Source: a virus
Lineage: Duplodnaviria; Caudoviricetes
Virus record (IMG/VR): IMGVR_UViG_3300021399_000125
Location: 34,175-98,174 of that record
DNA length: 64,000 bases
Strand: one strand, 5' to 3'
Within the stretch, counting starts at the first letter, position 1. Each line of letters begins with the position of its first letter. Both the position numbers and the translations under genes were made by a program. Below the pieces are notes generated by a model. That model was given only the letters and a program-made list of their open reading frames with translations, searched no databases and was not told the DNA's origin. Shown here one piece after another: positions 1 through 64,000 of the stretch.

Positions 1-233
1 TGGATTACGAGTCCTTCGGCCGGGACGTCCGCTATGAAGAGGGCGGCTGCTTTACGTCCTACGGCTATGTCTTCAGCGACTGCAGAAGCTGGGACGAGGA
101 ATTTGACGGCGACCCTGACAGCATCCCGGACCGTCTCCGGGTTTTTGATCTGCTCCGCGATCTGGCGGAGGAGGAAGACGAGTTTGAGTTCTCGTTTTCC
201 TGTCTGCCAATGGAAGTCTGCGTAAACGACTGA
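1..233 (+). CDS. ardA: Antirestriction protein ArdA-like, C-terminal part (5' truncated by window edge)
   Basis: Frame 3 reads DYESFGRDVRYEEGGCFTSYGYVF...DEEFDGDPD...EEEDEFEF then TGA at 231-233; matches the ArdA DYExxGRD...GG.FT..GYV motif; very acidic. Not in the ORF track. Confidence 0.7.
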   Translation, partial: DYESFGRDVRYEEGGCFTSYGYVFSDCRSWDEEFDGDPDSIPDRLRVFDLLRDLAEEEDEFEFSFSCLPMEVCVND

Positions 234-253
234 ACAAAAGGAGGAAATCTGCC

Positions 254-943
254 ATGCGGTTTCAAAAGCTTGTATCGTTCGTTCTTGCCATTGTTCTGGT
301 TCTCTGCTGTCTGCCCTCTGCCTTTGCAGATCCCCGCGAGCAAAATCCCAACGCCTGGTCTGCCGGCTACTCTCCCGTAGTCGTGGAGCAGCAGGAGGTC
401 CCAGCCGGCGGTGTGGTCCACGTCTCACGGGACTACGTTGTCACCTACGGCGCCACGGGTCTTGCGGCCCGGTTCCAAAGCACTCCATGCTTTTTTCTCA
501 CCGTCTCCCTGTATGACCTGGCCACCGGTTGTCCCATGTATATGAACGACGTGGAGCGCAGTGTGACCACTCAGGTCTATGCGGATCTCTCTGTAAACCG
601 GACCTATATCCATGTGGAATTTGACTTCAATACCGTGTGTCTGGAATACAAGACCATTCTGCTGGAGTCCGAGCTTTGGATCAGCGGCTCTGAGGAAGAC
701 CCCATTAAATGCCTCGGCGTGATCCGCAAAGAGAGCAACGCCATCCGGATTGTTCCTGCTCCTGAGCCGGAGGATCCGCAGCCTGCCGTTCAGCTCTTGC
801 CCAGGGCGGCCATTGATATCACCGCAGACGTGGCGTTTCCCGGCTCCAAAACCATCGGTTCCACACCGGAGCCTGCAGCCGACGCCGAAGCCTCTGTGGT
901 TTCCGAGTCCGATCTTTGTGCGATTTCCAATGGAAGGAGGTAA
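254..943 (+). CDS. Secreted/surface protein with signal peptide and VaFE-repeat-like Ig domain
   Basis: GGAGG SD; hydrophobic N-terminus ending in AFA; LTVSLYDLATGCPMYMND...VEFDFNTVCLEYKTILLESELW resembles VaFE repeats; Pro/Glu-rich tail. Confidence 0.55.
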   Translation: MRFQKLVSFVLAIVLVLCCLPSAFADPREQNPNAWSAGYSPVVVEQQEVPAGGVVHVSRDYVVTYGATGLAARFQSTPCFFLTVSLYDLATGCPMYMNDVERSVTTQVYADLSVNRTYIHVEFDFNTVCLEYKTILLESELWISGSEEDPIKCLGVIRKESNAIRIVPAPEPEDPQPAVQLLPRAAIDITADVAFPGSKTIGSTPEPAADAEASVVSESDLCAISNGRR

Positions 944-949
944 TCTGTC

Positions 950-1222
950 ATGGATCTCGTGTTTGAACAGCAGTGCAATTCCATCTGGCCCCTCACCATC
1001 GTGCGTGACCGGTACAGCGGTACCTATTCCGGCGGGAATTACACCGCCTGGAATCTGGAGGCGGACTGCGTCCCATGGGAAATCAACGCCGGGGACGCAG
1101 ACTGTGCCGGCTTCTGGTGGGACAGGGGCGATAGCTTCAAGTCCTGGCTTATTTCTGTCTGCGGCAAGGGCGATACCGCCGCTGCCGCCGTTGCGGATCT
1201 TTACAGTAAGCTCAACAAATAA
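950..1222 (+). CDS. Hypothetical phage protein (DRYSGTYSGG motif)
   Basis: GGAGG SD, ATG start, contiguous with neighbours. Confidence 0.7.
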   Translation: MDLVFEQQCNSIWPLTIVRDRYSGTYSGGNYTAWNLEADCVPWEINAGDADCAGFWWDRGDSFKSWLISVCGKGDTAAAAVADLYSKLNK

Positions 1223-1247
1223 CATCGGCGGCCTTTGCCGCCCATAC

Positions 1248-1323
1248 GGTCCCTTAGTTCAATTGGCAGAGCTGCCGGCTCATAACCGGTTGGTTGCAGG
1301 TTCGAGTCCTGCAGGGACCACCA
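1248..1323 (+). tRNA. tRNA with CAT anticodon, most likely tRNA-Ile2 (lysidine-modified) rather than Met
   Basis: GGTCCCT/AGGGACC acceptor, GCCGG-CTCATAA-CCGGT anticodon arm, GCAGG-TTCGAGT-CCTGC T arm, encoded ACCA; no initiator features; resembles Firmicutes Ile2. Confidence 0.92.
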
Positions 1324-1350
1324 AAAATAATCAAAAGGAGTGTGCGGTAT

Positions 1351-1833
1351 ATGGAAAAAATTGTCTCCGGCAACATTTTGGAATCCAGATGTGACGTAAT
1401 CCTGCACCAGGTAAACTGCCGCGGCGTCATGGGCGCAGGGCTGGCAAAGCAGATCCGGCAAAAATACCCCGGGGTTTTCCAGGCGTATTACAGCCGCTGT
1501 AAAGCCGTGGCGAACAGCGGACGTCCGTCCTCATCCCTTCTCGGGGAAATTCAGCCTGTCCGCGTCCGCCCCATGTGGGCTATGCTGAACACAGACACCC
1601 AAATCATTATCAATCTGTTTGCCCAGGACGGATACGGCACCGGGCGCTGCTTCACAGACTACGACGCCCTGCAAAGCTGTCTTCGCAAAGTCAACGCCGC
1701 CTTTGGCGGTGGTTCTGTTGCGCTGCCGTACAAAATGTCCTGCGGTCTTGCCGGCGGCGACTGGGATACTGTGCTGTCTCTCATCAGTCGCGAGCTGCGC
1801 AGTTGTGACATCTGGATTTACCATCGGTCTTGA
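1351..1833 (+). CDS. Macro domain (ADP-ribose binding/hydrolase) protein
   Basis: GNILES..DVILHQVNCRGVMGAGLAKQIRQKYP, IINLFAQ and CGLAGGDW macro motifs; AAGGAG SD before ATG 1351. Confidence 0.9.
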   Translation: MEKIVSGNILESRCDVILHQVNCRGVMGAGLAKQIRQKYPGVFQAYYSRCKAVANSGRPSSSLLGEIQPVRVRPMWAMLNTDTQIIINLFAQDGYGTGRCFTDYDALQSCLRKVNAAFGGGSVALPYKMSCGLAGGDWDTVLSLISRELRSCDIWIYHRS

Positions 1834-1851
1834 AAGTGAGGGGATGTAAAT

Positions 1852-2766
1852 ATGAATATCCAAAGCCTGAGCATCGTAGTCCCAAACAAGGACTGCGTCA
1901 ACAAATGTCCGTTTTGTGTATCCCGCATGCATTGTGAGGAATACAGAAATCAACTGAACGAGAACCTGCCGTTTTTCGATCTGTATCTGAATGATTATCT
2001 GAAACGGCTGCAGTTCGCAAGAGACAACGGCTGTAACACCGTTATGCTGACCGGTACGTCAGAGCCTCAGCAAAACAAGCAGTTTCTCACCTGGTTTGGG
2101 ATGTTCCAGCGCATGCTGAAAAGCCCCTTCCAGTGGGTGGAAATGCAGACAACCGGCGTCATCCTGGACGAGGCGTACCTTCGCTTTCTCCGCAATCATG
2201 TCGGCGTCAACCTGATTTCCCTGTCTCTGTCGTCACTGCGTTCAAAAGAGAATTGCGACATCATCGGCTGCCCCGACAAGCTCCGCTTTGATCTTGATGC
2301 GCTCTGTGCGCTCATCAAGCGCTACGATTTCTCACTGCGGCTGAGCATCAATCTGACCAACGTTTTTGACGGCCTGTGTCAGCCCGACGAAAACGGATGT
2401 ATCAATCCTGACGCAGCGCGGGCTATCTTCAACAGATGTGAAGCACTCGGTGCTGACCAAGTAACATTCCGTGTGTTGTACAGTGATAGGACAAGCGACA
2501 CGCCACAAAGTCATTGGATTGCTAAACATGCGGCCAACGCCGAGACTGTCACACATCTCAAGCTCTACGTACAGCGAGAGGGCACCAAGCTTGGACAATT
2601 GCCTTTCGGCGCCGCCAAATACAGTATCCATGGTATGAGCACCATCATCGATGATGACTGTATGGCAAAGAACGTCAAGTCTGATGAAACCTACAAGTAT
2701 CTGATTCTGCGACCCAATTGTAAGCTCTATTCCAGCTGGGACGATAAGGCAAGTCTGATTTTTTAA
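1852..2766 (+). CDS. Radical SAM protein, function unknown
   Basis: CVNKCPFC (CxxxCxxC) near the N-terminus, VMLTGTSEP motif. Confidence 0.85.
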   Translation: MNIQSLSIVVPNKDCVNKCPFCVSRMHCEEYRNQLNENLPFFDLYLNDYLKRLQFARDNGCNTVMLTGTSEPQQNKQFLTWFGMFQRMLKSPFQWVEMQTTGVILDEAYLRFLRNHVGVNLISLSLSSLRSKENCDIIGCPDKLRFDLDALCALIKRYDFSLRLSINLTNVFDGLCQPDENGCINPDAARAIFNRCEALGADQVTFRVLYSDRTSDTPQSHWIAKHAANAETVTHLKLYVQREGTKLGQLPFGAAKYSIHGMSTIIDDDCMAKNVKSDETYKYLILRPNCKLYSSWDDKASLIF

Positions 2767-2795
2767 ACTAACATTTCATTTGGGGGTGATAATCA

Positions 2796-2948
2796 ATGAC
2801 TGTCAAGGAATTAAAAGAGGAACTTGGGAATTACAACGACGATGCGGAAGTCGTCGTTGTAAACTGGAGTACCGGTTCGGAATATGATCCTACCATCGGC
2901 GGCGACGATCCTGATGAGGGGACGAGGTACTGCAGAATCGGGTTTTGA
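2796..2948 (+). CDS. Small hypothetical protein (MTVKELKEEL...)
   Basis: GGGGGTG SD; 50 aa; typical phage MTVKEL..L...DD.EV start; below the ORF-track cut-off. Confidence 0.6.
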   Translation: MTVKELKEELGNYNDDAEVVVVNWSTGSEYDPTIGGDDPDEGTRYCRIGF

Positions 2949-2977
2949 ATAAAACCAACCTTTTATGAGGTAAAGCG

Positions 2978-3298
2978 ATGCAATACTGTAATCTTGCTAC
3001 AGTCAATGATATGGAGAAACAAGAGCTGCTTAATATGATTCATGAAATCAAAAAGCACCAAGAGCCTCCTTACAGAGAAGACGACCCATACAACCATCGG
3101 TATCCGTGGCAGAAGCTGGGTGCGGTTTCGTCCGGTATCTGTATGGCGTGGGGATGGTATTGGGATACTGTCATTCTCGAAAATGCAACGAAAGATGATC
3201 TGCTTGCAGCTCTTACAGAATATGAAGCCATCGTTGGCAACAACGAGTGCCGTGATGAGCAAAAGTATCATCCCGGTGATCATGTATGCGGTATGTGA
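2978..3298 (+). CDS. Hypothetical protein
   Basis: GAGG SD, ATG. Confidence 0.6.
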   Translation: MQYCNLATVNDMEKQELLNMIHEIKKHQEPPYREDDPYNHRYPWQKLGAVSSGICMAWGWYWDTVILENATKDDLLAALTEYEAIVGNNECRDEQKYHPGDHVCGM

Positions 3299-3369
3299 TC
3301 GTAATCTCCCAGGATGGCTCTCGTGAGAGAATCGACTGTAAAAACACTCTTTGATTAGGAGGTTATCCT

Positions 3370-3579
3370 ATGGTTCGCGGTGTTTTAGCTATCCGAATTT
3401 ACTACGATCCGATTTGCATGACTCCGATGGCGGATCTGCGGATGAACGACGGAGTAATTGAGCACATTTGCTGGACAAACATCAAGGAGCGAAAACAGTT
3501 TGAACCCGGCATCAACGGATATACGCTTATCTATGACGAGCGTCCGAAATGCCAGTGGAATGAATGGGTGCCAACATAA
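3370..3579 (+). CDS. Hypothetical protein
   Basis: AGGAGG SD. Confidence 0.6.
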   Translation: MVRGVLAIRIYYDPICMTPMADLRMNDGVIEHICWTNIKERKQFEPGINGYTLIYDERPKCQWNEWVPT

Positions 3580-3608
3580 AACCCAACTTTTGTGAAAGGT
3601 TTGTTTAT

Positions 3609-3944
3609 ATGAGAATCACAAACATCATCTGGGATACCGACGGGATTTCAGTGGATGATCTCCCATGGGAAGTCACGCTGGAGGATAACATCCCCGTTGA
3701 TGGGGTTGCGGATTGTCTGTCTGATATGTATGGTTGGTGCGTGTCCAGCTTCCTGGCGTATCACGACGCGGTAATCAAGCTGTACCCCGGCTCCTCCGTG
3801 ATCCCAATTAAAATGACAATTCCAGTCCCGGTTAATCGGGACACAGAGGAATATATCGACGAGTATCTGGACGGGCTTCTGAGCGATTTCGTCCGGTACA
3901 ACTGTGAATGGGAATTCCTGGTGAACCCGGAATCCCGTTTTTAA
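3609..3944 (+). CDS. Hypothetical acidic protein
   Basis: GAAAGG SD, MRITNIIWDTDG start. Confidence 0.65.
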   Translation: MRITNIIWDTDGISVDDLPWEVTLEDNIPVDGVADCLSDMYGWCVSSFLAYHDAVIKLYPGSSVIPIKMTIPVPVNRDTEEYIDEYLDGLLSDFVRYNCEWEFLVNPESRF

Positions 3945-4743
3945 TTTCAGGAACCCGGCACGAAGGCTGAACTTTTCATGCGATTCACCTCCGGCCTTGA
4001 GCGGACCGCGCCTGGTTATACCGCAGAGTGGATGATGCGGGATAAAAATATCGACCATCCTTCATGGGTGCGGAAGCTGAAATGCTGTCGGCCACATGGA
4101 GTGAGACCAAAAGCCCATGGCTCTAACGGACGATGCGTGAATGGGGATCTGTCAAAATATCGGAGCTCGTTTCTTCACAGCCCTCTCCGAGGCACAACAA
4201 CCCTAAAAAGAGCCTGAAACGCTTGGCATAACGGGTGCCGCGAAGCGGTCGCCGGATGGGTAACCTGCTAAGAGTTAGAATTCAAACATTCGGACAGGAA
4301 GGCCGGCACGATTCAGGAGCTGCGGTAAATGGAGTGAGATGAACAGCCCGTTATAAATTGCCCTGTACCCTTGGAAAACTCGTATCAGGCTTTAAGCAGT
4401 GGATAAGCAGGGCTGCGCCGAAATAAAAGGGTAAGAGAATCAGGCGCACATCAGAAAACCGGAGCCGGCAGCAGTCGAGCGGCTGCCTCTCCCGTCCGGT
4501 AGGACCGGCCAACGAGAGATCGTCCAGCGGTGAAGGACGCCGGTTTTCTGAAATGCGGTGGCGGAATAGACATACCGAGTAGGGTTCTGCAGATCACACG
4601 AAAGGTATGGTAAAGCGCCGGTAATCTTCGGAGCCGTCGCAATTGTAGACGCTAAAAAGTAAGGTGGCTGGAGTCGTCGCTGAAATAGAGCTGGCACTTC
4701 GGAAACAGCGCCATGTTGGGTGCAAATCCCAACCCGCATTCCA
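3945..4743 (+). ncRNA. Candidate large ornate structured ncRNA (~800 nt; GOLLD/ROOL-class or new)
   Basis: Gap with no SD-led ORF in a gene-dense region; long-range helices 4209-4221/4381-4393, 4228-4235/4347-4354 and 4451-4462/4540-4551 (12 bp perfect); two pseudoknots; tRNA-like 3' domain. Boundaries approximate. Confidence 0.72.
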
Positions 4744-4813
4744 TCTATCATAGTTTACCCATGAGGTAATCATTGTGATCTTTTGTAAAACCAAAGCAAG
4801 GAGGTATCAACGC

Positions 4814-5170
4814 ATGCTTTTACAGCTCAAAGACGGCGGCATTGAGGATATCCGCACAGACGAGACGTGCCATCCAGGCTGTCCAACCTGTGACTACGGC
4901 AGTCAGTATATCAACGATATCAAGATTGTTCTCACCCGCCATATCGTCCGCGCCACGGTGACGCAGATGTATGAATACCTGCTTACCTCCGGCGCGTTTA
5001 TGAAGCTCTTGCTGCAAAACTACGATCTGGTCCGCGGCATGACGGAGGACGAATTTATTGCGTGGTTCCGCGCCGGCCTGGAGTCTTGCTGCTCGGATCC
5101 TTGTAATCTCAGCCATACCCGGTTTGACTACCGGGTTTCTGACAGAAAGGAGACTGAAAATGGAGGATAA
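4814..5170 (+). CDS. Hypothetical protein (CPTC motif)
   Basis: AGGAGG SD; GCPTCDYGS. Confidence 0.7.
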   Translation: MLLQLKDGGIEDIRTDETCHPGCPTCDYGSQYINDIKIVLTRHIVRATVTQMYEYLLTSGAFMKLLLQNYDLVRGMTEDEFIAWFRAGLESCCSDPCNLSHTRFDYRVSDRKETENGG

Positions 5171-5417
5171 TGGCAGACTGATGGTTCACCTGAAGGATGA
5201 CTTCGGCAACAGCGGGACCATCGAGGAGAAGATGATCCTTCCTTACAAGGGATCTCCCGTCAGGGAGCCCGCGTACATCCTGACGCTGAATGCAGACTAT
5301 GAGGATGGCCTGGTATACCACGTTTCCGTGCATCCGAGCTTCGGCGACGCCATCGAAACGGTGAAGCCGTTTAGCTGCGGGACGTTTCGGGTCGTTTCCG
5401 GGGAGGCTGTGGCATGA
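5160..5417 (+). CDS. Hypothetical protein
   Basis: AAGGAG SD, overlaps upstream stop. Confidence 0.65.
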   Translation: MEDNGRLMVHLKDDFGNSGTIEEKMILPYKGSPVREPAYILTLNADYEDGLVYHVSVHPSFGDAIETVKPFSCGTFRVVSGEAVA

Positions 5418-5647
5418 TTACCCTGACGCAGGCCTTTCGCCTTTGTAACATTCAAGACTGCGAGGTTGTGTATCTCCGCCGTGGCCGCCGACACAACAGC
5501 TATGAAGTTCCAATCACAGGCAGAACTGTTCGGGAAAAATATGATATGAAGCACGAGCGTGTTGTCGAGATCGGCCCAAGGTTTTGCTTCGGCACGTATG
5601 AGGGCTTGATGTTTACTTTACAAGACAGAGAGGAGAGTCGATCATGA
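5414..5647 (+). CDS. Hypothetical protein
   Basis: ATGA overlap, GGAGG SD. Confidence 0.65.
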   Translation: MITLTQAFRLCNIQDCEVVYLRRGRRHNSYEVPITGRTVREKYDMKHERVVEIGPRFCFGTYEGLMFTLQDREESRS

Positions 5648-6255
5648 GCACCCGCGGCGTATACGGGTTCCGGAAAAACGGGATCGACAAAATCACCTAT
5701 AACTATTCCGACAGCTACCCGGCCTATCTCGGGCGGCATGTTGCGGAATTCTGCAGCTCCACCCCGATTCCTGAGCTGAATTACATTTATGACTGCATCG
5801 AGCTGGTGACGTCCGGGTCCATCCCCACCGACGAGCAGATTGAGTTCTGCAAATCAAACGGGCTTTTCGATCAAAACGTCGGCAACCGAACTGATAACGA
5901 CTGGTATTGTCTTCTGCGCAAAATGCAGGGAGACTTCGCCAAGCTGAAACAGCTGGTACGCACCTACGGCAAGGCCTATATGCTGGACGATTCGGAGTTT
6001 ATCAAAAACTCTCTGTGGTGCGAGTATGCATACGTCGTAAACCTGGACGACAACACCCTGGAATTTTATGAGGGCGCCCAGCTGCACCCTCAAGAGGGCA
6101 ACCGGTATGGCTGCTATGCCTATACCGACGTGTATTATCCCTGCCGGCTTGTCTGCGCAATCCCGTTTTCCGAAATTACAGATGCCGAACAGACGGCGCT
6201 GGAAATGTACCTCACCATCCATGAAAACGAACTTGGCGAACAGGAGGGTTTATGA
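5644..6255 (+). CDS. Hypothetical phage protein (MSTRG...Y..SDSYP..LG...EYAYVVNLD family)
   Basis: ATGA overlap; motif pattern common in phage early proteins. Confidence 0.75.
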   Translation: MSTRGVYGFRKNGIDKITYNYSDSYPAYLGRHVAEFCSSTPIPELNYIYDCIELVTSGSIPTDEQIEFCKSNGLFDQNVGNRTDNDWYCLLRKMQGDFAKLKQLVRTYGKAYMLDDSEFIKNSLWCEYAYVVNLDDNTLEFYEGAQLHPQEGNRYGCYAYTDVYYPCRLVCAIPFSEITDAEQTALEMYLTIHENELGEQEGL

Positions 6256-6725
6256 GCACGTTTTACAATAACGGGTCCGTCATTTTCTGTCGGCTCCTGA
6301 CGTCCGAAGAGTCCGAGGTGATCCTCGCGCCATTCCGCCGGGGGTTTGGTCTGCAGGATCGAGGGGTCCGGTTGGGGCAGTGGCATGATACCAGCGGGAC
6401 CCCGTGCTCGTGCATTGAGTTTTCCGACTACTGCACCGGCTACTGGTTTTATGATGTGCTGTCCGACCTGGTATCCTACTGCAAAGAACACTCCATCGGC
6501 ATTCACGACGATTCTTTTGTTCAGTTTTACGGGGATGACGACGGGGCTTACAGCTTCTCCAATCAAGAGCTGATTTACCTTGACCGGGATTCCCTCGGCG
6601 TCCACAACGCCTCTGTTCATGTCCTGGTGGATGAGCTCCGGCAAAGGGGCGTTCTCAAGGAGCTTCTTGCCCTGTTTTCTGCGGCGGAGCTCAAGGCAGA
6701 GCTGGCATCCAGAGATGCTGGATAA
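6252..6725 (+). CDS. Hypothetical protein
   Basis: ATGA overlap, GGAGG SD. Confidence 0.7.
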   Translation: MSTFYNNGSVIFCRLLTSEESEVILAPFRRGFGLQDRGVRLGQWHDTSGTPCSCIEFSDYCTGYWFYDVLSDLVSYCKEHSIGIHDDSFVQFYGDDDGAYSFSNQELIYLDRDSLGVHNASVHVLVDELRQRGVLKELLALFSAAELKAELASRDAG

Positions 6726-7155
6726 ACCTCCCTGCGCCGAGATCCCGCGCCATCGCAAAAAGTCCGGCCGCAAGCCCGCCAAAAAGGCAAATCACAGGCA
6801 CGTGTACACGCCTTGCGTGTTTTCGTACGGTCTTCCGTCCTTTGACACCGCCCACGGCATTGTGGAAAACGGGAAACGCGCCCAAAGCATCGGCTCCTTT
6901 TGCCCGGTCTGTGGCAAAATCGGCACCCTGGTCAATCCTCTTTACCGGCAATCCGTATCCGCCGGCGGGTTGTTTGTCTCCGGCGGCTGGTCTTCCGCCG
7001 CCCATAGAGAATTCGATCCCGCCACCCGCACACTCCCTGCGTTTTCCCTGCAGGACATGTTCCAAAAGTACGTCGATCCGAAAGACATGAACAATGCGCT
7101 CTTTGCGCAAGAGACACAACAAGACAAGGAGGTTTCACAGCATGAGAACGAATGA
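6715..7155 (+). CDS. Hypothetical protein with KKANHRH and CPVC motifs
   Basis: Basic N-terminus, HxH plus CxxC putative Zn site. Confidence 0.6.
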   Translation: MLDKPPCAEIPRHRKKSGRKPAKKANHRHVYTPCVFSYGLPSFDTAHGIVENGKRAQSIGSFCPVCGKIGTLVNPLYRQSVSAGGLFVSGGWSSAAHREFDPATRTLPAFSLQDMFQKYVDPKDMNNALFAQETQQDKEVSQHENE

Positions 7156-7176
7156 AAAAATCGAGACGGTAAAATC

Positions 7177-7431
7177 ATGACCCTGTTTTTTCAAAGCGCA
7201 GACGGCACCCTGCGGAAGCTCTCTGAGCTTGATCTCTCCGGTCCCCGGGATGAAATCACCCGCTCCGTCTTCTCCTGTATTCTGGATTTTTGTAACAAGC
7301 ACCGCTACAAAATCCCGTACACCAGGTGCTGGAATGACGAGCTGGACGGCCGGCCGGTTACCTTTATTGACGTCGGCAGCCATACAGAGTTTTTCATTCT
7401 GGATCCGGTCTGTCCCTATCTGATCAACTGA
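7177..7431 (+). CDS. Hypothetical protein (YTRCW...IDVGSHTEFF)
   Basis: ORF track; contiguous. Confidence 0.65.
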   Translation: MTLFFQSADGTLRKLSELDLSGPRDEITRSVFSCILDFCNKHRYKIPYTRCWNDELDGRPVTFIDVGSHTEFFILDPVCPYLIN

Positions 7432-7445
7432 AATGAGGTGATTTA

Positions 7446-7613
7446 ATGCAGGAAATTGCTAAATATGTTTACATAATCACAATGTCCCTTATGCTGATCT
7501 TCCACTGGTTCGGCATTGTTCTCTCCGATTCCTTTCAGGACGCCAAGCACAGCATCTCCGGCGGTATTGTCTGTGTGCTTGCGCTCTGTATCGCAATAAA
7601 ACTATGGTTTTAG
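7446..7613 (+). CDS. Small two-TM membrane protein
   Basis: GAGGTG SD; MQEIAKYVYIITMSLMLIFHWFGIVLS...IVCVLALCIAIKLWF; not in the ORF track. Confidence 0.5.
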   Translation: MQEIAKYVYIITMSLMLIFHWFGIVLSDSFQDAKHSISGGIVCVLALCIAIKLWF

Positions 7614-7912
7614 GCCTTGATGTTTCGGCATACGCCTCGCTCCAGCGTATGCTTGGTGTTCTGGAAACTGCGGCGTGCTCCATTCCGGATGTAAGCGTCC
7701 GCGATCTGGCCTTTACCACCATCGATTCGATTGACGATCTTCTTGATCGGTATACGCAGGACGCTCCCGTCACCTTCGGCGACAGCATCCGCAGCAAAAC
7801 CGACGAAGAGCTGGCCGACTGGATTATTTCCCACGATGCAAAGTGTCTCACGAACGGGTATTTGACCCGGGATGAGTATCTCTCTCTGATAAAACGGGAG
7901 GTGTCCAAATGA
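7604..7912 (+). CDS. Hypothetical protein (IRSKTDEELA motif)
   Basis: ORF track; start uncertain. Confidence 0.55.
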   Translation: MVLGLDVSAYASLQRMLGVLETAACSIPDVSVRDLAFTTIDSIDDLLDRYTQDAPVTFGDSIRSKTDEELADWIISHDAKCLTNGYLTRDEYLSLIKREVSK

Positions 7913-8052
7913 CCAACGCAGACAAAATCCGCGCCATGACGGACGAGGATGAAATGACACGGTTTTTCTTTTTCCTTTATCGAAAGGCTTGCGGATATTC
8001 CGACACAAGACTTGCGTTTACCGCATTGCTGAAACAGGAGGTGTCTGAATGA
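7909..8052 (+). CDS. Small hypothetical protein (TNADKIRAMTDE motif)
   Basis: GGAGGTG SD, ATGA overlap. Confidence 0.55.
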   Translation: MTNADKIRAMTDEDEMTRFFFFLYRKACGYSDTRLAFTALLKQEVSE

Positions 8053-8210
8053 GCGTCCTCTACGAAATCCGCATTATCGATCATGTTACGGCTGGTTTTG
8101 GCACGATCAGTGTCAAAATGCCGGACAGGTCAGACCCGGTGTTTTTCAAACCGGAGAGGCCGGAGGAGGCTGTGTTGAAACTGAAACAGGAGGTGTCCGA
8201 CAATGGCTGA
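8049..8210 (+). CDS. Small hypothetical protein
   Basis: AGGAGGTG SD, ATGA overlap. Confidence 0.5.
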   Translation: MSVLYEIRIIDHVTAGFGTISVKMPDRSDPVFFKPERPEEAVLKLKQEVSDNG

Positions 8211-8508
8211 TCTGGTTATCCGTGGCATGGAACTGCCGAAGGAGCGAAGCCTGTGGCTCTGCATTAAGACAGACGGAACTGTGTACAACATTAAGCCGGG
8301 CGGAATTAGGACGGCGCAAGCAGTTGGAACTGTAATCCCCCTCCCCGAAGGGCATGGGAAGCTGGGCGATCTGGATAAGTTATACGCAATTGCAAATGAG
8401 AGGTCGATGGGAATATACGGCCCTGTGAATTATATGTGCGTTATTACCGGAGATGATATCTTAAAAGCTCCCACCATTATTCCAGCGGAAGGAGGACCGG
8501 ACGAATGA
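8203..8508 (+). CDS. Hypothetical protein (LPEGHGKLGDLD...APTII motif)
   Basis: AGGAGGTG SD. Confidence 0.7.
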   Translation: MADLVIRGMELPKERSLWLCIKTDGTVYNIKPGGIRTAQAVGTVIPLPEGHGKLGDLDKLYAIANERSMGIYGPVNYMCVITGDDILKAPTIIPAEGGPDE

Positions 8509-8708
8509 AATACACCGTGACTTTTATTCAACATTGGAGCTACGAAGTAGAGGCTAAAACGACAGAAGAAGCCGAAACTGTTGCTTACGAAAAATTCAGA
8601 GCCGATATGCATTATCCTGTCGCTTACACTTGCTATGATGAAGTGGAGTTTGATCCGGACATGGACGAAGACGAATACATGGAAACAGACATGGATGGAG
8701 AATCATGA
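8505..8708 (+). CDS. Small acidic hypothetical protein
   Basis: GGAGG SD; EVEAKTTEEA. Confidence 0.6.
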   Translation: MKYTVTFIQHWSYEVEAKTTEEAETVAYEKFRADMHYPVAYTCYDEVEFDPDMDEDEYMETDMDGES

Positions 8709-8911
8709 TGGCTGAACTGAAGCCGTGTATAAAATGTGGCAAACGGAGGCTGTTTGAATCCAATGAAAAATGGGGGCTCCTGTATTGGTATGGGATCGGC
8801 TGTCTGAATCCTGAGTGCCGTCACGAGCTGATCGTCGGGTACGGTTTTTCCGTCCGCAGTGCACGAGACCGCGCCGTGAGAAACTGGAACAGGAGGTTTT
8901 CCCATGCCTGA
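8705..8911 (+). CDS. Lar-family restriction alleviation-like protein
   Basis: ELKPCxxCG...CxxxxC...AVRNWNRR pattern. Confidence 0.65.
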   Translation: MMAELKPCIKCGKRRLFESNEKWGLLYWYGIGCLNPECRHELIVGYGFSVRSARDRAVRNWNRRFSHA

Positions 8912-9113
8912 TTGTCCGTATTGTCTGGAAACTGGAAACTCATTCCGCGTAATTAAACTTGACCCGGATAATCAAGTTGAAGTTGAGATCGTTGCCTGCA
9001 AAGAGCCGTATCTGATGGTTCGTTATTTTAACGATGGATGGCTTGCCAATTGGAGTATCGGGATGCAAATCAAATATTGCCCAATGTGTGGAAGGAGGCT
9101 TGACAATGGATGA
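8904..9113 (+). CDS. Small Zn-ribbon protein
   Basis: CPYC ... IKYCPMCGRRL. Confidence 0.7.
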   Translation: MPDCPYCLETGNSFRVIKLDPDNQVEVEIVACKEPYLMVRYFNDGWLANWSIGMQIKYCPMCGRRLDNG

Positions 9114-9384
9114 AACCTATGTAAATCTGGCCGATATCCTGAAAAAGAAGCAGTTTTCCTACGATTTGAAGCAGTACGCAATCACAGAAAAAGATGTTCG
9201 GTCTGCGAGGAAGATTGAAATTGTTCCCGATGAAGATGTTGGAGACATGGAATCTGCAATCACAGCCCTCGCAAACCGATGCGCTGTTTTGAGCCGTGGC
9301 ACCATGTGTGCATGGTGTGGTGATCCGGCGAAAAGCCTCTGCGAAAAGCACAGAACTGTATTCAGGAGGGCTAACAATGGCTGA
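9106..9384 (+). CDS. Hypothetical Cys-rich protein
   Basis: GGAGG SD. Confidence 0.6.
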   Translation: MDETYVNLADILKKKQFSYDLKQYAITEKDVRSARKIEIVPDEDVGDMESAITALANRCAVLSRGTMCAWCGDPAKSLCEKHRTVFRRANNG

Positions 9385-9703
9385 CAAGGACACAAATGTC
9401 CCCAACAAAACGGACTTCATCACCCGGGATGCGGCGATAGAACAAACATGCTTCAACTGTGCTGAAAGAGAAAGATGCAACGGCATTTGTGACGACACCG
9501 ACAGAATCCGGGCTATTCCCGCCGCAGATGTGAGGCCGGTGGTGCGGGGTCGGTGGCATGACGTTTATACAAGCTACCGATCTATCGTGTCGCAGACTTG
9601 CTCCGTTTGCGGGAAAAGACACGACACGACGGTGGAATGTGCAATGCCGGACTACTGCCCCAACTGCGAAGCTGATATGAGGGATGTAAAATCCGATGGC
9701 TAA
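9377..9703 (+). CDS. Zn-ribbon hypothetical protein
   Basis: AADVRPVVRGRW...CSVCG...YCPNCEADM. Confidence 0.75.
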   Translation: MADKDTNVPNKTDFITRDAAIEQTCFNCAERERCNGICDDTDRIRAIPAADVRPVVRGRWHDVYTSYRSIVSQTCSVCGKRHDTTVECAMPDYCPNCEADMRDVKSDG

Positions 9704-9793
9704 AATACCAGAATACTTTCATTTCCGTATAGTTTTTAAACGAAAAGGAACGGAAGTTGAATTGCATGATGTATCACAGAAAGAGGGCTGACA

Positions 9794-10084
9794 ATGCATG
9801 AGTTTTTGATCCCCTGTCTCATCCTCTCCGTGTTCGCCCTTGCGGTCGTCTATGTGCTGCATACCGTGCAGCTCGCAAGGCTTCGCTCGGCGGTTTTGCG
9901 CCTCGGCGCCCTCCCGGATTCCTATGTCAGGGTCGTCCGCTGCCGTGACTGTAAGCACCGCGGCACAGACGACTGCCCCATGCACATCAAGGGCATGCCG
10001 CCTGACGAATGGTTTCTCAAGTCCGTAGACAATGACTATTGCAGCCACGGCGAAAGGAAGGATACCTATGCACAAACATTATAA
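9794..10084 (+). CDS. Hypothetical protein, N-terminal TM plus Cys motif
   Basis: VVRCRDCKH...DYCSHGERK. Confidence 0.65.
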   Translation: MHEFLIPCLILSVFALAVVYVLHTVQLARLRSAVLRLGALPDSYVRVVRCRDCKHRGTDDCPMHIKGMPPDEWFLKSVDNDYCSHGERKDTYAQTL

Positions 10085-10093
10085 GGAGGGAAA

Positions 10094-10282
10094 ATGATGA
10101 ACAACAACAACAACACGTCTCGCCCAGGGGTCGGCTTTGTCGGCCTTCTCACCGTCGCCTTTATCGTTCTCAAGCTTACCGGCTTCATCACCTGGAGCTG
10201 GTGGTGGGTGGTTTCTCCCATCTGGATCTTCTGCGCACTGGTGTGTGTACTGGCTTTGATTTTCGGCCTTGCGTCTGAGTAA
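10094..10282 (+). CDS. Small membrane protein (LKLTG.I.WSWWWV.SPIW family)
   Basis: AGGAGG SD; widespread phage membrane motif. Confidence 0.75.
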   Translation: MMNNNNNTSRPGVGFVGLLTVAFIVLKLTGFITWSWWWVVSPIWIFCALVCVLALIFGLASE

Positions 10283-10292
10283 AGGAGGTTCT

Positions 10293-10514
10293 ATGAAAAA
10301 AGAAACGGTTCCCGATTCCGAGCTTGCAGCGCTCCGCGCCCAAAACGAAGAGCTTCTGCGTCTTGCCCGTAAAATGCACACCTGGATTTTCCTGAACACC
10401 TGCGACGAGCAGAAGGCCTACGATGAAATCGGCCTCACTGGCGAGCAGAACGCAATGCTGGGGTATCTCGGTTCCTATGAACTGGCAGGGGAGGAGGTGC
10501 CCGCCGATGCCTGA
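10293..10514 (+). CDS. Hypothetical protein
   Basis: AAGGAGG SD. Confidence 0.65.
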   Translation: MKKETVPDSELAALRAQNEELLRLARKMHTWIFLNTCDEQKAYDEIGLTGEQNAMLGYLGSYELAGEEVPADA

Positions 10515-10992
10515 AGCCCAATGGCTGGAGCGTGACGCCGGGCGCGGCGACACTGTGGAGTGTACCGCCTGCGGCGCGGTGTTTGACGCTGTGGCGCTTA
10601 TGGCCTGCACCGTGCATCCCACTTCCCAATATCCGGTCTACTGTCCCGCCTGCGGCCATCGCATGCGCATTGGCAAAAAGATTCTCCCGGACTTCTGTAT
10701 TGAGCGCGACGGCATCACATACACCCTGACCGATGACGAACTCATTCAAGCCTATTTCACCCAGTCAGAGCGGTTTGACTATGAAGAGATCGAGTCCGAG
10801 CTTGACGAAATGGTCAAAGACAAAACGCCGAAGCAGATCCTGGAGCAGTACGGCCGCTCCGAGACCATGCTCCGCGCCATGATCCCGCAGATTGCAGAGG
10901 CTTATCGCGACCGCCGCGACAGTGACAGCGCCTATTTGGAGGCCATCTATCAGTGCCGCGTTGCCGCCGTGGAGGAGGTGCTTGGCGCATGA
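10507..10992 (+). CDS. Zn-ribbon hypothetical protein
   Basis: CTAC...YCPACG; GGAGG SD. Confidence 0.65.
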   Translation: MPEAQWLERDAGRGDTVECTACGAVFDAVALMACTVHPTSQYPVYCPACGHRMRIGKKILPDFCIERDGITYTLTDDELIQAYFTQSERFDYEEIESELDEMVKDKTPKQILEQYGRSETMLRAMIPQIAEAYRDRRDSDSAYLEAIYQCRVAAVEEVLGA

Positions 10993-11147
10993 TGCCGCAT
11001 TACGCCCGTGTGGCCATTGGGATTCTGTGTGCCCTGTTTGCCTGCGTTTTCGCGGCCATGGATACGGTCCATAAGGAGCCCGATCCCCTCTATACGCCTT
11101 ACGCGGTCATCGTTCTGGCCTTCTACTGTCTGGCCGTCAATTTGTAA
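10989..11147 (+). CDS. Small membrane protein
   Basis: Two hydrophobic segments, ATGA overlap. Confidence 0.5.
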   Translation: MMPHYARVAIGILCALFACVFAAMDTVHKEPDPLYTPYAVIVLAFYCLAVNL

Positions 11148-11164
11148 ATAAGGAGTGTGGTTTT

Positions 11165-11515
11165 TTGGAATGGAACGTTCTGATCGGAGATTTTAACTCC
11201 GGTGAAATCGAGTCCTATAACGTCTTTCGCCACTCCGGGTTTGTGCGTGACGTTGCTCAAACCCTCCGTAAGTTCTCCGCGTCCACGCCCTGGGATGCTG
11301 AAGGTCTTGAAAATGAACTCAACAGGATCCTCCGGTATTATTTTTGGAGCAAGTGCGAGTGGGAAATCGTGGTCTCCCACTGGCCGCCGTGCCCGAAGAA
11401 CAAAAAGCTTCGCAGCGAAAAGGTGGACGTCTATAGTCAGGTCATGCTGAACTGGGACGTGTTTTATCAGTATCTGCTTCAGCACAGAGACGCGCTTTTG
11501 GAGGCGGCAACATGA
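11165..11515 (+). CDS. Hypothetical phage protein (YYFWSKCEWE...KVDVYSQV)
   Basis: AGGAG SD, TTG start. Confidence 0.75.
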   Translation: MEWNVLIGDFNSGEIESYNVFRHSGFVRDVAQTLRKFSASTPWDAEGLENELNRILRYYFWSKCEWEIVVSHWPPCPKNKKLRSEKVDVYSQVMLNWDVFYQYLLQHRDALLEAAT

Positions 11516-11703
11516 GCGCCCCCGTGCCGTCCTCCAGTTCTGAGCCTGTGATTACAAAGGTCACCACGCTCTTTTCCTGGTATGACCGCGAGGAGATCAT
11601 TGAAAACTGCACCGTCCAGATTCTGACCAATTCCAAAACCGGGGAGGTCAGCATCGGCTGGTGGCGGAACGACACCCCGCCCGTGGAGGTGTCCGATGAG
11701 TGA
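11512..11703 (+). CDS. Hypothetical protein (NCTVQILTNSKTGEVSIGWW)
   Basis: ATGA overlap. Confidence 0.65.
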   Translation: MSAPVPSSSSEPVITKVTTLFSWYDREEIIENCTVQILTNSKTGEVSIGWWRNDTPPVEVSDE

Positions 11704-11968
11704 CACCCAAGCCCTGTACTACTCGGTTTACCTGCGCAAGACGGACGAGCTGGTGGCCTTCGGCCCCGCCGCCAACTGCGCAAAAATGCTGGGTCTCAAA
11801 AACGTGGACGTCTTCTACCGTACCATGAACGCCGTCCGAAAAGGGCGTAATAAGAAATACGAATTTTATAGCGAACCTTTGTACTCTGAGGAGTACGATC
11901 CGGCCGAGCTCACGGCCTTCGGTCTTTCGCCCGGTTCCGGGAAGGAGGGGAGAGAAACTGTTCACTAG
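11696..11968 (+). CDS. NUMOD1-like small DNA-binding protein
   Basis: ELVAFG.A..CAKMLGL pattern. Confidence 0.5.
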   Translation: MSDTQALYYSVYLRKTDELVAFGPAANCAKMLGLKNVDVFYRTMNAVRKGRNKKYEFYSEPLYSEEYDPAELTAFGLSPGSGKEGRETVH

Positions 11969-12167
11969 CCAGGTTTTTGCGGTTTTTGTGCTGATCCTGT
12001 ACGGTTTTTCGGTGCTGCTCTGCGCTGCCGCCTTCGTGCTGGATATGCACGCAGACTACAGGGCGCAAACTCTCATGCAGGCCGCCTTTATTCTGGGCTT
12101 CCTGCTCATGAACATTGCCGCCGCCCACGCCCTGTCCGTCCTCATCATACAAGCCATCCATACATAA
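11958..12167 (+). CDS. Two-TM membrane protein with probable CTG start
   Basis: AAGGAGG SD upstream; LFTSQVFAVFVLILYGFSVLLCAAAF...; 69 aa; followed by a terminator. Confidence 0.45.
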   Translation: MFTSQVFAVFVLILYGFSVLLCAAAFVLDMHADYRAQTLMQAAFILGFLLMNIAAAHALSVLIIQAIHT

Positions 12168-12170
12168 CCA

Positions 12171-12194
12171 CCCGGCCCACCAGGCCGGGTTTTT
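12171..12194 (+). terminator. Rho-independent terminator
   Basis: CCCGGCC-CACCA-GGCCGGG followed by TTTTT. Confidence 0.7.
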
Positions 12195-12215
12195 CCATCC
12201 CCGCAACAGACCCCC

Positions 12216-12436
12216 GTAGGGGCGGATGTGGGCATCCGCCCGCATCGTAGGGACAAGCCTTGCTTGTCCGGCATTCGGAACGAATGCATTTGCCGCAGGC
12301 AAATCCCGCATGGCAACCGGGCGAATTGCCCTCCGGGCAATGGTTTGCTGCGCAAACCCGGACGAGCAATGCTCGTCCATACGTCCATGTTCGCGATCTG
12401 CACAAACCCCGTAGGGGCGGATGCCCACATCCGCCC
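12216..12436. repeat. GTAG-family REP cluster (BIME/REPIN-like)
   Basis: GTAGGGGCGGATGTGGGCATCCGCCC (12216-12241), GTAGGGACAAGCCTTGCTTGTCC (12247-12269), inverted GGACGAGCAATGCTCGTCCATAC (12360-12382), GTAGGGGCGGATGCCCACATCCGCCC (12411-12436), with several internal hairpins. Confidence 0.8.
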
Positions 12437-12490
12437 TGAAGGTCGCCACCCACCGTTTCACACATTACAAAGGAAAAGAAAGGAGAACTT

Positions 12491-13093
12491 ATGCAGGTTA
12501 AAATTTCCAAAGGCAATACCAAAATGGGCAGCATTCCAAGCGTCTCTCTTCCTTCGGTGGTCACCTGCCGGCAAGACTGTGAATGTTGCATCAAATGTTA
12601 CGCAAGAAAGCTGGAGCGCATTCGCCCCACGGTGCGCAATGCGTATCGCAGTAACCTGGATCTGCTTCTGAAGGATCCGGATACATATTGGCGCGAGGTG
12701 GAAACCGCGGTTTCGCTATCCAGGTTCTTCCGCTTCCACGTCAGCGGCGACATCCCGTCGCCAGAATATCTCTCCCATATGGTTTCCGTGGCAAGCCGCA
12801 ATCCCTCCTGTGAAATCCTGTGCTTCACCAAGCGGTATGACTTTGTCAACCGGTATTTGGATACCGGCGCCAAGCTGCCTGCAAATCTTCATCTCATCTT
12901 CAGCGGCTGGCGCGGCCTGCCGATGGTCAACCCCTATCGTCTGCCGGAGGCCCATGTGGTTTACCGGGACGGCACCACCACTGCCTCCTCCAAGGCGCGG
13001 TTTTGCGGCGGCAACTGCACCCAATGTGCCGCAACGTCGGAGGGTTGCTGGACTCTGGGCAAGGGAGACCAGATCAAGTTCCGCGAGCACTGA
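12491..13093 (+). CDS. GP88-family Cys-rich phage protein
   Basis: ISKGNTKMG.IPSVSLP..VTC...C...CYARK, FRFHVSGD, CGGNCTQC...CW. Confidence 0.75.
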   Translation: MQVKISKGNTKMGSIPSVSLPSVVTCRQDCECCIKCYARKLERIRPTVRNAYRSNLDLLLKDPDTYWREVETAVSLSRFFRFHVSGDIPSPEYLSHMVSVASRNPSCEILCFTKRYDFVNRYLDTGAKLPANLHLIFSGWRGLPMVNPYRLPEAHVVYRDGTTTASSKARFCGGNCTQCAATSEGCWTLGKGDQIKFREH

Positions 13094-13201
13094 TGTTGGA
13101 AAAAACGGCGCCCGGAAACCCGTTGTTTTCCAAGGGATTCCGGCACTTATGCACCTGGATTATATATGCAAGATAATCACTTGAAACCGGAGGAAACAAC
13201 C

Positions 13202-14359
13202 ATGATTTACTTTGATAACGCAGCCACCACCAAGCCCCTGCGTGAGGTGCTGGACGCCATGCGATACGCCTATGAGGAGTACGGCAATCCCGGCTCCAGG
13301 CATATCGCCGGCGCGTCGGCCAGGTCCGCCATGGATCACGCAAGATCAGCCATCGCATCCAGACTCCACGCCGGCGATGATCAGATTCTCTTCACCGCCG
13401 GCGCATCAGAATCCAATACCATGGTTTTCCGCGGTCTGGCAAAGCATCTGCTGAAGGCCGGGAAAACCAATCTCATCGTCTCTCAAATCGAGCATGACTC
13501 TGTCATCAACGCCGCAAGATCACTGGTCAAGGACTTCGGATTTTCCGTCACCTGGCTTTTGCCGGATGAAACCGGCAGGATCAGCGAGGAGCAGGTCTCC
13601 GCTGCCATCCTCCCGGAAACCGGGCTCTGCTCCGTGATGTACGTCAACAACGAACTTGGCACCGTCAACCCCGTCAGCAAGATCGGGGCGCTCTGTCATG
13701 AGCACGGTGTTCTGTTCCATACCGACGTCACCCAGGCACTCAGCGCCTACCCCATAGATGTCGGATATCTGAACTGCGATTTCCTGTCCGCATCCGCCCA
13801 TAAGATTCACGGACCCATGGGGGTCGGGCTTCTGTACGCCAAGGATACGTCCCTTCTGACACCGCAAATCTACGGCGGTGAGGATCAGGAGCTCGGCCTC
13901 CGCGGCGGCACCGAAAACGTCCCTGGCATTGCCGGGTTCGCCTCTGCGGTTTCCGCTCTGGATCTTTGGCGTGTCTCCTGGCAGCAGGATATCCGCGCCG
14001 TCAGAGAGCGGTTCCTCCAGGCGCTTGAATACTCCCTGAAATCCAAGGGGATTCCGGATTCCATGGTTTACACCGTTGACCCCGCGCACACCGTGCCAAA
14101 TATTCTCAGCCTGCGGTTTCCCGGCATCGACTCCGAAACCATGATGGCCATGCTCTCCCAGGTGGGGGTGTGCGTCTCCTCGGGTTCTGCCTGCCGTGCC
14201 CACTCCTCAGACCCCAGCCTGGTCCTGCTTTCCCTTGGCCTGTCCGCAGACGAAGCCCGCAGTACCCTTCGGGTTTCCTTCTCCCATTTTAACACCCAGG
14301 ACGAGGCCGCCGTGGCGGCCTTCCGGTTTGCGGACGTAGCCTCCATGCTTTTGCAGTAG
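13202..14359 (+). CDS. iscS: Cysteine desulfurase (IscS/NifS family)
   Basis: IYFDNAATT, YGNPGS.H, SAHKIHGP.GVG (PLP Lys), RGGTENVP, SSGSAC (catalytic Cys). Confidence 0.95.
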   Translation: MIYFDNAATTKPLREVLDAMRYAYEEYGNPGSRHIAGASARSAMDHARSAIASRLHAGDDQILFTAGASESNTMVFRGLAKHLLKAGKTNLIVSQIEHDSVINAARSLVKDFGFSVTWLLPDETGRISEEQVSAAILPETGLCSVMYVNNELGTVNPVSKIGALCHEHGVLFHTDVTQALSAYPIDVGYLNCDFLSASAHKIHGPMGVGLLYAKDTSLLTPQIYGGEDQELGLRGGTENVPGIAGFASAVSALDLWRVSWQQDIRAVRERFLQALEYSLKSKGIPDSMVYTVDPAHTVPNILSLRFPGIDSETMMAMLSQVGVCVSSGSACRAHSSDPSLVLLSLGLSADEARSTLRVSFSHFNTQDEAAVAAFRFADVASMLLQ

Positions 14360-14361
14360 CC

Positions 14362-14580
14362 ATGGCAATCCCCTCACAGCTTCCCAGGCGGGAGCTTCCC
14401 CTTGTGGATTACTTTGACCGGTCCGGGCAGCTCCTGTTCACGGTTTCCTGCAACGAGCGCCGCGACCAATATTTCCTGTACGATATGGCAGGGGAGAAGC
14501 CCTCCAGACTTGCGAAGGGCGTCTCTCCCGCCGCTCTTGAAGAAAAATACAACCTTGCCGGAAGGATCGGTGTGAAATGA
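14362..14580 (+). CDS. Hypothetical protein
   Basis: Contiguous ORF. Confidence 0.6.
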   Translation: MAIPSQLPRRELPLVDYFDRSGQLLFTVSCNERRDQYFLYDMAGEKPSRLAKGVSPAALEEKYNLAGRIGVK

Positions 14581-15248
14581 CAGATTACGAGTACGAAATT
14601 TTGCAAAAGAAGAGAACCGCCTCCGGCGCCAGACACAAAAAGGGCGGCAGCCGCAGTAAAAAGTGTGTGCTGCCCTCTGATTATTTTTCCAAAAAACAAA
14701 TCAAACAACTCAGCGGAGAGGTAAAACAGATGAATATCAATCAAAAGATGACCTGGCGGGAATTCAAGCTGCTGCCGTTGGATCTCCGGGAGGAGCACCT
14801 CCACTGGATCCTGGAGCAGTTCGGTGTCACCGCCACGCAGATCTCGTCCATGTTTGAGATCTCGCCGACCTACTTCAGCCACTATCTCCGGCAGGCTGGC
14901 ATCCGCGTGGTTTTTCCGCGTAAAAAGAAAAAGCCTACCCCCGCCCAGGAGTTTGCGTGGCTCCGGTTTTGCGGCGTCAGCGAAGAGCCGCCCGTCAAAC
15001 CCCTGCCTGCCGAGACGCTTCCCGTGCAGCCCCATGTGCCAACGCCCGGCCGGCCATGTCCCGTGCTCAGCTTTGACGGGTTTTCTCTGCGGTTTTCCGG
15101 GCAGATCGACATAGACGCCGTCACAAATTCCCTGCGCATGATCCTCGGCGGGCCAACCGGCAGAGGCAAGCTTACCCTTACCTTTGAGGCCGAGGAGAAG
15201 CTTCAGAAGGCGGAGCGTGACGTGGTCGGATTCTGTGCCGGCGCTTGA
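14577..15248 (+). CDS. Basic protein with probable HTH
   Basis: VTATQISSMFEISPTYFSHYL HTH-like segment; Lys/Arg-rich N-terminus. Confidence 0.6.
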   Translation: MTDYEYEILQKKRTASGARHKKGGSRSKKCVLPSDYFSKKQIKQLSGEVKQMNINQKMTWREFKLLPLDLREEHLHWILEQFGVTATQISSMFEISPTYFSHYLRQAGIRVVFPRKKKKPTPAQEFAWLRFCGVSEEPPVKPLPAETLPVQPHVPTPGRPCPVLSFDGFSLRFSGQIDIDAVTNSLRMILGGPTGRGKLTLTFEAEEKLQKAERDVVGFCAGA

Positions 15249-15273
15249 TTTTCCGGCTTCCATATGATATAAT
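15245..15273 (+). promoter_or_regulatory. Sigma-A promoter
   Basis: TTGATT-17 nt-TATAAT with extended TG. Confidence 0.75.
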
Positions 15274-15305
15274 ACTACCACAATCAAAGGAGAGGAGGGT
15301 TCCCG

Positions 15306-15851
15306 GTGTTTGAGTTCTTTATTCTGATGTTCGGCAGCCTGTTTCTGGCCGGCGGCGTAGCCCTGGATAAGATGGATCAAATCGCCGCCAAGCAGCGGCA
15401 AAAGGAGGCGAGCGCCCGCTATGAAGAGCAGAGGCGTCTGGCCAAAGAACAGTCCAAAAAGGACGAAGAAATCGTCCGGTCTCTGGTTTTAAATGACAGG
15501 AGCGCCACATTTTACCGCATCTGCCATAATAAAGAAGACACCCTCAAACAGGTCAACGCGGTTTTGCACACCATTGCCGGGTTTGAAGACTACACCGAAA
15601 CCAATGTCACCTCGCAGCTCAGCGTCTGCACCATGTATGCCCTCATGGGAAAGCTCAGATACGAAACCATACACTTCTATTCCTACTACGGGAAGTTTAC
15701 CATAGACCAGGAGCTTTCGTATCTGCGCTGGTTCCGTCAGACAATCTATGAGCGCTCCGGCGTCTGGCTCCCCATCTACATTACCGACTCTCCTCACCAC
15801 TACGAATTTGTAAAGGTTCTTCCGAGATATAAACTCATTGACGAGCCATAA
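15306..15851 (+). CDS. Membrane-anchored protein with its own promoter (moron-like)
   Basis: GGAGG SD, GTG start, N-terminal TM followed by a coiled coil. Confidence 0.7.
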   Translation: MFEFFILMFGSLFLAGGVALDKMDQIAAKQRQKEASARYEEQRRLAKEQSKKDEEIVRSLVLNDRSATFYRICHNKEDTLKQVNAVLHTIAGFEDYTETNVTSQLSVCTMYALMGKLRYETIHFYSYYGKFTIDQELSYLRWFRQTIYERSGVWLPIYITDSPHHYEFVKVLPRYKLIDEP

Positions 15852-15887
15852 CACACCATACGCCACACACAAAAAAGGAGGAATGCA

Positions 15888-16241
15888 ATGAGAATCCCCA
15901 CGCGCACCCTTGCCGACTGGCTGGTTGACGAAGCGAACGACCAATTCAAACGCAGCCACTATGATACCGTCTTGCGGTTTTCCGCCGCCGGACTGGAGCG
16001 CCTGCACACACTGTGCGACCGCATCGATCAGCTGGCGGACGAGCTGGATGAGACCGAAATCAACGTCGACCAGGATCCAGACAGCCTGAACTTCACCGTC
16101 CGGGTTTCCTGTGATCCGGAGCACCCCTCCGATGCTGCCTGCCGTCTGTTCTGGCAGCTGGTCACCGCCGGTGCGGATGCTCATGCAGAACCAGGCGCCC
16201 TCTGCTTCCTGCTTCCCGGCCCGTGGGAGAGCGCCACATGA
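15888..16241 (+). CDS. Hypothetical protein
   Basis: AAGGAGG SD. Confidence 0.7.
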   Translation: MRIPTRTLADWLVDEANDQFKRSHYDTVLRFSAAGLERLHTLCDRIDQLADELDETEINVDQDPDSLNFTVRVSCDPEHPSDAACRLFWQLVTAGADAHAEPGALCFLLPGPWESAT

Positions 16242-16477
16242 GACGCTCCACACAATCTGCGGTTCGCGGCGCCCAAAAGGCGATCACTGAGGCCCGCGAC
16301 CGGCTTCTTGAGACCATGGACAACGAGCAGATCGCCTACGAATCCCTCTCCGAGCGCGCCCAGGACGGCCCTCCCGGCGAGCGTATCGAGCAGATCATTG
16401 ACGATCTCAGCATCGTCTGCTCCGATCTGGACAGCGCCATCGATAAGCTGGAGGAAATGCTTCCGTCCACACGTTAA
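16238..16477 (+). CDS. Small coiled-coil protein
   Basis: ATGA overlap; EQIAYESLSE..QDG..GE motif. Confidence 0.65.
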   Translation: MRRSTQSAVRGAQKAITEARDRLLETMDNEQIAYESLSERAQDGPPGERIEQIIDDLSIVCSDLDSAIDKLEEMLPSTR

Positions 16478-16703
16478 TTCGCCTTTGATAGAGACATGCC
16501 CGGGCGATAAGCCCGGGCTTCTCTCATTGTGCAAATCAAACAAAAATTCAAAAATTGCTCCAAGTGTCCGATAAATCGTACAGTTTCAGTGCTATCATGG
16601 CACCGTAAAGAAAACCCGCGGTCCACTCCATCGGGAATTCTGTGTACACCTTTCTGAAACTGCCCAACGTAGCAACATGGTATTTGGAGGACGCATAGAG
16701 AAG

Positions 16704-17033
16704 ATGAAAAAATTGATGAATATTATGGAGTTTCGGAGATATACCAAAACCGCAAACCTCGGTCCGGTCATGTACCGCTCAGACAACCAGGAATGGTTTC
16801 GCGATACTGACCCGATCCGGTTCAAAGTCACATGTACCATTCGTGAAATCCGTCCTGAGCTTGGCTTAATTGTGCTGTCCTCCAGGGACGGCAGCGAAAT
16901 CTGCTTCAGCCGCGTCGTACATATCGGCATAGACACCGAGTGCTCTGTCCTCGGGACGGTCATCACCCTGATCTGTAAAAACGGAACCTGTCGCAATTCT
17001 CAAATTGCATACAAGCTGATTGCCTTGGCATAA
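16704..17033 (+). CDS. Hypothetical protein
   Basis: GGAGG upstream; not MazE/AbrB/RHH-like by eye. Confidence 0.6.
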   Translation: MKKLMNIMEFRRYTKTANLGPVMYRSDNQEWFRDTDPIRFKVTCTIREIRPELGLIVLSSRDGSEICFSRVVHIGIDTECSVLGTVITLICKNGTCRNSQIAYKLIALA

Positions 17034-17057
17034 CCCTGGCATTCCCTCTGTGGGAAC

Positions 17058-17087
17058 TTGACATTTTCCCGGCGGATATGGTATAAT
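17058..17087 (+). promoter_or_regulatory. Consensus sigma-A promoter for the mazF-mrpR-like operon
   Basis: TTGACA-18 nt-TATAAT with extended TG. Confidence 0.85.
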
Positions 17088-17118
17088 CTCAGAGACCGGA
17101 AATCGAAAGGAGACCCAT

Positions 17119-17604
17119 ATCCACACCAAAAATTATCCCTGCACCCATCGTTCTCCGGTCATCGGAGATATTTATCTCGTCCAATTCGGGCGGGCAAAAC
17201 ATGGTAATGAGCAAAGCGGTATCCGCCCCGGCGTGGTATTCCAAAACAACGTGGGCAATCTGCACAGCCCAAACGTCATCATGCTCCCGCTCACAACCAA
17301 TCTGAAGCGCAGTGGCCAGCCCACCCACGTTCTGCTTCACCCGCATGACACAGGCCTTGCCAAAAGCAGCATGGTTTTGTGCGAAAACCCGGAGTGCGTC
17401 TCCAAAGAGCGCCTCGGCCGGTATCTCACGTCTCTGCCTCTGCACTATATGCGGCAGATTGCAGAGGCCAATCTCCTCGCCACGTCCGCCGCCTCCTTTC
17501 TGGATGTCGAGCGGTTTTGTGAAATCCGGGCGCAATCCATCGGTATGAATCTGTCTGCCGGGCATCCCCGTTTTGCGGCAGAGACGGAGGTAGCATATGT
17601 ATAA
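17119..17604 (+). CDS. mazF: MazF/PemK (NdoA/EndoA-like) endoribonuclease; probable ATC start
   Basis: GDIYLVQF...GNEQSGIRPGVVFQNNVGN..SPNVIMLPLTT...PTHV...SMVLCE...SKERL; the conserved N-terminus lies upstream of the called GTG (17233); AAAGGAG SD 6 nt before in-frame ATC. Confidence 0.88.
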   Translation: MHTKNYPCTHRSPVIGDIYLVQFGRAKHGNEQSGIRPGVVFQNNVGNLHSPNVIMLPLTTNLKRSGQPTHVLLHPHDTGLAKSSMVLCENPECVSKERLGRYLTSLPLHYMRQIAEANLLATSAASFLDVERFCEIRAQSIGMNLSAGHPRFAAETEVAYV

Positions 17605-18550
17605 CAAAATACAGAAAATTCCATTCGTCCGGCAGTTTGCAGACGGAAGCACCAAGCTGGAAAAGTCCTTCGTACGCTCGTTTCGTGTCTCTTCAAAATT
17701 TGAAGCTGCGCTCAACAAGGATATCTCCGCTTTTACCCAGCAGGAGCTGACCGATATGCTGGATAAGGTCAAGCAGAACGGAACAGGTGGCACCCAGGGG
17801 TTTTACACCTTTGTAGAAAACCTCCGTCTGTACGGCAGCTGGTGCCTTCGCGAAAAGCTGCCAGGGGCGGCTGTGCCCATCACAAAGTGTAATCTTTACA
17901 TCGGTGCGCCAGAAGAAACCCAGTTCGTCCGCAATGCCTACGAGCTCGAAAGATATCTCTCTGTCGTCTTTCCGTCCGGGCAAGGCTGCTCTAACAGCCA
18001 GTGTGATTATAACTCTGTCACCTGTGCGTATTTCTGGCTCGCCTTCATCGGCGTTCCCCAGGATCAGCTCGCAGACATCAAGACCTCAGACGTCGATTTT
18101 GAAACCTGGTACGTCCACGCAGGGGATATGTACTATCCATTCGGTCACGCTGCCCATGAGATCTTCCTGCGCCTGGTTCGTTCCGACACCCTCGTCATTT
18201 CCCGCAAAGACGGCAAATCCATTTCCGCTCCACGGGAACACAGCGACCAGCTTCTTCGCACCACAACGCCGTATCAACGTGGCACCATCGGCCCAAACAC
18301 CTCCAGAAAGATGCGTGCAGCCGTACAGGACGGCATTGTAAACAAGACCATCAGTTATAAATCGGTTTACAAGTCCGGCCTCTGCGCCAGGATTTATGAG
18401 CGTGAGAGCGTAGACGGCGGAGACGTCGTGCTGGACTATGTCAAAACGTTCATTTACAACAATGCCGACGGCACAGCCAGCATGGCGATCAGCAGAGCTG
18501 CGTATCTGCATGAGACCTACGGCGCCTGGAAGCTTGCCTTCCATATCTGA
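17597..18550 (+). CDS. MrpR (SPbeta YopR)-like lytic-cycle repressor, tyrosine-recombinase fold
   Basis: MYN..QK..F...F....FE..LNKDI..FT..EL..ML, LRLYGSW, WLAFIGV...L..IKTSDVD, SVYKSG pattern recalls MrpR; no intact R-H-R-H-Y tetrad seen. Confidence 0.7.
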   Translation: MYNKIQKIPFVRQFADGSTKLEKSFVRSFRVSSKFEAALNKDISAFTQQELTDMLDKVKQNGTGGTQGFYTFVENLRLYGSWCLREKLPGAAVPITKCNLYIGAPEETQFVRNAYELERYLSVVFPSGQGCSNSQCDYNSVTCAYFWLAFIGVPQDQLADIKTSDVDFETWYVHAGDMYYPFGHAAHEIFLRLVRSDTLVISRKDGKSISAPREHSDQLLRTTTPYQRGTIGPNTSRKMRAAVQDGIVNKTISYKSVYKSGLCARIYERESVDGGDVVLDYVKTFIYNNADGTASMAISRAAYLHETYGAWKLAFHI

Positions 18551-18554
18551 TCCG

Positions 18555-18581
18555 AAAACTCGCCTTCCGGGGCGGGTTTTT
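18555..18581 (+). terminator. Rho-independent terminator closing the mazF-mrpR-like operon
   Basis: AAAACTCGCC-TTCCGG-GGCGGGTTTTT. Confidence 0.75.
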
Positions 18582-18710
18582 CATACATAACTTTATACAA
18601 ACCCACAGAGCTTTCGAGGAGCGACCGTGACCCGGCCGCCGCTCGAAGGCTCTTTTCGTTTGCTTTCAAGCCTTCGTTCCGCAAAAAAATTGAATCAAAG
18701 GAGGAACCCA

Positions 18711-19403
18711 ATGGCAGAAGAACCACTGAACATCTACCAAAAGCTGGCCAAGGTCCGCAAACAGGTAGAGGTCATCCAGCGCAACAAAAAGGGGTATGGA
18801 TATTCTTATGTCTCGGAGGACGAGATCATGTCCAAAATCTCCGTTTTTCTGGATAAGTTAAACCTCTCTCTCATCCCGTCCATTGTGGGCGACAGCACAA
18901 AGGTAGAACCGTATCACTACACCAAGACAAAGTCCACCAAGGAAGGCAAAATCTACGAGGAACAGGTCAATGAGCTCCTGGTACACTCCGACATGGAGTA
19001 CACCTGGGTAAACAACGACAATCCGGAGGAGCAGATCAAGGTCGGCTGGGCAATGGTCGGCCAGCAGGCGGATGCGTCTCAGGCATTCGGCTCCGGGCTG
19101 AGCTATGCGGCCAGGTATTTCCTGCTCAAGTACTTCAACGTCGCCACACCCAATGACGACCCGGACGAATTCCGACGCAAGCAGAAGGAGGCCGAGGCCG
19201 CCGAGGAGAAGCAGCTCATCTCCGAGCTGATCTCCGCCATTGACGCATACACCAACCAGTACCTGGAGCGGAACCCGGGTGAGGCAAAGCAAATCAAACA
19301 ATTTTTCGCGCAGTATGTTGCCGGCGGCAACTATTTCAAGCTGAAGGACTCCAAGCAGGCGGCCGAGGTGCTGTCCAAGCTGGAAGAGACCTTCAAGAAC
19401 TAA
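18711..19403 (+). CDS. ERF-family ssDNA annealing protein
   Basis: LNIYQKL...GYGYSYVS.DEI...QAFGSGLSYAARYFLLKYFNVAT..DDPD. Confidence 0.88.
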   Translation: MAEEPLNIYQKLAKVRKQVEVIQRNKKGYGYSYVSEDEIMSKISVFLDKLNLSLIPSIVGDSTKVEPYHYTKTKSTKEGKIYEEQVNELLVHSDMEYTWVNNDNPEEQIKVGWAMVGQQADASQAFGSGLSYAARYFLLKYFNVATPNDDPDEFRRKQKEAEAAEEKQLISELISAIDAYTNQYLERNPGEAKQIKQFFAQYVAGGNYFKLKDSKQAAEVLSKLEETFKN

Positions 19404-19417
19404 AGGAGGCAATACAT

Positions 19418-19780
19418 ATGGGTTTTCGTAACGGCGCCTATGCAAAGGTCTGGTCGGTAGAACCGATGTCCGAGGCCTGCACCAAGCTGCGGCTGTCCAC
19501 CAGCCACAAGAACAGGGAAGGGGAGTACGAGCAGGACTTCTCCGGCTACGTTCTGGTCTGCGGCTCCGCCCCGGCGGCCATGGCCGCCCACCTGCAGGAG
19601 GGGTCCCGGGTCCGTCTCGGGGAGACGGAGGTCACCACCACCTACGACAAGGCAAGCAAGCGCCAATATACCAACTTCAAGGTTTTCTCGCTGGAGTCTG
19701 CAGACGGCGGCGCCAATCAGACGGAGCCCCGTAAAGAGGTGGACGCCGGCGAGCCGGACGACCGGAAACTTCCCTTCTAA
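19418..19780 (+). CDS. Single-stranded DNA-binding protein-like
   Basis: OB-like body, acidic tail ending DDRKLPF; lies between ERF and nuclease. Confidence 0.75.
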   Translation: MGFRNGAYAKVWSVEPMSEACTKLRLSTSHKNREGEYEQDFSGYVLVCGSAPAAMAAHLQEGSRVRLGETEVTTTYDKASKRQYTNFKVFSLESADGGANQTEPRKEVDAGEPDDRKLPF

Positions 19781-19792
19781 GAGGCTGCTCCT

Positions 19793-20605
19793 ATGAGCAG
19801 CCCTTACTTAAAGTCCATTGTGGACGACATGGTCTGGAGCTATTCCCGTGTAAACTCCTTCCGTGACTGTCCATATCAGTGGTTTTTGAAGTACGTCCGC
19901 CAGCTTCCACGGGGCAGCGCCAAGTTCTTCTCCTCCTACGGCAGCTTCATGCACGAGCTGCTGCAGCAGTATCACGCAGACACCCTTCCAAGGCACAAGC
20001 TTGCCCTGCGATATCTCACGGGCTTTCAGTCTGCCGTTCAGGGTCCGCCGCCCTCAGAAAAGGTCTTCGTCAACTATTTCTCAGACGGTCTCGGCTATCT
20101 GAAGACCGCCGCCCCTGTGGTAGACAAGACCATTGCCACAGAAAAGAAGTACCGCTTCAAGCTCGGCGGCAGAAGCTTCGTCGGTGTGGTGGATCTCATC
20201 GGCATCACCGACGGAAAGCTGGAAATTGTCGATCACAAATCCAAAGCCCTCAAGCCATACTCCGGTCGGGAAAAGCCCACCTCCACAGACCGTGAGCTGG
20301 ACGAATATTATCGTCAATTATACCTGTATTCCATCCCTGTTGCGGCAGAATTTGGCAAATATCCAGATAAATTGTGCTTCAATTGCTTCAGAACCGGCGC
20401 AATAATCAAATCAGACTTTGATTCTCAGAAGCTGGAGCAGGCCAAAACCTGGGCCCTGCAGGAGATCGATCGGATTTCCGCCGCGGATAGCTTCCCGCCG
20501 TCCGTGGACTATTTCAAGTGCCATTATCTGTGTGACATGTGCCAGCACTGCGAGTATTACGAGATGAATTTTTTTGATAAACCGAAAGGGAGTGGTACAG
20601 CGTGA
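19793..20605 (+). CDS. PD-(D/E)XK (RecB/Cas4-like) nuclease
   Basis: WSYSR...CPYQW, G..MHELL, GVVDL...IVDHKS, QLYLY, C-terminal Cys cluster. Confidence 0.9.
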   Translation: MSSPYLKSIVDDMVWSYSRVNSFRDCPYQWFLKYVRQLPRGSAKFFSSYGSFMHELLQQYHADTLPRHKLALRYLTGFQSAVQGPPPSEKVFVNYFSDGLGYLKTAAPVVDKTIATEKKYRFKLGGRSFVGVVDLIGITDGKLEIVDHKSKALKPYSGREKPTSTDRELDEYYRQLYLYSIPVAAEFGKYPDKLCFNCFRTGAIIKSDFDSQKLEQAKTWALQEIDRISAADSFPPSVDYFKCHYLCDMCQHCEYYEMNFFDKPKGSGTA

Positions 20606-21933
20606 GAGCAGAGGATATCTGCAGTCTGGAATCCGAGTCCGGCATCATCGCCTCTCTGATCCACCACCCGGAGTTCGTGTTCTTCTCCGGGAATCTTCTC
20701 CCCGGGCACTTTACCAACAAAGAAAACCGGTGCCTCTATACTGCGATCACCTCCCTGGTCAACCAGGGCATCGAGACCATCGATGCCTTCAATATTATGG
20801 AGGTCTTGAACGCCTCCGAGGCCACCCGGAAGTATGCAGACCAGCTCACCGTGGAGCGGGTCCATGATTTTATCGACGTCAGCGATATTCTCGCCCGCAG
20901 CACGGTAGAGGAGTACAAGCTCCTGGTCGGCAACGTTCTGGACGCTGCCTTTCGCCGGGACACTTTCCAAAAGCTCAAGGAGTGCCAGGAGCTATGCCTC
21001 GATCTGGAAGCGGAGAACATCGAGCAGAAGATCTACCGCATGATCGACGACGTCATGACGGAGTTTTCCGCCGCCGACGACATCCCGGAGTTCTCCGACG
21101 TGGCGGACGATCTCTGGGCGGACATCGTCGCCCACCAGGACGGACACCTGGCCGGCGCCACCTTTAAATTTCCCTCCCTCAACGAGTATGTCACCATCGA
21201 GCCCGGCGAGCTGGTGGTGGTCGGCGCCCCGGCCAAGGGCGCAAAATCCATGTTCATGTTGAACACCGCCGTGGACCTGCTTCGGCAGGGGAAGACCGTC
21301 ATGTATATCGATTCCGAGCTTTCCAGCCGGCTTTTCTTCTGCCGTCTTCTCTCCAACCTCACCGGCATCGAATTCTCCCGGGTCCGCCACGGGCGCTACA
21401 CCCAGGAGGAGGAGAATAGGATCCAGCAGGCCATTCGCTGGGTCAAAACACGGCGGTTTGTCCACATCTATATGCCGATCTTTGACCGGCAGACCATCTA
21501 CACCTCTGTCAAAAAGGTCCACCACCGCTACGGCAAGCTGGATGTGCTGATTGTGGACTATCTCAAGTCCACCGGCGACAACGACGCCTATGCCACCTAT
21601 GCCGAGCTTGGCAAGCTGACCGACACCATCAAAAACGATCTCTCCGGCGCCATGGGCATTGCCTCCGTGGCCGCCGCCCAGCTCACCTCTGCCGGCCGCC
21701 TGGCCGACAGCGCCAAAATCGAGCGCAACGCCTCCACCATCCTGCTTCTGCTGGATAAAACCCAGGAGGAGATCGCCGACCAGGGCGAGCAGTGCGGCAA
21801 CAAAAAGCTCATCGTGTCCCGCAACCGAAACGGGATGCAGCATGTGGACGGGGAGTGGATCGACATCAATTTTAACGGCAATATCTGCCTGCTGACGGAG
21901 GCGCAGCAGCACGTTCCCAACAATCCCTACTAA
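20602..21933 (+). CDS. DnaB-like replicative helicase
   Basis: ESGIIASL N-domain, GELVVVGAPAKGAKS, YIDSE, LIVDYLK, AAQL, RNRNG. Confidence 0.92.
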   Translation: MRAEDICSLESESGIIASLIHHPEFVFFSGNLLPGHFTNKENRCLYTAITSLVNQGIETIDAFNIMEVLNASEATRKYADQLTVERVHDFIDVSDILARSTVEEYKLLVGNVLDAAFRRDTFQKLKECQELCLDLEAENIEQKIYRMIDDVMTEFSAADDIPEFSDVADDLWADIVAHQDGHLAGATFKFPSLNEYVTIEPGELVVVGAPAKGAKSMFMLNTAVDLLRQGKTVMYIDSELSSRLFFCRLLSNLTGIEFSRVRHGRYTQEEENRIQQAIRWVKTRRFVHIYMPIFDRQTIYTSVKKVHHRYGKLDVLIVDYLKSTGDNDAYATYAELGKLTDTIKNDLSGAMGIASVAAAQLTSAGRLADSAKIERNASTILLLLDKTQEEIADQGEQCGNKKLIVSRNRNGMQHVDGEWIDINFNGNICLLTEAQQHVPNNPY

Positions 21934-21946
21934 AGGAGGCGGTTTT

Positions 21947-22135
21947 TTGGACACCAGAGCCCTGATTGAAGCCGTCAAGACCAGAGCCAGCTGCAACGAC
22001 GGCAACCCCACCAAGCACAGCCTGCTTTATGAGCTGACAAAGGCGCTCGAACGGCTGGAGCAGTACGAAAAAGCGGGAATTCCGCCGGAAATCGACACCA
22101 TTCTCTGCTCCCTGGATGACGATGCTGACGATTGA
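21947..22135 (+). CDS. Small hypothetical protein (RLEQYEKAGIPPE)
   Basis: AAGGAGG SD, TTG start. Confidence 0.6.
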   Translation: MDTRALIEAVKTRASCNDGNPTKHSLLYELTKALERLEQYEKAGIPPEIDTILCSLDDDADD

Positions 22136-23117
22136 GGACTTGCTCTCCAAAATCGACATTGTCGAGTTCCTCTCCCAGTACGTCGACCTGGTCCAAAAGG
22201 ACGGGGAGTGGTGGGGGCTGAGCCCCCTGGCCGATCCGCCGGAAAAAACCCCGTCCTTTTCCGTCCGCAGAGAGACCGGCCGCTTCTATTGCTTCTCCAC
22301 CGGAATCGGCGGCACCCTCATCACATTTTTAAAGTACTATTACCACATTTCCTCCCGCAAGGCCATCGAACTTCTGCGGCAGTACGCCGGTTTGGAGGGC
22401 GAGCAGGTGTCTATCGGCCGAAAAATGGCCGCCACGGACGTCTGTCAGCGGTTTTCGCCCAAAAAAGCGAAGCAAAAGCCCTCTTCTCCCAAAATTTTAC
22501 CCCAAAACTGCATGGAGCGGTACGAAAATAACCCCTCCGCCCTCCAAATCTGGCAGGATGAGGGCATTTCGGCCGCCTCCATGGCCAGGTTTCAGGTCCG
22601 CTACGACCCCTTCTCCAACAGAATCGTCTACCCGATCCGGAATCTGTCAGGCGATATCGTAAATATCGGCGGCCGTACCCTTGACCCTGACTTCAAGGCA
22701 AAAAACCTGCGGAAATACTGCTACTTTTACGGCTGGGGCGGCGGGATGGACGTAATTTTCGGGGTTTTCGAGAATCTGCAGGCCATCCGGGAGAAAAAGG
22801 AGATCATTCTCTTCGAGGGCGCCAAAAGCGTCCTCCTGGCGGACACTTTTCACGTGCAAAACACCGGCGCAATCCTCACCTCACACCTGTCCCCGGCACA
22901 GCTGCGTATCCTCCTGCGTCTTGGCTGCCGTGTGGTCTTTGCCCTGGATAAGGACGTGAATATCCTCGCCGATCATAACATCAAACAGTTAAAGCGCTAC
23001 CTCCCGGTCGAGTATCTCTTTGACCGGGAGGGGCTCCTTGGCCCAAAGGATGCCCCCGTAGACCGCGGAAAGGAGGTTTTTCAGTCCCTCTATGCCAACC
23101 GATACAAATACAGATAA
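22116..23117 (+). CDS. DNA primase (DnaG-like)
   Basis: EKTPSFSV..FYCFS, RIVYPIRN..G.IV.IGGR, ILFEGAKS and ALDKD TOPRIM motifs. Confidence 0.92.
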   Translation: MTMLTIEDLLSKIDIVEFLSQYVDLVQKDGEWWGLSPLADPPEKTPSFSVRRETGRFYCFSTGIGGTLITFLKYYYHISSRKAIELLRQYAGLEGEQVSIGRKMAATDVCQRFSPKKAKQKPSSPKILPQNCMERYENNPSALQIWQDEGISAASMARFQVRYDPFSNRIVYPIRNLSGDIVNIGGRTLDPDFKAKNLRKYCYFYGWGGGMDVIFGVFENLQAIREKKEIILFEGAKSVLLADTFHVQNTGAILTSHLSPAQLRILLRLGCRVVFALDKDVNILADHNIKQLKRYLPVEYLFDREGLLGPKDAPVDRGKEVFQSLYANRYKYR

Positions 23118-23121
23118 CCCG

Positions 23122-23679
23122 ATGGTTCTTTACACAAGCACAGCAAACAGCCCCGTCCGGGCATACATAGACACGCCTGTCACATTCCAATGCGATGTAG
23201 ACAGCGTCCCCACCGCCCAATTCGTCTTTGACCCGCAGCCTTATACGGTGCAATATACTCCAGACCCTCCGCAACTCAACGTCGGCAGCTCTGTGCAGGT
23301 GGTTCCCACCTCCACCGAGCTGCGGGAGATGCTTCTTGAGCTCAACCGCAACGGCGTTTCTGTTGTGGATGATCGTGGGAATATCCGCCCTCTCTTGGAT
23401 GTCCTCAATGATTACGCCAGGGCCATTGCCCTGCCGAATGTTATCACGCGGGTAGAAGAGCCCTTCTCATCCAGGGTTAACAGGATGAGCGGGCTGCTGT
23501 CCACGCACATTCCCACGCTGGAGAAAATCGTGGCAGACCTGGACGATCAAATCGCCGCCGCCATCCAAAAGCTTCTGGATCCGGTTTCCGAGTCCGCTGA
23601 CACAGCTTCTCCGCCGGAGGAATTACTCTCCTGGCTGGACTCCCTGCCTGTTGCTCCGGTTTCGGAGATCGAGGCATGA
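23122..23679 (+). CDS. Hypothetical protein with a tape-measure-like motif
   Basis: NGVSVVDDRGNIRPLLDVLND; C-terminal SPPEELLSWLDSLP. Confidence 0.6.
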   Translation: MVLYTSTANSPVRAYIDTPVTFQCDVDSVPTAQFVFDPQPYTVQYTPDPPQLNVGSSVQVVPTSTELREMLLELNRNGVSVVDDRGNIRPLLDVLNDYARAIALPNVITRVEEPFSSRVNRMSGLLSTHIPTLEKIVADLDDQIAAAIQKLLDPVSESADTASPPEELLSWLDSLPVAPVSEIEA

Positions 23680-24020
23680 AGATGCCCGCTACGATGGAGG
23701 AGTATGTCCTGTACGGAAACATGGTCAGTGAGCTTACACTGTACAACGTCCTCTGTTACGATTACAAGGCCGGCGCAAGACCAGTTCATGAAATCCTTTG
23801 TGAGTACGCAGACAAGCTGACCAACTCCGCCAGGGGCAAGCGCCTCACGCTGAGTGAGTATGCCGAGCGCCTGCATAATATGCGCAGGTTTTTGGAGTGG
23901 ATCCAACCGGATCTGGCGGCCGTCAGATTCCCGGCTTCGGAGGAGGCGCCGGCCTCTCCGCCGGCAGAGCTGCTCGCCTGGCTGGACTCCCTGCCCATAC
24001 AGAAAGAAGGTGATCACTGA
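23676..24020 (+). CDS. Hypothetical protein
   Basis: ATGA overlap; C-terminal SPPAELLAWLDSLP. Confidence 0.65.
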   Translation: MKMPATMEEYVLYGNMVSELTLYNVLCYDYKAGARPVHEILCEYADKLTNSARGKRLTLSEYAERLHNMRRFLEWIQPDLAAVRFPASEEAPASPPAELLAWLDSLPIQKEGDH

Positions 24021-24613
24021 TGGGCAAACTATTTTATATCGCCGATACCCACTTCGGCCACGGCAACATTCTCCGCTTTGACGGCCGGCCGTTTTCCTCC
24101 GTTGCGCAGATGGAAGACGTCATTGTCCAAAACTGGAACCGTACGGTCACCGACAAGGACGACGTCTATATCCTGGGCGATTTCTGCTGGGGCAAGGCGG
24201 ATGACTGGCTGCGGCTTCTCAAACTGCTCCGCGGCCGCAAGACGCTGATCACCGGCAATCACGATCTCAAGCGCTTTCCAACCGAGGTCCGCAACCGTCT
24301 CTGTGACGTCAAGGATTATAAAGAAATCATAGACGATGGCCGCAAAATCATCCTCTGCCACTATCCGATTCTGTTCTACCGCCTGAGCTATGTCGAAAAC
24401 GTCTGGCACTTCCACGGCCACACCCACGCCGTCACCCAGGAAGAGGCGGACCGCCTCCGGTTTGTCCGCGCCCTGGTTTCTGAGCATCAGGAGGCGCACA
24501 CGTTAAACCGCGGCCAGATCGTCAACGTGGGCTGCATGATGCCGTATATGGACTACACGCCCCGCACAGCAGACGAGCTCATCGCCTGGTGGAAGGGGGA
24601 GTACGGTGCCTAA
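24020..24613 (+). CDS. Calcineurin-like metallophosphoesterase
   Basis: DTHFGH, LGDF, GNHD, CHYP, HGHTH. Confidence 0.92.
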   Translation: MGKLFYIADTHFGHGNILRFDGRPFSSVAQMEDVIVQNWNRTVTDKDDVYILGDFCWGKADDWLRLLKLLRGRKTLITGNHDLKRFPTEVRNRLCDVKDYKEIIDDGRKIILCHYPILFYRLSYVENVWHFHGHTHAVTQEEADRLRFVRALVSEHQEAHTLNRGQIVNVGCMMPYMDYTPRTADELIAWWKGEYGA

Positions 24614-27600
24614 TTATATCCCGTACCACCTTCACTCCGATTACAGTCTTCTTGATAGCTGCACCAAGTTCCAGGACTATATCGATCTCGCAGTCCAAAA
24701 CGGGCAAAAGGCCATCTCCTTTTCAGAGCACGGCAAGCCCTTAAACTGGGTGGAAAAGTGGGCCGCCTGCAAAAAGGCCGGCATCCGCTTCATCCACTCT
24801 GTGGAAATTTATCTCACCGAGTCTCTGGAACCAAAGGTGCGTGACAACTACCACACCGTGCTCATGGCGCGGAACCCCGCCGGGGTTCTGGAGCTCAACG
24901 CCCTGGTTAGCAAGTCCTGTGATCCGGAACATTTTTACTACACCAACCGCATCTCCTTTGATGAGTTTCTTGCCATTTCCGACAACCTCATCTCCACCAG
25001 CGCCTGTCTGGCCTCTCCACTGAACAAGCTCCCGGCAAACCACCCACGGTATCTGGAGCTTGCGCGGAAGTACGATTTTCTGGAAATCCAGCCCCATAAC
25101 CACCCGGATCAGATTGCGTTCAACAAGCGGCTGTTCGCCCTGTCCAAACAGCTGGGCAAGCCGCTGATCGCCGGCACAGACACCCACAGCTCTTCTCCTT
25201 ATAAGGCGGAGTGCCGCGCAGTGCTGCTGTCCTCCAAGCACAAATCCTACGGTGACGAGGACGCCTTCGATCTCACCTATAAGACCTATGACGAGTTGGT
25301 TTCCGCCTTCCGTACCCAATCTGCCCTCCCTGAGGAGGTATATCTCCAGGCCATTGCAAACACAAACCTTCTGTATGACATGACAGAAGATCTGAATCTG
25401 GATCTCTCCGTCAAGTATCCGATCCTCTACGGTTCTGCAGAGGAGGACGACCGCCGCTTCACCGCCCTGGTGCACAAGAAGTACCGGGAAAAGCTGGAGC
25501 GGGGCGTCATCCCGCCGTCGCAAAAGCCTGCCTTTGACGCCGCCATCCAAGAGGAGCTGCGGGTTCTGCGCAAGCTGGGCATGACCGGGTTCTTGCTCAG
25601 CATGTCCGAAATCATCTCCTGGTGCCGTGACAGCGGCATGGCCGTTGGCACTGCCAGAGGCTCCGTCGGCGGCTGCCGTGTGGCCTATATCACGGATATC
25701 ATTGATCTGAACCCGGAAACCTGGGGCACTCTGTTCTCCCGCTTTGCCAACGAGAACCGTGTCGAGCCCGGCGACATTGATACCGACGTGGTAGATACCG
25801 ACCGGCCCGCAATTTTCCGGCACATCATCCAAAAGTTCGGCGCCGATAAGACCGCCCGGGTGGCCTCCTTCGGCACCATGCAGGCCAAGGGCGCCATCGA
25901 CGATATTGGACGGCACCTCTCCATTCAGTATGAAAAGGAGCATCCCGGCGCGGAAAACCCCTGGAGCCTGAAGAATATCGCCGCCATCAAGGACGAGTTT
26001 GAGGTCGACGAGGCCAAGGCCAGGAAGAAATATCCCCAGCTGTTCTACTATCTGGACGGGATGCTGGACACCAAGATTTCTCAGTCTGTCCATCCCGCCG
26101 GCATCGTGATCTCGCCGGTTACCCTGGCAGACCGCTACGGGGTTTTTGACAAGGACGGGGAGGCCTGTCTCTTTCTGGACATGGACAACGCCCACCTGGC
26201 CGGTCTCATCAAGTACGACATGCTGATTCTGAAATCCGTCAAGGTGATCCGGGACGCCTGCAATTACATCGGTATCCCGTATCCAAAAACCTACCAGGTG
26301 GATTTCAATGACCCCGCCGTGTGGGACAGCATGTGCAAAGACCAGTCCATGATCTTCCAGATGGAGTCCTCCTACGCCGCCCAGTGCTTCAAGCAGTTCA
26401 AGCCACGGAACATTTTCGATATGTCCCTGGTCACCGCCGCCATACGCCCCTCCGGCAGCTCCTACCGCGACGATCTTCTGAAGCGCAAGGTACACAAAAA
26501 TCCAACAGACGAGCTGGACCGTCTTCTGCAAAACAACCACGGGTATCTGGTCTACCAGGAAGACGTTTCGAAATACCTGATGGAAATCTGCGGCCTGTCC
26601 GGCAGCGACGCCGACACGGTCCGCCGCGGCATTGCAAAGAAGAAGCTGGATGTGCTGGAGCAGATGATGCCAAAAATCATTGCCGGCTACTGCGCCCGCT
26701 CCCCCAAGCCCCGTGAGGTGGCCGAGCAGGAGGTCCGGCAGTATCTCAAGGTCATCGAGGACGCGTCGTCCTACATGTTCAATTATTCGCACAGCGTGGC
26801 CTACTGTCTTCTTGGGTATTACTACGGATATTTCCGCCATTATTACCCCCACGAGTTTATCACTGCCTATCTCAACAACGCGGCCAACGATGACGACATC
26901 CGCGTCGGCACCGCCTATGCAAACAGGGTCGGTATCCACGTCACCATGCCGAAATGGGGCATCTCCAGGGGCAATTACTTCTTTGATAAGGAGCGCAATC
27001 AGATCGCCAAGGGTATTTCCTCCATTAAATATATGAGTCCCGGCGTTGCGGAGGAATTATACCACCTCTCCACGCAAAAACACTACGCCAGGTTCATGGA
27101 GCTGCTCATTGACCTGGATCAGAAGACCTCTTTGAACACCAGGCAGCTGGATATCCTGGTCAAGCTGGACTTTTTCTCCGATTTCGGCAACCAGAGGGAG
27201 CTTTTGCGCCTTGTGGAGCTGTTTTACGAGGTGTTTCACAAGGGACAGGCCAAAAAACTCAGCAAAGAGAAGGTAGACGGCACCATTTTAGAGGCTCCGG
27301 TCAAAAAATATGCCGTCGGCACCACAAAATCCGGGGGAATCGCCAAGAGCTACACACTTTTGGATGTCCAATCCATCCTTTTTGAGGTGGAAGACCTGGT
27401 AAAAGGCCTGAAAATGGCCGATTTAAGCGATCTCAGCAAGGTTCGCAGCTTTGCAGAGGCCATGGGCTACGCCGGTTACGTCTCCGGCGAAGAAAAAGAC
27501 CGCCGAAAGCTCTATATTATGGACATTTTCCCTGTCAAACGCAAAAAAGACGGCAAACAATTCGGCTACACCGTCCACACCAAGTCCATCGGCAGCGGCA

Positions 27601-27737
27601 AAGAGGCAAAATTCACGCTTTTCAACAAGCTTTACAACTTTTTGCCCATTGCAAAGGGCGATATCATCCTCTGCAAGGGCTTCACCCGGCAGGGGGAGTA
27701 CTTCAACCTCACCGCATACGACAAAATTGTAGAATAA
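24606..27737 (+). CDS. dnaE: DNA polymerase III alpha subunit (family C)
   Basis: PHP HLHSDYSLLD, RGSVGG, LFSRF, PGDIDTD, HPAGIVIS, KYDMLIL, YQE, FNYSHS. Confidence 0.96.
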   Translation: MPNYIPYHLHSDYSLLDSCTKFQDYIDLAVQNGQKAISFSEHGKPLNWVEKWAACKKAGIRFIHSVEIYLTESLEPKVRDNYHTVLMARNPAGVLELNALVSKSCDPEHFYYTNRISFDEFLAISDNLISTSACLASPLNKLPANHPRYLELARKYDFLEIQPHNHPDQIAFNKRLFALSKQLGKPLIAGTDTHSSSPYKAECRAVLLSSKHKSYGDEDAFDLTYKTYDELVSAFRTQSALPEEVYLQAIANTNLLYDMTEDLNLDLSVKYPILYGSAEEDDRRFTALVHKKYREKLERGVIPPSQKPAFDAAIQEELRVLRKLGMTGFLLSMSEIISWCRDSGMAVGTARGSVGGCRVAYITDIIDLNPETWGTLFSRFANENRVEPGDIDTDVVDTDRPAIFRHIIQKFGADKTARVASFGTMQAKGAIDDIGRHLSIQYEKEHPGAENPWSLKNIAAIKDEFEVDEAKARKKYPQLFYYLDGMLDTKISQSVHPAGIVISPVTLADRYGVFDKDGEACLFLDMDNAHLAGLIKYDMLILKSVKVIRDACNYIGIPYPKTYQVDFNDPAVWDSMCKDQSMIFQMESSYAAQCFKQFKPRNIFDMSLVTAAIRPSGSSYRDDLLKRKVHKNPTDELDRLLQNNHGYLVYQEDVSKYLMEICGLSGSDADTVRRGIAKKKLDVLEQMMPKIIAGYCARSPKPREVAEQEVRQYLKVIEDASSYMFNYSHSVAYCLLGYYYGYFRHYYPHEFITAYLNNAANDDDIRVGTAYANRVGIHVTMPKWGISRGNYFFDKERNQIAKGISSIKYMSPGVAEELYHLSTQKHYARFMELLIDLDQKTSLNTRQLDILVKLDFFSDFGNQRELLRLVELFYEVFHKGQAKKLSKEKVDGTILEAPVKKYAVGTTKSGGIAKSYTLLDVQSILFEVEDLVKGLKMADLSDLSKVRSFAEAMGYAGYVSGEEKDRRKLYIMDIFPVKRKKDGKQFGYTVHTKSIGSGKEAKFTLFNKLYNFLPIAKGDIILCKGFTRQGEYFNLTAYDKIVE

Positions 27738-27760
27738 AACTTCTGACAGGAGGCTTTCCA

Positions 27761-27988
27761 GTGTCAAAGGTCATTATTTACGCCATACATAGGCGGCCGG
27801 CAGCGGCAGTTTGCAACCTCTGCGGCCGGCCGCTCTCCGGGCAGGATCTTGCCCAACACATTTCCATCGACAAGCGGCTCGGTTACGGCTCCGTACACGA
27901 TTTGGAGCACGTCCGCATCAAGCTCTGCTGTCAGTGCCTGGATACCATCATCGACGCCTGTGCCGTCGATCCCATTGTAGAGCCATGA
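27761..27988 (+). CDS. Small Zn-binding hypothetical protein
   Basis: CNLCG...GYGS.HD...LCCQC. Confidence 0.7.
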   Translation: MSKVIIYAIHRRPAAAVCNLCGRPLSGQDLAQHISIDKRLGYGSVHDLEHVRIKLCCQCLDTIIDACAVDPIVEP

Positions 27989-28185
27989 GTCATGACAGAT
28001 TCCTATACTGTCGCCCGCAGCCTGTGGGTTCCCTGGTTTTCCGCCGGGGACCCAGGCCTGCCGGCCGATATCACAGGCGCCTATACCGTTCAAAATCCAC
28101 CGTGTCAATCCCACGGCAGTGAATACGTTCTCACGTACGCGCTGCCGGCGGTTTTCCCGAAAACATAGAAACAAAGGAGGTCGTT

Positions 28186-28839
28186 GTGTATTTGAAAAAC
28201 TACTATGAGGTTCCATTCCAAAACGATGTGCTGCAAAATATCAAGGTTTACGGGCTTGCAGACGCGGTTCGTCGGGCAAAGTACCCGATGTCCGCAGACG
28301 TGCAGGCACTGAACTCCGATCTCACCCCCGGGATCCAAAAGCTTGCCTGTGCCGAGCCCGGCGGCGGCCACGATCACTGGCTCTGCGGCGTCAACGTCCA
28401 GTTTGATCTCACCTTCACCGTCAAGGCCTGGACCGAGGCGGAGCGGTACAACTGGTTTGACATCGTCAGCTCCCAGTCCACCATGCACCGCATCACCCGG
28501 TTTGATCTGGATAAGGCCTACATCGGGTATGTAGATCCCCGCATCGTCGCCGTCATGAAGGAGAAGGTCGATGCCTATAACCGGCTGGTGGAAGACTTCA
28601 ACAGCGGCCTTCTGCCAGATCCGGCGGAGGCAAAGCGCCGGCAGAACGATCTGTATCTGCAAATCCTGTACAGCAATCCCACCGGCTTCCGTCTCACCGC
28701 CGGCATGACCACCAATTATCTGCAGCTCAAAACCATTTACCGCCAGCGGGCGGGCCACCGCCTTCCGGAGTGGGCTGCGCTCCGTGATGGAATTCGCGCT
28801 CTGCCCCACAGCGAGCTGATCACCGCGGAGGCGCTATGA
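28186..28839 (+). CDS. ThyX-like (flavin-dependent thymidylate synthase fold) protein
   Basis: GH..WL..VNVQFDL...WTEAERY....SSQSTMHR...TNY.QLKTIY.QR..HRLPEW; lies in the nucleotide module. Confidence 0.65.
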   Translation: MYLKNYYEVPFQNDVLQNIKVYGLADAVRRAKYPMSADVQALNSDLTPGIQKLACAEPGGGHDHWLCGVNVQFDLTFTVKAWTEAERYNWFDIVSSQSTMHRITRFDLDKAYIGYVDPRIVAVMKEKVDAYNRLVEDFNSGLLPDPAEAKRRQNDLYLQILYSNPTGFRLTAGMTTNYLQLKTIYRQRAGHRLPEWAALRDGIRALPHSELITAEAL

Positions 28840-29369
28840 GAGTATTTCTGATCTCCGGGAAATCCGGCAGTGGTAAGGATACCCTCGCCTCCATGATGGA
28901 GCGGTCTCTGACCGAGGCAGGGGAGCGGGTTCTGATTATTCATTACGCAGACCTCTTAAAGTATGTGTGCCGGCAGTTCTTCGGCTGGGACGGCAATAAG
29001 GACCAGGCCGGCCGGAGTCTTCTCCAGTATGTGGGCACAGATGTGGTCCGCCGCCGGGACGAAAACTACTGGGTCAACTGGGTCTGCGGTTTTATAAAGC
29101 TCTTTGAGGTGGAGTGGGACTATGTTCTGATCCCGGATGCCAGATTCCCAAATGAGGTTTCCATCCCACAAAAGCTGTTCCATGCCACCCATATCCGGGT
29201 TTTTCGCCCCGGCTACAAAAACAAGCTCCTCGCGGAGCAAAAAGAGCACCCGTCCGAGTGTGCGCTGGACAACTGGGATCCTGATATCCCCGTCTGGAAC
29301 TATACACTGGAGGAGCTGCAAATAGTAGCGAACGCCATCGTAGAGCTGGCGCTATCCAATCAAATTTAG
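28836..29369 (+). CDS. dNMP kinase-like P-loop protein
   Basis: ISGKSGSGKDT, YADLLK, RSLLQ.VGT, DARFPNE, HPSE. Confidence 0.88.
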   Translation: MRVFLISGKSGSGKDTLASMMERSLTEAGERVLIIHYADLLKYVCRQFFGWDGNKDQAGRSLLQYVGTDVVRRRDENYWVNWVCGFIKLFEVEWDYVLIPDARFPNEVSIPQKLFHATHIRVFRPGYKNKLLAEQKEHPSECALDNWDPDIPVWNYTLEELQIVANAIVELALSNQI

Positions 29370-29378
29370 GAGGCCGAA

Positions 29379-29597
29379 ATGGTTACACTTTATTCCACCG
29401 GCTGCCCCAGGTGCAGAGTACTGAAGCAGAAGCTTGACGCAAAGCAGATTGCGTATGAGGTGGTAGACTCCATTGACAAAATGGAGTCCCTTGGCATTGA
29501 GTCCGTCCCCGTCCTCTCCGTAGACGGCGAGCTTCTGCAATTCATCCCCGCCGTCGAGTGGGTAAACGCCGCCCCGGAGGTGTCCCATGCAAATTGA
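29379..29597 (+). CDS. Glutaredoxin-like (NrdH-like) protein
   Basis: LYSTGCPRC, SVPVL. Confidence 0.85.
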   Translation: MVTLYSTGCPRCRVLKQKLDAKQIAYEVVDSIDKMESLGIESVPVLSVDGELLQFIPAVEWVNAAPEVSHAN

Positions 29598-31533
29598 ACT
29601 GAATCTTGATCGGGACTTTGAGCGGTTTTTGAGCGCCCTTGGGGAGAAGTACGGCACCGATTTTGAAAAGCTCAACGGCGTCCATAAGTCTCAGCTGGAC
29701 TACTCCGACTTTATGGACAGCTTCATCGACAGCGAAACCGTTGCGGATGCCTCCGTAGACGGCAGCTCCAACGTACACAAAAAGGACATCGTGACTCTCC
29801 GCTCCGAGATGTCCAAACCCCACGAAAAGCTGATGGCCTACAGCAAGATCTTCTATGAGATGAAGAAAAAGTACGGCCTGCGCACCGCCAAAAAGTGGTT
29901 TGAAGAGGAGTGGAACAAGTCCCTGTACCTCCACGACGCCAACAGCGCCACCTTCGTGCCCTACTGCTTCGCCTACGATCTGGAGAAGATCGTCTCCGAG
30001 GGGCTGTATTATCTGGAGGATCATCAGCGGCCGGAACCTGCTAAACATCTTGAGACCTTTGTGGACTTCGTCAAGGAGTTCATCAACTTCACCAGCAACC
30101 GGACATCCGGCGCCTGCGGTCTGCCGAATCTGATTCCCTATCTCTGGTGGTACTGGCGGGTGGATGTAGACTCCGGCCACTATCCCAGAAGCCAAACTCC
30201 GGAGCAGTTCGCCAAAAGCGAGGTCCAGCGCATCATCTACGGCATGAATCAGCCATATACCCGCGACGGCATCCAGTCCGCCTTCGTCAACACCTCCATT
30301 TTTGACGCCGAGTATTTTGACGCCCTCTTCGGCGGCATGGTTTTCCCGGACGGCAAGCTTGCCGTAGATTTCAAGGGCGAGATCATGCAGTTTGAAAAGT
30401 GGTTCCTGGAGGAGATGTCCGGTATCAAGGACCGTGGCAGAATGTTCACCTTCCCGGTCAATACAATCTCTCTTCTGAAAAAGGATGGGAAGTTTGTGGA
30501 CGAGTCCTTTGCCCGGTATGCATCCAACCATAACCGCAAGTGGAACGACAGCAATTTCTTCTGTGACAGCAGCGTCACCTCTCTGTCCAACTGCTGCCGG
30601 CTGAAGAGCTCTATCAAGGATCTTGGGTATTTCAACAGCATCGGCGGCACCGCCTTAAAGGTCGGCTCCGTCAAGGTCTCCACCATCAACCTTGCCAGAA
30701 TCGCCTATGAGTCCTGCAAAAACGAGCGGCGCTTCAAGCGGATTCTGAAGGACCGGCTGATTCTGGATATGAAGCTGCTGGACGTGGTGCGCAGCATCAT
30801 CCGCCGCAACGTTGAAAAGGGTTTGCTGCCCAATTTCAACCCCGGCATGCTGGATTTTGAGCACCTGTATAACACCGTCGGTCTCAACGGCGTGTACGAG
30901 GTGATGAAATACTTCGGCTACACCGTCACCGACGAGCTTGGCAAGGTCAACTACACCGATGACGCCTACCGCTTCGGCGCCGCCATCTTTGATATCTGCC
31001 ACAGCACCATTGCAGAGTTTACCGCCGACAAGGACTATATGGTGAATATCGAGCAGGTGCCCGGCGAGACCGCCGCCATCAAATTTCAGCAGGCGGACGT
31101 GCTGTTGTTCAACGAGCAGGCGGTGACAGATCTTCCGTTGTATGGGAACCAATGGTTAGCCCTGGGCATCCCTGCGTCCTTAAAGGACCGGATTGATATC
31201 TGCGCAGCCTTTGACCACTACTGCGACGGCGGCTCCATCTGCCATATCAACGTGGACGCCCCCTTTGCAACAGAGGAGCAGGCCTGGGATATGCTAAACT
31301 ATATCACAGACCGGGGCGTTACGTACTTTGCCTTCAACGGCAAGATGAGCGCCTGCGACAACGGCCATCTCTTCTACGGGGATGTATGTCCCGAGTGCGG
31401 GGAGAAGAGCACCTCAGAATACACCAGAACCGTGGGGTTCTACACCAAAACAAAATCATGGTCCAAGGAGCGGAAGGAAGAGTATAAGCTCCGCGAGTGG
31501 ATGCAGCTGAACGAGAAAGGAACAGAAGCATAA
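29587..31533 (+). CDS. nrdD: Anaerobic (class III) ribonucleotide reductase, no ATP cone
   Basis: YLHD, YCFAY, FTFPV, SNCCRL, TINLAR, EQVPGE, GGSICH, CxxxH...CPEC, RTVGF glycyl-radical loop. Confidence 0.93.
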   Translation: MQIELNLDRDFERFLSALGEKYGTDFEKLNGVHKSQLDYSDFMDSFIDSETVADASVDGSSNVHKKDIVTLRSEMSKPHEKLMAYSKIFYEMKKKYGLRTAKKWFEEEWNKSLYLHDANSATFVPYCFAYDLEKIVSEGLYYLEDHQRPEPAKHLETFVDFVKEFINFTSNRTSGACGLPNLIPYLWWYWRVDVDSGHYPRSQTPEQFAKSEVQRIIYGMNQPYTRDGIQSAFVNTSIFDAEYFDALFGGMVFPDGKLAVDFKGEIMQFEKWFLEEMSGIKDRGRMFTFPVNTISLLKKDGKFVDESFARYASNHNRKWNDSNFFCDSSVTSLSNCCRLKSSIKDLGYFNSIGGTALKVGSVKVSTINLARIAYESCKNERRFKRILKDRLILDMKLLDVVRSIIRRNVEKGLLPNFNPGMLDFEHLYNTVGLNGVYEVMKYFGYTVTDELGKVNYTDDAYRFGAAIFDICHSTIAEFTADKDYMVNIEQVPGETAAIKFQQADVLLFNEQAVTDLPLYGNQWLALGIPASLKDRIDICAAFDHYCDGGSICHINVDAPFATEEQAWDMLNYITDRGVTYFAFNGKMSACDNGHLFYGDVCPECGEKSTSEYTRTVGFYTKTKSWSKERKEEYKLREWMQLNEKGTEA

Positions 31534-31811
31534 TGAAAGATGAAAAGAAAGACCTTGATTCCGGCGATATTGTGATGCCGGAAGAAAAGTATATGGTCAT
31601 CACCGCGCCGTCCTCCTCTGTGGAGCTCACCATCTATGCCAAGATCTGGCTTGACGGTAAAATCGTGGACGTCACCAGAACCATGTCCTTTGGAGAGGTC
31701 CGCAAGGCCTTTGCAGAGGCGGAGACCGGCTATATTCCTGAGGACGCAGTGTTCACCCTCACCGAGAAGGGGGAGCGGATGCTGCATCCCACGGAGGGCT
31801 TCTTATGCTGA
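31533..31811 (+). CDS. Hypothetical protein
   Basis: TAATG overlap. Confidence 0.65.
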   Translation: MKDEKKDLDSGDIVMPEEKYMVITAPSSSVELTIYAKIWLDGKIVDVTRTMSFGEVRKAFAEAETGYIPEDAVFTLTEKGERMLHPTEGFLC

Positions 31812-32284
31812 TCAAGGGCGTCGTCACCGAGGATTTTGTCAACTATAAAAAGCCCTCCATGTTCATCAGCACCGCCACCTGCACCTTCAAATGTGACAGG
31901 GAGTGCGGCCGGCCCGTGTGCCAGAACGGCGATCTTGCCAACGCGGAGTCCATGGACGTGTCCGTGGAGTGGCTCTCCCGCTCTTATATGAGCAACCCCA
32001 TCACCAAGGCCATTGTCCTTGGCGGTCTGGAGCCCATGGACCAATTTGACGACATCGTCCAGCTGGTGCACGCCATCCGCGTCACCAATCAGTGCCGGGA
32101 TGATATTGTAATTTATACCGGCTATAACAAGGACGAGATCAGGGAAAAGCTCTGGCTGCTCTCCACCTTCCCCAATATCATTGTCAAGTACGGCCGCTAC
32201 TGTCCCGGCGAGCTTGACCATTATGACGAGGTGCTGGGCGTCCGCCTGGCCAGTCCAAACCAGTACGCAGAGAGGATCAGCTGA
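31805..32284 (+). CDS. nrdG: Anaerobic RNR activating enzyme (radical SAM)
   Basis: CTFKC....CQN, LGGLEP, IYTGY, LASPNQ. Confidence 0.9.
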   Translation: MLIKGVVTEDFVNYKKPSMFISTATCTFKCDRECGRPVCQNGDLANAESMDVSVEWLSRSYMSNPITKAIVLGGLEPMDQFDDIVQLVHAIRVTNQCRDDIVIYTGYNKDEIREKLWLLSTFPNIIVKYGRYCPGELDHYDEVLGVRLASPNQYAERIS

Positions 32285-33522
32285 TGGCACAGAGTCCGGT
32301 GTTTACAATGATCCGCGACGAGCGGATGCGGCAAAGCGGGGTAATCAACCTCACCGCCAGCGAGAGCTACGCCGGCGAGGAGATCATGTCCGCCGTCGGC
32401 AGCGTCTTTACCAATAAGTATGCAGAGGGCTACCCCGGCCGGCGATACTACGCCGGCTGCGAGGTGGCCGACCGGCTGGAGACCTACTGCTGTGAAAAAT
32501 GGCAGCAGGTGTTCCAAACGGACTACCACGTCAACGTGCAGCCACATTCCGGCACCAACGCCAACCTTGCGGCGTATCTCGCCGTGCTGGATCCATCTGC
32601 CTCTCACCGAAAGCGGATCCTGTCTCTCGGTCTGAACGACGGCGGCCATCTGAGCCACGGCCACCCGGCAAACCTCAGCGGTAAGCTCTACAACATCTGC
32701 CACTATGGGCTGGATGAAAACGGTCTACTGGATTACAGTGCCCTTGAGGACGAAATTTTCAAAACCATGCCAGATCTGATTCTGGTCGGCGCCAGCGCCT
32801 ACTCCAGAACCATTGATTTTGAGCGGATTGATCGGATCATCCGTGGCTGCAGTACCTATTTGCAGGCGGACGGGCATACAGACTACAAGCCGGTCTATAT
32901 GGCGGACATCGCCCATATCGCCGGTCTTGTGGCGGCGGGGCTACATCATTCGCCCTTCGGCTATGCGGATATTGTTACCATGACCACCCATAAAACCCTC
33001 TGCGGCCCCAGGGGCGGGTTGATCTTCTGCCGGCCGGAGCTTGCCTCCAAAATCGACAGCGCGGTTTTCCCTGGTATGCAGGGCGGTCCCATGCTGCATG
33101 TCATCGCCGGCAAGGCGCTGTGCGCCGAGCGGGTGCTTACAGAGGGCTATCGTGAGGTCATGACCAATGTGGTCCAAAACAGCAAGGCCATGGCGGAGGA
33201 ATTCAGGCGTCTTGGCTACCGTATTGTGTCCGGCGGCACGGACAACCATCTCTTCCTCCTGGATCTGACCGACACCGGTCTGACCGGCAGGGAGGTAGAG
33301 CGTCGTCTTTATCATGCGGGCATCGCGGTAAATAAAAACTGCATTCCCGGTGAGACCCGTCCTCCTGCCCAGGCCTCCGGTATCCGCATCGGCACCATGC
33401 CAATGACAGAGCTTGGATACACCCGGGCAGACTTCGTCGCCCTTGCAAGGACGATAGACAAGCTTATTCAAACTCTGAAGCAGGAAAAGGAGGACTCCCA
33501 TGGAACAAGCGGGACACTTTGA
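32284..33522 (+). CDS. glyA: Serine hydroxymethyltransferase
   Basis: NKYAEGYPGRRYYAGCE, NVQPHSG, GGHLSHG, TTHKTL.GPRGG, FPG.QGGP, GTDNH, SGIRIGT. Confidence 0.96.
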   Translation: MAQSPVFTMIRDERMRQSGVINLTASESYAGEEIMSAVGSVFTNKYAEGYPGRRYYAGCEVADRLETYCCEKWQQVFQTDYHVNVQPHSGTNANLAAYLAVLDPSASHRKRILSLGLNDGGHLSHGHPANLSGKLYNICHYGLDENGLLDYSALEDEIFKTMPDLILVGASAYSRTIDFERIDRIIRGCSTYLQADGHTDYKPVYMADIAHIAGLVAAGLHHSPFGYADIVTMTTHKTLCGPRGGLIFCRPELASKIDSAVFPGMQGGPMLHVIAGKALCAERVLTEGYREVMTNVVQNSKAMAEEFRRLGYRIVSGGTDNHLFLLDLTDTGLTGREVERRLYHAGIAVNKNCIPGETRPPAQASGIRIGTMPMTELGYTRADFVALARTIDKLIQTLKQEKEDSHGTSGTL

Positions 33523-34006
33523 GAAGGTCAGCTTTACGCAATATTGCGCCGATATGAAATCCCACTTTGATGATTCAATTTCGGCCTTAAAAGGCCTCTA
33601 CGAGGCCATCCGCCTGCCTGTGCGAGCCACAGCCGGCTCCGCCGGGTACGACTTCGTCGCGCCGTTTTCGTTCATCCTGCGGCCAGGAGAGGCCGTCACA
33701 ATCCCCACAGGCATCCGTGTCCAGATGGAGCCCGGCTGGTTCCTGGGCTGCTTCCCAAGGAGCGGCCTTGGCAGCAGGTATCAGATGCGCCTTGCCAATA
33801 CCACCGGCATTGTGGATTCAGATTACTACTATGCCGACAACGAAGGCCATATTTTTGCAAGGGTTGTCAACGGCTCTCCAGATCTGACGCTGCGGTTGCA
33901 GGCCGGCGACAAATTCATGCAGGGGGTGTTCATCCCCTTCGGCGTCACGGTCGATGACGACGCCACTGCCGCCCGCCGTGGCGGCATGGGCTCCACAGGA
34001 GCCTGA
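33500..34006 (+). CDS. dut: Trimeric dUTPase
   Basis: ATAGSAGYD, IPTGI, PRSG, GIVDSDY, RRGGMGSTG. Confidence 0.95.
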   Translation: MEQAGHFEKVSFTQYCADMKSHFDDSISALKGLYEAIRLPVRATAGSAGYDFVAPFSFILRPGEAVTIPTGIRVQMEPGWFLGCFPRSGLGSRYQMRLANTTGIVDSDYYYADNEGHIFARVVNGSPDLTLRLQAGDKFMQGVFIPFGVTVDDDATAARRGGMGSTGA

Positions 34007-34011
34007 CCGTT

Positions 34012-34049
34012 AAAAAAATACGGCGGCCACATTTCGTGGCCGCCGTATT
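34012..34049 (-). terminator. Hairpin with U-tract on the - strand, just upstream of xis
   Basis: AATACGGCGGCCAC-ATTTC-GTGGCCGCCGTATT, 14 bp perfect, preceded by an A-run. Confidence 0.6.
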
Positions 34050-34064
34050 GGACAGGAGGGTCGT

Positions 34065-34313
34065 ATGCTTACAGGCAAAAACGACACCATGATAGAGCTT
34101 CGTGATTTCCCGGAGATGATGACCGTTCCGGATATCCAGCGTGCGCTGGGCATCGGCAGGACAAAGGTCTACCACATGATACATACCGGGCGTCTGCCGG
34201 TTCTGCACATCGGCAGGCTGATCCGGATCCCCAAGCCGTGGCTGCTCACATCCATCGCCTCGGCAGGGGAGCGGTACGTGGACTGCCCTGAAGCATCCGG
34301 AAGGGAGGCATAG
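34065..34313 (+). CDS. xis: Excisionase / HTH_17 recombination directionality factor
   Basis: MTVPDIQRALGIGRTKVYHMI..G.LP...IGR.IRIPK; abuts the integrase. Confidence 0.85.
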   Translation: MLTGKNDTMIELRDFPEMMTVPDIQRALGIGRTKVYHMIHTGRLPVLHIGRLIRIPKPWLLTSIASAGERYVDCPEASGREA

Positions 34314-35525
34314 ATGAAGCTCTCAGGCAGTTTAAGAGACAAAAGAGGGATCTGGCAAATGGTTGTCAGATACAAAGACAAAAACGGACAGGACGCACAA
34401 AAGTCCAGGTCCACAAAAATTCGTGTAGAGGGCAGCACGCCCAGACAGACGCGGCAATACCGCCGCAGCGCAGAAAAGCTTCTGGACGAGTGGATTGCTC
34501 AGCTGGAGTCCGATCCAGGCTTTCAGCTCGGTGACCGGTCGGAGCTGTATCTGACAGACTGCGTCGACCAGTGGATCGAGCGCAGAAAAAGCAGTATCCG
34601 TCTGGACACATACGAGGCCTATCGGTCTTATTTTGACGCGCACATTCAACCCTATTTCGGCCCCAAAAGGCTGAAGCTTGCAGATGTCGTACCAAGGGAC
34701 CTCCAGCGCTTTATTGACGCAGAAAATGCCGCCGGCAGCTCTGCCAACAGCATCAAGAAATACCTGGTACCCATCAACGGCGCCCTCAAGGAGGCAGCGC
34801 AGTACCGGGAGATTCCGTTCAACCCATGCGTCAATCTGACACTCCCGAAGGCCATGAGATTCAAGGGCAAGGCCTACTCTAAGGAGCAGGCCAACGAGCT
34901 GCTCCGGGCAGTCCGGCGCGATCCCATCGAGCCTGCGGTCTATCTGGGGCTGTTCCTGGGTCTACGCCGGTCTGAGGTAGCAGGCCTGCGCTGGGCAGAC
35001 GTAGATCTGGAGAAGGGGACTGTGGAGATCCGCAACACCGTGGTCCGCTTTTGTACGCTCTCAGAGGCAGAGAGAACAAAAAGCGAGGCCAGCCGCAGAA
35101 CGCTGACGCTGCCCGGGCAGTTAAAGGAGTATCTGATACAGCGGAAGCAGACCATGGAGGTCTTAAAGGCGGCGCTTGGCACTGCGTTTCATGACAGCGG
35201 CCATGTCTGCCAATGGCAGAACGGGGAGGCGTACAAGCCGGAGTATATCACAAGACGGTTCAAGCGGATCCTGGAGATCTACCATCTGCCGGAGATCCGG
35301 TTCCACGATCTGCGACACACCGCCGGCAGCCTGCTCATCAGCGGCGGCCAGAAGATCAACTACGTGCAGAAGTTTCTGGGGCACGAAAAGGCCAGCACAA
35401 CATTGGATATTTATACGCACACATACAAAGAGGAGATGCACCAGACGGCGGAGATCATTGATTCCATCCTCAGCACTCAGGGCACAAATGTCCCCGGAAT
35501 GTCCCCAAACCACTCGGATTTTTGA
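34314..35525 (+). CDS. int: Tyrosine integrase
   Basis: GLRRSEV.GLRW, FHDLRHT, LGH...STTLDIYTH. Confidence 0.96.
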   Translation: MKLSGSLRDKRGIWQMVVRYKDKNGQDAQKSRSTKIRVEGSTPRQTRQYRRSAEKLLDEWIAQLESDPGFQLGDRSELYLTDCVDQWIERRKSSIRLDTYEAYRSYFDAHIQPYFGPKRLKLADVVPRDLQRFIDAENAAGSSANSIKKYLVPINGALKEAAQYREIPFNPCVNLTLPKAMRFKGKAYSKEQANELLRAVRRDPIEPAVYLGLFLGLRRSEVAGLRWADVDLEKGTVEIRNTVVRFCTLSEAERTKSEASRRTLTLPGQLKEYLIQRKQTMEVLKAALGTAFHDSGHVCQWQNGEAYKPEYITRRFKRILEIYHLPEIRFHDLRHTAGSLLISGGQKINYVQKFLGHEKASTTLDIYTHTYKEEMHQTAEIIDSILSTQGTNVPGMSPNHSDF

Positions 35526-35590
35526 ACCCCTTGCCCCGCAACGGTTTCCGGCCCCGACGTCAGAAAACCCTTATATACCAACGAATTCAG

Positions 35591-35640
35591 CGACACGAGC
35601 TGACACGAAACGACACCAAACGGCACGAAATAACACGAAC
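35591..35640 (+). repeat. Five 10-bp phased direct repeats (consensus nGACACGAAA), putative Xis sites
   Basis: cgacacgagc tgacacgaaa cgacaccaaa cggcacgaaa taacacgaac. Confidence 0.75.
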
Positions 35641-35644
35641 CTAC

Positions 35645-35694
35645 CTTGAATGGGGTTCAAGAGGCCGCTGGTTCGAATCCAGTCACTCGGACCA
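35645..35694 (+). other. att core: 3' half of tRNA-Pro(GGG), not a complete tRNA
   Basis: CTTGA-ATGGGGT-TCAAG anticodon arm, CTGG-TTCGAAT-CCAG T arm, CACTCGG-ACCA end; no acceptor 5' strand or D arm upstream. Confidence 0.9.
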
Positions 35695-35695
35695 T

Positions 35696-35731
35696 AAAAA
35701 GTCCTGAAATCGTATGGTTTCAGGATTTTTT
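35696..35731 (+). terminator. Terminator downstream of the reconstituted tRNA
   Basis: AAAAAGTCCTGAAATC-GTAT-GGTTTCAGGATTTTTT. Confidence 0.75.
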
Positions 35732-35921
35732 GTACCATTTTTAGTGCGAAAAGTTTAGACATTTTGGCGACAAAAACTCAAATATCAAATGTCCCCGGAA
35801 ATGTCCCCAAACCAAATTCAATTTAGGAGATTATAAACCAAAGCAGTCCACGTACCAAAATCCACATTTTTCTATGTTTGGATAAATTTCTGTATAGATT
35901 TACAGACATTTATCGAGACAT

Positions 35922-35960
35922 AAAAGTTAGGCCAGCTCGTTTGAGCTGGCCTATTTTTTT
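35922..35960. terminator. Probably bidirectional terminator ending the late block
   Basis: TAGGCCAGCTC-GTTT-GAGCTGGCCTA flanked by A- and T-runs. Confidence 0.75.
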
Positions 35961-35961
35961 C

Positions 35962-36186
35962 TTAAGCGTCTTGAATCTCCCAGGACTGAACGATTTTATC
36001 CTCAACCTGTTCCCATTTACAAACGGCAACATGATGCTCGTCTACCTCCGGCGCCTCGGTAAAAACAAGAGGGAGGTACCCAGCGGCGAGAAGATGCTCT
36101 GGCTTTGGATTGTAAATCGTCTTACGCCCAAGATGAATTTTTCTCGGAGCGTATTCAAACACTCCATCAACAATTCTTCCGTACAT
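35962..36186 (-). CDS. Small tail-associated hypothetical protein
   Basis: YAP.......YNP..E.L.AAGYLP pattern seen at the end of phage tail modules. Confidence 0.7.
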   Translation of the reverse strand: MYGRIVDGVFEYAPRKIHLGRKTIYNPKPEHLLAAGYLPLVFTEAPEVDEHHVAVCKWEQVEDKIVQSWEIQDA

Positions 36187-36187
36187 T

Positions 36188-36712
36188 TTATCCTCCGAAG
36201 AAAAGGACGCCGTTCACATACACAGAAAAATTAAATGACGCGCTTGCATTTGCGCCACTGTAGAGTACATACAAACCTGTGATGTCATATGTATTCGCTA
36301 CAGTCATTGTGTAATCAATGGAGTCCTTTGCATTGAATGTCTGGCTTGACAGATATGACCCGGACGTTGCCAGCGCGAGCCGAAGCTCCTGATTTCTGTT
36401 ACTAGCATTCACATCCTTGACGACGAATCGTACCGTATCTCCGGGCAGGAGCGTGAACAACACGTCAGTTACTGTCTTATATGTAGCATTTTCGCTAGAA
36501 GACCGCGGGTCGTAGCCTTGGATGGCCGGAGTGATTGGCGCAAGCTGCGTGCCGGAAACATTGGAGTTTTGGACTGACACATGATTTCTTCCGGATAATA
36601 TAATCTGTCCAGTTGAAAGAACGCTGGAGTAGGATCCTGGAACCAATCTAAACAATGCGGTCCCAGCAGACTGCTGCATCATGGCTCTTCTTCTATGTCT
36701 CAATAGATCCAT
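36188..36712 (-). CDS. Putative tail-tip/receptor-binding accessory protein
   Basis: AAGGAGG SD; MDLLRHRRRAMM start; Ser/Thr/Asn-rich beta-like body. Confidence 0.6.
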   Translation of the reverse strand: MDLLRHRRRAMMQQSAGTALFRLVPGSYSSVLSTGQIILSGRNHVSVQNSNVSGTQLAPITPAIQGYDPRSSSENATYKTVTDVLFTLLPGDTVRFVVKDVNASNRNQELRLALATSGSYLSSQTFNAKDSIDYTMTVANTYDITGLYVLYSGANASASFNFSVYVNGVLFFGG

Positions 36713-36722
36713 AGCGGCCTCC

Positions 36723-37043
36723 TTATGCCGGCCATTCAGAAGACAGACCGTACCCACCCATAATATTCAATTCATATCTCTTATTGGCGTCAACTTCAAA
36801 CGAGTCCGGCATATTGACACTATCAGGAAGCGTCAGAACAGTAGGATCATCTCCAGAAGTGAAGATGATCACCGTAATGTCTTTCCCGTCAGGAACCTCT
36901 GTGACTTCAAGCTCTTCAAGCTCACCATACTCATAGATCGTATCAGGCTGCGCCGCAACAGTCTGAATAGGGGAATCATCTGGCGCCGCAGCTTCAGACA
37001 CCCCTGTAAGCTTAGAAACAATCAGATCGTGCAGCAAGCTCAT
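36723..37043 (-). CDS. Tail-associated hypothetical protein
   Basis: FTSG..PTVLTLP..V........ANKRYELNI motif. Confidence 0.65.
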   Translation of the reverse strand: MSLLHDLIVSKLTGVSEAAAPDDSPIQTVAAQPDTIYEYGELEELEVTEVPDGKDITVIIFTSGDDPTVLTLPDSVNMPDSFEVDANKRYELNIMGGYGLSSEWPA

Positions 37044-37246
37044 TATGCAACACTCCAGTCTTCTGCATTCCCGTTGTTTGTCATCTTAATGTAGACCTTG
37101 CCTTTCTCGCGAACGTATGCCATGCTTCCGATAGCAAGCTTTGCGGCCTCGTGCGATCCAAGCGTGGCAAAAGTGGTCACATAGATATCGAACTGGTTGG
37201 CTGCGCGATATACATCAACGCATTCTTTACGTAAAATCTTATCCAT
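37043..37246 (-). CDS. Hypothetical protein
   Basis: GGAGG SD; AIGSMAYV...GKVY. Confidence 0.65.
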   Translation of the reverse strand: MDKILRKECVDVYRAANQFDIYVTTFATLGSHEAAKLAIGSMAYVREKGKVYIKMTNNGNAEDWSVA

Positions 37247-37275
37247 ATTTAACCTCCGGTTGTATTATCCGGCGA

Positions 37276-37476
37276 TTACTCCACTTCTGGCAGACCGGCC
37301 AGGCTGGTAATAATAGACGCAAGACCTGCAAGAGCTGCGGTCCCGGCCACAGTAAGCCAGTCGACCTGCGCAATAGTGGCCGCAGCGGGGAGCATGGCCG
37401 CGGCCGTCTGAGCCGCAGTGCGGAGAGCGCGAACCAGGGCAGCACGCCACCATTCTTTGGAAAACACCATAATCAT
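37276..37476 (-). CDS. Holin (r1t-type)
   Basis: KEWWRAALVRALRTAAQTA...VDW..VAGTAALAG..SIITSLAGLPEV. Confidence 0.88.
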   Translation of the reverse strand: MIMVFSKEWWRAALVRALRTAAQTAAAMLPAAATIAQVDWLTVAGTAALAGLASIITSLAGLPEVE

Positions 37477-37510
37477 TTCCTCCTTTAGGTATATTACGAG
37501 CCCAACGTCT

Positions 37511-37798
37511 TCAATTGAGGTTGGGCTTGTGCGCAATTTTGTTCAGATGTTTGTCGAGCATCCCGAGAGCTTCCTTACACGGACCATCGCAACCCTGCTC
37601 AATGAGTCCCTGCAGCGCTCCTTTAAGGCCGTAACAGATGATTGTCTGTTCTTCTTTAATTGCAGAGATCTCGTCATTCTGTTTCCGATTGTTATCCAAC
37701 GTTTTGTGAACCGCAATAATCGCTCCGACAAGAGCGCCAACGGCTGCAAGAAAGCTGCCAGCTTTGATCACAATATCGACCATAGCAACACCATTCAT
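37511..37798 (-). CDS. Membrane protein, holin-associated
   Basis: N-terminal TM, IKEEQTIICYG..GALQGL.EQGCDGP. Confidence 0.7.
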   Translation of the reverse strand: MNGVAMVDIVIKAGSFLAAVGALVGAIIAVHKTLDNNRKQNDEISAIKEEQTIICYGLKGALQGLIEQGCDGPCKEALGMLDKHLNKIAHKPNLN

Positions 37799-37888
37799 AT
37801 GTAATCACCTCATGTAGTAATCGCTGTCACCCTTGATTAGAGCGAGCGAGCCCTTCGAGAATCAGGGCTCTTCTTCGTAATAACAGTA

Positions 37889-38851
37889 TCAGTTCCATCT
37901 TACGCCTACCCCACTGTTACCCAAGAAATTCACTTCATAATTTCCAGCTGTGAGATTATACGACGTGCTATTTCCGCTCACCGTACTTGCCGGAGTAACT
38001 CCGTTGACCACAAGAGTCGCATCTGAAGGAATAACGATTGCGCCACCGGAAGATGGGATAGAGAAAATCAGCTCGAAAACTGCGTGTTCAGGGATTTCTG
38101 TGATAGAAATGCCGTTGACAGAATCAAACAAATACACCCTGTTCGACACTGGAGAGAATGAGTGTAACATTCCGCTTTTTTGTTCGAACTGGATGCCTTT
38201 GCTGTCAACGTAATCTTTGTTCGCAGCGTCCTGTTCGCCGGTAGGGCTTTCAATGCCAGATAACCTCGTTGGGCTCCCGCTGTTTGCGCTGAACACAAGA
38301 GACATTGGCTCGTTTTCTTCCGCGGCGACCGGGCGGATAGAAACCGTTTGAGTCGAGTCGCCGATAAAGTTGATTGCCATCTCGCCGGCCCGGCCTTCGA
38401 TATTCAGAACTCTGGATACGCTAGGAGAATCCTTGTTAAGCTTTATCTCGCCAAGCTCGTCAATTTGTTCCTGATATCCCTCTATTTGAGTGCGAAGATC
38501 GAGAATCTCGTCTGTGTTGTCAGTATAGTAGTAATCGCTCGGCTTCTGGCGCCCATAGACCTGGAGAGTAATCGGATCTGAAGACTTGCCGCTGTTATCT
38601 CCAGGTTTGTAGTAGAGATAAATCGTAATCGGGCCTCGATCCTGCAGAAGAATATTCGGAACCTCAGCACTGACACGGCCAGACCGAATAGAGCCTTCCG
38701 TAACATATGCAAGAGTGTGTTCCCGGCCGCAAAAATGTATCTCCGGCACAGGGGAGGTAACCTCACTGTCCAGACAGATCACCTGGTTCAAATCCCACTG
38801 TGTAAGGTGATCGATCTCATTTCCATTCACGTCATAGCATTTTCCTGTCAT
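37889..38851 (-). CDS. Baseplate upper/fibre-like protein
   Basis: LTQWDLNQ, EIHF, VPNILLQ, RQKPSDY (BppU-like N-terminus); DAANKDYVD fibre motif. Confidence 0.7.
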   Translation of the reverse strand: MTGKCYDVNGNEIDHLTQWDLNQVICLDSEVTSPVPEIHFCGREHTLAYVTEGSIRSGRVSAEVPNILLQDRGPITIYLYYKPGDNSGKSSDPITLQVYGRQKPSDYYYTDNTDEILDLRTQIEGYQEQIDELGEIKLNKDSPSVSRVLNIEGRAGEMAINFIGDSTQTVSIRPVAAEENEPMSLVFSANSGSPTRLSGIESPTGEQDAANKDYVDSKGIQFEQKSGMLHSFSPVSNRVYLFDSVNGISITEIPEHAVFELIFSIPSSGGAIVIPSDATLVVNGVTPASTVSGNSTSYNLTAGNYEVNFLGNSGVGVRWN

Positions 38852-38878
38852 TATTTCACCTCGTTTCTGTTGTGATGA

Positions 38879-39694
38879 TCATGCGCAAATATCTACAGGA
38901 TATTCGCAGATAAATGTCACATCTGCAGGCTGATCAGTCTCAACCTGTATCTCGTTCATCCCTCTTTGAAGCGAGATGAAATCAAAATTGCAGGATTTAT
39001 ATAAGTTGGAACCGTTTTTGCATGAAATAATCATCAGACCATTATCAATCAGAATCGACTTCTCGCCGGACGGGATGTCTTCGATTTCAAGCGACTTTCC
39101 GGTGGTGAGGTTCCTGATTGCGAGAGCGCCGCCTCCGTTACCTGTGTACTCTATTTTCACGATTGGGCGATACCCGCGCTCAATTGTACTTAGGTTGTTT
39201 ATCGCGACAGACTCCTGCCCGTTTGTACTGACATGACAGTAATACTCATGCGGGTACATGTACGCATATGGGCAATCACATGTAACAGTCGCGTCAAACC
39301 CAACCGGATCGCCATCGAACTTCGTCAGCTCCAGATTTGTAATCAGGCAGCGGAACCTGTATGGGACCATGTCATCCTGTGAGATCTCCAACCACCTGTA
39401 AGTATCTGGAGACGTCAGCCATCTCGCGACCTGTTCTATCTCGTCTCTCGTCAGATATTTCCCTTCCTCAAGTCTGCAGATATCAATGCTGAGGTAGAGA
39501 TGAAACGACAGCTTCGACGGTCGCTTTACTCCATAGAAGAAGGACCGAAATCTTCTGAACAGATACTCATCTACAATCTCCGGGCCGGAAGAAAACGGTG
39601 CAGAATCTTCGCTGTTCTGAGAAATAGAGTAAGCTACGAGGCCATATTCACGACTATGAATGCCGTCAAATGTAAATTCAGCTTCGAAAGACAT
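38879..39694 (-). CDS. Distal tail (Dit)-like protein
   Basis: FTFDGIHSREYGL, VARWLT..YRWL, TCDCPYAY, LQRGMNEI. Confidence 0.8.
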   Translation of the reverse strand: MSFEAEFTFDGIHSREYGLVAYSISQNSEDSAPFSSGPEIVDEYLFRRFRSFFYGVKRPSKLSFHLYLSIDICRLEEGKYLTRDEIEQVARWLTSPDTYRWLEISQDDMVPYRFRCLITNLELTKFDGDPVGFDATVTCDCPYAYMYPHEYYCHVSTNGQESVAINNLSTIERGYRPIVKIEYTGNGGGALAIRNLTTGKSLEIEDIPSGEKSILIDNGLMIISCKNGSNLYKSCNFDFISLQRGMNEIQVETDQPADVTFICEYPVDICA

Positions 39695-39909
39695 TACTTC
39701 ACCTCGCTATTCTGCAACTCAAACATTCTCTTAAGCGCCTCAGAAATCTGCTCCAGAGTACAAATACTGCCTCCCAGCCGCGTAAGATTATCGCGGCCGG
39801 AAACAGACACACTGTTGAGCACGTTGATTACCGCTCCGAGCTGACTTAAGATTGCCTGTTGTGTTTCATCCTTGTTCATATATATCCTTTCCATCCGATC
39901 AGCTTCCAC
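39694..39909 (-). CDS. Small coiled-coil hypothetical protein
   Basis: LNSVSVSGRDN. Confidence 0.65.
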   Translation of the reverse strand: MEADRMERIYMNKDETQQAILSQLGAVINVLNSVSVSGRDNLTRLGGSICTLEQISEALKRMFELQNSEVK

Positions 39910-42900
39910 TGATCAGGCTTCTGATGTAATCAGTCAAAGAAACGTAATGCGCAGAACTTGTTCCTTTCCCGACACAAAGCATGATAGATTCCGGGTCTGC
40001 CTCAAACCAAACTCTGCTGGACGCTTTGATACGGATATTGCCGGTCAGGCCGTCTGACGTATTGCCGTCTGCATCGAGGAGAATACCTTTGTTTGTTTTC
40101 AATGCAATCAGGTCTGTCACGGTCTGGCCAGCGGCGCCTTGTGTGAACGAAATGGAAGCGGTAGAGTCGTTATTACGCCACACAACACTCCCGTTAAACG
40201 TTCCGTCGCAGCCGTCAAGGGAGCCTTTCATAGTGACGTTGCCGTTTGAATCAACCTGGAACGTAACGTTATTATTTTCGTCACGGATCGTCAGTCCCTT
40301 AAGATCCAGATAATCCGGAAGGAACTGCCCGTCAGAATTTACCATAGAGCTGCCGTTCTCGTCTTTATAGTCAGCGCCGTAGACAGTCCCCTTGAAGGTA
40401 CCGGTGTTGGCGGTCATGTTGCCGTTTGCGTCAACGGCGAAATTTCCGTTGCCAATGCTGATTGTTCCACCGGAGAGAGCTCCGCTGAACGTTCCGTCGC
40501 AACCTTCCAACGTTCCCCGCATATACACGTTTCCGTCGGTGTCTACCCAAAACTTTGCATTACCGGGAGCGCTGCTCGTACCGATATCAATAGCGCCGTC
40601 CTTGACGACCGGGTATTCACCAATAGCAAACCCAAGAACAGGGTCCAAAATAATGTGTTTATGGGAGTCCTCAATATCGAACCTTGCGTTGTGAAGCAGC
40701 GCGCCATTCCCGTCAACGCGGAAGACAGATACGCCGCCGTCCTGCTTCTCTGACTCAATTACAAGATTTCGTCCCGCGAGTAAAGTGCCGACAATACTTG
40801 GAGCGACAATACCCCACGACTCACCAAGATTTGGATCTGAGAAATGACCGATGGCCATCTTTGCAGTATCCCAATTATTGTCAGTGAACACAATGCTGTT
40901 GTTGATGATAGCGATTTCTTCAGGGCTTACAGTCCCGTCGCTGGCAATCTTCCGACCATGGAGTCCGCTTCCGTCAAACACAAGGTTAAAGCCGTCTCCG
41001 GACGAAATTGCATTCTTCGATGCATCGAGCGCTCCGTCCATAAATTCCTTTACGGCAGTCGATGCGCCACTGTCAATAAACGAGTTGTAGCCAAACCTGC
41101 TGGTGTCGAGTGTCCTTCCGAGAGAAACACTTTGCTGAAGCAAATCTACAAGATGGAACGCATTGTCATACATACTGTAGGAACTGCCGAACTTCAACGA
41201 AAGCGACGCCAGATCCTCCAGGTTCAGAGAGACACCTGTAAGAATCGGGTCCATAACAACACCCTCTTCCAGTTCGAGATAGACTCTCTTACCAAGGGCA
41301 GTCTGGAGAACGAAGGATCTGAATTCATCCAGAGCAAAGAAGTTCGCTGAATCAACCGTAAAGGAATAGGTTGGGTACGCCAACTTATTCAGGCAGTCCA
41401 TGCCATACTCAAACAAATCCCACTCCACGGAGTATTGTTCATATTCCGTTGGATTCTGCGTGAAATACAACTGCATGCCGGACGAGCTGAATACAACACG
41501 GCTTCCGTTATACAACGAAGACGGCGTCTCCGAATCGATCACTAAGTCCGAGTCTATTTCAGACCCGTATGACGCAGTTATTGAAAGATGTCCGCCGGAA
41601 AGGCTTTCGCCGTTGATTGCGCCTACACCTGTGTGAGCGGCCAGGACAAACTTCCCATCCTGGCGAATTTCAACAGTAGCTTTATTGATCTGGAACATTG
41701 CAGCCGGCTCTACACCGGACACAGGCTCCTGAACGATTACAGACCCACCGCGGATGTCATAGAGCTTACTCTGTCCGGATTCATTGTAGAGCGTGATATC
41801 AGAACCGGAGAAGGTGATCTCGGCGCCCTGAAGGGGGAAGGAGTGGTCTTCATTGATATAGGCATTGGCGGTAGACAGTACAAAACTGGCTTCGTTCAAA
41901 CTGTCGTCTATGAAGTATCGATCCAGAATCAAAAGCTCTTCGTCAGTAAAGTACGACGCAAAGCTGCACTCCTGATTGATGTCCTTCATTTGCTGCGTAA
42001 CATAAAGCAGCTCCTGATCTGTATTCATTCTGAGGTCGTCTTCGATTTCTTCAATCTGAGACTCAAGCTCTCTGATCTGTTCATTCAGATCCTGGATCTG
42101 CGCCATTGTCTCGATAGAGGTCTTTGTCGGAGCGTCCTGGACAGATACGAGATCAAACTCGATATCTCCCTTTTGCAGCCTGACCGTATGACCGGCGTCA
42201 GTGCTCTGAGGGTGTGTAAGCCTGCCTGAAATGATGCAGTTTCCGTTCTCGATTGCATCAAAAATCGCCCAATAATTTGCTGTTCCGCCAGAAAACCAGT
42301 TCGTTACGCACCGATTATACTCAATAAAATCGTCATTTGTTGTAGTCTGATTTTGATCGTCTTCAACCTTGATATGCGTCAGAAGCTGTCGGCGATATTC
42401 CTCTGTGGTCGGTTCATTCACCACGCCGGAAGCGCTCGGCTCTGTGTCAGAAACGGCAACATACAACTCACTGTGTCCGTTAGAGGTGAGAAGCTCTAAT
42501 TTCGCGTCGCGTACATTTCGGAGAGAAGCAATATTCACATTACGCAGCTCGTTGATCTGGTTCTCTTTTGCCAGACTTTCTGACAAAAGAAGCATCCTTT
42601 TTATTGCCAGTCTGTAATACTCTGGCTGGGACTCGTCAAATGTTTGCTTCCAGTTTTCCCATTTCTCAATCATTTCTCGGGAGAAATGATCTGTGTTCAT
42701 GTAATAGTCAAGGTTATAGATTCTGTTTGTCCCTGTCGGATTCACGCTTCTGATATCGACGCCGTCGGCGCCGTTTACGTCAAGAACCGTGACCAAGTCA
42801 TCAGTTTCTTCCTTGACCGTTATTTTCTTCGCCAGATTATCAAGAGAGATAAACACAGCAGAAGTCTCTGCGTCAGACTCGGTGTGCTTGACGTTGATTT

Positions 42901-43465
42901 TTCTGGCGTACGTGTCAAACTCAAATATGCAGCTGTATGACTTTTGAACGGTCGATTTAATAAAGTCATAGACATTCGCATTGCTTACGGAAAACGTGCG
43001 ATATTTCCCGATCAGCTTTTCATCAACCTCGCCGACCGACCAGGACGGCATATACTCAAGAATAATGCCGAGAACCGTTTCGTCAGGAGCTGTAGGATTC
43101 CAGAAATTATATGTGCTCTCCTCAAGCGACATCTTCTTCTTTGAGAACTCATACTCAAGAGAAAATGCCTTGCAGGTTTTAATTTCCTTAAGCCCGTCAT
43201 TTTCTCTCTCCGGATCGACGAGATAAAACTGCCCCCAACCAATCAGATCAACGATTCTTGTTCCGACTACCTTCTCATACCCTGGGGTCTTTACTCCATC
43301 TACATATTTTGGCAGAGAAAAAGTCAGCGTTGAAACTTCGTTATAGCAAAGCTCAAGCTGCAAACCATAGGCGCAACCAAGCACCTGAATTGCTGTGTTG
43401 TCCAGATTGCGGAGCACCAGCTTCGGCGTGTCCTTCAATTGGATCTTGGAAAAATCAATTACCAA
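39899..43465 (-). CDS. Baseplate hub/tail spike (Tal-like) protein
   Basis: 1188 aa right after the TMP; NEVSTLTF, KAFSLEYE, FEFDTY, SVNPTG.N.IYNLDYY; C-terminal Gly-rich beta repeats. Confidence 0.8.
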   Translation of the reverse strand: MVIDFSKIQLKDTPKLVLRNLDNTAIQVLGCAYGLQLELCYNEVSTLTFSLPKYVDGVKTPGYEKVVGTRIVDLIGWGQFYLVDPERENDGLKEIKTCKAFSLEYEFSKKKMSLEESTYNFWNPTAPDETVLGIILEYMPSWSVGEVDEKLIGKYRTFSVSNANVYDFIKSTVQKSYSCIFEFDTYARKINVKHTESDAETSAVFISLDNLAKKITVKEETDDLVTVLDVNGADGVDIRSVNPTGTNRIYNLDYYMNTDHFSREMIEKWENWKQTFDESQPEYYRLAIKRMLLLSESLAKENQINELRNVNIASLRNVRDAKLELLTSNGHSELYVAVSDTEPSASGVVNEPTTEEYRRQLLTHIKVEDDQNQTTTNDDFIEYNRCVTNWFSGGTANYWAIFDAIENGNCIISGRLTHPQSTDAGHTVRLQKGDIEFDLVSVQDAPTKTSIETMAQIQDLNEQIRELESQIEEIEDDLRMNTDQELLYVTQQMKDINQECSFASYFTDEELLILDRYFIDDSLNEASFVLSTANAYINEDHSFPLQGAEITFSGSDITLYNESGQSKLYDIRGGSVIVQEPVSGVEPAAMFQINKATVEIRQDGKFVLAAHTGVGAINGESLSGGHLSITASYGSEIDSDLVIDSETPSSLYNGSRVVFSSSGMQLYFTQNPTEYEQYSVEWDLFEYGMDCLNKLAYPTYSFTVDSANFFALDEFRSFVLQTALGKRVYLELEEGVVMDPILTGVSLNLEDLASLSLKFGSSYSMYDNAFHLVDLLQQSVSLGRTLDTSRFGYNSFIDSGASTAVKEFMDGALDASKNAISSGDGFNLVFDGSGLHGRKIASDGTVSPEEIAIINNSIVFTDNNWDTAKMAIGHFSDPNLGESWGIVAPSIVGTLLAGRNLVIESEKQDGGVSVFRVDGNGALLHNARFDIEDSHKHIILDPVLGFAIGEYPVVKDGAIDIGTSSAPGNAKFWVDTDGNVYMRGTLEGCDGTFSGALSGGTISIGNGNFAVDANGNMTANTGTFKGTVYGADYKDENGSSMVNSDGQFLPDYLDLKGLTIRDENNNVTFQVDSNGNVTMKGSLDGCDGTFNGSVVWRNNDSTASISFTQGAAGQTVTDLIALKTNKGILLDADGNTSDGLTGNIRIKASSRVWFEADPESIMLCVGKGTSSAHYVSLTDYIRSLISGS

Positions 43466-43541
43466 TATTGCGCCTCCTTTAATTCGATACTAAATATAGA
43501 CATATATGTTGACCCGGGGCTGTTACGCCCCGGGTCTTTTT

Positions 43542-46500
43542 TTATCGCTGGATAAAGACGCCCCTGCGGTTAAATGCATCGTTCAATTTCGACAGAGTTG
43601 CCTCGGCCGCAATTGCGCCAAACCGCTGCGCGTCGTTATCGCTCATTTCTCCGTTGTGCGTGATTGTAACGGAGACGTTGTTGTTGAATACCATATTGTT
43701 TGCCTGCGGCGCGTGCGCCAGTGCAAGGGAGGGGAGCGGGCTTATAAGCCTGTTCAAATTCCTCATGTTGGACGGCGTGATCATCTTACCAAGCTTATTG
43801 CTCAGAACCTGGACAAAGTCAACAAGCTTGTACATGCCCTTTTCACGTTCGCTGTCAAGAATGGCCTCGCCCTTCTTCAGCACGGCGAGAACCTCTTCCT
43901 GCTTCAGAGTTGGCGCATTGCCGGCAATGCCACCCTGGTGGTAAACATCGAACAGCTTCCTGTTTCCAATCCACCACGTTCCGGTGTTGTCTCTGCGAAT
44001 GCCGGCGTGCAGAATCCCTTCCAGACGCTCGCCAAGAATCAGGTTCATCTTGTCGAGATATGCCTTTGTCTGTGTGTCTGCCCCGTGCCATGCCGCAGCA
44101 TTCTTTTTCATTGCGTTAACGATTGCAGAGACTATCTCCTGCGTAGAAACGGAGTAGGCGAGAGAACCGTCTGCGTTATACCATTTGCCACTGCTGTACT
44201 GCAGCGTCTTTCCGGTGAGAGATGTATACTGCTTCGCAAGGTCAGAATTTGCCGCGCTGAGATTTGCTCGTCCTGCATCGTCTGCAGTCCACCAATTCAG
44301 CGAGTTCTCCTTCATCACACCGACGATGCCGGTGTCGGAAGGTCCAAGGTTCACGTGGCTCTGTACGCCCTCCAGCGCCTCAAGGAATGAGCCGTAGCGC
44401 TCCACAGCAGCAGCGGCCTGATCCCATGCTCTTGTGATTGTGATGTTCAGGTCATTGCCGTATTCTGTGTTCCAGTTGATTAGCTGCTCATAGAGCTTGT
44501 CCCATCCGCCTGTAATGCGTACAATTGCCGCATTGTAAATCTTTTCCTCGCTGCTGTAAAGCTGCTCAAGGACTTCGATTTCCTTCTGCTTTTCTTTCTC
44601 GAAGGCCTCATAGTCCTTATCGAGCATATCGACCTGCTTGTCATAGGCATATTCGCTCTGCTCTTTCGCCAGCTCTTCCTGCTGCTTGGCAAGCTCCTCT
44701 TCGAGCTTAGCTCTCTGAGCTCTTGCCTCGCGGCTGTCATCCAAAGACAGAAGATCGATCTTCGATTGAAGCTTCGCAATCTCAGCCAGACGATCTGCCA
44801 CAGATTTGTCATGCTCATCTTGCTCTTTGGAGAGCTGCAGACTTTCTTTTTTGGCGTCGATGATATTTTTATACGCATCAAGCTGATCCTTCAGCTGCTG
44901 AATCTGCTGTTCGTTTTCCCACTTGAGCAGCGTCTTCGTAAGCTCAATGATCTGATCGAGCGCATCCGCCTGGTTGATATAACCAACGTTCAGCGTCTCA
45001 TAGTAGTCAGAGATAGTGTTGACCGCCGTTCTGCTCAGAGCTTTGATCTTCGTGATGTAATCATAGGCATCCTCGAAGTACTGCTCGGACATCCCGTTTG
45101 CGGTGCCAATGCTCTTTGCCAACGCGAGCGTCGCATAGACAGCACTCCAGGTCTCGCTTGCCTGTCCGCTCATTACCTGAGTCAGCGCAATGACAGACTG
45201 TACGTCGTTTGCCTGTGCTGCATGGAGTAAGCGCTTCGCATAGGTCAGCGCCGTCTCGATAGACAGTTCCTCTGTCCGCGCAGCAATCACAGCCTGCAGC
45301 GATTTCTCATTGACGACAAGCTGCCCGTTTTCGTCCATAAGGAAGGACAGATACTTCGGCCCGAGCTCAAGGATAGACTGAAGGCTGTCGACGCTGAGGT
45401 AGCCCGTGGTTGCCCACTCTACAGCCGCGTCTGTGAACCTCTTGTACACATCCTGCAGACCGTCAACTGTATCGTTGGCAATCTGGATAACGCCGTCTCT
45501 GGCCTCTCTCGCAGCTGTGATAAGCTCCTGCACAACGTCGTCTGCAATTGTATACCCGTTGGAGAGATACCAACGGATCTCCTTGTCAACGTCGTCCAGC
45601 ATGTCCTTCCATGCGTTTGCGATGCGCACGGAATCAGCGTCGACGTCAATCATGGAATCAATCGCAAACTTTTGGTCATCCAACAGATCGTTGAACCAGT
45701 CGCTTCGTGCTGTTGCAATGGCGTCATGATACTCCCACCATTTGTCCTGAAGCTCCTGGATATAATCGTCGTCGTCGGTCAGCCCTCTTGCACGTGCTGC
45801 ATCCGCCTCTTTGTGTACCGCGTCCATAAGTCCACGATACAGAGCAATGATCCGATTGATATCTCTGGACTGAGCTCGCACGTTGCCAAGCAGCGAGATA
45901 CGGTGCTCGATATCCTTCAGGAAATCTTCAAACAGAGACTTTGTCTTCTCGTAGACCTCTTCTTCGTATTTGTAGAAGTCCTCAAGCTCAATTTCTCCTC
46001 TTGCATACGCAGCCTGATAAGCCGCAATCAGCCAGTTGAGATAGTCTCTGACAGATTCTCTGTCCATTGCGAGCAGATGCTGATGGTATTTATACAGACG
46101 CTCAAATTCGGACTCTTGATTTTTTGTGGTGTTAGAAGAGTTGGAGTTAGAGCTCGAACTCGGCTTAGACCCGGAGCCAGAGCTTCCGGATCCAGATCCA
46201 GACCCGCCTCCGCCTGTATTCCAGTCGATTGTGCCACCGGTCGCAAACGCCGGGATGGCACGCTTTACCTTCGCGGAGCCGAGGATCTTCTTTGTTTCTT
46301 TGTTGCTGTAAACAACGTCTCCGCTGTTGAGATAACCAACTTCAGGGCCGTCCTGACCCGCAAGATATGCCTTGCCGTCCGACACGACGAGCTCCGGCTT
46401 CGGAGAACCGGTAGGGGAGTATTCGTCGCCGAGCAGAGAAAGACCGCGCCTCGCATTCCTGGTGCCGGTCGCATTTTGCTGAATTGCAGGCGCCTGACTC

Positions 46501-49500
46501 CCTTTCGTTACATATGTAACTGTAATCGTCTGATTCTTAACCCTGTTAAGACCGCTAAGTGCAGAAACGATTGAGTTGATCATCTCAAGCGTAGAGTTAA
46601 TTTGCTGCGAGTTCGGCTTAATCGAAACCTGCCTCGTGTCCTTTAAACCGGCCAGCAGTTGACCTGTTGCTCTTAACTTGGTGTCTGCGTCCGTTGTGTC
46701 TCCGGTTAACTTGAGTTCCCAATCGTCACCGATCAGACCTCTGACTTCTTCAACAGTCGATGTGACGGCTGCCGTCACATCCTCTCCGTTGAGATTCATG
46801 TTTATGGTGAAGTCTACGGTCTGGTCCTCTGGAGTAGCTTCTTCGACCGCTTCTTCGATTTCTTTCCCGTTGAAGTCAATATCTGGATCAATCTTAACTC
46901 CGACGCTTGCTGCCTGGTCAAAAATTTGTTGAATCTTATCCGGCGAGAACCCAGCCGTGAGCATATCATTGATTGTCTTCTGACCGAAATGCAGAACACC
47001 ATCTGCCATAGAATCGCTCAAGGTAACACCGATTTCTGCAAACTTTCTTCTGATCTCGACAAAACTGTCATCGCTGTCAATCGTTAACGATGACAAGGAG
47101 ACGCTGAACTGTTTGCGAATGGATTCGATTTTATCCTCGGCCACGTCAAGCTGGCGAAGTAATGGAGCAAGAGTTTTGTCGAAGCTAACGTCAGTAGAAA
47201 TATCATCGAACTTTAATCCAAATGATGATAACGCTTCGTTGATGTTTCTGATCTCTTCCTCTGTTGGGTTTAGAATATCACTGAACCCTGAGAGATTCAG
47301 CAGAGCGTCAGGATCGTATACTTTAAGAGGTTCTTCCCCGATTTCTCTGAGTTTCCCGTTAATCTGTGCAATGTATGAATCCAACTCAGACGGATCATCA
47401 ATTCCGAGATACTCCGCCAAAGATCCTCTTGATGTAAACAGACGCCCGTTTTCCGCTCTTTCAATAATGCCGTTTTCAGAGCTCATCAACTCAGAGACAA
47501 TATTGTCCATGCCCTGCGTATAATCTGTCATATACATACGCAGTGCCTGAATAATATTATTTAACGTCTGTTGGTCTAGCCCCATCCTTTCAGCAAACTC
47601 GTCAAGTCTGTTGTAATCATAAAGGAACTGAGACCCGTCCCACGATGCGATATCTGCATCAAGCTTTCCGGATTTGTTCGCTTCCTGAACGGCCTTTACG
47701 AATTCCTGGAGTCCTTTCGAGCCCTCGTCGTAATAGCTCTTAATCCCGTCCGCCCATTCTTTAAATTCACTTGGATCGCCAGTGAATCCAAAATAGTCGG
47801 TCAGAGCTTTGTAAGCCCTGCTGCCAACCTGACCGTTTTTATACAGCTCCTGCAGCTTCTCGAAATACTCTACGTCCTTTTTATAGTTCGTGTCGTAGTC
47901 GTCGTCGCTGAGCTTCTGATCGAGCTCTGAAAGCTCTCGGTTGGAGTCGCGAATCTGGTCCGCAAGTAAACCGAATTCTTCTGTCAAAGATTCAATCTTA
48001 ACAGATTCCAGATTACCGAGCGCGTCGCAAAGATTATCAACCTGTGTCGCTGCGTCTCCGGTTAAATGATTCGTCTCTTTAAATTCTTTAAGCGTGTTGA
48101 TCAGAGACGTTGGGCGGTCTTTGATCAGCTTTCGCAGTCCGTCATCAAGATGACCGAAATTTTCCGCAGAGATATCTACATATTCAGAAAGCTCCGGGAA
48201 TTGCTGAAGGAGATCGATTACTTCTCCAACCGACATAGATCCGCTCTGAAGTTTTTCAAGCGCAGAGGTAAGAGAGGAGATATCAGTCTGCAGAGAATCA
48301 ATTCCTTCTCCAACAGATTTAATGGCATCAGATGCGCTGTATGCAGACTCCAGCATTGCCTCAAAAGATTCTACAGTGGTACCAATGTCCTCCGCCATCG
48401 AGCTGAGAGAATCTCCACCGACAGTCCCGATTTCTTCAAGAATCTGCGCCTGGTTTTCTTCTGCTGTGGTTAGCGCTGTGACTTTCGGTTCTAGGATTTT
48501 AATTGCACCGCTAACAGCACTATAGCGTTTAACCTGGTCATTCGTTGCATGGCTTAACCCTTCTGTGCTGCGTACAATCTCGTCCTGTTCTGCTTTGAGG
48601 TCTTTATAGATGCCTAAGAGTGTTTCAACTCGTTCTTCAATAGGCCATTCTCTGAAATCGTCCGGATGGTTTATTCCATTTAGAGCGTCGAGCGCTTCCT
48701 TTGCTGCTATTTTCCCTTCAATTACGCCGTATGGAGTTCCTGGAAGGTTATTACGGAACAGATCTTCATAGATAAAAAGGCCAAGATCTGCTTTTGCAGC
48801 AGCGATACTATTTCGTACGTTTTTTAATGAATTATTTAATTCTCCGAGGGTTAGCTCTTTGTAGCTATCAGCGGTTCCCTCTACTGCTTCTTTTTCTTTT
48901 CCAAGCGCTTTTGCCAGATTTTCTGTCGCAATGGTGAGCTGCTCTTTCGACGCAAGATTGTTATTGTACGCCTCTTCATTTACACGATATGCCGCATAAA
49001 GCTCATAAATATTCTTTGCGTCACCTGTCGAAGTTGTACCAGCCTCAATTGCCTCCTGTCTGGCCTGTTGCATCTCTTTAACAGCTTTATTATGGAGGCT
49101 AATAGCAGCTATTGCCACAGTAAGAACCGCAACAAATGCCCCCATAGCGAGCTGAGCTGCAGAGGCGCTAATGCCTACGCTTTTCAGCGCACTTGACAAG
49201 CCGTGGAACACAGTTGTCCCGCTGGAGCCTGCGGCAAACGCTTCTTTCATTGTAGATATAGTTTTGGGAAGATTTGCTAGAAGCTTCGGGATCCCTTCTA
49301 GAAAACCAATTCCACTTCTAACAGTTTTCCAAATCGAATCTGCTTTAATAGTTGCTACCACTCCTGCAATCCCGAATAAAACAGTCTTCAATCCACCAAC
49401 CTTACTGATTAGAGAAGACACGACATCAAGGATGTTAAGCAGAGAGTCTCCGATATCAATAAGAGAGTTCAGGGAATCCCTTGTGAATGTACTTCTGCCG

Positions 49501-52500
49501 ATTTCGTTCAGGTGGTCCTTTAATACCGTGAGATGCCCGTTGATGCTGTCCATATAGACATCGTTTGCACGGTTCATCTCGCCGGCGGAATGCGTCATGG
49601 CGTCCATCGCGCCGGATGCTTCCTGCCAGTTGAGCACGAGGGAGTTAAACACATTCTGCTGCCTGGTGCCGGCAAGTGTTTCCGCAAGCGCCGCGAACTT
49701 GTTCGGATCGGTTGCCTGCAGTTCTTTGGCCACTCTTGCGATATCGTTCAGAATGTCATAAGTGTTGCGCAGATTTCCGTTTGAGTCCGTTAGAGAAACG
49801 TTGTTCGCCGTCAGAGCTTTTACAATGTTATCGTACTCCGCCTGACTCATTACTTCGCCCATAGAGTCAAGCTCAGTCTTCATATTCCGGATTCTTGCCA
49901 CGATAGTTCGCAGACCGGTAGAAGATTTGCTGATATTCTGAATGGTAGTATTGGCAGCGGTTAACATTGCGAGGGACTGCTCAAGCGAGTTACCGGCGCC
50001 CGCAAGTGCAGAGCCGGCGTTGTTCATACCCTGTGCCAGTTCGGCCGCAGAGATGGGGAAGTTATTGCCGACCTTTGTGATCTTATCCAGAATGGCTTCA
50101 ATATTGCTCGCGTCAGACGCATCGACGCCGAATGCCTTTATGATTGCAGTGATTGCGTCCTGGGCCGTGCTGACGTCAACTCCCGCAACGTTCTTCAAGA
50201 TTGCCGTATATTTCGACAAACTCTGAGATTCACTCAGAGTATAGCCGAGCCTTGCGTAGACAGTCGCAGACTCCGTGAGATCCTTTGCGGTCGAGCCGAT
50301 TTCCATCGCAGTAGACGCAGTGCTCTTTGCAAAATTCTCATATTCCTCAGCCGTGCCTTTTGTAACGATCTGAAGCTGCGTCATTGCAGAGTCAAGCTCA
50401 ATGGCGGAAGACACCATTTCCTTTACCTGCCTGACCGCAGACATCATCAGCCTCGAAAGGCTGAAATAAGAGGTGAGTGTTTTGGCGGCATTTTTAAGCT
50501 GCGCCGCAAACCCACTTACAGATTTACTTGACCTGTCGAGCTCCTTGGTGTTGTCCTTTATTACGGCAGCACCATTTTTCATCTCGGCATCAAAGTCTCG
50601 TTTTGTGATCGTTCCACTTTCAAGCTCTTTTTTCAGTGTCTCAAATTTTCCAATTTGATCTGAAATATTTTGAAAAGGAATAGAACTTGATTGAGATTTG
50701 AACTGCTCCAGTTTGCTTCTTGCATCATCAATTGCAGCAGATACCGTTTTAATTGCATTTTGGCTCGCAGTCGATCCAGGATTCATTTCCCCGGTTTCTT
50801 TTACTTGCCTTACTGCCTCTTCTGCCGCAACACTTAACTCTGCAAAATCGTTCTTAAGCTCCGCCAGCTGCTGCTGTAATTCCTTCGTCCATCCGCCGGA
50901 AGACGCCTGCGCCCTGATTTCTTCCAGCCGCTTCTGAAATTCAGCAATCTGCGGAGCATAGTCGTTATTTGTGCCGAGTGCACCCGTCCAAGAGGCGCCT
51001 TTGCTTGCCATAGTTCCGGAGAACGAAGTAAGCTGCGCCAGCGCTTTCGTCTTATCAAGAAGTCCGGATGTGCTCTCTCCTGCAGTTTTCATTTCGGCGT
51101 CGTACGACGTCAGCGATTCGATCACACCGGCAATCGCAGTCCGTAAGAGCAAGAATCTGTCGCTTGCCCCTTGAATTCCATTTCCCTGATCAGTCGCAAA
51201 TCTCCCGCTTGTGATGTCATCCAGAACCTCATCTCGAAGAACCTCAAGGTTGCCTCTCAGATTTTCGAGATTTGAAACGTCGATTTGGTCCTGGCCAAGC
51301 TCTGTGCTGAATTTACGGTAACTGGTAGACGTGCTCTTTAGCTGATTCTCCAGCTGAAGCAGCAGCCTCAGATACGCATTTAATCCGACGCTCCCGCCGT
51401 CGTCGTCTCCAAGGCCTCCACCATTGTTACCTCCGCCGTTGCCTCCGCCGCCAGGCTGGTTATTGATTTGGTCAAGAATCCTGCTTGGCGGCAGACCAAG
51501 AGATCCGCCTTGTGTCTTGTTGCCGCCGGAGCCGTTACCGGAGCCTCCGGCCGATTCTGCTCCGACAGGAATCGTCGGCTGCGCAGCCTTCAATCTCTCA
51601 GCATATTCGGCGGCTTCTTTAAGCGCAGCCGCATACTTGTCCATCTCCGCAACAAGATCCTTCATAACGTCCGTAGAAGATTTCGGGATCTGCAACTCAT
51701 TGAAATTATGGAGATCGGCCTTTGACAGCTCCAGTGCATTCAGCACTTGGTCTGTGTTGATGCTGCCAAGGAATGTGCTCAGATTTGTCAGGGACGCCTT
51801 ACTGATCTTCAGATCCTTAAAACCATCCAGACGTATTGCAGACAAGGCTGATAAGTTCTGAAGGTCCGGGATTTTGCTCACAGCATTCAATGCAGTAGTG
51901 AGATTCTCCATCGGGGCCTTCCCGATCTTGATCTCATTCATATTTCCGATACTGCCGAAAATGCCTCTGAGCTGCGTGAGTACAGATTCTCCGTTGCCGG
52001 CAAGATTCTGCAGCCCGCTCAACATCTCATTGATTGAGCCGGTCAGCTCTGCGATACCTTGTTTGCCGCCCTGAGCGTTGGCAATCAAAGTATTCAAGAT
52101 AGCGCCGACACTCTGAAGCGGTGCGGACTGCGCCGCAATATTTGCCAAGCTTTCCCGCGTCTGCTCCGGGATGCTCTCATTCGATGCGGCGCTCCCGATA
52201 GTGTTCTTTAAGACGTCTGCGGCAGATAGATGCTGAAGCTCGCCAACGAGTCGCTCCAAATGCTGAAACGCTTCGTCGATCTTTTCGATAAACGCATCGA
52301 CGCCGGATATGTCAAATACTCCACCTTTATTCAGTTCTGTGCCGTATCGATCATACAGCTGATATTTGACTTCTGCGATTGCTTCCTTGGCGGTCATTGA
52401 TCCGTTTCTGATCTCATCAAAAAGGTTCTCAAATCGCCCGAGTGGGCCTGCGTTGAAGTCGTCAAAATCATTCGCCTTCAGGAATGTAGTCAATTCCTCC

Positions 52501-53219
52501 TGCATTCGCATGAAGGTTTCTTCGTATTGCTCAATTTTCTCTTCAAGCGCGGCGATGCCGGAGCCAGCTTTCGCGTCTGCAGTTTCTTGCTGGCTCTCTG
52601 AGAGCGCCTCGCGCAAACGATCTGCGGCACGCTCAGATTCTTCAAGCAGTTCCCTTTGCCGCACAAGTTCCTGATTAAGGCCGCTAATAACGCCCTGCAG
52701 CTTTTCTGCGTCTGCTGGAACGCTCAAACGCTCAAACATTTTACCAACGTCAACGTCGGACGCTTTCAGAACCTCAATCGCATCAAAGATGTCTCGGAAC
52801 GCAGCTGTATTAAAGCTGGATCTTGTACCGATATCGGAGAGTTCTCTTACCTCATTTATGATGGAGGACAAATCAACACCGTTGATTTTCTCTACAAAGT
52901 CTTCTCCGACGACCGCCTGCAACGCATTGCCGAGCTTATATAGCTCATTCGCGCTCTTGCTGAGATTCTGCACATTGATTTCGCTGCCGTCATTTTTAGC
53001 CTTCAGCGCCAGGAAACGCTCATATTCGGCAGAAACGTCTTGAATTAGCTGTTGCTGGTCTTTCCAATATTTCGCAAGGCCTCCATCCTGGCTGCTCATA
53101 GAAGAGTTTATGATTTTGGCCATTGCCTGAGCCTGCGCAGCTACTTTATCCTCTCCGGAAAAAGTGGCTTGATAGGCTACATTAACATTGATGTCTTTAA
53201 ATTCATGACCTTGTGGCAA
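43542..53219 (-). CDS. Tape measure protein (3225 aa)
   Basis: TP901-like core (ELDSAMTQL...YARLGY...VGNNFPIS..ELA..LAGTRQ), long helical regions, C-terminal HQGG...EVLAVLKKGEAIL. Confidence 0.93.
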   Translation of the reverse strand: MPQGHEFKDINVNVAYQATFSGEDKVAAQAQAMAKIINSSMSSQDGGLAKYWKDQQQLIQDVSAEYERFLALKAKNDGSEINVQNLSKSANELYKLGNALQAVVGEDFVEKINGVDLSSIINEVRELSDIGTRSSFNTAAFRDIFDAIEVLKASDVDVGKMFERLSVPADAEKLQGVISGLNQELVRQRELLEESERAADRLREALSESQQETADAKAGSGIAALEEKIEQYEETFMRMQEELTTFLKANDFDDFNAGPLGRFENLFDEIRNGSMTAKEAIAEVKYQLYDRYGTELNKGGVFDISGVDAFIEKIDEAFQHLERLVGELQHLSAADVLKNTIGSAASNESIPEQTRESLANIAAQSAPLQSVGAILNTLIANAQGGKQGIAELTGSINEMLSGLQNLAGNGESVLTQLRGIFGSIGNMNEIKIGKAPMENLTTALNAVSKIPDLQNLSALSAIRLDGFKDLKISKASLTNLSTFLGSINTDQVLNALELSKADLHNFNELQIPKSSTDVMKDLVAEMDKYAAALKEAAEYAERLKAAQPTIPVGAESAGGSGNGSGGNKTQGGSLGLPPSRILDQINNQPGGGGNGGGNNGGGLGDDDGGSVGLNAYLRLLLQLENQLKSTSTSYRKFSTELGQDQIDVSNLENLRGNLEVLRDEVLDDITSGRFATDQGNGIQGASDRFLLLRTAIAGVIESLTSYDAEMKTAGESTSGLLDKTKALAQLTSFSGTMASKGASWTGALGTNNDYAPQIAEFQKRLEEIRAQASSGGWTKELQQQLAELKNDFAELSVAAEEAVRQVKETGEMNPGSTASQNAIKTVSAAIDDARSKLEQFKSQSSSIPFQNISDQIGKFETLKKELESGTITKRDFDAEMKNGAAVIKDNTKELDRSSKSVSGFAAQLKNAAKTLTSYFSLSRLMMSAVRQVKEMVSSAIELDSAMTQLQIVTKGTAEEYENFAKSTASTAMEIGSTAKDLTESATVYARLGYTLSESQSLSKYTAILKNVAGVDVSTAQDAITAIIKAFGVDASDASNIEAILDKITKVGNNFPISAAELAQGMNNAGSALAGAGNSLEQSLAMLTAANTTIQNISKSSTGLRTIVARIRNMKTELDSMGEVMSQAEYDNIVKALTANNVSLTDSNGNLRNTYDILNDIARVAKELQATDPNKFAALAETLAGTRQQNVFNSLVLNWQEASGAMDAMTHSAGEMNRANDVYMDSINGHLTVLKDHLNEIGRSTFTRDSLNSLIDIGDSLLNILDVVSSLISKVGGLKTVLFGIAGVVATIKADSIWKTVRSGIGFLEGIPKLLANLPKTISTMKEAFAAGSSGTTVFHGLSSALKSVGISASAAQLAMGAFVAVLTVAIAAISLHNKAVKEMQQARQEAIEAGTTSTGDAKNIYELYAAYRVNEEAYNNNLASKEQLTIATENLAKALGKEKEAVEGTADSYKELTLGELNNSLKNVRNSIAAAKADLGLFIYEDLFRNNLPGTPYGVIEGKIAAKEALDALNGINHPDDFREWPIEERVETLLGIYKDLKAEQDEIVRSTEGLSHATNDQVKRYSAVSGAIKILEPKVTALTTAEENQAQILEEIGTVGGDSLSSMAEDIGTTVESFEAMLESAYSASDAIKSVGEGIDSLQTDISSLTSALEKLQSGSMSVGEVIDLLQQFPELSEYVDISAENFGHLDDGLRKLIKDRPTSLINTLKEFKETNHLTGDAATQVDNLCDALGNLESVKIESLTEEFGLLADQIRDSNRELSELDQKLSDDDYDTNYKKDVEYFEKLQELYKNGQVGSRAYKALTDYFGFTGDPSEFKEWADGIKSYYDEGSKGLQEFVKAVQEANKSGKLDADIASWDGSQFLYDYNRLDEFAERMGLDQQTLNNIIQALRMYMTDYTQGMDNIVSELMSSENGIIERAENGRLFTSRGSLAEYLGIDDPSELDSYIAQINGKLREIGEEPLKVYDPDALLNLSGFSDILNPTEEEIRNINEALSSFGLKFDDISTDVSFDKTLAPLLRQLDVAEDKIESIRKQFSVSLSSLTIDSDDSFVEIRRKFAEIGVTLSDSMADGVLHFGQKTINDMLTAGFSPDKIQQIFDQAASVGVKIDPDIDFNGKEIEEAVEEATPEDQTVDFTINMNLNGEDVTAAVTSTVEEVRGLIGDDWELKLTGDTTDADTKLRATGQLLAGLKDTRQVSIKPNSQQINSTLEMINSIVSALSGLNRVKNQTITVTYVTKGSQAPAIQQNATGTRNARRGLSLLGDEYSPTGSPKPELVVSDGKAYLAGQDGPEVGYLNSGDVVYSNKETKKILGSAKVKRAIPAFATGGTIDWNTGGGGSGSGSGSSGSGSKPSSSSNSNSSNTTKNQESEFERLYKYHQHLLAMDRESVRDYLNWLIAAYQAAYARGEIELEDFYKYEEEVYEKTKSLFEDFLKDIEHRISLLGNVRAQSRDINRIIALYRGLMDAVHKEADAARARGLTDDDDYIQELQDKWWEYHDAIATARSDWFNDLLDDQKFAIDSMIDVDADSVRIANAWKDMLDDVDKEIRWYLSNGYTIADDVVQELITAAREARDGVIQIANDTVDGLQDVYKRFTDAAVEWATTGYLSVDSLQSILELGPKYLSFLMDENGQLVVNEKSLQAVIAARTEELSIETALTYAKRLLHAAQANDVQSVIALTQVMSGQASETWSAVYATLALAKSIGTANGMSEQYFEDAYDYITKIKALSRTAVNTISDYYETLNVGYINQADALDQIIELTKTLLKWENEQQIQQLKDQLDAYKNIIDAKKESLQLSKEQDEHDKSVADRLAEIAKLQSKIDLLSLDDSREARAQRAKLEEELAKQQEELAKEQSEYAYDKQVDMLDKDYEAFEKEKQKEIEVLEQLYSSEEKIYNAAIVRITGGWDKLYEQLINWNTEYGNDLNITITRAWDQAAAAVERYGSFLEALEGVQSHVNLGPSDTGIVGVMKENSLNWWTADDAGRANLSAANSDLAKQYTSLTGKTLQYSSGKWYNADGSLAYSVSTQEIVSAIVNAMKKNAAAWHGADTQTKAYLDKMNLILGERLEGILHAGIRRDNTGTWWIGNRKLFDVYHQGGIAGNAPTLKQEEVLAVLKKGEAILDSEREKGMYKLVDFVQVLSNKLGKMITPSNMRNLNRLISPLPSLALAHAPQANNMVFNNNVSVTITHNGEMSDNDAQRFGAIAAEATLSKLNDAFNRRGVFIQR

Positions 53220-53232
53220 TTTATCCCCCTTT

Positions 53233-53859
53233 CTACAGACCCACCTTTTTCAGCTCTACTGAAAAGTGTCTGTTAAATATTTCATTTGCCTTATCAGGAA
53301 ATTCAGTATCGTCTGCGTCGGTTAACTTTTCCTCAATTTCCTCATACGGAGAGATCTCTGCTACCGCGGCAGGCCTGCCCCAACGTGGAAATTTCGGGGG
53401 CGGGGTCCTCCAGTATGGAACGCCCTCGTTTGGATGCTGTCCAAACAAAGCAGCTTTATCCGCGCTGATATGATCTGCGCCGCCGTGCCATCCGTGCATA
53501 AATACGTCGGTAAACAGACCGTCCTCTCCGTTGTATCCGCTCCGATACCCCGACATACGTCCTACGTTATAGTCCATTCTCACCACATGGCCGTCACGAT
53601 ATTTTAAGTCCATGACGTCATACAAACTGCCGGTTCTGTCGGTATAATACATTGGCGTGTAGTCGTCATAGAAGTGATCGATTGCTTCCTTAAAAATCTC
53701 CTGTATGCGTTTGTCTCTGTATGTTTTGAACTCATTGTTCATCTGCTTGTTTGCGTGGTCTGCGGCTTGCATTACAAGTCGTTTCGTACGCTCTGAATCT
53801 CTTACGAATTGTTTGTGAATAGCATTTTTTACCTGACTGACGTCAATCGTATCAGCCAT
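53233..53859 (-). CDS. Hypothetical tail-completion/neck-like protein
   Basis: FY.DYTP..Y.RTG.L motif; position before the TMP. Confidence 0.65.
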   Translation of the reverse strand: MADTIDVSQVKNAIHKQFVRDSERTKRLVMQAADHANKQMNNEFKTYRDKRIQEIFKEAIDHFYDDYTPMYYTDRTGSLYDVMDLKYRDGHVVRMDYNVGRMSGYRSGYNGEDGLFTDVFMHGWHGGADHISADKAALFGQHPNEGVPYWRTPPPKFPRWGRPAAVAEISPYEEIEEKLTDADDTEFPDKANEIFNRHFSVELKKVGL

Positions 53860-53889
53860 TGTCATCACCCCTTCCGAACAGGGACTATG

Positions 53890-54276
53890 TCATGTCATCA
53901 TTTTGGATACAGCCAGGTCGATACATTTCAGGATCGTAGAAAGCTGACTTTGGTTGATGTTCTTACACACAGTCTCATAAAGATCGGTGGTATATAAAAC
54001 GCGGTACTGCGCATCCGTATCTTTCGGAAGCTCAACCGCAGCATAAGTTGATGTAATATATAATCTTGTGGAAAAATCCACCAGTTCTGGCAAGAATGTG
54101 CTCCCGTCCTTGCTCAGACCGGAAGAGACAATGGCGTCAATAAGGTCCAGCATCTCACGAAAGGGGAGAAACTGTCTGACATACAGCGTCATATTTTTGT
54201 GCCATTGAACTTTTTTGTACTGCAAATCTGACGGATTCGTAAGCATCTGCAGCTGTTCAGCAGAGATCACATTCAT
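53890..54276 (-). CDS. Hypothetical protein (paralog of 54276-54893)
   Basis: Shared motifs with the upstream gene. Confidence 0.7.
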   Translation of the reverse strand: MNVISAEQLQMLTNPSDLQYKKVQWHKNMTLYVRQFLPFREMLDLIDAIVSSGLSKDGSTFLPELVDFSTRLYITSTYAAVELPKDTDAQYRVLYTTDLYETVCKNINQSQLSTILKCIDLAVSKMMT

Positions 54277-54893
54277 TACTTCACAACCTCAATCGCAGGA
54301 CTCTCAGATGCGGCTTCCTGTTGGTTGCCCTTCTGCTCCATATAGGCCTTCACCAGCTTTTCCTCGTCCATGCGGCCTTCGGTGATTGCGGACACAATTT
54401 TGCTGAGATCTGCATTCTGCACGCCGGAGAATAACTCGTTGACCTGATTCAGAATTGCAGCTGCTTCGGCAAGCTGCTTCTCAACAGCGGCGATATGAGC
54501 GTCGGTCATGATTTCGATCTTGTCGTTGATTGCCGTCTCGATAGAGAACCACTGTCCTTTGTCGATGTATCCGCTGATAATCTCAGGGAGATTGGACCGC
54601 ACAATCAGCTCATATTGCTTCTCGACATTGACAGGCAGCGAGAGATTCGTGTAGCAAATCAGCATACACCGCCCAACAGAAAAATCGCGCATCTCCGGCC
54701 GGTACTCCCCGGTGTCCGGGTTGATACAATCGCTCACCGCCTTACTCACAAGCGCAGACATCTCTTTCAGCGAGAGGAAACGCTTCACATTGATTTCCAG
54801 CCCGTTCCAACAGACCACAGTCTCTGTATCGCCCATAGTATTTACAGCATCGGTCAGTGCGTTGATAGAAATTCTCTTACCTTTTGTTACCAT
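54276..54893 (-). CDS. Hypothetical protein, possible tail assembly chaperone
   Basis: AAGGAG SD; located between the tail tube and TMP genes. Confidence 0.7.
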   Translation of the reverse strand: MVTKGKRISINALTDAVNTMGDTETVVCWNGLEINVKRFLSLKEMSALVSKAVSDCINPDTGEYRPEMRDFSVGRCMLICYTNLSLPVNVEKQYELIVRSNLPEIISGYIDKGQWFSIETAINDKIEIMTDAHIAAVEKQLAEAAAILNQVNELFSGVQNADLSKIVSAITEGRMDEEKLVKAYMEQKGNQQEAASESPAIEVVK

Positions 54894-54908
54894 GTGATAA
54901 TTCTCCTT

Positions 54909-55364
54909 TTACTCAGTTAACAATACAATTATTTCAGTTCTTGGATTTTCTGTATCGATAAAGCACTCAAGTGTTAATTTTGTCACGCATTCAAAATCGT
55001 CGTCTTCCACAAATTTGCTTTCAACCAAACCGTCTATGATAAACTTCGGTACGCTGTTATCAATGTCGTGCCTTCGGTGGTTCGGATAGAACGTTTTAAA
55101 ATGGAGCTCACATCGCTTGATGTGTAGGTTAGTGTAACCTTGACGTTCTATCATCCAGGTGATAAAGGCCTTCCACTTTCCTTTGAGCGCATTCATTTGT
55201 GGCCGCCGCATGATCATCCAGGTGTTAATGGATTCATGATACGGCTGCTTGATCGGCGGAACGTGTGCACGCGGGTGTGCTTTAAAATATTCCTCTGTGT
55301 ATTCCGCAATGGTCTGTTTGTCAAAGACCAATTTGATTTCTTTAATGATTCTCACCGCCGTCAT
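54909..55364 (-). CDS. RusA-like Holliday junction resolvase
   Basis: RRHDIDN..PKFIIDGLV.....EDD...NPRTEI. Confidence 0.8.
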   Translation of the reverse strand: MTAVRIIKEIKLVFDKQTIAEYTEEYFKAHPRAHVPPIKQPYHESINTWMIMRRPQMNALKGKWKAFITWMIERQGYTNLHIKRCELHFKTFYPNHRRHDIDNSVPKFIIDGLVESKFVEDDDFECVTKLTLECFIDTENPRTEIIVLLTE

Positions 55365-55366
55365 TC

Positions 55367-55401
55367 AAAAAATGGGAGCCAGCAGTATTTTGCTGGCTCC
55401 C
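55367..55401 (-). terminator. Rho-independent terminator
   Basis: GGGAGCCAGCA-6 nt loop-TGCTGGCTCCC followed by ATTTTTT on the - strand. Confidence 0.75.
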
Positions 55402-55407
55402 GTCGTG

Positions 55408-55710
55408 TTATTTGCGCTTCGTTGCGCGTCGCTTGCTTTCTGTATTTGAAGTCTGGGCAGGGGAGAGCGCGTCTTCGCTTGTGCCGTCTTCCGGCACAAT
55501 CTCCACAACGACCTTCGTGCCGTCAAGCTCCCGCACGTCTGCAACCCGATCAGCGTGACGAGCTCTCAAAACAGCATTCAAATAGGCCGCCCCACACTCA
55601 GGGGAACAGCCTACGTCCTGCCATCGATAGGTCCCGGCGTTTGTCGGTGCTGTGCGGCAGGCAACGTAGGCCTTCCCACAATTCTTACAGATCCTTGTTA
55701 CCTGAGCCAT
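55408..55710 (-). CDS. Small Zn-binding protein
   Basis: CKNCGKAY.AC...W...GCSPEC. Confidence 0.75.
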   Translation of the reverse strand: MAQVTRICKNCGKAYVACRTAPTNAGTYRWQDVGCSPECGAAYLNAVLRARHADRVADVRELDGTKVVVEIVPEDGTSEDALSPAQTSNTESKRRATKRK

Positions 55711-55722
55711 AGGTCAGAGTAA

Positions 55723-56529
55723 TCAGTCAGCGTCCTCAGCGTCGGCGCCAAACACAGTGCAAGTCCAGAACACACCGCCGCCGGCAGAAGCGCCGCAGCC
55801 GGAGCCGCTGGCCAGAGCCTCAGCCTCGAAAGCATGGACAGACTGAGAGTCGCCCATCTCGAAGGAGAACTCGCCGCTGAAGTCGGCCTTGGGGATGTAG
55901 AACTGCACATGGTACACATTGCCGCACTTGTCTTCGCCGATGGCGTCGATGTACAGCTGCACCTTAGCGGCGTAGTTGTCGCTCTTGTTCTCCATCACAG
56001 AGGCAGAGGCGATCTTCCGCTTGTAAATCACGAAGATCTCGGTGCCGTCGGTGATGCCGGACAGAGTGATCTGCTTGGTGGCGGGGTCATAAGAGAACTT
56101 GCCGGCGGCGGCAGTAGAATCCTGAGTCAGCTTCTGATCCAGGGCGGAGTTCTTCTTAGTCCACAGCTCCTGAATCTCGGCGCCGGCGGTACCGGCGGCC
56201 TTATAGGAAGTCTCGGCCTTGTTGTTCTTCACGGTCAGGTAGTCATACCACTGGACCTCCTGCTCGGTAGCATCCTCAAAGGTGGAGCCGGCCTGAGACG
56301 CCAGCAGACCGAAGGAGATCATACCGTTGTTGCCGGAGACGGTGACAGCCTTATTCCGCTTCAGAGAGGTCAGCTTTCGGCCCTGCTTACCGGTGATGTC
56401 GACCTTTTCCTCAGTCTGAGCGATGGTGGCAGACTGCAGCTCATCCAGGGTAAACAGATAGCTGCCCTGCTGAATATCATACGCCTGAATGGTCTCCAGA
56501 CTGGTAATCGCAAGATCGTTAATATTCAT
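55723..56529 (-). CDS. Major tail (tube) protein
   Basis: Highly biased codons, GGAGG SD, position and size. Confidence 0.75.
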   Translation of the reverse strand: MNINDLAITSLETIQAYDIQQGSYLFTLDELQSATIAQTEEKVDITGKQGRKLTSLKRNKAVTVSGNNGMISFGLLASQAGSTFEDATEQEVQWYDYLTVKNNKAETSYKAAGTAGAEIQELWTKKNSALDQKLTQDSTAAAGKFSYDPATKQITLSGITDGTEIFVIYKRKIASASVMENKSDNYAAKVQLYIDAIGEDKCGNVYHVQFYIPKADFSGEFSFEMGDSQSVHAFEAEALASGSGCGASAGGGVFWTCTVFGADAEDAD

Positions 56530-56550
56530 ATCGGAATTCCTCCTGTTATG

Positions 56551-57267
56551 TTATTTGTTAGTGAGCCAGTTCAGCTTGTCCTGACTAATGTCACTAACCT
56601 TAACGGTGCCGGAATAGACACCGTGCATCAGATTTTGATAATCAACTTTTTTCACGACTTGGTAGACACTCTCATTAAACTGATAAAGCGTCATGTCTCT
56701 GACGCTTTGAAAGTCATATTTAAACTGTTCAGTGTTCACCATCGCGATAATCAACCCTTCGAGCTGCGAATCGTAAGAGCGGTTCTTCCTCCGCTTTTGC
56801 TTTTCGCGCTCCCTCTTCAATAAGTATTCTTTCGCATCCTCGTTGCCGGGCTTGCGCCGGTTCTTTTCCAGGTGATTGATCTTCCGCAGCGTTGCGGCGA
56901 TCTGCACCTGAATCCCGCGGTCGATGACGATATCATCGTCCTTGTCGTATAACACCACGTTTCCGTTTTCCTTGTGCTGAAAAACCTGAAACTTTGTGAT
57001 GTCAAGGTCTCCGAAGATCATGCTTGTGTCCAGCCCCTTCATGCCGTCAAACATGAGCAGGAACAGCTCATATTCAGTAATCTTCGTAAAGTCTATGCCG
57101 ACATCGTCCAGCTGGACCATCATGTCATACGGCATGCAGGTCAAGGATGACAGCATACTATAATACAGCTCCTCATGATCAACCACCTCTCCGACCTTTG
57201 GGATGGTGATGCTGATCCGATCTGTGATCGGATAGGAGTCCTTATATAATAAATTGATAGTCCCCAT
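56551..57267 (-). CDS. Virion morphogenesis hypothetical protein
   Basis: DMTLYQFN..V....K......GVYSG motif. Confidence 0.7.
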   Translation of the reverse strand: MGTINLLYKDSYPITDRISITIPKVGEVVDHEELYYSMLSSLTCMPYDMMVQLDDVGIDFTKITEYELFLLMFDGMKGLDTSMIFGDLDITKFQVFQHKENGNVVLYDKDDDIVIDRGIQVQIAATLRKINHLEKNRRKPGNEDAKEYLLKREREKQKRRKNRSYDSQLEGLIIAMVNTEQFKYDFQSVRDMTLYQFNESVYQVVKKVDYQNLMHGVYSGTVKVSDISQDKLNWLTNK

Positions 57268-57767
57268 CAGCCGGTCTTTCGGTTGTGGGGAATTGGCTTG
57301 CCGGTCGGTGACAGCCGGTTAAAGTCTGTCGCGTCAAAAGTGAGCAGCTTCCCCTGATAGTCTGTCATAGGCGCAAACCTCTTAACAGAGTACAGGTTCA
57401 GCTCTCCAAGACCGTAAAATCTGCTTCCGTTAATCACCTTCGAGATCTCGCAGCACAGCTTGTCCGTTCTCACGCCGCCCTCCGGCAGACGCATCTTGGA
57501 CTTGTGCGCGAACACCCAGATATAGATGACGGGACAGAGATAAGTCTTGCTCGTCACGCTCTGGATATCTACGTCGAAGCAGATATATGTCCCGCCGTAT
57601 TCCACTGTTTCCGGAACGTAGTCATATGGGAAGACCCTGCGATACGCAAGCTCTTCTGTTGCGGTACTCCCGGTCTCTTCATCTCGCAGCAGCTCACAAA
57701 TCGTTTCGTTGGTCAGCAGATCCTTCATCAGCTGATTCTTATAATCAAAGAATTCTTCCAAATACAT
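57267..57767 (-). CDS. Putative tail terminator/head-tail protein
   Basis: Position in the head-tail block; RVFPYDYVP, RTDKL. Confidence 0.6.
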   Translation of the reverse strand: MYLEEFFDYKNQLMKDLLTNETICELLRDEETGSTATEELAYRRVFPYDYVPETVEYGGTYICFDVDIQSVTSKTYLCPVIYIWVFAHKSKMRLPEGGVRTDKLCCEISKVINGSRFYGLGELNLYSVKRFAPMTDYQGKLLTFDATDFNRLSPTGKPIPHNRKTG

Positions 57768-58528
57768 TACAGCCACACCTTCTTTCCTGGCTCTTCTGCG
57801 TGCCCAGGATCACCGGACGACTGTCGCGGGAAGTGCTTGTAATAGTCCGGAATCATCAACTCCAGATTATCGTCATCAGTGGTGTTGACCTCCTGAATAA
57901 CAAATTTCAGCACACCGGTGATAGAATCTGCACCGTGTGTGCCGTAGGTTGCGCCTACCTTCAGCGGCTTCGTGAGTGAGTATGCCATCACATCCTCAGA
58001 CAACGGATCGTCGATCAAAAAGCGAGTCTTTCGATTCAGCTTTGCCGTGTATTCGTTTCGGCCGATGGTGAGGTACATTCTGGTGTCGCCGCGTGTGGTG
58101 ACAAAATATTTGTCTTCAAATTCGCCTGTAAGATATTTCGTTCCGTCTTCCACAATGCACCACTGCTCGTGGATTACGTGCTCCGCATCGATCCATTTCA
58201 GCAGATAGTTGCACTGCAGCATAACCGCTCTGGAATAGATCTCATTTGCCACGTCTTTGTCCGTAATCAGCCAGTAGTTGTCCATCCAGTGGACAAGCCC
58301 ACCATGAGGCAGATCCTCTCCGGGCATGGAGTAAATGTACTTCTGGTTCAGATTATCAGAGTTGATAATCGCGACGCTTCGTTCAACTCCGGCGACGTCT
58401 GCAATTTGAAAAGACAAATTGTCAGGCAGCTTTCTGTCCACATAGTCATAGAACCTATGCTTTGAGGCGTTGCGCCTGGTGCTGCCGCACTGTTCAATCC
58501 GCGCTTGATATAAGTCCCATGCACTCAT
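57767..58528 (-). CDS. Putative head closure protein
   Basis: G.LVHW...WLI...MLQCNY.LKW. Confidence 0.6.
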   Translation of the reverse strand: MSAWDLYQARIEQCGSTRRNASKHRFYDYVDRKLPDNLSFQIADVAGVERSVAIINSDNLNQKYIYSMPGEDLPHGGLVHWMDNYWLITDKDVANEIYSRAVMLQCNYLLKWIDAEHVIHEQWCIVEDGTKYLTGEFEDKYFVTTRGDTRMYLTIGRNEYTAKLNRKTRFLIDDPLSEDVMAYSLTKPLKVGATYGTHGADSITGVLKFVIQEVNTTDDDNLELMIPDYYKHFPRQSSGDPGHAEEPGKKVWL

Positions 58529-58884
58529 TGTCCCGCCTCCGTCCTGCGGCTCTGTGTGATAAGCTCACACTTCGCCCGAAGCTTGTTGCAGATGGAGATC
58601 GCACGGAACACCTCTCTGCGCACCTCGCGGACAGGGCAGTCCGGGTGATCGATCAGATACTGTAAAATCGCAGTAAGCGAGAATAACTGCGGGTCGTAAT
58701 CCAGCATTTGGGACATTGCAGCGCATCCAAGCAGCTCTCTCTGCAGGCTTTTCATGTAAAGGTCGATTGAGGGATCTCCTTCTTCCTTCAATGGCAGAAT
58801 TTTGAAGAACATGTTCACCAGACTCTTGAAGTAATTCTGAATCATGCGGCCGTCAGGCTGGCCGGACCAATTTGCCCCGGTCAT
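58525..58884 (-). CDS. Hypothetical protein
   Basis: FKILPLKEE...VRREVF. Confidence 0.7.
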   Translation of the reverse strand: MTGANWSGQPDGRMIQNYFKSLVNMFFKILPLKEEGDPSIDLYMKSLQRELLGCAAMSQMLDYDPQLFSLTAILQYLIDHPDCPVREVRREVFRAISICNKLRAKCELITQSRRTEAGQ

Positions 58885-59324
58885 AGATGCAGCCTCGTCA
58901 GATCCCCGTGAGCATAGCTGTACTCCAGGAGCATCTGTGTGTAATTCTTCCTCGCCTGGTTGTGAACATTGCTTACCTGTTTCAGAAGCTCAGAAGGGGA
59001 GTACGTTGTGAAATCTCTTGTGTTGATCACGTTCTCCAGATTCTCCTGGCGATAGGCGTATGGCTTCAGCCATTGGACGATCATGCCCTCTGAAATCATA
59101 TTGACAAGCTCATCCTCGCTCGACTGGCTGATTCCCTGAAATACCAAGCCGTCCTGGGTGAACTCCGGGTTGCGGATGCGGAGTCTTGAGGTTAACTCAG
59201 ACACCGTCCGTCTCAAAAATCCATCCACTACATCTTCTCTTGCGTTGCCATCCAGACGCAGGAGGTCAAATTCAGTGATCTTACCCAGAAAGGCTCCGAC
59301 GATCTCCTCGTTTGTAATGGTCAT
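58881..59324 (-). CDS. Putative head-tail adaptor
   Basis: FLGKITE, MIVQWL, DFTTYSP..LL. Confidence 0.6.
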   Translation of the reverse strand: MTITNEEIVGAFLGKITEFDLLRLDGNAREDVVDGFLRRTVSELTSRLRIRNPEFTQDGLVFQGISQSSEDELVNMISEGMIVQWLKPYAYRQENLENVINTRDFTTYSPSELLKQVSNVHNQARKNYTQMLLEYSYAHGDLTRLHL

Positions 59325-59335
59325 AGGACGCCTCC

Positions 59336-59905
59336 TTAGTGTTCTATCAGTTCCACGCCAATAGCAGCTTCAATCGCGGCGATACGCTTTCTGGAGTCGA
59401 TCTCTCCGCTTGCAATCAGCTCCTTTGCCCGATACGCCACGGAGCTCTTCTGCCCCTTCGGCATCTTTGAGAGCTTTTCCTTCAGGACGTCTGCGTCCAG
59501 CTTGAAAAGATCATCGAACTTATCAATATTGATGGAGTTCTTGTAATAGGGGCGCACACCGAGATAATCGATGACCCACGGCTCCTTGAACATAAACCAA
59601 TTGTTCTCAAAGAACGGCTTCGCAGAGTTCTTTGCGTTGCGCAGCTCCTTCAGCTCAATTTCCTGTTCAGAACCGAACTTGTCCCACACCCAGCGTTCGC
59701 CGGTGCGCTTGGAGATATAAACCAGTCTGCCCTGGAACCCGTTCCGCACAACAACGGTGTCGTTCTGATCCACTCGTTTTGGAACGATGGGCTTCTCCTG
59801 TACTGCCTCCATATTTTCCGCGCTCTGCTCTGCAGCCTTCGTCACGATCTCTTCTGTGCTCTCAGCCGCCTCAGACGCTGCCTTTTTTGTAGATTTCTGT
59901 GCCAT
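59336..59905 (-). CDS. Hypothetical protein downstream of the capsid gene
   Basis: AAAGGAG SD. Confidence 0.75.
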   Translation of the reverse strand: MAQKSTKKAASEAAESTEEIVTKAAEQSAENMEAVQEKPIVPKRVDQNDTVVVRNGFQGRLVYISKRTGERWVWDKFGSEQEIELKELRNAKNSAKPFFENNWFMFKEPWVIDYLGVRPYYKNSINIDKFDDLFKLDADVLKEKLSKMPKGQKSSVAYRAKELIASGEIDSRKRIAAIEAAIGVELIEH

Positions 59906-59970
59906 ACTTTTCTCCTTTTATTCAATAAGGTCTCCCCACGTGCAGCAGGGAGACCTTTGCAGCGATTGGA

Positions 59971-60987
59971 TTAGGCCAGGTTGTAACGGCCGACACCGGC
60001 GTTGCCGCCGGCCAGCACGATACCCATGCCGTACCGCTCGCCATAGAAATACTCGTGGGTCAGGTCCATGTTATCCTTGGGCTCACGCACAAAGACCAGA
60101 GGATCGCCCTCGTAGACCACCTTGATGGGCTTGTCGTCGCCGGCGATGATGGTCAGCATATTGTCGTCCATGACAAACTCGGTGGTGCCGATCTTATGCC
60201 GCTGAGGTGTCACCACAACGGGTGTGCCGTAGAACTTGCCTACATAGCCCAGGTTGTACATATCGCTCTCAGCCTCGCGGCCCATCACGATACCGGGCAG
60301 CAGCTGACGTGCAGCCTTCTTGGTGCACACGATGGTGGCCTGCTTGCCGCCGGCAGCAGCCTCAACGTGAGAGATCACGTCCAGCAACTCGTCCTCGTCA
60401 AAGGAACCGGCAGAGGGGAAGAAGGCCACGCCGCCCAGATCCGCAGCAGAGGCGTTGCTCCACAGCGCGTACACGTCGTTGGCCAGCTTCTGGCGGAAGG
60501 ACTCGGCGACCTTGTCGATCATCGCGTTGAAGTCGATCCGGCCGGCAAGGACGCGGTTCAACTCCTCATAGATTCTCACGGTCTTCATAGTGGTGGGGAT
60601 AGAGGTTTCGGTCTGATCGCCAAGTCTCTGGCGACGGACGGCCTGAGTACCCTCGGCGGTGTCGGCAACCACAAAGAGGTTGTTGTCGTCCACAATAAAC
60701 AGATTCTCATCACCAAGAGCCAGGTTGCGGAAGTCAACCATAGCCATGAAGAAATCGTCGTTCTGCAGACCCTCTACAACGGTGCGGGACAGAATCTCCT
60801 CCACAAGGCGGAACAGGCCGTTAGCCTTGCCGTCGCGGAGATTCTTATAATTCAGCTTAGTGCTGCCGCCGTTGGCCTCAATCAGAGCCTGGCGCAGCAG
60901 ATCCTGAGACTCACTGACGGAGTACTTTTCAACCTTGCCGTGATAGGCGTCAACGGCAAGCTTCACAATATCGTTCATGTGATCCAT
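59971..60987 (-). CDS. Major capsid protein
   Basis: 338 aa, strong codon bias, follows the protease and decoration genes; HK97-like GKFYGTPVV. Confidence 0.82.
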   Translation of the reverse strand: MDHMNDIVKLAVDAYHGKVEKYSVSESQDLLRQALIEANGGSTKLNYKNLRDGKANGLFRLVEEILSRTVVEGLQNDDFFMAMVDFRNLALGDENLFIVDDNNLFVVADTAEGTQAVRRQRLGDQTETSIPTTMKTVRIYEELNRVLAGRIDFNAMIDKVAESFRQKLANDVYALWSNASAADLGGVAFFPSAGSFDEDELLDVISHVEAAAGGKQATIVCTKKAARQLLPGIVMGREAESDMYNLGYVGKFYGTPVVVTPQRHKIGTTEFVMDDNMLTIIAGDDKPIKVVYEGDPLVFVREPKDNMDLTHEYFYGERYGMGIVLAGGNAGVGRYNLA

Positions 60988-61128
60988 TGTTGTTCTCCTT
61001 ATGTAAATGATTGTAGTGATAAAACTACAGTGTCTTTATGTGCTTTATTTGCAATGACTCAAACACAAAACCGGCACTCATGCCAGTCGCGACAGATCGC
61101 CGCGGTGTATGCGTTATCGCTGCGCTTA

Positions 61129-61719
61129 TTATGCGAGCGGGTTGCTGTAGAACTGACCGCCGACCTCAATCACGTAGAATGTATTGGCGCCGGCCTTTTC
61201 AATCGCGACGATAGTACCAATCACCGAACTGTCTCTGGGGGTTAAATCACCGGGATGCATAATGGCAATCTTGCCGTCCTTCAAAGAGACAATCTTAAGC
61301 GCCAGATCGCCAACCGCAGGGTCGGTGGGATCTGCTTCAGGGTCCGCGTCGCTTTCAGTCACAAGGCAATCTCTGGTCACGCCGAAAGAGTCGCCAATGT
61401 TCAGCAGGTAGCCGCGGGAGATCCGGCCGGCCTCATTGTAGAAATCGCTCAGACTCCGCAGTCTGGGGTCATAGGTCAGCTCGGGGGTTGCAATCAGAAC
61501 CAGTCCGGCACCATCCACTTCAGTGGGAATGTCGCTGACAGCATAAACCTCTCGCTCGCCGTCAATCAGCTTGCCCATGTAAACGACGCAGCCGTTGTCG
61601 ATATCGGCAGGCTCGCCGTCAACGTAATACATCACAGACCGCATATCCTTCCGGTTGTCGGTACCGGAGAGTCTGTCAGTGCGGACCACGCCGTGCTTCT
61701 TATTAGAACCAATAGACAT
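61129..61719 (-). CDS. Capsid decoration/cement-like protein
   Basis: IDNG.VV..G.L..GERE...F.NEAG..RGY.L..GD.F; lies between protease and MCP. Confidence 0.6.
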   Translation of the reverse strand: MSIGSNKKHGVVRTDRLSGTDNRKDMRSVMYYVDGEPADIDNGCVVYMGKLIDGEREVYAVSDIPTEVDGAGLVLIATPELTYDPRLRSLSDFYNEAGRISRGYLLNIGDSFGVTRDCLVTESDADPEADPTDPAVGDLALKIVSLKDGKIAIMHPGDLTPRDSSVIGTIVAIEKAGANTFYVIEVGGQFYSNPLA

Positions 61720-61790
61720 GTGTATTCCTCCTATATAATTTCAATTGTCATACAGTAAGCCGTCTGAAAAGACGGCAGCATAAAATATCG

Positions 61791-63332
61791 TTAGGCCTTG
61801 TAGCCGTATCTCACAAACACGCCGCCGTAGGGCTCTTTCTCACCGGCGGAAGCGCCGGCGTCAAGCGGCAGCTTCGGCGCTGCGTTCTGTGTGCTCTGGT
61901 CAACAGAGAACTTTTTCAGGGCGGCCATACGGCCGACCATCGCGTAGCAGCGCTCCTCCAGCTGCTCGGGGGTATAGCTGCCGGCGTCGGCCTTCAGCTG
62001 CTCGTACGCCTCTGTGCCGTCCAGAGCATGGAAGCGGTCAAGCACATTCTGCCTGGCAGCGTCTGCTTCCTTCTGCTCGGTCTGCAGCCGGAACTGGCGC
62101 AGGGTATCGAGCTCCTGTTCATAATGTGCAACAATTCTGGAGAATGTACCGCCGACCTCGTCGGTCATCTCGCCGTTGTCATACGGCACAAAGGTATACT
62201 TCATCCGCTGCTTGCTGTCAAAGTCCACCAGCACACGGTCGCCGGACATTACAAACTTAAACCCGTAGATCAGCCAATCGGAGATATCCATCACATAGAC
62301 TTCCTTCAGATCGAAGTCGTAGTCGATAACGCTATACCTGGGCTCCATCCCCCACGGCATCTCAATCTTTTCCTGGCCGATCACCGCGCAGAGCTCTTCT
62401 CGCACATGGCTCTCCAGCGCATACTGCTGCGCAGCATCGTTGGCGTGCTCCTCCCGGTCGGTGGGATCCTGCTCGTCGATATGCTCGTCCTGGCTATCGT
62501 CCTGCGCCTGCGCTTCGGTGAACTCTACGTGCTCCTGCTCCTCGTTCAGAGCAAATTCCTCAGCAGGATTCTCCTGCGCAGTCTGATCCATTTCGGCAAT
62601 GTTTTCGGATTCCTTCACTGTTTCTCCTCCTTCCTCAGAGAAATATTGGTCTTCCTCTGTTCTGGAGGTGACCGTGTTTGAATTTGAAAATGCTTCCTTC
62701 AGCTCCTGCATCATCTGCGACATCTTCTCTCTGAAACTCTGCAGCGAGAAGACCTCAAGAGACGAGCCCTCGAAACATGGGCAGTCCCTTTCAAGAAGAC
62801 ACAGCGCCTGGAATTCAAATTGACGAATTCTGTACAAACCAGCGTTTTCATCAAAAGCGCCGTCAAGAACGTCAATCTCCATGGAGTGATCGACCTTGCC
62901 GTCCAAATCCTCCGTAATATGGCGAAAGACGGGTTGCCGCTTCCACAGCAGCACCCCGTCTATCACAAGGTATTCATGTAAAATGCCGTTTTCATCCACG
63001 TCCTCCTGAAAGGAAAACGCGGCGTGCTCCGGTACCACACCGCACGGCTCTGTCAGCGGAACAAGCTGAACCTCGTCATTTCCGTTCCGCTCCACCGCAA
63101 GGTCGTGCCCGCCGATCATATTCTCCTCCGGCATATAATGTGCCACGATTGGGATGTTGTACAGCGTCGGTAGTGCCGCTTCCACAACCTCCCTGTCGAT
63201 GGAGGATCTGTTCCGGTTCGGCCCGGTGTACATGACCTTGATTCTGCCCTCCGCAAAGGACGAATTCAGATCCTTCTGGTTTGTCACAGAGGCATGATTG
63301 GTCTCATATCGGAGATTCATGACCTGCCTCAT
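61791..63332 (-). CDS. Prohead protease/scaffold fusion
   Basis: G.NRN.S, PIVAH, LLWKR, SMEI, F.ALCLL..PCFE; acidic coiled-coil C-terminus. Confidence 0.78.
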   Translation of the reverse strand: MRQVMNLRYETNHASVTNQKDLNSSFAEGRIKVMYTGPNRNRSSIDREVVEAALPTLYNIPIVAHYMPEENMIGGHDLAVERNGNDEVQLVPLTEPCGVVPEHAAFSFQEDVDENGILHEYLVIDGVLLWKRQPVFRHITEDLDGKVDHSMEIDVLDGAFDENAGLYRIRQFEFQALCLLERDCPCFEGSSLEVFSLQSFREKMSQMMQELKEAFSNSNTVTSRTEEDQYFSEEGGETVKESENIAEMDQTAQENPAEEFALNEEQEHVEFTEAQAQDDSQDEHIDEQDPTDREEHANDAAQQYALESHVREELCAVIGQEKIEMPWGMEPRYSVIDYDFDLKEVYVMDISDWLIYGFKFVMSGDRVLVDFDSKQRMKYTFVPYDNGEMTDEVGGTFSRIVAHYEQELDTLRQFRLQTEQKEADAARQNVLDRFHALDGTEAYEQLKADAGSYTPEQLEERCYAMVGRMAALKKFSVDQSTQNAAPKLPLDAGASAGEKEPYGGVFVRYGYKA

Positions 63333-63458
63333 CGTTATGACCTCCTGATTGTATTGATTGATTGATTGTAGGCTTTATCTTTCTTGAAACGCTATGTGCA
63401 CTACGTTTCATCTCTTGGATTGTCCCGACGGCCTGTTTCCCGTCATTGTTGTACTTCC

Positions 63459-64000
63459 TTACTTGTCAGAAATCACGAGCGATTTATTTAATTTACCTGC
63501 TTGAATTGAACAAAGCCCATAATAAAGCGATTCACTTCCGTTGTTTAACATAAAATACCATGTAACCACCGTATTACCATCGTATTTGAAGTCGAAATCT
63601 TCGGCAGTTTTGGTTGCGTCGCTGATACGAAGTCTAAAGATTGCTCCAAACCTTGTATTAATTCCTACTTTGGTACGTCCAACGCCAACAGTTTTTGAAT
63701 ATCCAGCAGATACGGGAACTTCTGATTTAGCTGTGCAAACGTACCCGTCCGCAATTTCCAACGATCCTAAAAACGACATCATTGTGCTACTGTCATTTTG
63801 AATAGTTAACTGCGAAATTACAGGTTCTGGAACATTTACAACAGCACTTGCCTTTTGTGTTACGTCATATGTTCCGTTTTCGGTAATTGTAATACTGCCG
63901 CTTGAAGGATTCGGGACGTTTACCTTAGCGTTTGCAAATTTCGCAACGTTATATGTTCCGTTCTTAGTAATCGTCTTCGTTCCGCCGGGGACAGTGATGC
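63459..64000 (-). CDS. Repeat-containing virion protein (5' end outside the window)
   Basis: Frame is open to the window edge: GTKTITKNGTYNVAKFANAKVNVP / GSITITENGTYDVTQKASAVVNVP. Confidence 0.7.
   Translation of the reverse strand, partial: ITVPGGTKTITKNGTYNVAKFANAKVNVPNPSSGSITITENGTYDVTQKASAVVNVPEPVISQLTIQNDSSTMMSFLGSLEIADGYVCTAKSEVPVSAGYSKTVGVGRTKVGINTRFGAIFRLRISDATKTAEDFDFKYDGNTVVTWYFMLNNGSESLYYGLCSIQAGKLNKSLVISDK

Follow-up and report, generated by a model that had tools for sequence, protein, structure and literature searches.

A two-gene operon of a MazF-family gene and an MrpR-like gene in phages of gut Clostridia: a candidate lysogeny-control unit

In the window, i.e. the 64,000-nt stretch of phage DNA analysed here (part of a 98,174-bp record), a mazF-like gene and the gene of a 317-aa protein form a two-gene unit between a promoter and a terminator. 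The 317-aa protein belongs with MrpR, YopR and SroF by Pfam, profile and fold, and the two genes are almost always found together in a large clade of Clostridia phages, where hundreds of relatives carry the pair. From our point of view, there is about an even chance that we are dealing with a lysogeny-control operon, in which a strong promoter would drive an MrpR-type repressor together with a phage MazF that cuts UACAUA and thereby shifts the cell toward the repressed state or helps to stabilise that state. The features concerned are the following:

16704..17033, plus strand: ORF109, a conserved neighbour gene of about 105 aa, accessory to the module
17058..17087, plus strand: sigma-70 promoter, TTGACA (17058-17063), 18 nt, TATAAT (17082-17087), with an extended -10 TG; 12/12 match
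17106..17112, plus strand: Shine-Dalgarno sequence AAAGGAG of the mazF-like gene, 6 nt ahead of the ATC at 17119
17119..17604, plus strand: MazF/PemK-family endoribonuclease gene, 161 aa if ATC is the start, with a C-terminal extension; Pfam PF02452
17584-17588, plus strand: Shine-Dalgarno sequence GGAGG of the 317-aa gene, within the 3' end of mazF
17597..18550, plus strand: MrpR/YopR/SroF-family recombinase-fold protein of 317 aa, putative master repressor (PF22822, profile, AF2 fold)
18554..18581, plus strand: intrinsic terminator hairpin, 12-bp stem, 3' arm ending in a U run, -15.7 kcal/mol, z = -2.83
18584..18589, plus strand: UACAUA, consensus cut site of Gram-positive MazF, immediately behind the terminator and 34 nt after the stop codon

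The original prediction had described a TTGACA-18-TATAAT consensus promoter, an 8-nt overlap of the two genes, a terminator behind the second and no antitoxin gene between promoter and toxin, and this anatomy stands in every part. The promoter is the sole 12/12 match in the entire record and one of just two sites at 11/12 or better, and nearly all relatives carry TTGAC(A/T)-17/18-TGnTATA(C/A)T at the equivalent place, with GAAAGGA or GAAGGAG before the mazF start codon. Only 31 nt separate the promoter from the mazF start, which is too short for any gene, and the stop codon of mazF (17602-17604) lies behind the next ATG at 17597. The terminator shows in its folding energy and z and was missed by a simple pattern scan; a GC-rich hairpin occupies its position in most relatives. 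The genome of the window phage is GC-rich. As the operon is co-directional with, and immediately upstream of, an Erf/exonuclease/DnaB module, its position also fits an early lytic function.

The first gene, which had been put forward as an NdoA/MazF-like gene with a catalytic Arg and Thr, lies in a frame that is open from 17062 to 17604 and matches Pfam PemK_toxin with E = 1.9e-22 (79.9 bits versus a cut-off of 23.1, profile positions 3-104 of 109) as well as the PHROG 'MazF-like growth inhibitor' (8.7e-24). PDB structures of MazF from S. aureus and B. subtilis align to the protein at about 1e-15, with about 38-40% identity in the core. Arg36 (GIRP) and Thr59 (PLTT) stand in register with the GVRP and AAIT motifs of solved MazF and are invariant across 48 family members; we take them to be the equivalents of R25 and T48 of the B. 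subtilis enzyme (numbering as in the 4MDX work). All other invariant family residues are likewise present. Sequence-specific RNase activity is predicted, and the strand-specific UACAUA pattern of the relatives (see below) bears on it indirectly. The C-terminal extension, originally estimated at about 38 aa, does exist and measures about 32-44 aa by the reference used. Within it, a helix-like LLxxWxKAxxLN segment of about 20 aa is conserved family-wide, and the tail of the window protein is longer and divergent; against PDB sequences, the extension gave chance matches only.

The start of this gene is unusual. No ATG, GTG or TTG occurs in the mazF frame before 17233, and the ATC at 17119 is the only start that preserves the conserved N-terminus. 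It occupies the position of the start codon of the relatives, at ideal spacing from the Shine-Dalgarno sequence, and is the only confirmed non-canonical start among 92 unique mazF genes, of which 54 begin with TTG or GTG (TTG 40, ATG 35, GTG 14). One could imagine that such a copy is a silent relic, which lost its start by a change from ATG to ATC and leaves only the repressor expressed; the decay or loss of mazF in other lineages (L016, L071, L021-23, L079/92) would fit this picture, and so would the public gene call on the window's contig, which skipped the gene. We nevertheless regard this as quite improbable, since the frame is intact over 161 codons and retains all invariant residues and the ideal spacing to ATC, and since the same ATC is kept, with certainty, in a related strain from another study. 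Between close strains, all seven listed substitutions in core codons 15-130 are synonymous, in contrast to non-synonymous changes in the leader, where codons 2, 8 and 10 vary. Because the ATC is kept in the related strain and the listed core substitutions are synonymous, mazF appears to be under selection despite its start, and it is because of this start that standard gene callers miss it here. The possibility of an inactive MazF, raised earlier as an objection, thus finds no backing in the sequence, given the retained catalytic residues and the synonymous listed core substitutions between close strains. Given its ATC, the window copy may be barely translated, and among the restraints on the toxin that had been offered (the MrpR-like protein, its own extension, host MazE or low translation), low translation is the only one to which the sequence lends direct support.

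The same cautionary reasoning had named ORF109 as a possible conventional cognate antitoxin, which would turn the region into an ordinary three-gene locus of toxin, antitoxin and regulator. Most related loci do have a homologue of ORF109 directly ahead of mazF, and one locus has it between mazF and mrpR. However, ORF109 has no family match in Pfam or PHROG and no similarity to MazE/AbrB, the conserved promoter separates it from mazF, and its distribution does not follow that of the toxin: it is absent from at least 11 of the 80 MazF-anchored loci and from L015, L077 and L083, and it is retained in all five IMG/VR loci without mazF. We therefore consider an antitoxin at this place to be very improbable and treat ORF109 as an accessory gene that is not a demonstrated antitoxin. 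The ESM Atlas yielded weak leads to small beta-barrels (OB-like) only. With no gene in the gap and an imperfect co-occurrence of ORF109, the operon differs from a type II MazEF system, in which an adjacent cognate antitoxin gene is always present.

For the downstream protein, the proposed likeness to MrpR/YopR of SPbeta is confirmed by three approaches that agree. Pfam MrpR_N_CB (PF22822) matches with E = 2.8e-10 (41.1 bits versus a cut-off of 27, positions 1-78 of 79) and was recovered by the genome search too. The family profile finds phi3T SroF (1.5e-8), YopR (1.8e-7) and MrpR (2.8e-6) over positions 2-280, followed by XerA at 5e-3. Lastly, the AF2 model (pLDDT 90.2), when compared with the PDB by Foldseek as had been proposed, has SroF, YopR and MrpR entries on ranks 1-6 (including 9rd5, 8bj6, 8a0a and 9rgl), ahead of Cre and Xer. 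The likeness is reachable by profiles only and not by single-sequence searches, as neither tblastn of the protein against 50,697 phage records nor phmmer of the single sequence against the PDB gave a match. Similarly, a word-indexed homologue search returned 3 proteins only, and an exhaustive profile search raised the family to 2100 representatives at 50% identity. In an HMM alignment to YopR, interpreted with the help of Table 3 of PMC10516654, the Arg-I site of the family lacks a conserved Arg, and the HxxR site reads x-R-V-W in the family and K-S-V-Y in the window; the conserved Tyr308, seen in the same HMM alignment, remains, like Tyr304 in MrpR.

Because of the homology to the SPbeta/phi3T master repressor, the 317-aa protein would be a DNA-binding repressor of lytic genes. 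Neither a search for direct repeats nor one for promoter-region 14-mers with up to 2 mismatches turned up an SPBRE-like repeated operator in the 98-kb record, and an alignment of the mazF leader with the region downstream of mrpR in the window genome scored under the shuffle mean. In many relatives a TCAAnnTAATT box is located in the mazF 5'UTR and again about 40-55 nt after the mrpR stop, which makes it an operator candidate only.

The synteny that had been proposed for a survey proved to be strong. Among the IMG/VR loci found through the repressor, mazF lies directly upstream in 74 of 80, and among those found through MazF the repressor lies directly downstream in 79 of 80. Intact mazF is absent from six repressor-anchored loci, and the toxin almost never occurs without the repressor. 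In eight contig sets from other collections, mazF or a remnant of it directly precedes the repressor gene throughout; it is intact in seven, decayed to a remnant in L016, and accompanied by an intervening ORF of about 107 aa in one, and the window's own contig is among them, with mazF present but left uncalled. The linkage persists down to 25% repressor identity, related contigs reach 133 kb, and the family promoter is still present before mrpR in lineages without mazF. The claim that this phage encodes its own MazF within the operon of the putative repressor is supported. Because one relative is located at position 241 kb of a 256-kb MAG contig whose 60-172 kb part carries bacterial core genes (MutS, MutL, aminoacyl-tRNA synthetases, RecQ, PPK and AmtB), this clade of gut Clostridia phages is probably temperate, and the three true Phage_integrase genes of the window phage fit this. 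MAG bins suggest Ruminococcus, Oscillospiraceae and Flavonifractor as hosts. L009 (MT835478), tried as a further phage relative, was rejected as a host-type alr-mazF region.

A second line of evidence comes from the distribution of UACAUA. The specificity U^ACAUA is conserved in the MazF proteins of B. subtilis, Listeria and S. aureus (10.64898/2026.08.06.743204), and by analogy UACAUA is the probable specificity of the window enzyme. In 47 non-redundant, phylogenetically related loci, the mazF and mrpR ORFs contain 3 such sites versus 48.8 expected from flank density, which makes UACAUA the most depleted of 3206 hexamers in both ORFs (P ~1e-17 for these related loci); against an internal Markov expectation, the depletion across the 47 loci is only 3 versus 10.4. 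The pattern is strand-specific, the reverse complement not being depleted in these ORFs. At the boundaries of the operon, in turn, the site is frequent: it occurs in the spacer between the mazF stop and the mrpR Shine-Dalgarno sequence in 31 of 45 loci, at variable offsets and more commonly than AGGAGG, and 23 of 46 non-redundant relatives carry it 29-43 nt past the mrpR stop, a region in which no hexamer is more frequent. The mazF-mrpR spacers elsewhere measure 12-30 nt versus the 8-nt overlap in the window, which lacks the spacer site and keeps the one behind the terminator.

In the window alone, the absence of UACAUA from the 1.5 kb of the operon is no more than chance would give (about 0.4 sites expected). 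The window's own genome shows no bias for the pentamers UACAU and NACAN, nor is there a UACAUA bias across the whole 98-kb record. An unbiased search for depleted 5/6-mers with the operon taken as one block gave no clean signal because site-free ORFs are then mixed with a site-rich spacer. Some relatives also have a cluster of TACATA about 95 nt ahead of mazF, which was set aside since it lies within the coding sequence of ORF105 and may reflect codon conservation. Three lineages without mazF have lost the post-terminator site, which is suggestive, the numbers being too small for more. The sites could serve host MazF rather than phage MazF. Their avoidance in the ORFs and their placement at the boundaries point to action on the phage's own transcripts.

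Against this background, two further explanations of the gene pair can be weighed. The first is a toxin-antitoxin pair in reverse order, in which the MrpR-like protein would neutralise MazF and autoregulate the promoter, so that a cell which loses the prophage dies or is arrested. The toxin indeed comes first and is followed by a DNA-binding protein in a translationally coupled arrangement (overlap or short spacer), co-occurrence is near-obligate from the MazF side, no other antitoxin candidate is always present, and the repressor survives where intact mazF is missing (6/80) while the converse is almost never seen. MrpR and SroF, however, are known for binding operators as monomers and for having a dedicated antirepressor, not as antitoxins, and simple protein neutralisation would leave both the placement of UACAUA and its ORF-wide avoidance unexplained, which makes this reading improbable in our view. 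Slightly more credit, while still unlikely, is due to the idea that MazF serves the prophage in defence or competition, by superinfection exclusion or abortive infection, or acts early as a host-takeover RNase, and that it merely shares the strongly expressed repressor transcript without a role in the lysis-lysogeny choice of its phage. PHROGs classes the MazF family as 'moron / host takeover', MazF-like genes of other gut phages occur in unrelated contexts, prophage defence morons are typically expressed from the lysogeny operon, and the operon lies among early genes. Yet the linkage, which outlasts repressor divergence to 25% identity, is tighter and older than is usual for morons, and an unrelated passenger would not account for ORFs that avoid the cut site next to operon boundaries, internal and 3', that carry it.

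From the layout of the operon, the families of its two proteins, the conserved synteny and the statistics of UACAUA we infer the following course of events for a lysogeny-control operon. The strong host-type promoter would yield a transcript of two genes, mazF and then mrpR, from which an MrpR/SroF-type protein is made that binds DNA and represses lytic genes. The phage MazF would provide in cis the activity that SPbeta-like Bacillus phages gain when proteins of their sro repressor operon set host MazF free, and would cut phage mRNAs, perhaps also those of the host or of rival phages, at UACAUA, the ORFs of the repressor operon themselves being site-free. Such cleavage would bias the cell toward, or stabilise, the repressed state, with the toxin dose probably limited by weak translation starts, namely TTG or GTG in the relatives and ATC in the window. 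In most relatives, a cut at the spacer UACAUA would split the mazF cistron from an mrpR message that retains its Shine-Dalgarno sequence and terminator hairpin, and a cut behind the terminator would disconnect read-through transcripts from the recombination and replication genes that follow. In the window lineage, the genes would have become fused (8-nt overlap), with loss of the spacer site and retention of the post-terminator site. That a cell tolerates MazF from the strongest promoter of the genome is a point against the lysogeny-control reading and is not explained by it.

More tentatively, and with clearly less than even confidence, one could go a step further and regard an antitoxin-free, self-limiting MazF as the post-transcriptional arm of the lysogeny switch, with its sites between the cistrons, behind the terminator and in lytic messages. 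The spacer site would then provide negative feedback on the toxin together with a separate repressor message, and the post-terminator site would insulate the downstream genes from read-through. The window would represent a natural variant in which fusion of the genes removed the feedback site and the ATC throttles the toxin dose instead.

The closest known systems are those of SPbeta and phi3T. There, the yopM-R (sro) operon ends with mrpR, whose product binds to repeated SPBRE operators (PMC10516654), and lysogeny is promoted when phi3T_93 binds to MazE and so sets MazF free (PMC10769878); the premise of the original prediction, namely that MrpR maintains lysogeny and that arbitrium works via host MazEF, is correct according to both papers. 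MrpR (YopR) of SPbeta and SroF (phi3T_97) of phi3T (PDB 8A0A, 8BJ6, 9RD5, 9RGL) are the best structural match to the window protein and share with it a length of about 317-325 aa, PF22822, profile homology over the CB and CAT domains, and a gene that is last in a promoter-proximal operon of a large phage genome. The identity in structural alignments is only about 15%, however, their phages infect Bacillus and not Clostridia gut anaerobes, and MrpR has SPBRE operators whereas in the 98-kb record an SPBRE-like repeat was not detected. The sro operon (sroA-F = yopM-R / phi3T_92-97) is a repressor operon functionally tied to MazF, and the window operon likewise encodes a MazF. In phi3T, where phi3T_93 frees the host toxin, the sroF operon mRNA is spared, comparable to the nearly UACAUA-free repressor-operon ORFs of the window family. 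Unlike the two genes and own MazF of the window operon, the SPbeta-type sro operon has six genes, with MazE-binding SroA/SroB, and is accompanied by aimR-aimP-aimX. In the window's relatives, the cut site additionally stands at the internal and 3' boundaries of the operon.

Compared with the chromosomal MazEF (NdoAI/NdoA) of Bacillota, the phage enzyme has in common the PemK/MazF fold family, the catalytic Arg and Thr and a probable UACAUA specificity. It differs in being phage-borne, first in its operon and without a MazE gene, as well as by the conserved extra C-terminal helix-like segment and the weak or non-canonical starts. MazF-like genes of PHROG 1936 in other phages (NatCom Ca. Heliusvirales records, TR-TP1, Perkons) also have no obvious antitoxin; these copies are 35-48% identical and reside in helicase/methylase modules or beside a catalytically normal integrase. 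Among the copies inspected, none has an MrpR-like neighbour, and the neighbour in TR-TP1, considered as a candidate, was rejected as a normal integrase.

Overall, the pairing of MazF with an MrpR-type protein suggests that the phage has a tool of its own for dormancy control, where Bacillus phages rely on that of their host. How MazF promotes lysogeny in SPbeta and phi3T is still described as unknown, and there host MazEF and peptide signalling are needed; the large, uncultured clade of gut Clostridia phages would offer a simpler natural version, with two genes, one promoter and defined presumed cut sites. The recombinase-fold repressor family, with its 2100 cluster representatives, extends well beyond Bacillus. 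These phages also present a case in which a toxin of a type II family is kept without an antitoxin gene, apparently by means of control at the level of translation and mRNA.

The operon proposed in the original prediction was recovered with its promoter, gene overlap and terminator, and forms a compact transcription unit:

17058-18589, + strand: transcription unit as a whole
17119-17604, + strand: mazF-like gene
17597-18550, + strand: mrpR-like putative repressor gene
18554-18581, + strand: terminator

Its promoter is a perfect TTGACA-18-TATAAT with a TG-extended -10 element, and nowhere else in the 98,174-bp record is 12/12 reached; it is conserved at this position in related phages and still precedes the repressor gene where mazF has been lost. 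The sole other promoter of at least 11/12 in the record (full-record position 22225, outside the window; TTGGCA-17-TATAAT with TG) is followed by a GGAGG SD and then an ATG. The distance from the operon promoter to mazF is 31 nt, an AAAGGAG ribosome-binding site precedes the mazF frame, the 317-codon gene starts 8 nt before mazF ends, and the unit closes with a 12-bp hairpin whose 3' arm has the U run at its end (-15.7 kcal/mol, z = -2.8). A further terminator-like hairpin is located inside the 5' mazF coding sequence (17152-17177, TCTCCGG-TCA-CCGGAGA, then a T-rich tail) and pairs with the leader in a 113-nt fold (z = -1.9); it could attenuate mazF expression or be due to chance.

The first gene had been described as NdoA/MazF-like with the catalytic-type Arg and Thr, and this is borne out by matches to Pfam PF02452 (MazF/PemK, 1.9e-22) and the PHROG 'MazF-like growth inhibitor', as well as by alignment to the MazF structures of S. 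aureus and B. subtilis (~1e-15) with both residues in register. These two and some twenty further residues are invariant among 48 diverse relatives. The C-terminal extension is also real: every MazF relative carries an extra segment of ~20 residues (consensus LLxxWxKAxxLN), which in the window is divergent and 13-14 residues longer. No ATG, GTG or TTG lies in the mazF frame upstream of conserved-domain residue 39, and ATC 17119, 6 nt past the SD, is the only start that keeps the MazF N-terminal strand. It occupies the start position of the relatives and is the sole confirmed non-canonical start among 92 unique family genes, whose SD-proximal starts include 40 TTG, 35 ATG and 14 GTG; the public gene call for the window's contig missed mazF and placed an antisense ORF instead. 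That the window's mazF copy is silent nevertheless seems quite improbable to us. Two further studies supplied low-depth contigs of related strains for comparison; one strain certainly keeps the ATC, since its six differences all fall at other positions. Moreover, of the substitutions listed for core codons 15-130, 7/7 are synonymous, while leader codons 2, 8 and 10 carry amino-acid-changing ones, a pattern that speaks for translation of the core and for purifying selection on it.

A single-sequence search of phage records and the PDB returned no match for the 317-aa protein. Its predicted resemblance to MrpR is nonetheless upheld by domain, profile and fold alike: Pfam's MrpR N-terminal core-binding domain matches above threshold; a three-homologue profile reached 2100 cluster representatives (755 at <1e-30, all full length); a profile of 112 representatives matches phi3T SroF (1.5e-8), YopR (1.8e-7) and MrpR (2.8e-6) over both domains; and for an AlphaFold model built on the latter profile's alignment (pLDDT 90.2), the top six PDB hits are all SroF, YopR or MrpR entries, with Cre and Xer recombinases ranking behind. 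When the family is aligned with YopR, it shows no conservation at the Arg-I and HxxR positions of active recombinases, which is suggestive of a loss of recombinase catalytic positions. Apart from this degenerate gene, three others in the phage record encode a complete Phage_integrase catalytic domain, and no serine recombinase was found in the window's phage:

Window 34314-35525: Phage_integrase gene
Full record 18947-19486 (outside the window): Phage_integrase gene
Full record 10756-11295 (outside the window): Phage_integrase gene

Related contigs reach 133 kb, and relatives occur in MAG bins of Ruminococcus, Oscillospiraceae, Flavonifractor and other Clostridia. A 256-kb contig carries one relative at 241 kb and, between 60 and 172 kb, encodes MutS, MutL, two aminoacyl-tRNA synthetases, RecQ, polyphosphate kinase and AmtB, which indicates an integrated prophage, barring misassembly. 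Given this relative and the three integrase genes, a role of the 317-aa protein as lysogeny repressor is plausible.

Many lineages (loci L017-L113 of related phages) share a repeated box, TCAAnn(n)TAATT and often TATCAACATAATTAAATAA, which lies in the mazF 5'UTR ~40 nt before the start codon and again 40-55 nt after the mrpR stop, just past the terminator; some loci have extra copies, many an opposite-strand copy, and the window has none. The MrpR-like protein may use this box as its operator, analogous to SPBRE. Many relatives (L020, L097, L102, L100, L031, L088, L089 and others) also show, ~80-100 nt past the mrpR stop and directly downstream of the operon, a sequence that looks tRNA-like (GGGGTGTAGCCAAGCGGT...); the window has erf there. 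A NifS-like cysteine desulfurase gene (Aminotran_5, 13166-14359) that precedes the operon by a few genes belongs to the phage, since distant relatives (L001-L003, L013) have it in the same location.

The pairing of the two genes proved to be conserved in both directions. Directly upstream of the repressor gene, mazF or a remnant was found in 8/8 sets of contigs drawn from ENA and Logan, intact in seven, one of which has an intervening ~107-aa ORF; in the window's own contig mazF is present but left uncalled, and in L016 the remnant is interrupted by stops. Among 80 repressor-anchored IMG/VR loci, 74 have a full-length MazF gene whose end lies 10-60 nt upstream, one has it split in two and five lack it. 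Conversely, MazF relatives are encoded on 429 IMG/VR contigs, and in the best 80 of these the repressor gene follows directly in 79. The pairing is still present at 25% repressor identity, and we found no paper on a phage-borne MazF within an MrpR/SroF operon. One could imagine that the MrpR-like repressor doubles as the MazF antitoxin, which we hold to be unlikely. Loci in which mazF is decayed, split or deleted while promoter and repressor gene stay are L016:1450-1947, L071:3534-3969, L021-L023, L079 and L092.

The gene upstream of mazF (16704-17033, ~105 aa in relatives), which might have been a conventional cognate antitoxin, is common yet dispensable and co-occurs imperfectly with mazF. 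At least 11 loci with MazF lack it, and all five IMG/VR loci without mazF keep it, so it does not behave as such an antitoxin, and we regard an antitoxin role as very improbable indeed. An ESM Atlas structure search gave a weak likeness (TM ~0.5, poor model) to small beta-barrel/OB-like proteins (IF-1/eIF-1A, cold-shock, CusF), which, if real, would give the RNase gene a neighbour with an RNA-binding fold.

The MazF enzymes of B. subtilis, Listeria and S. aureus reportedly share U^ACAUA specificity (10.64898/2026.08.06.743204). Across 47 non-redundant loci (MazF <85% identity), both ORFs together contain 3 TACATA against 48.8 expected from the density in flanking phage DNA. Among 3206 hexamers it ranks first in depletion, with a margin of nine orders of magnitude; with an internal Markov expectation as reference, the contrast is only 3 to 10.4. 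The reverse complement is not depleted. TACATA does occur in the short spacer between mazF stop and repressor SD (31/45 loci; offset from the stop -4 to +15), where it is commoner than AGGAGG, and 29-43 nt past the repressor stop, immediately 3' of the terminator hairpin (23/46 loci). The window has no TACATA within 17088-18583, which is uninformative on its own because ~0.4 sites are expected, and no spacer because the genes overlap; the post-terminator site is present (18584-18589). Another TACATA (19413-19418) abuts ATG 19418 of a 120-aa gene after erf, and a cut there would part the start codon from its SD. Three mazF-less lineages also miss the post-terminator site, too few for a test: L021-L023 read TACACA and L079/L092 TACCACA at this place, and L016 has nothing comparable. 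A possible but doubtful reading makes mazF a gene for defence or takeover that merely shares the transcript.

The mrpR/sroF gene of SPbeta and phi3T comes last in a six-gene operon (PMC10516654). Another protein from this operon sequesters MazE, and the host MazF freed in this way promotes lysogeny (PMC10769878); free MazF is reported to degrade most phage mRNAs while sparing those of the mrpR/sroF operon (10.1101/2025.11.27.690993). The operon described here likewise links a putative repressor gene, again the last in its operon, to MazF. However, SPbeta and phi3T free the host's MazF via MazE, whereas the present clade encodes a MazF-like protein of its own. By this analogy, and with about even confidence, the clade appears to use the SPbeta/phi3T logic with the RNase built in.
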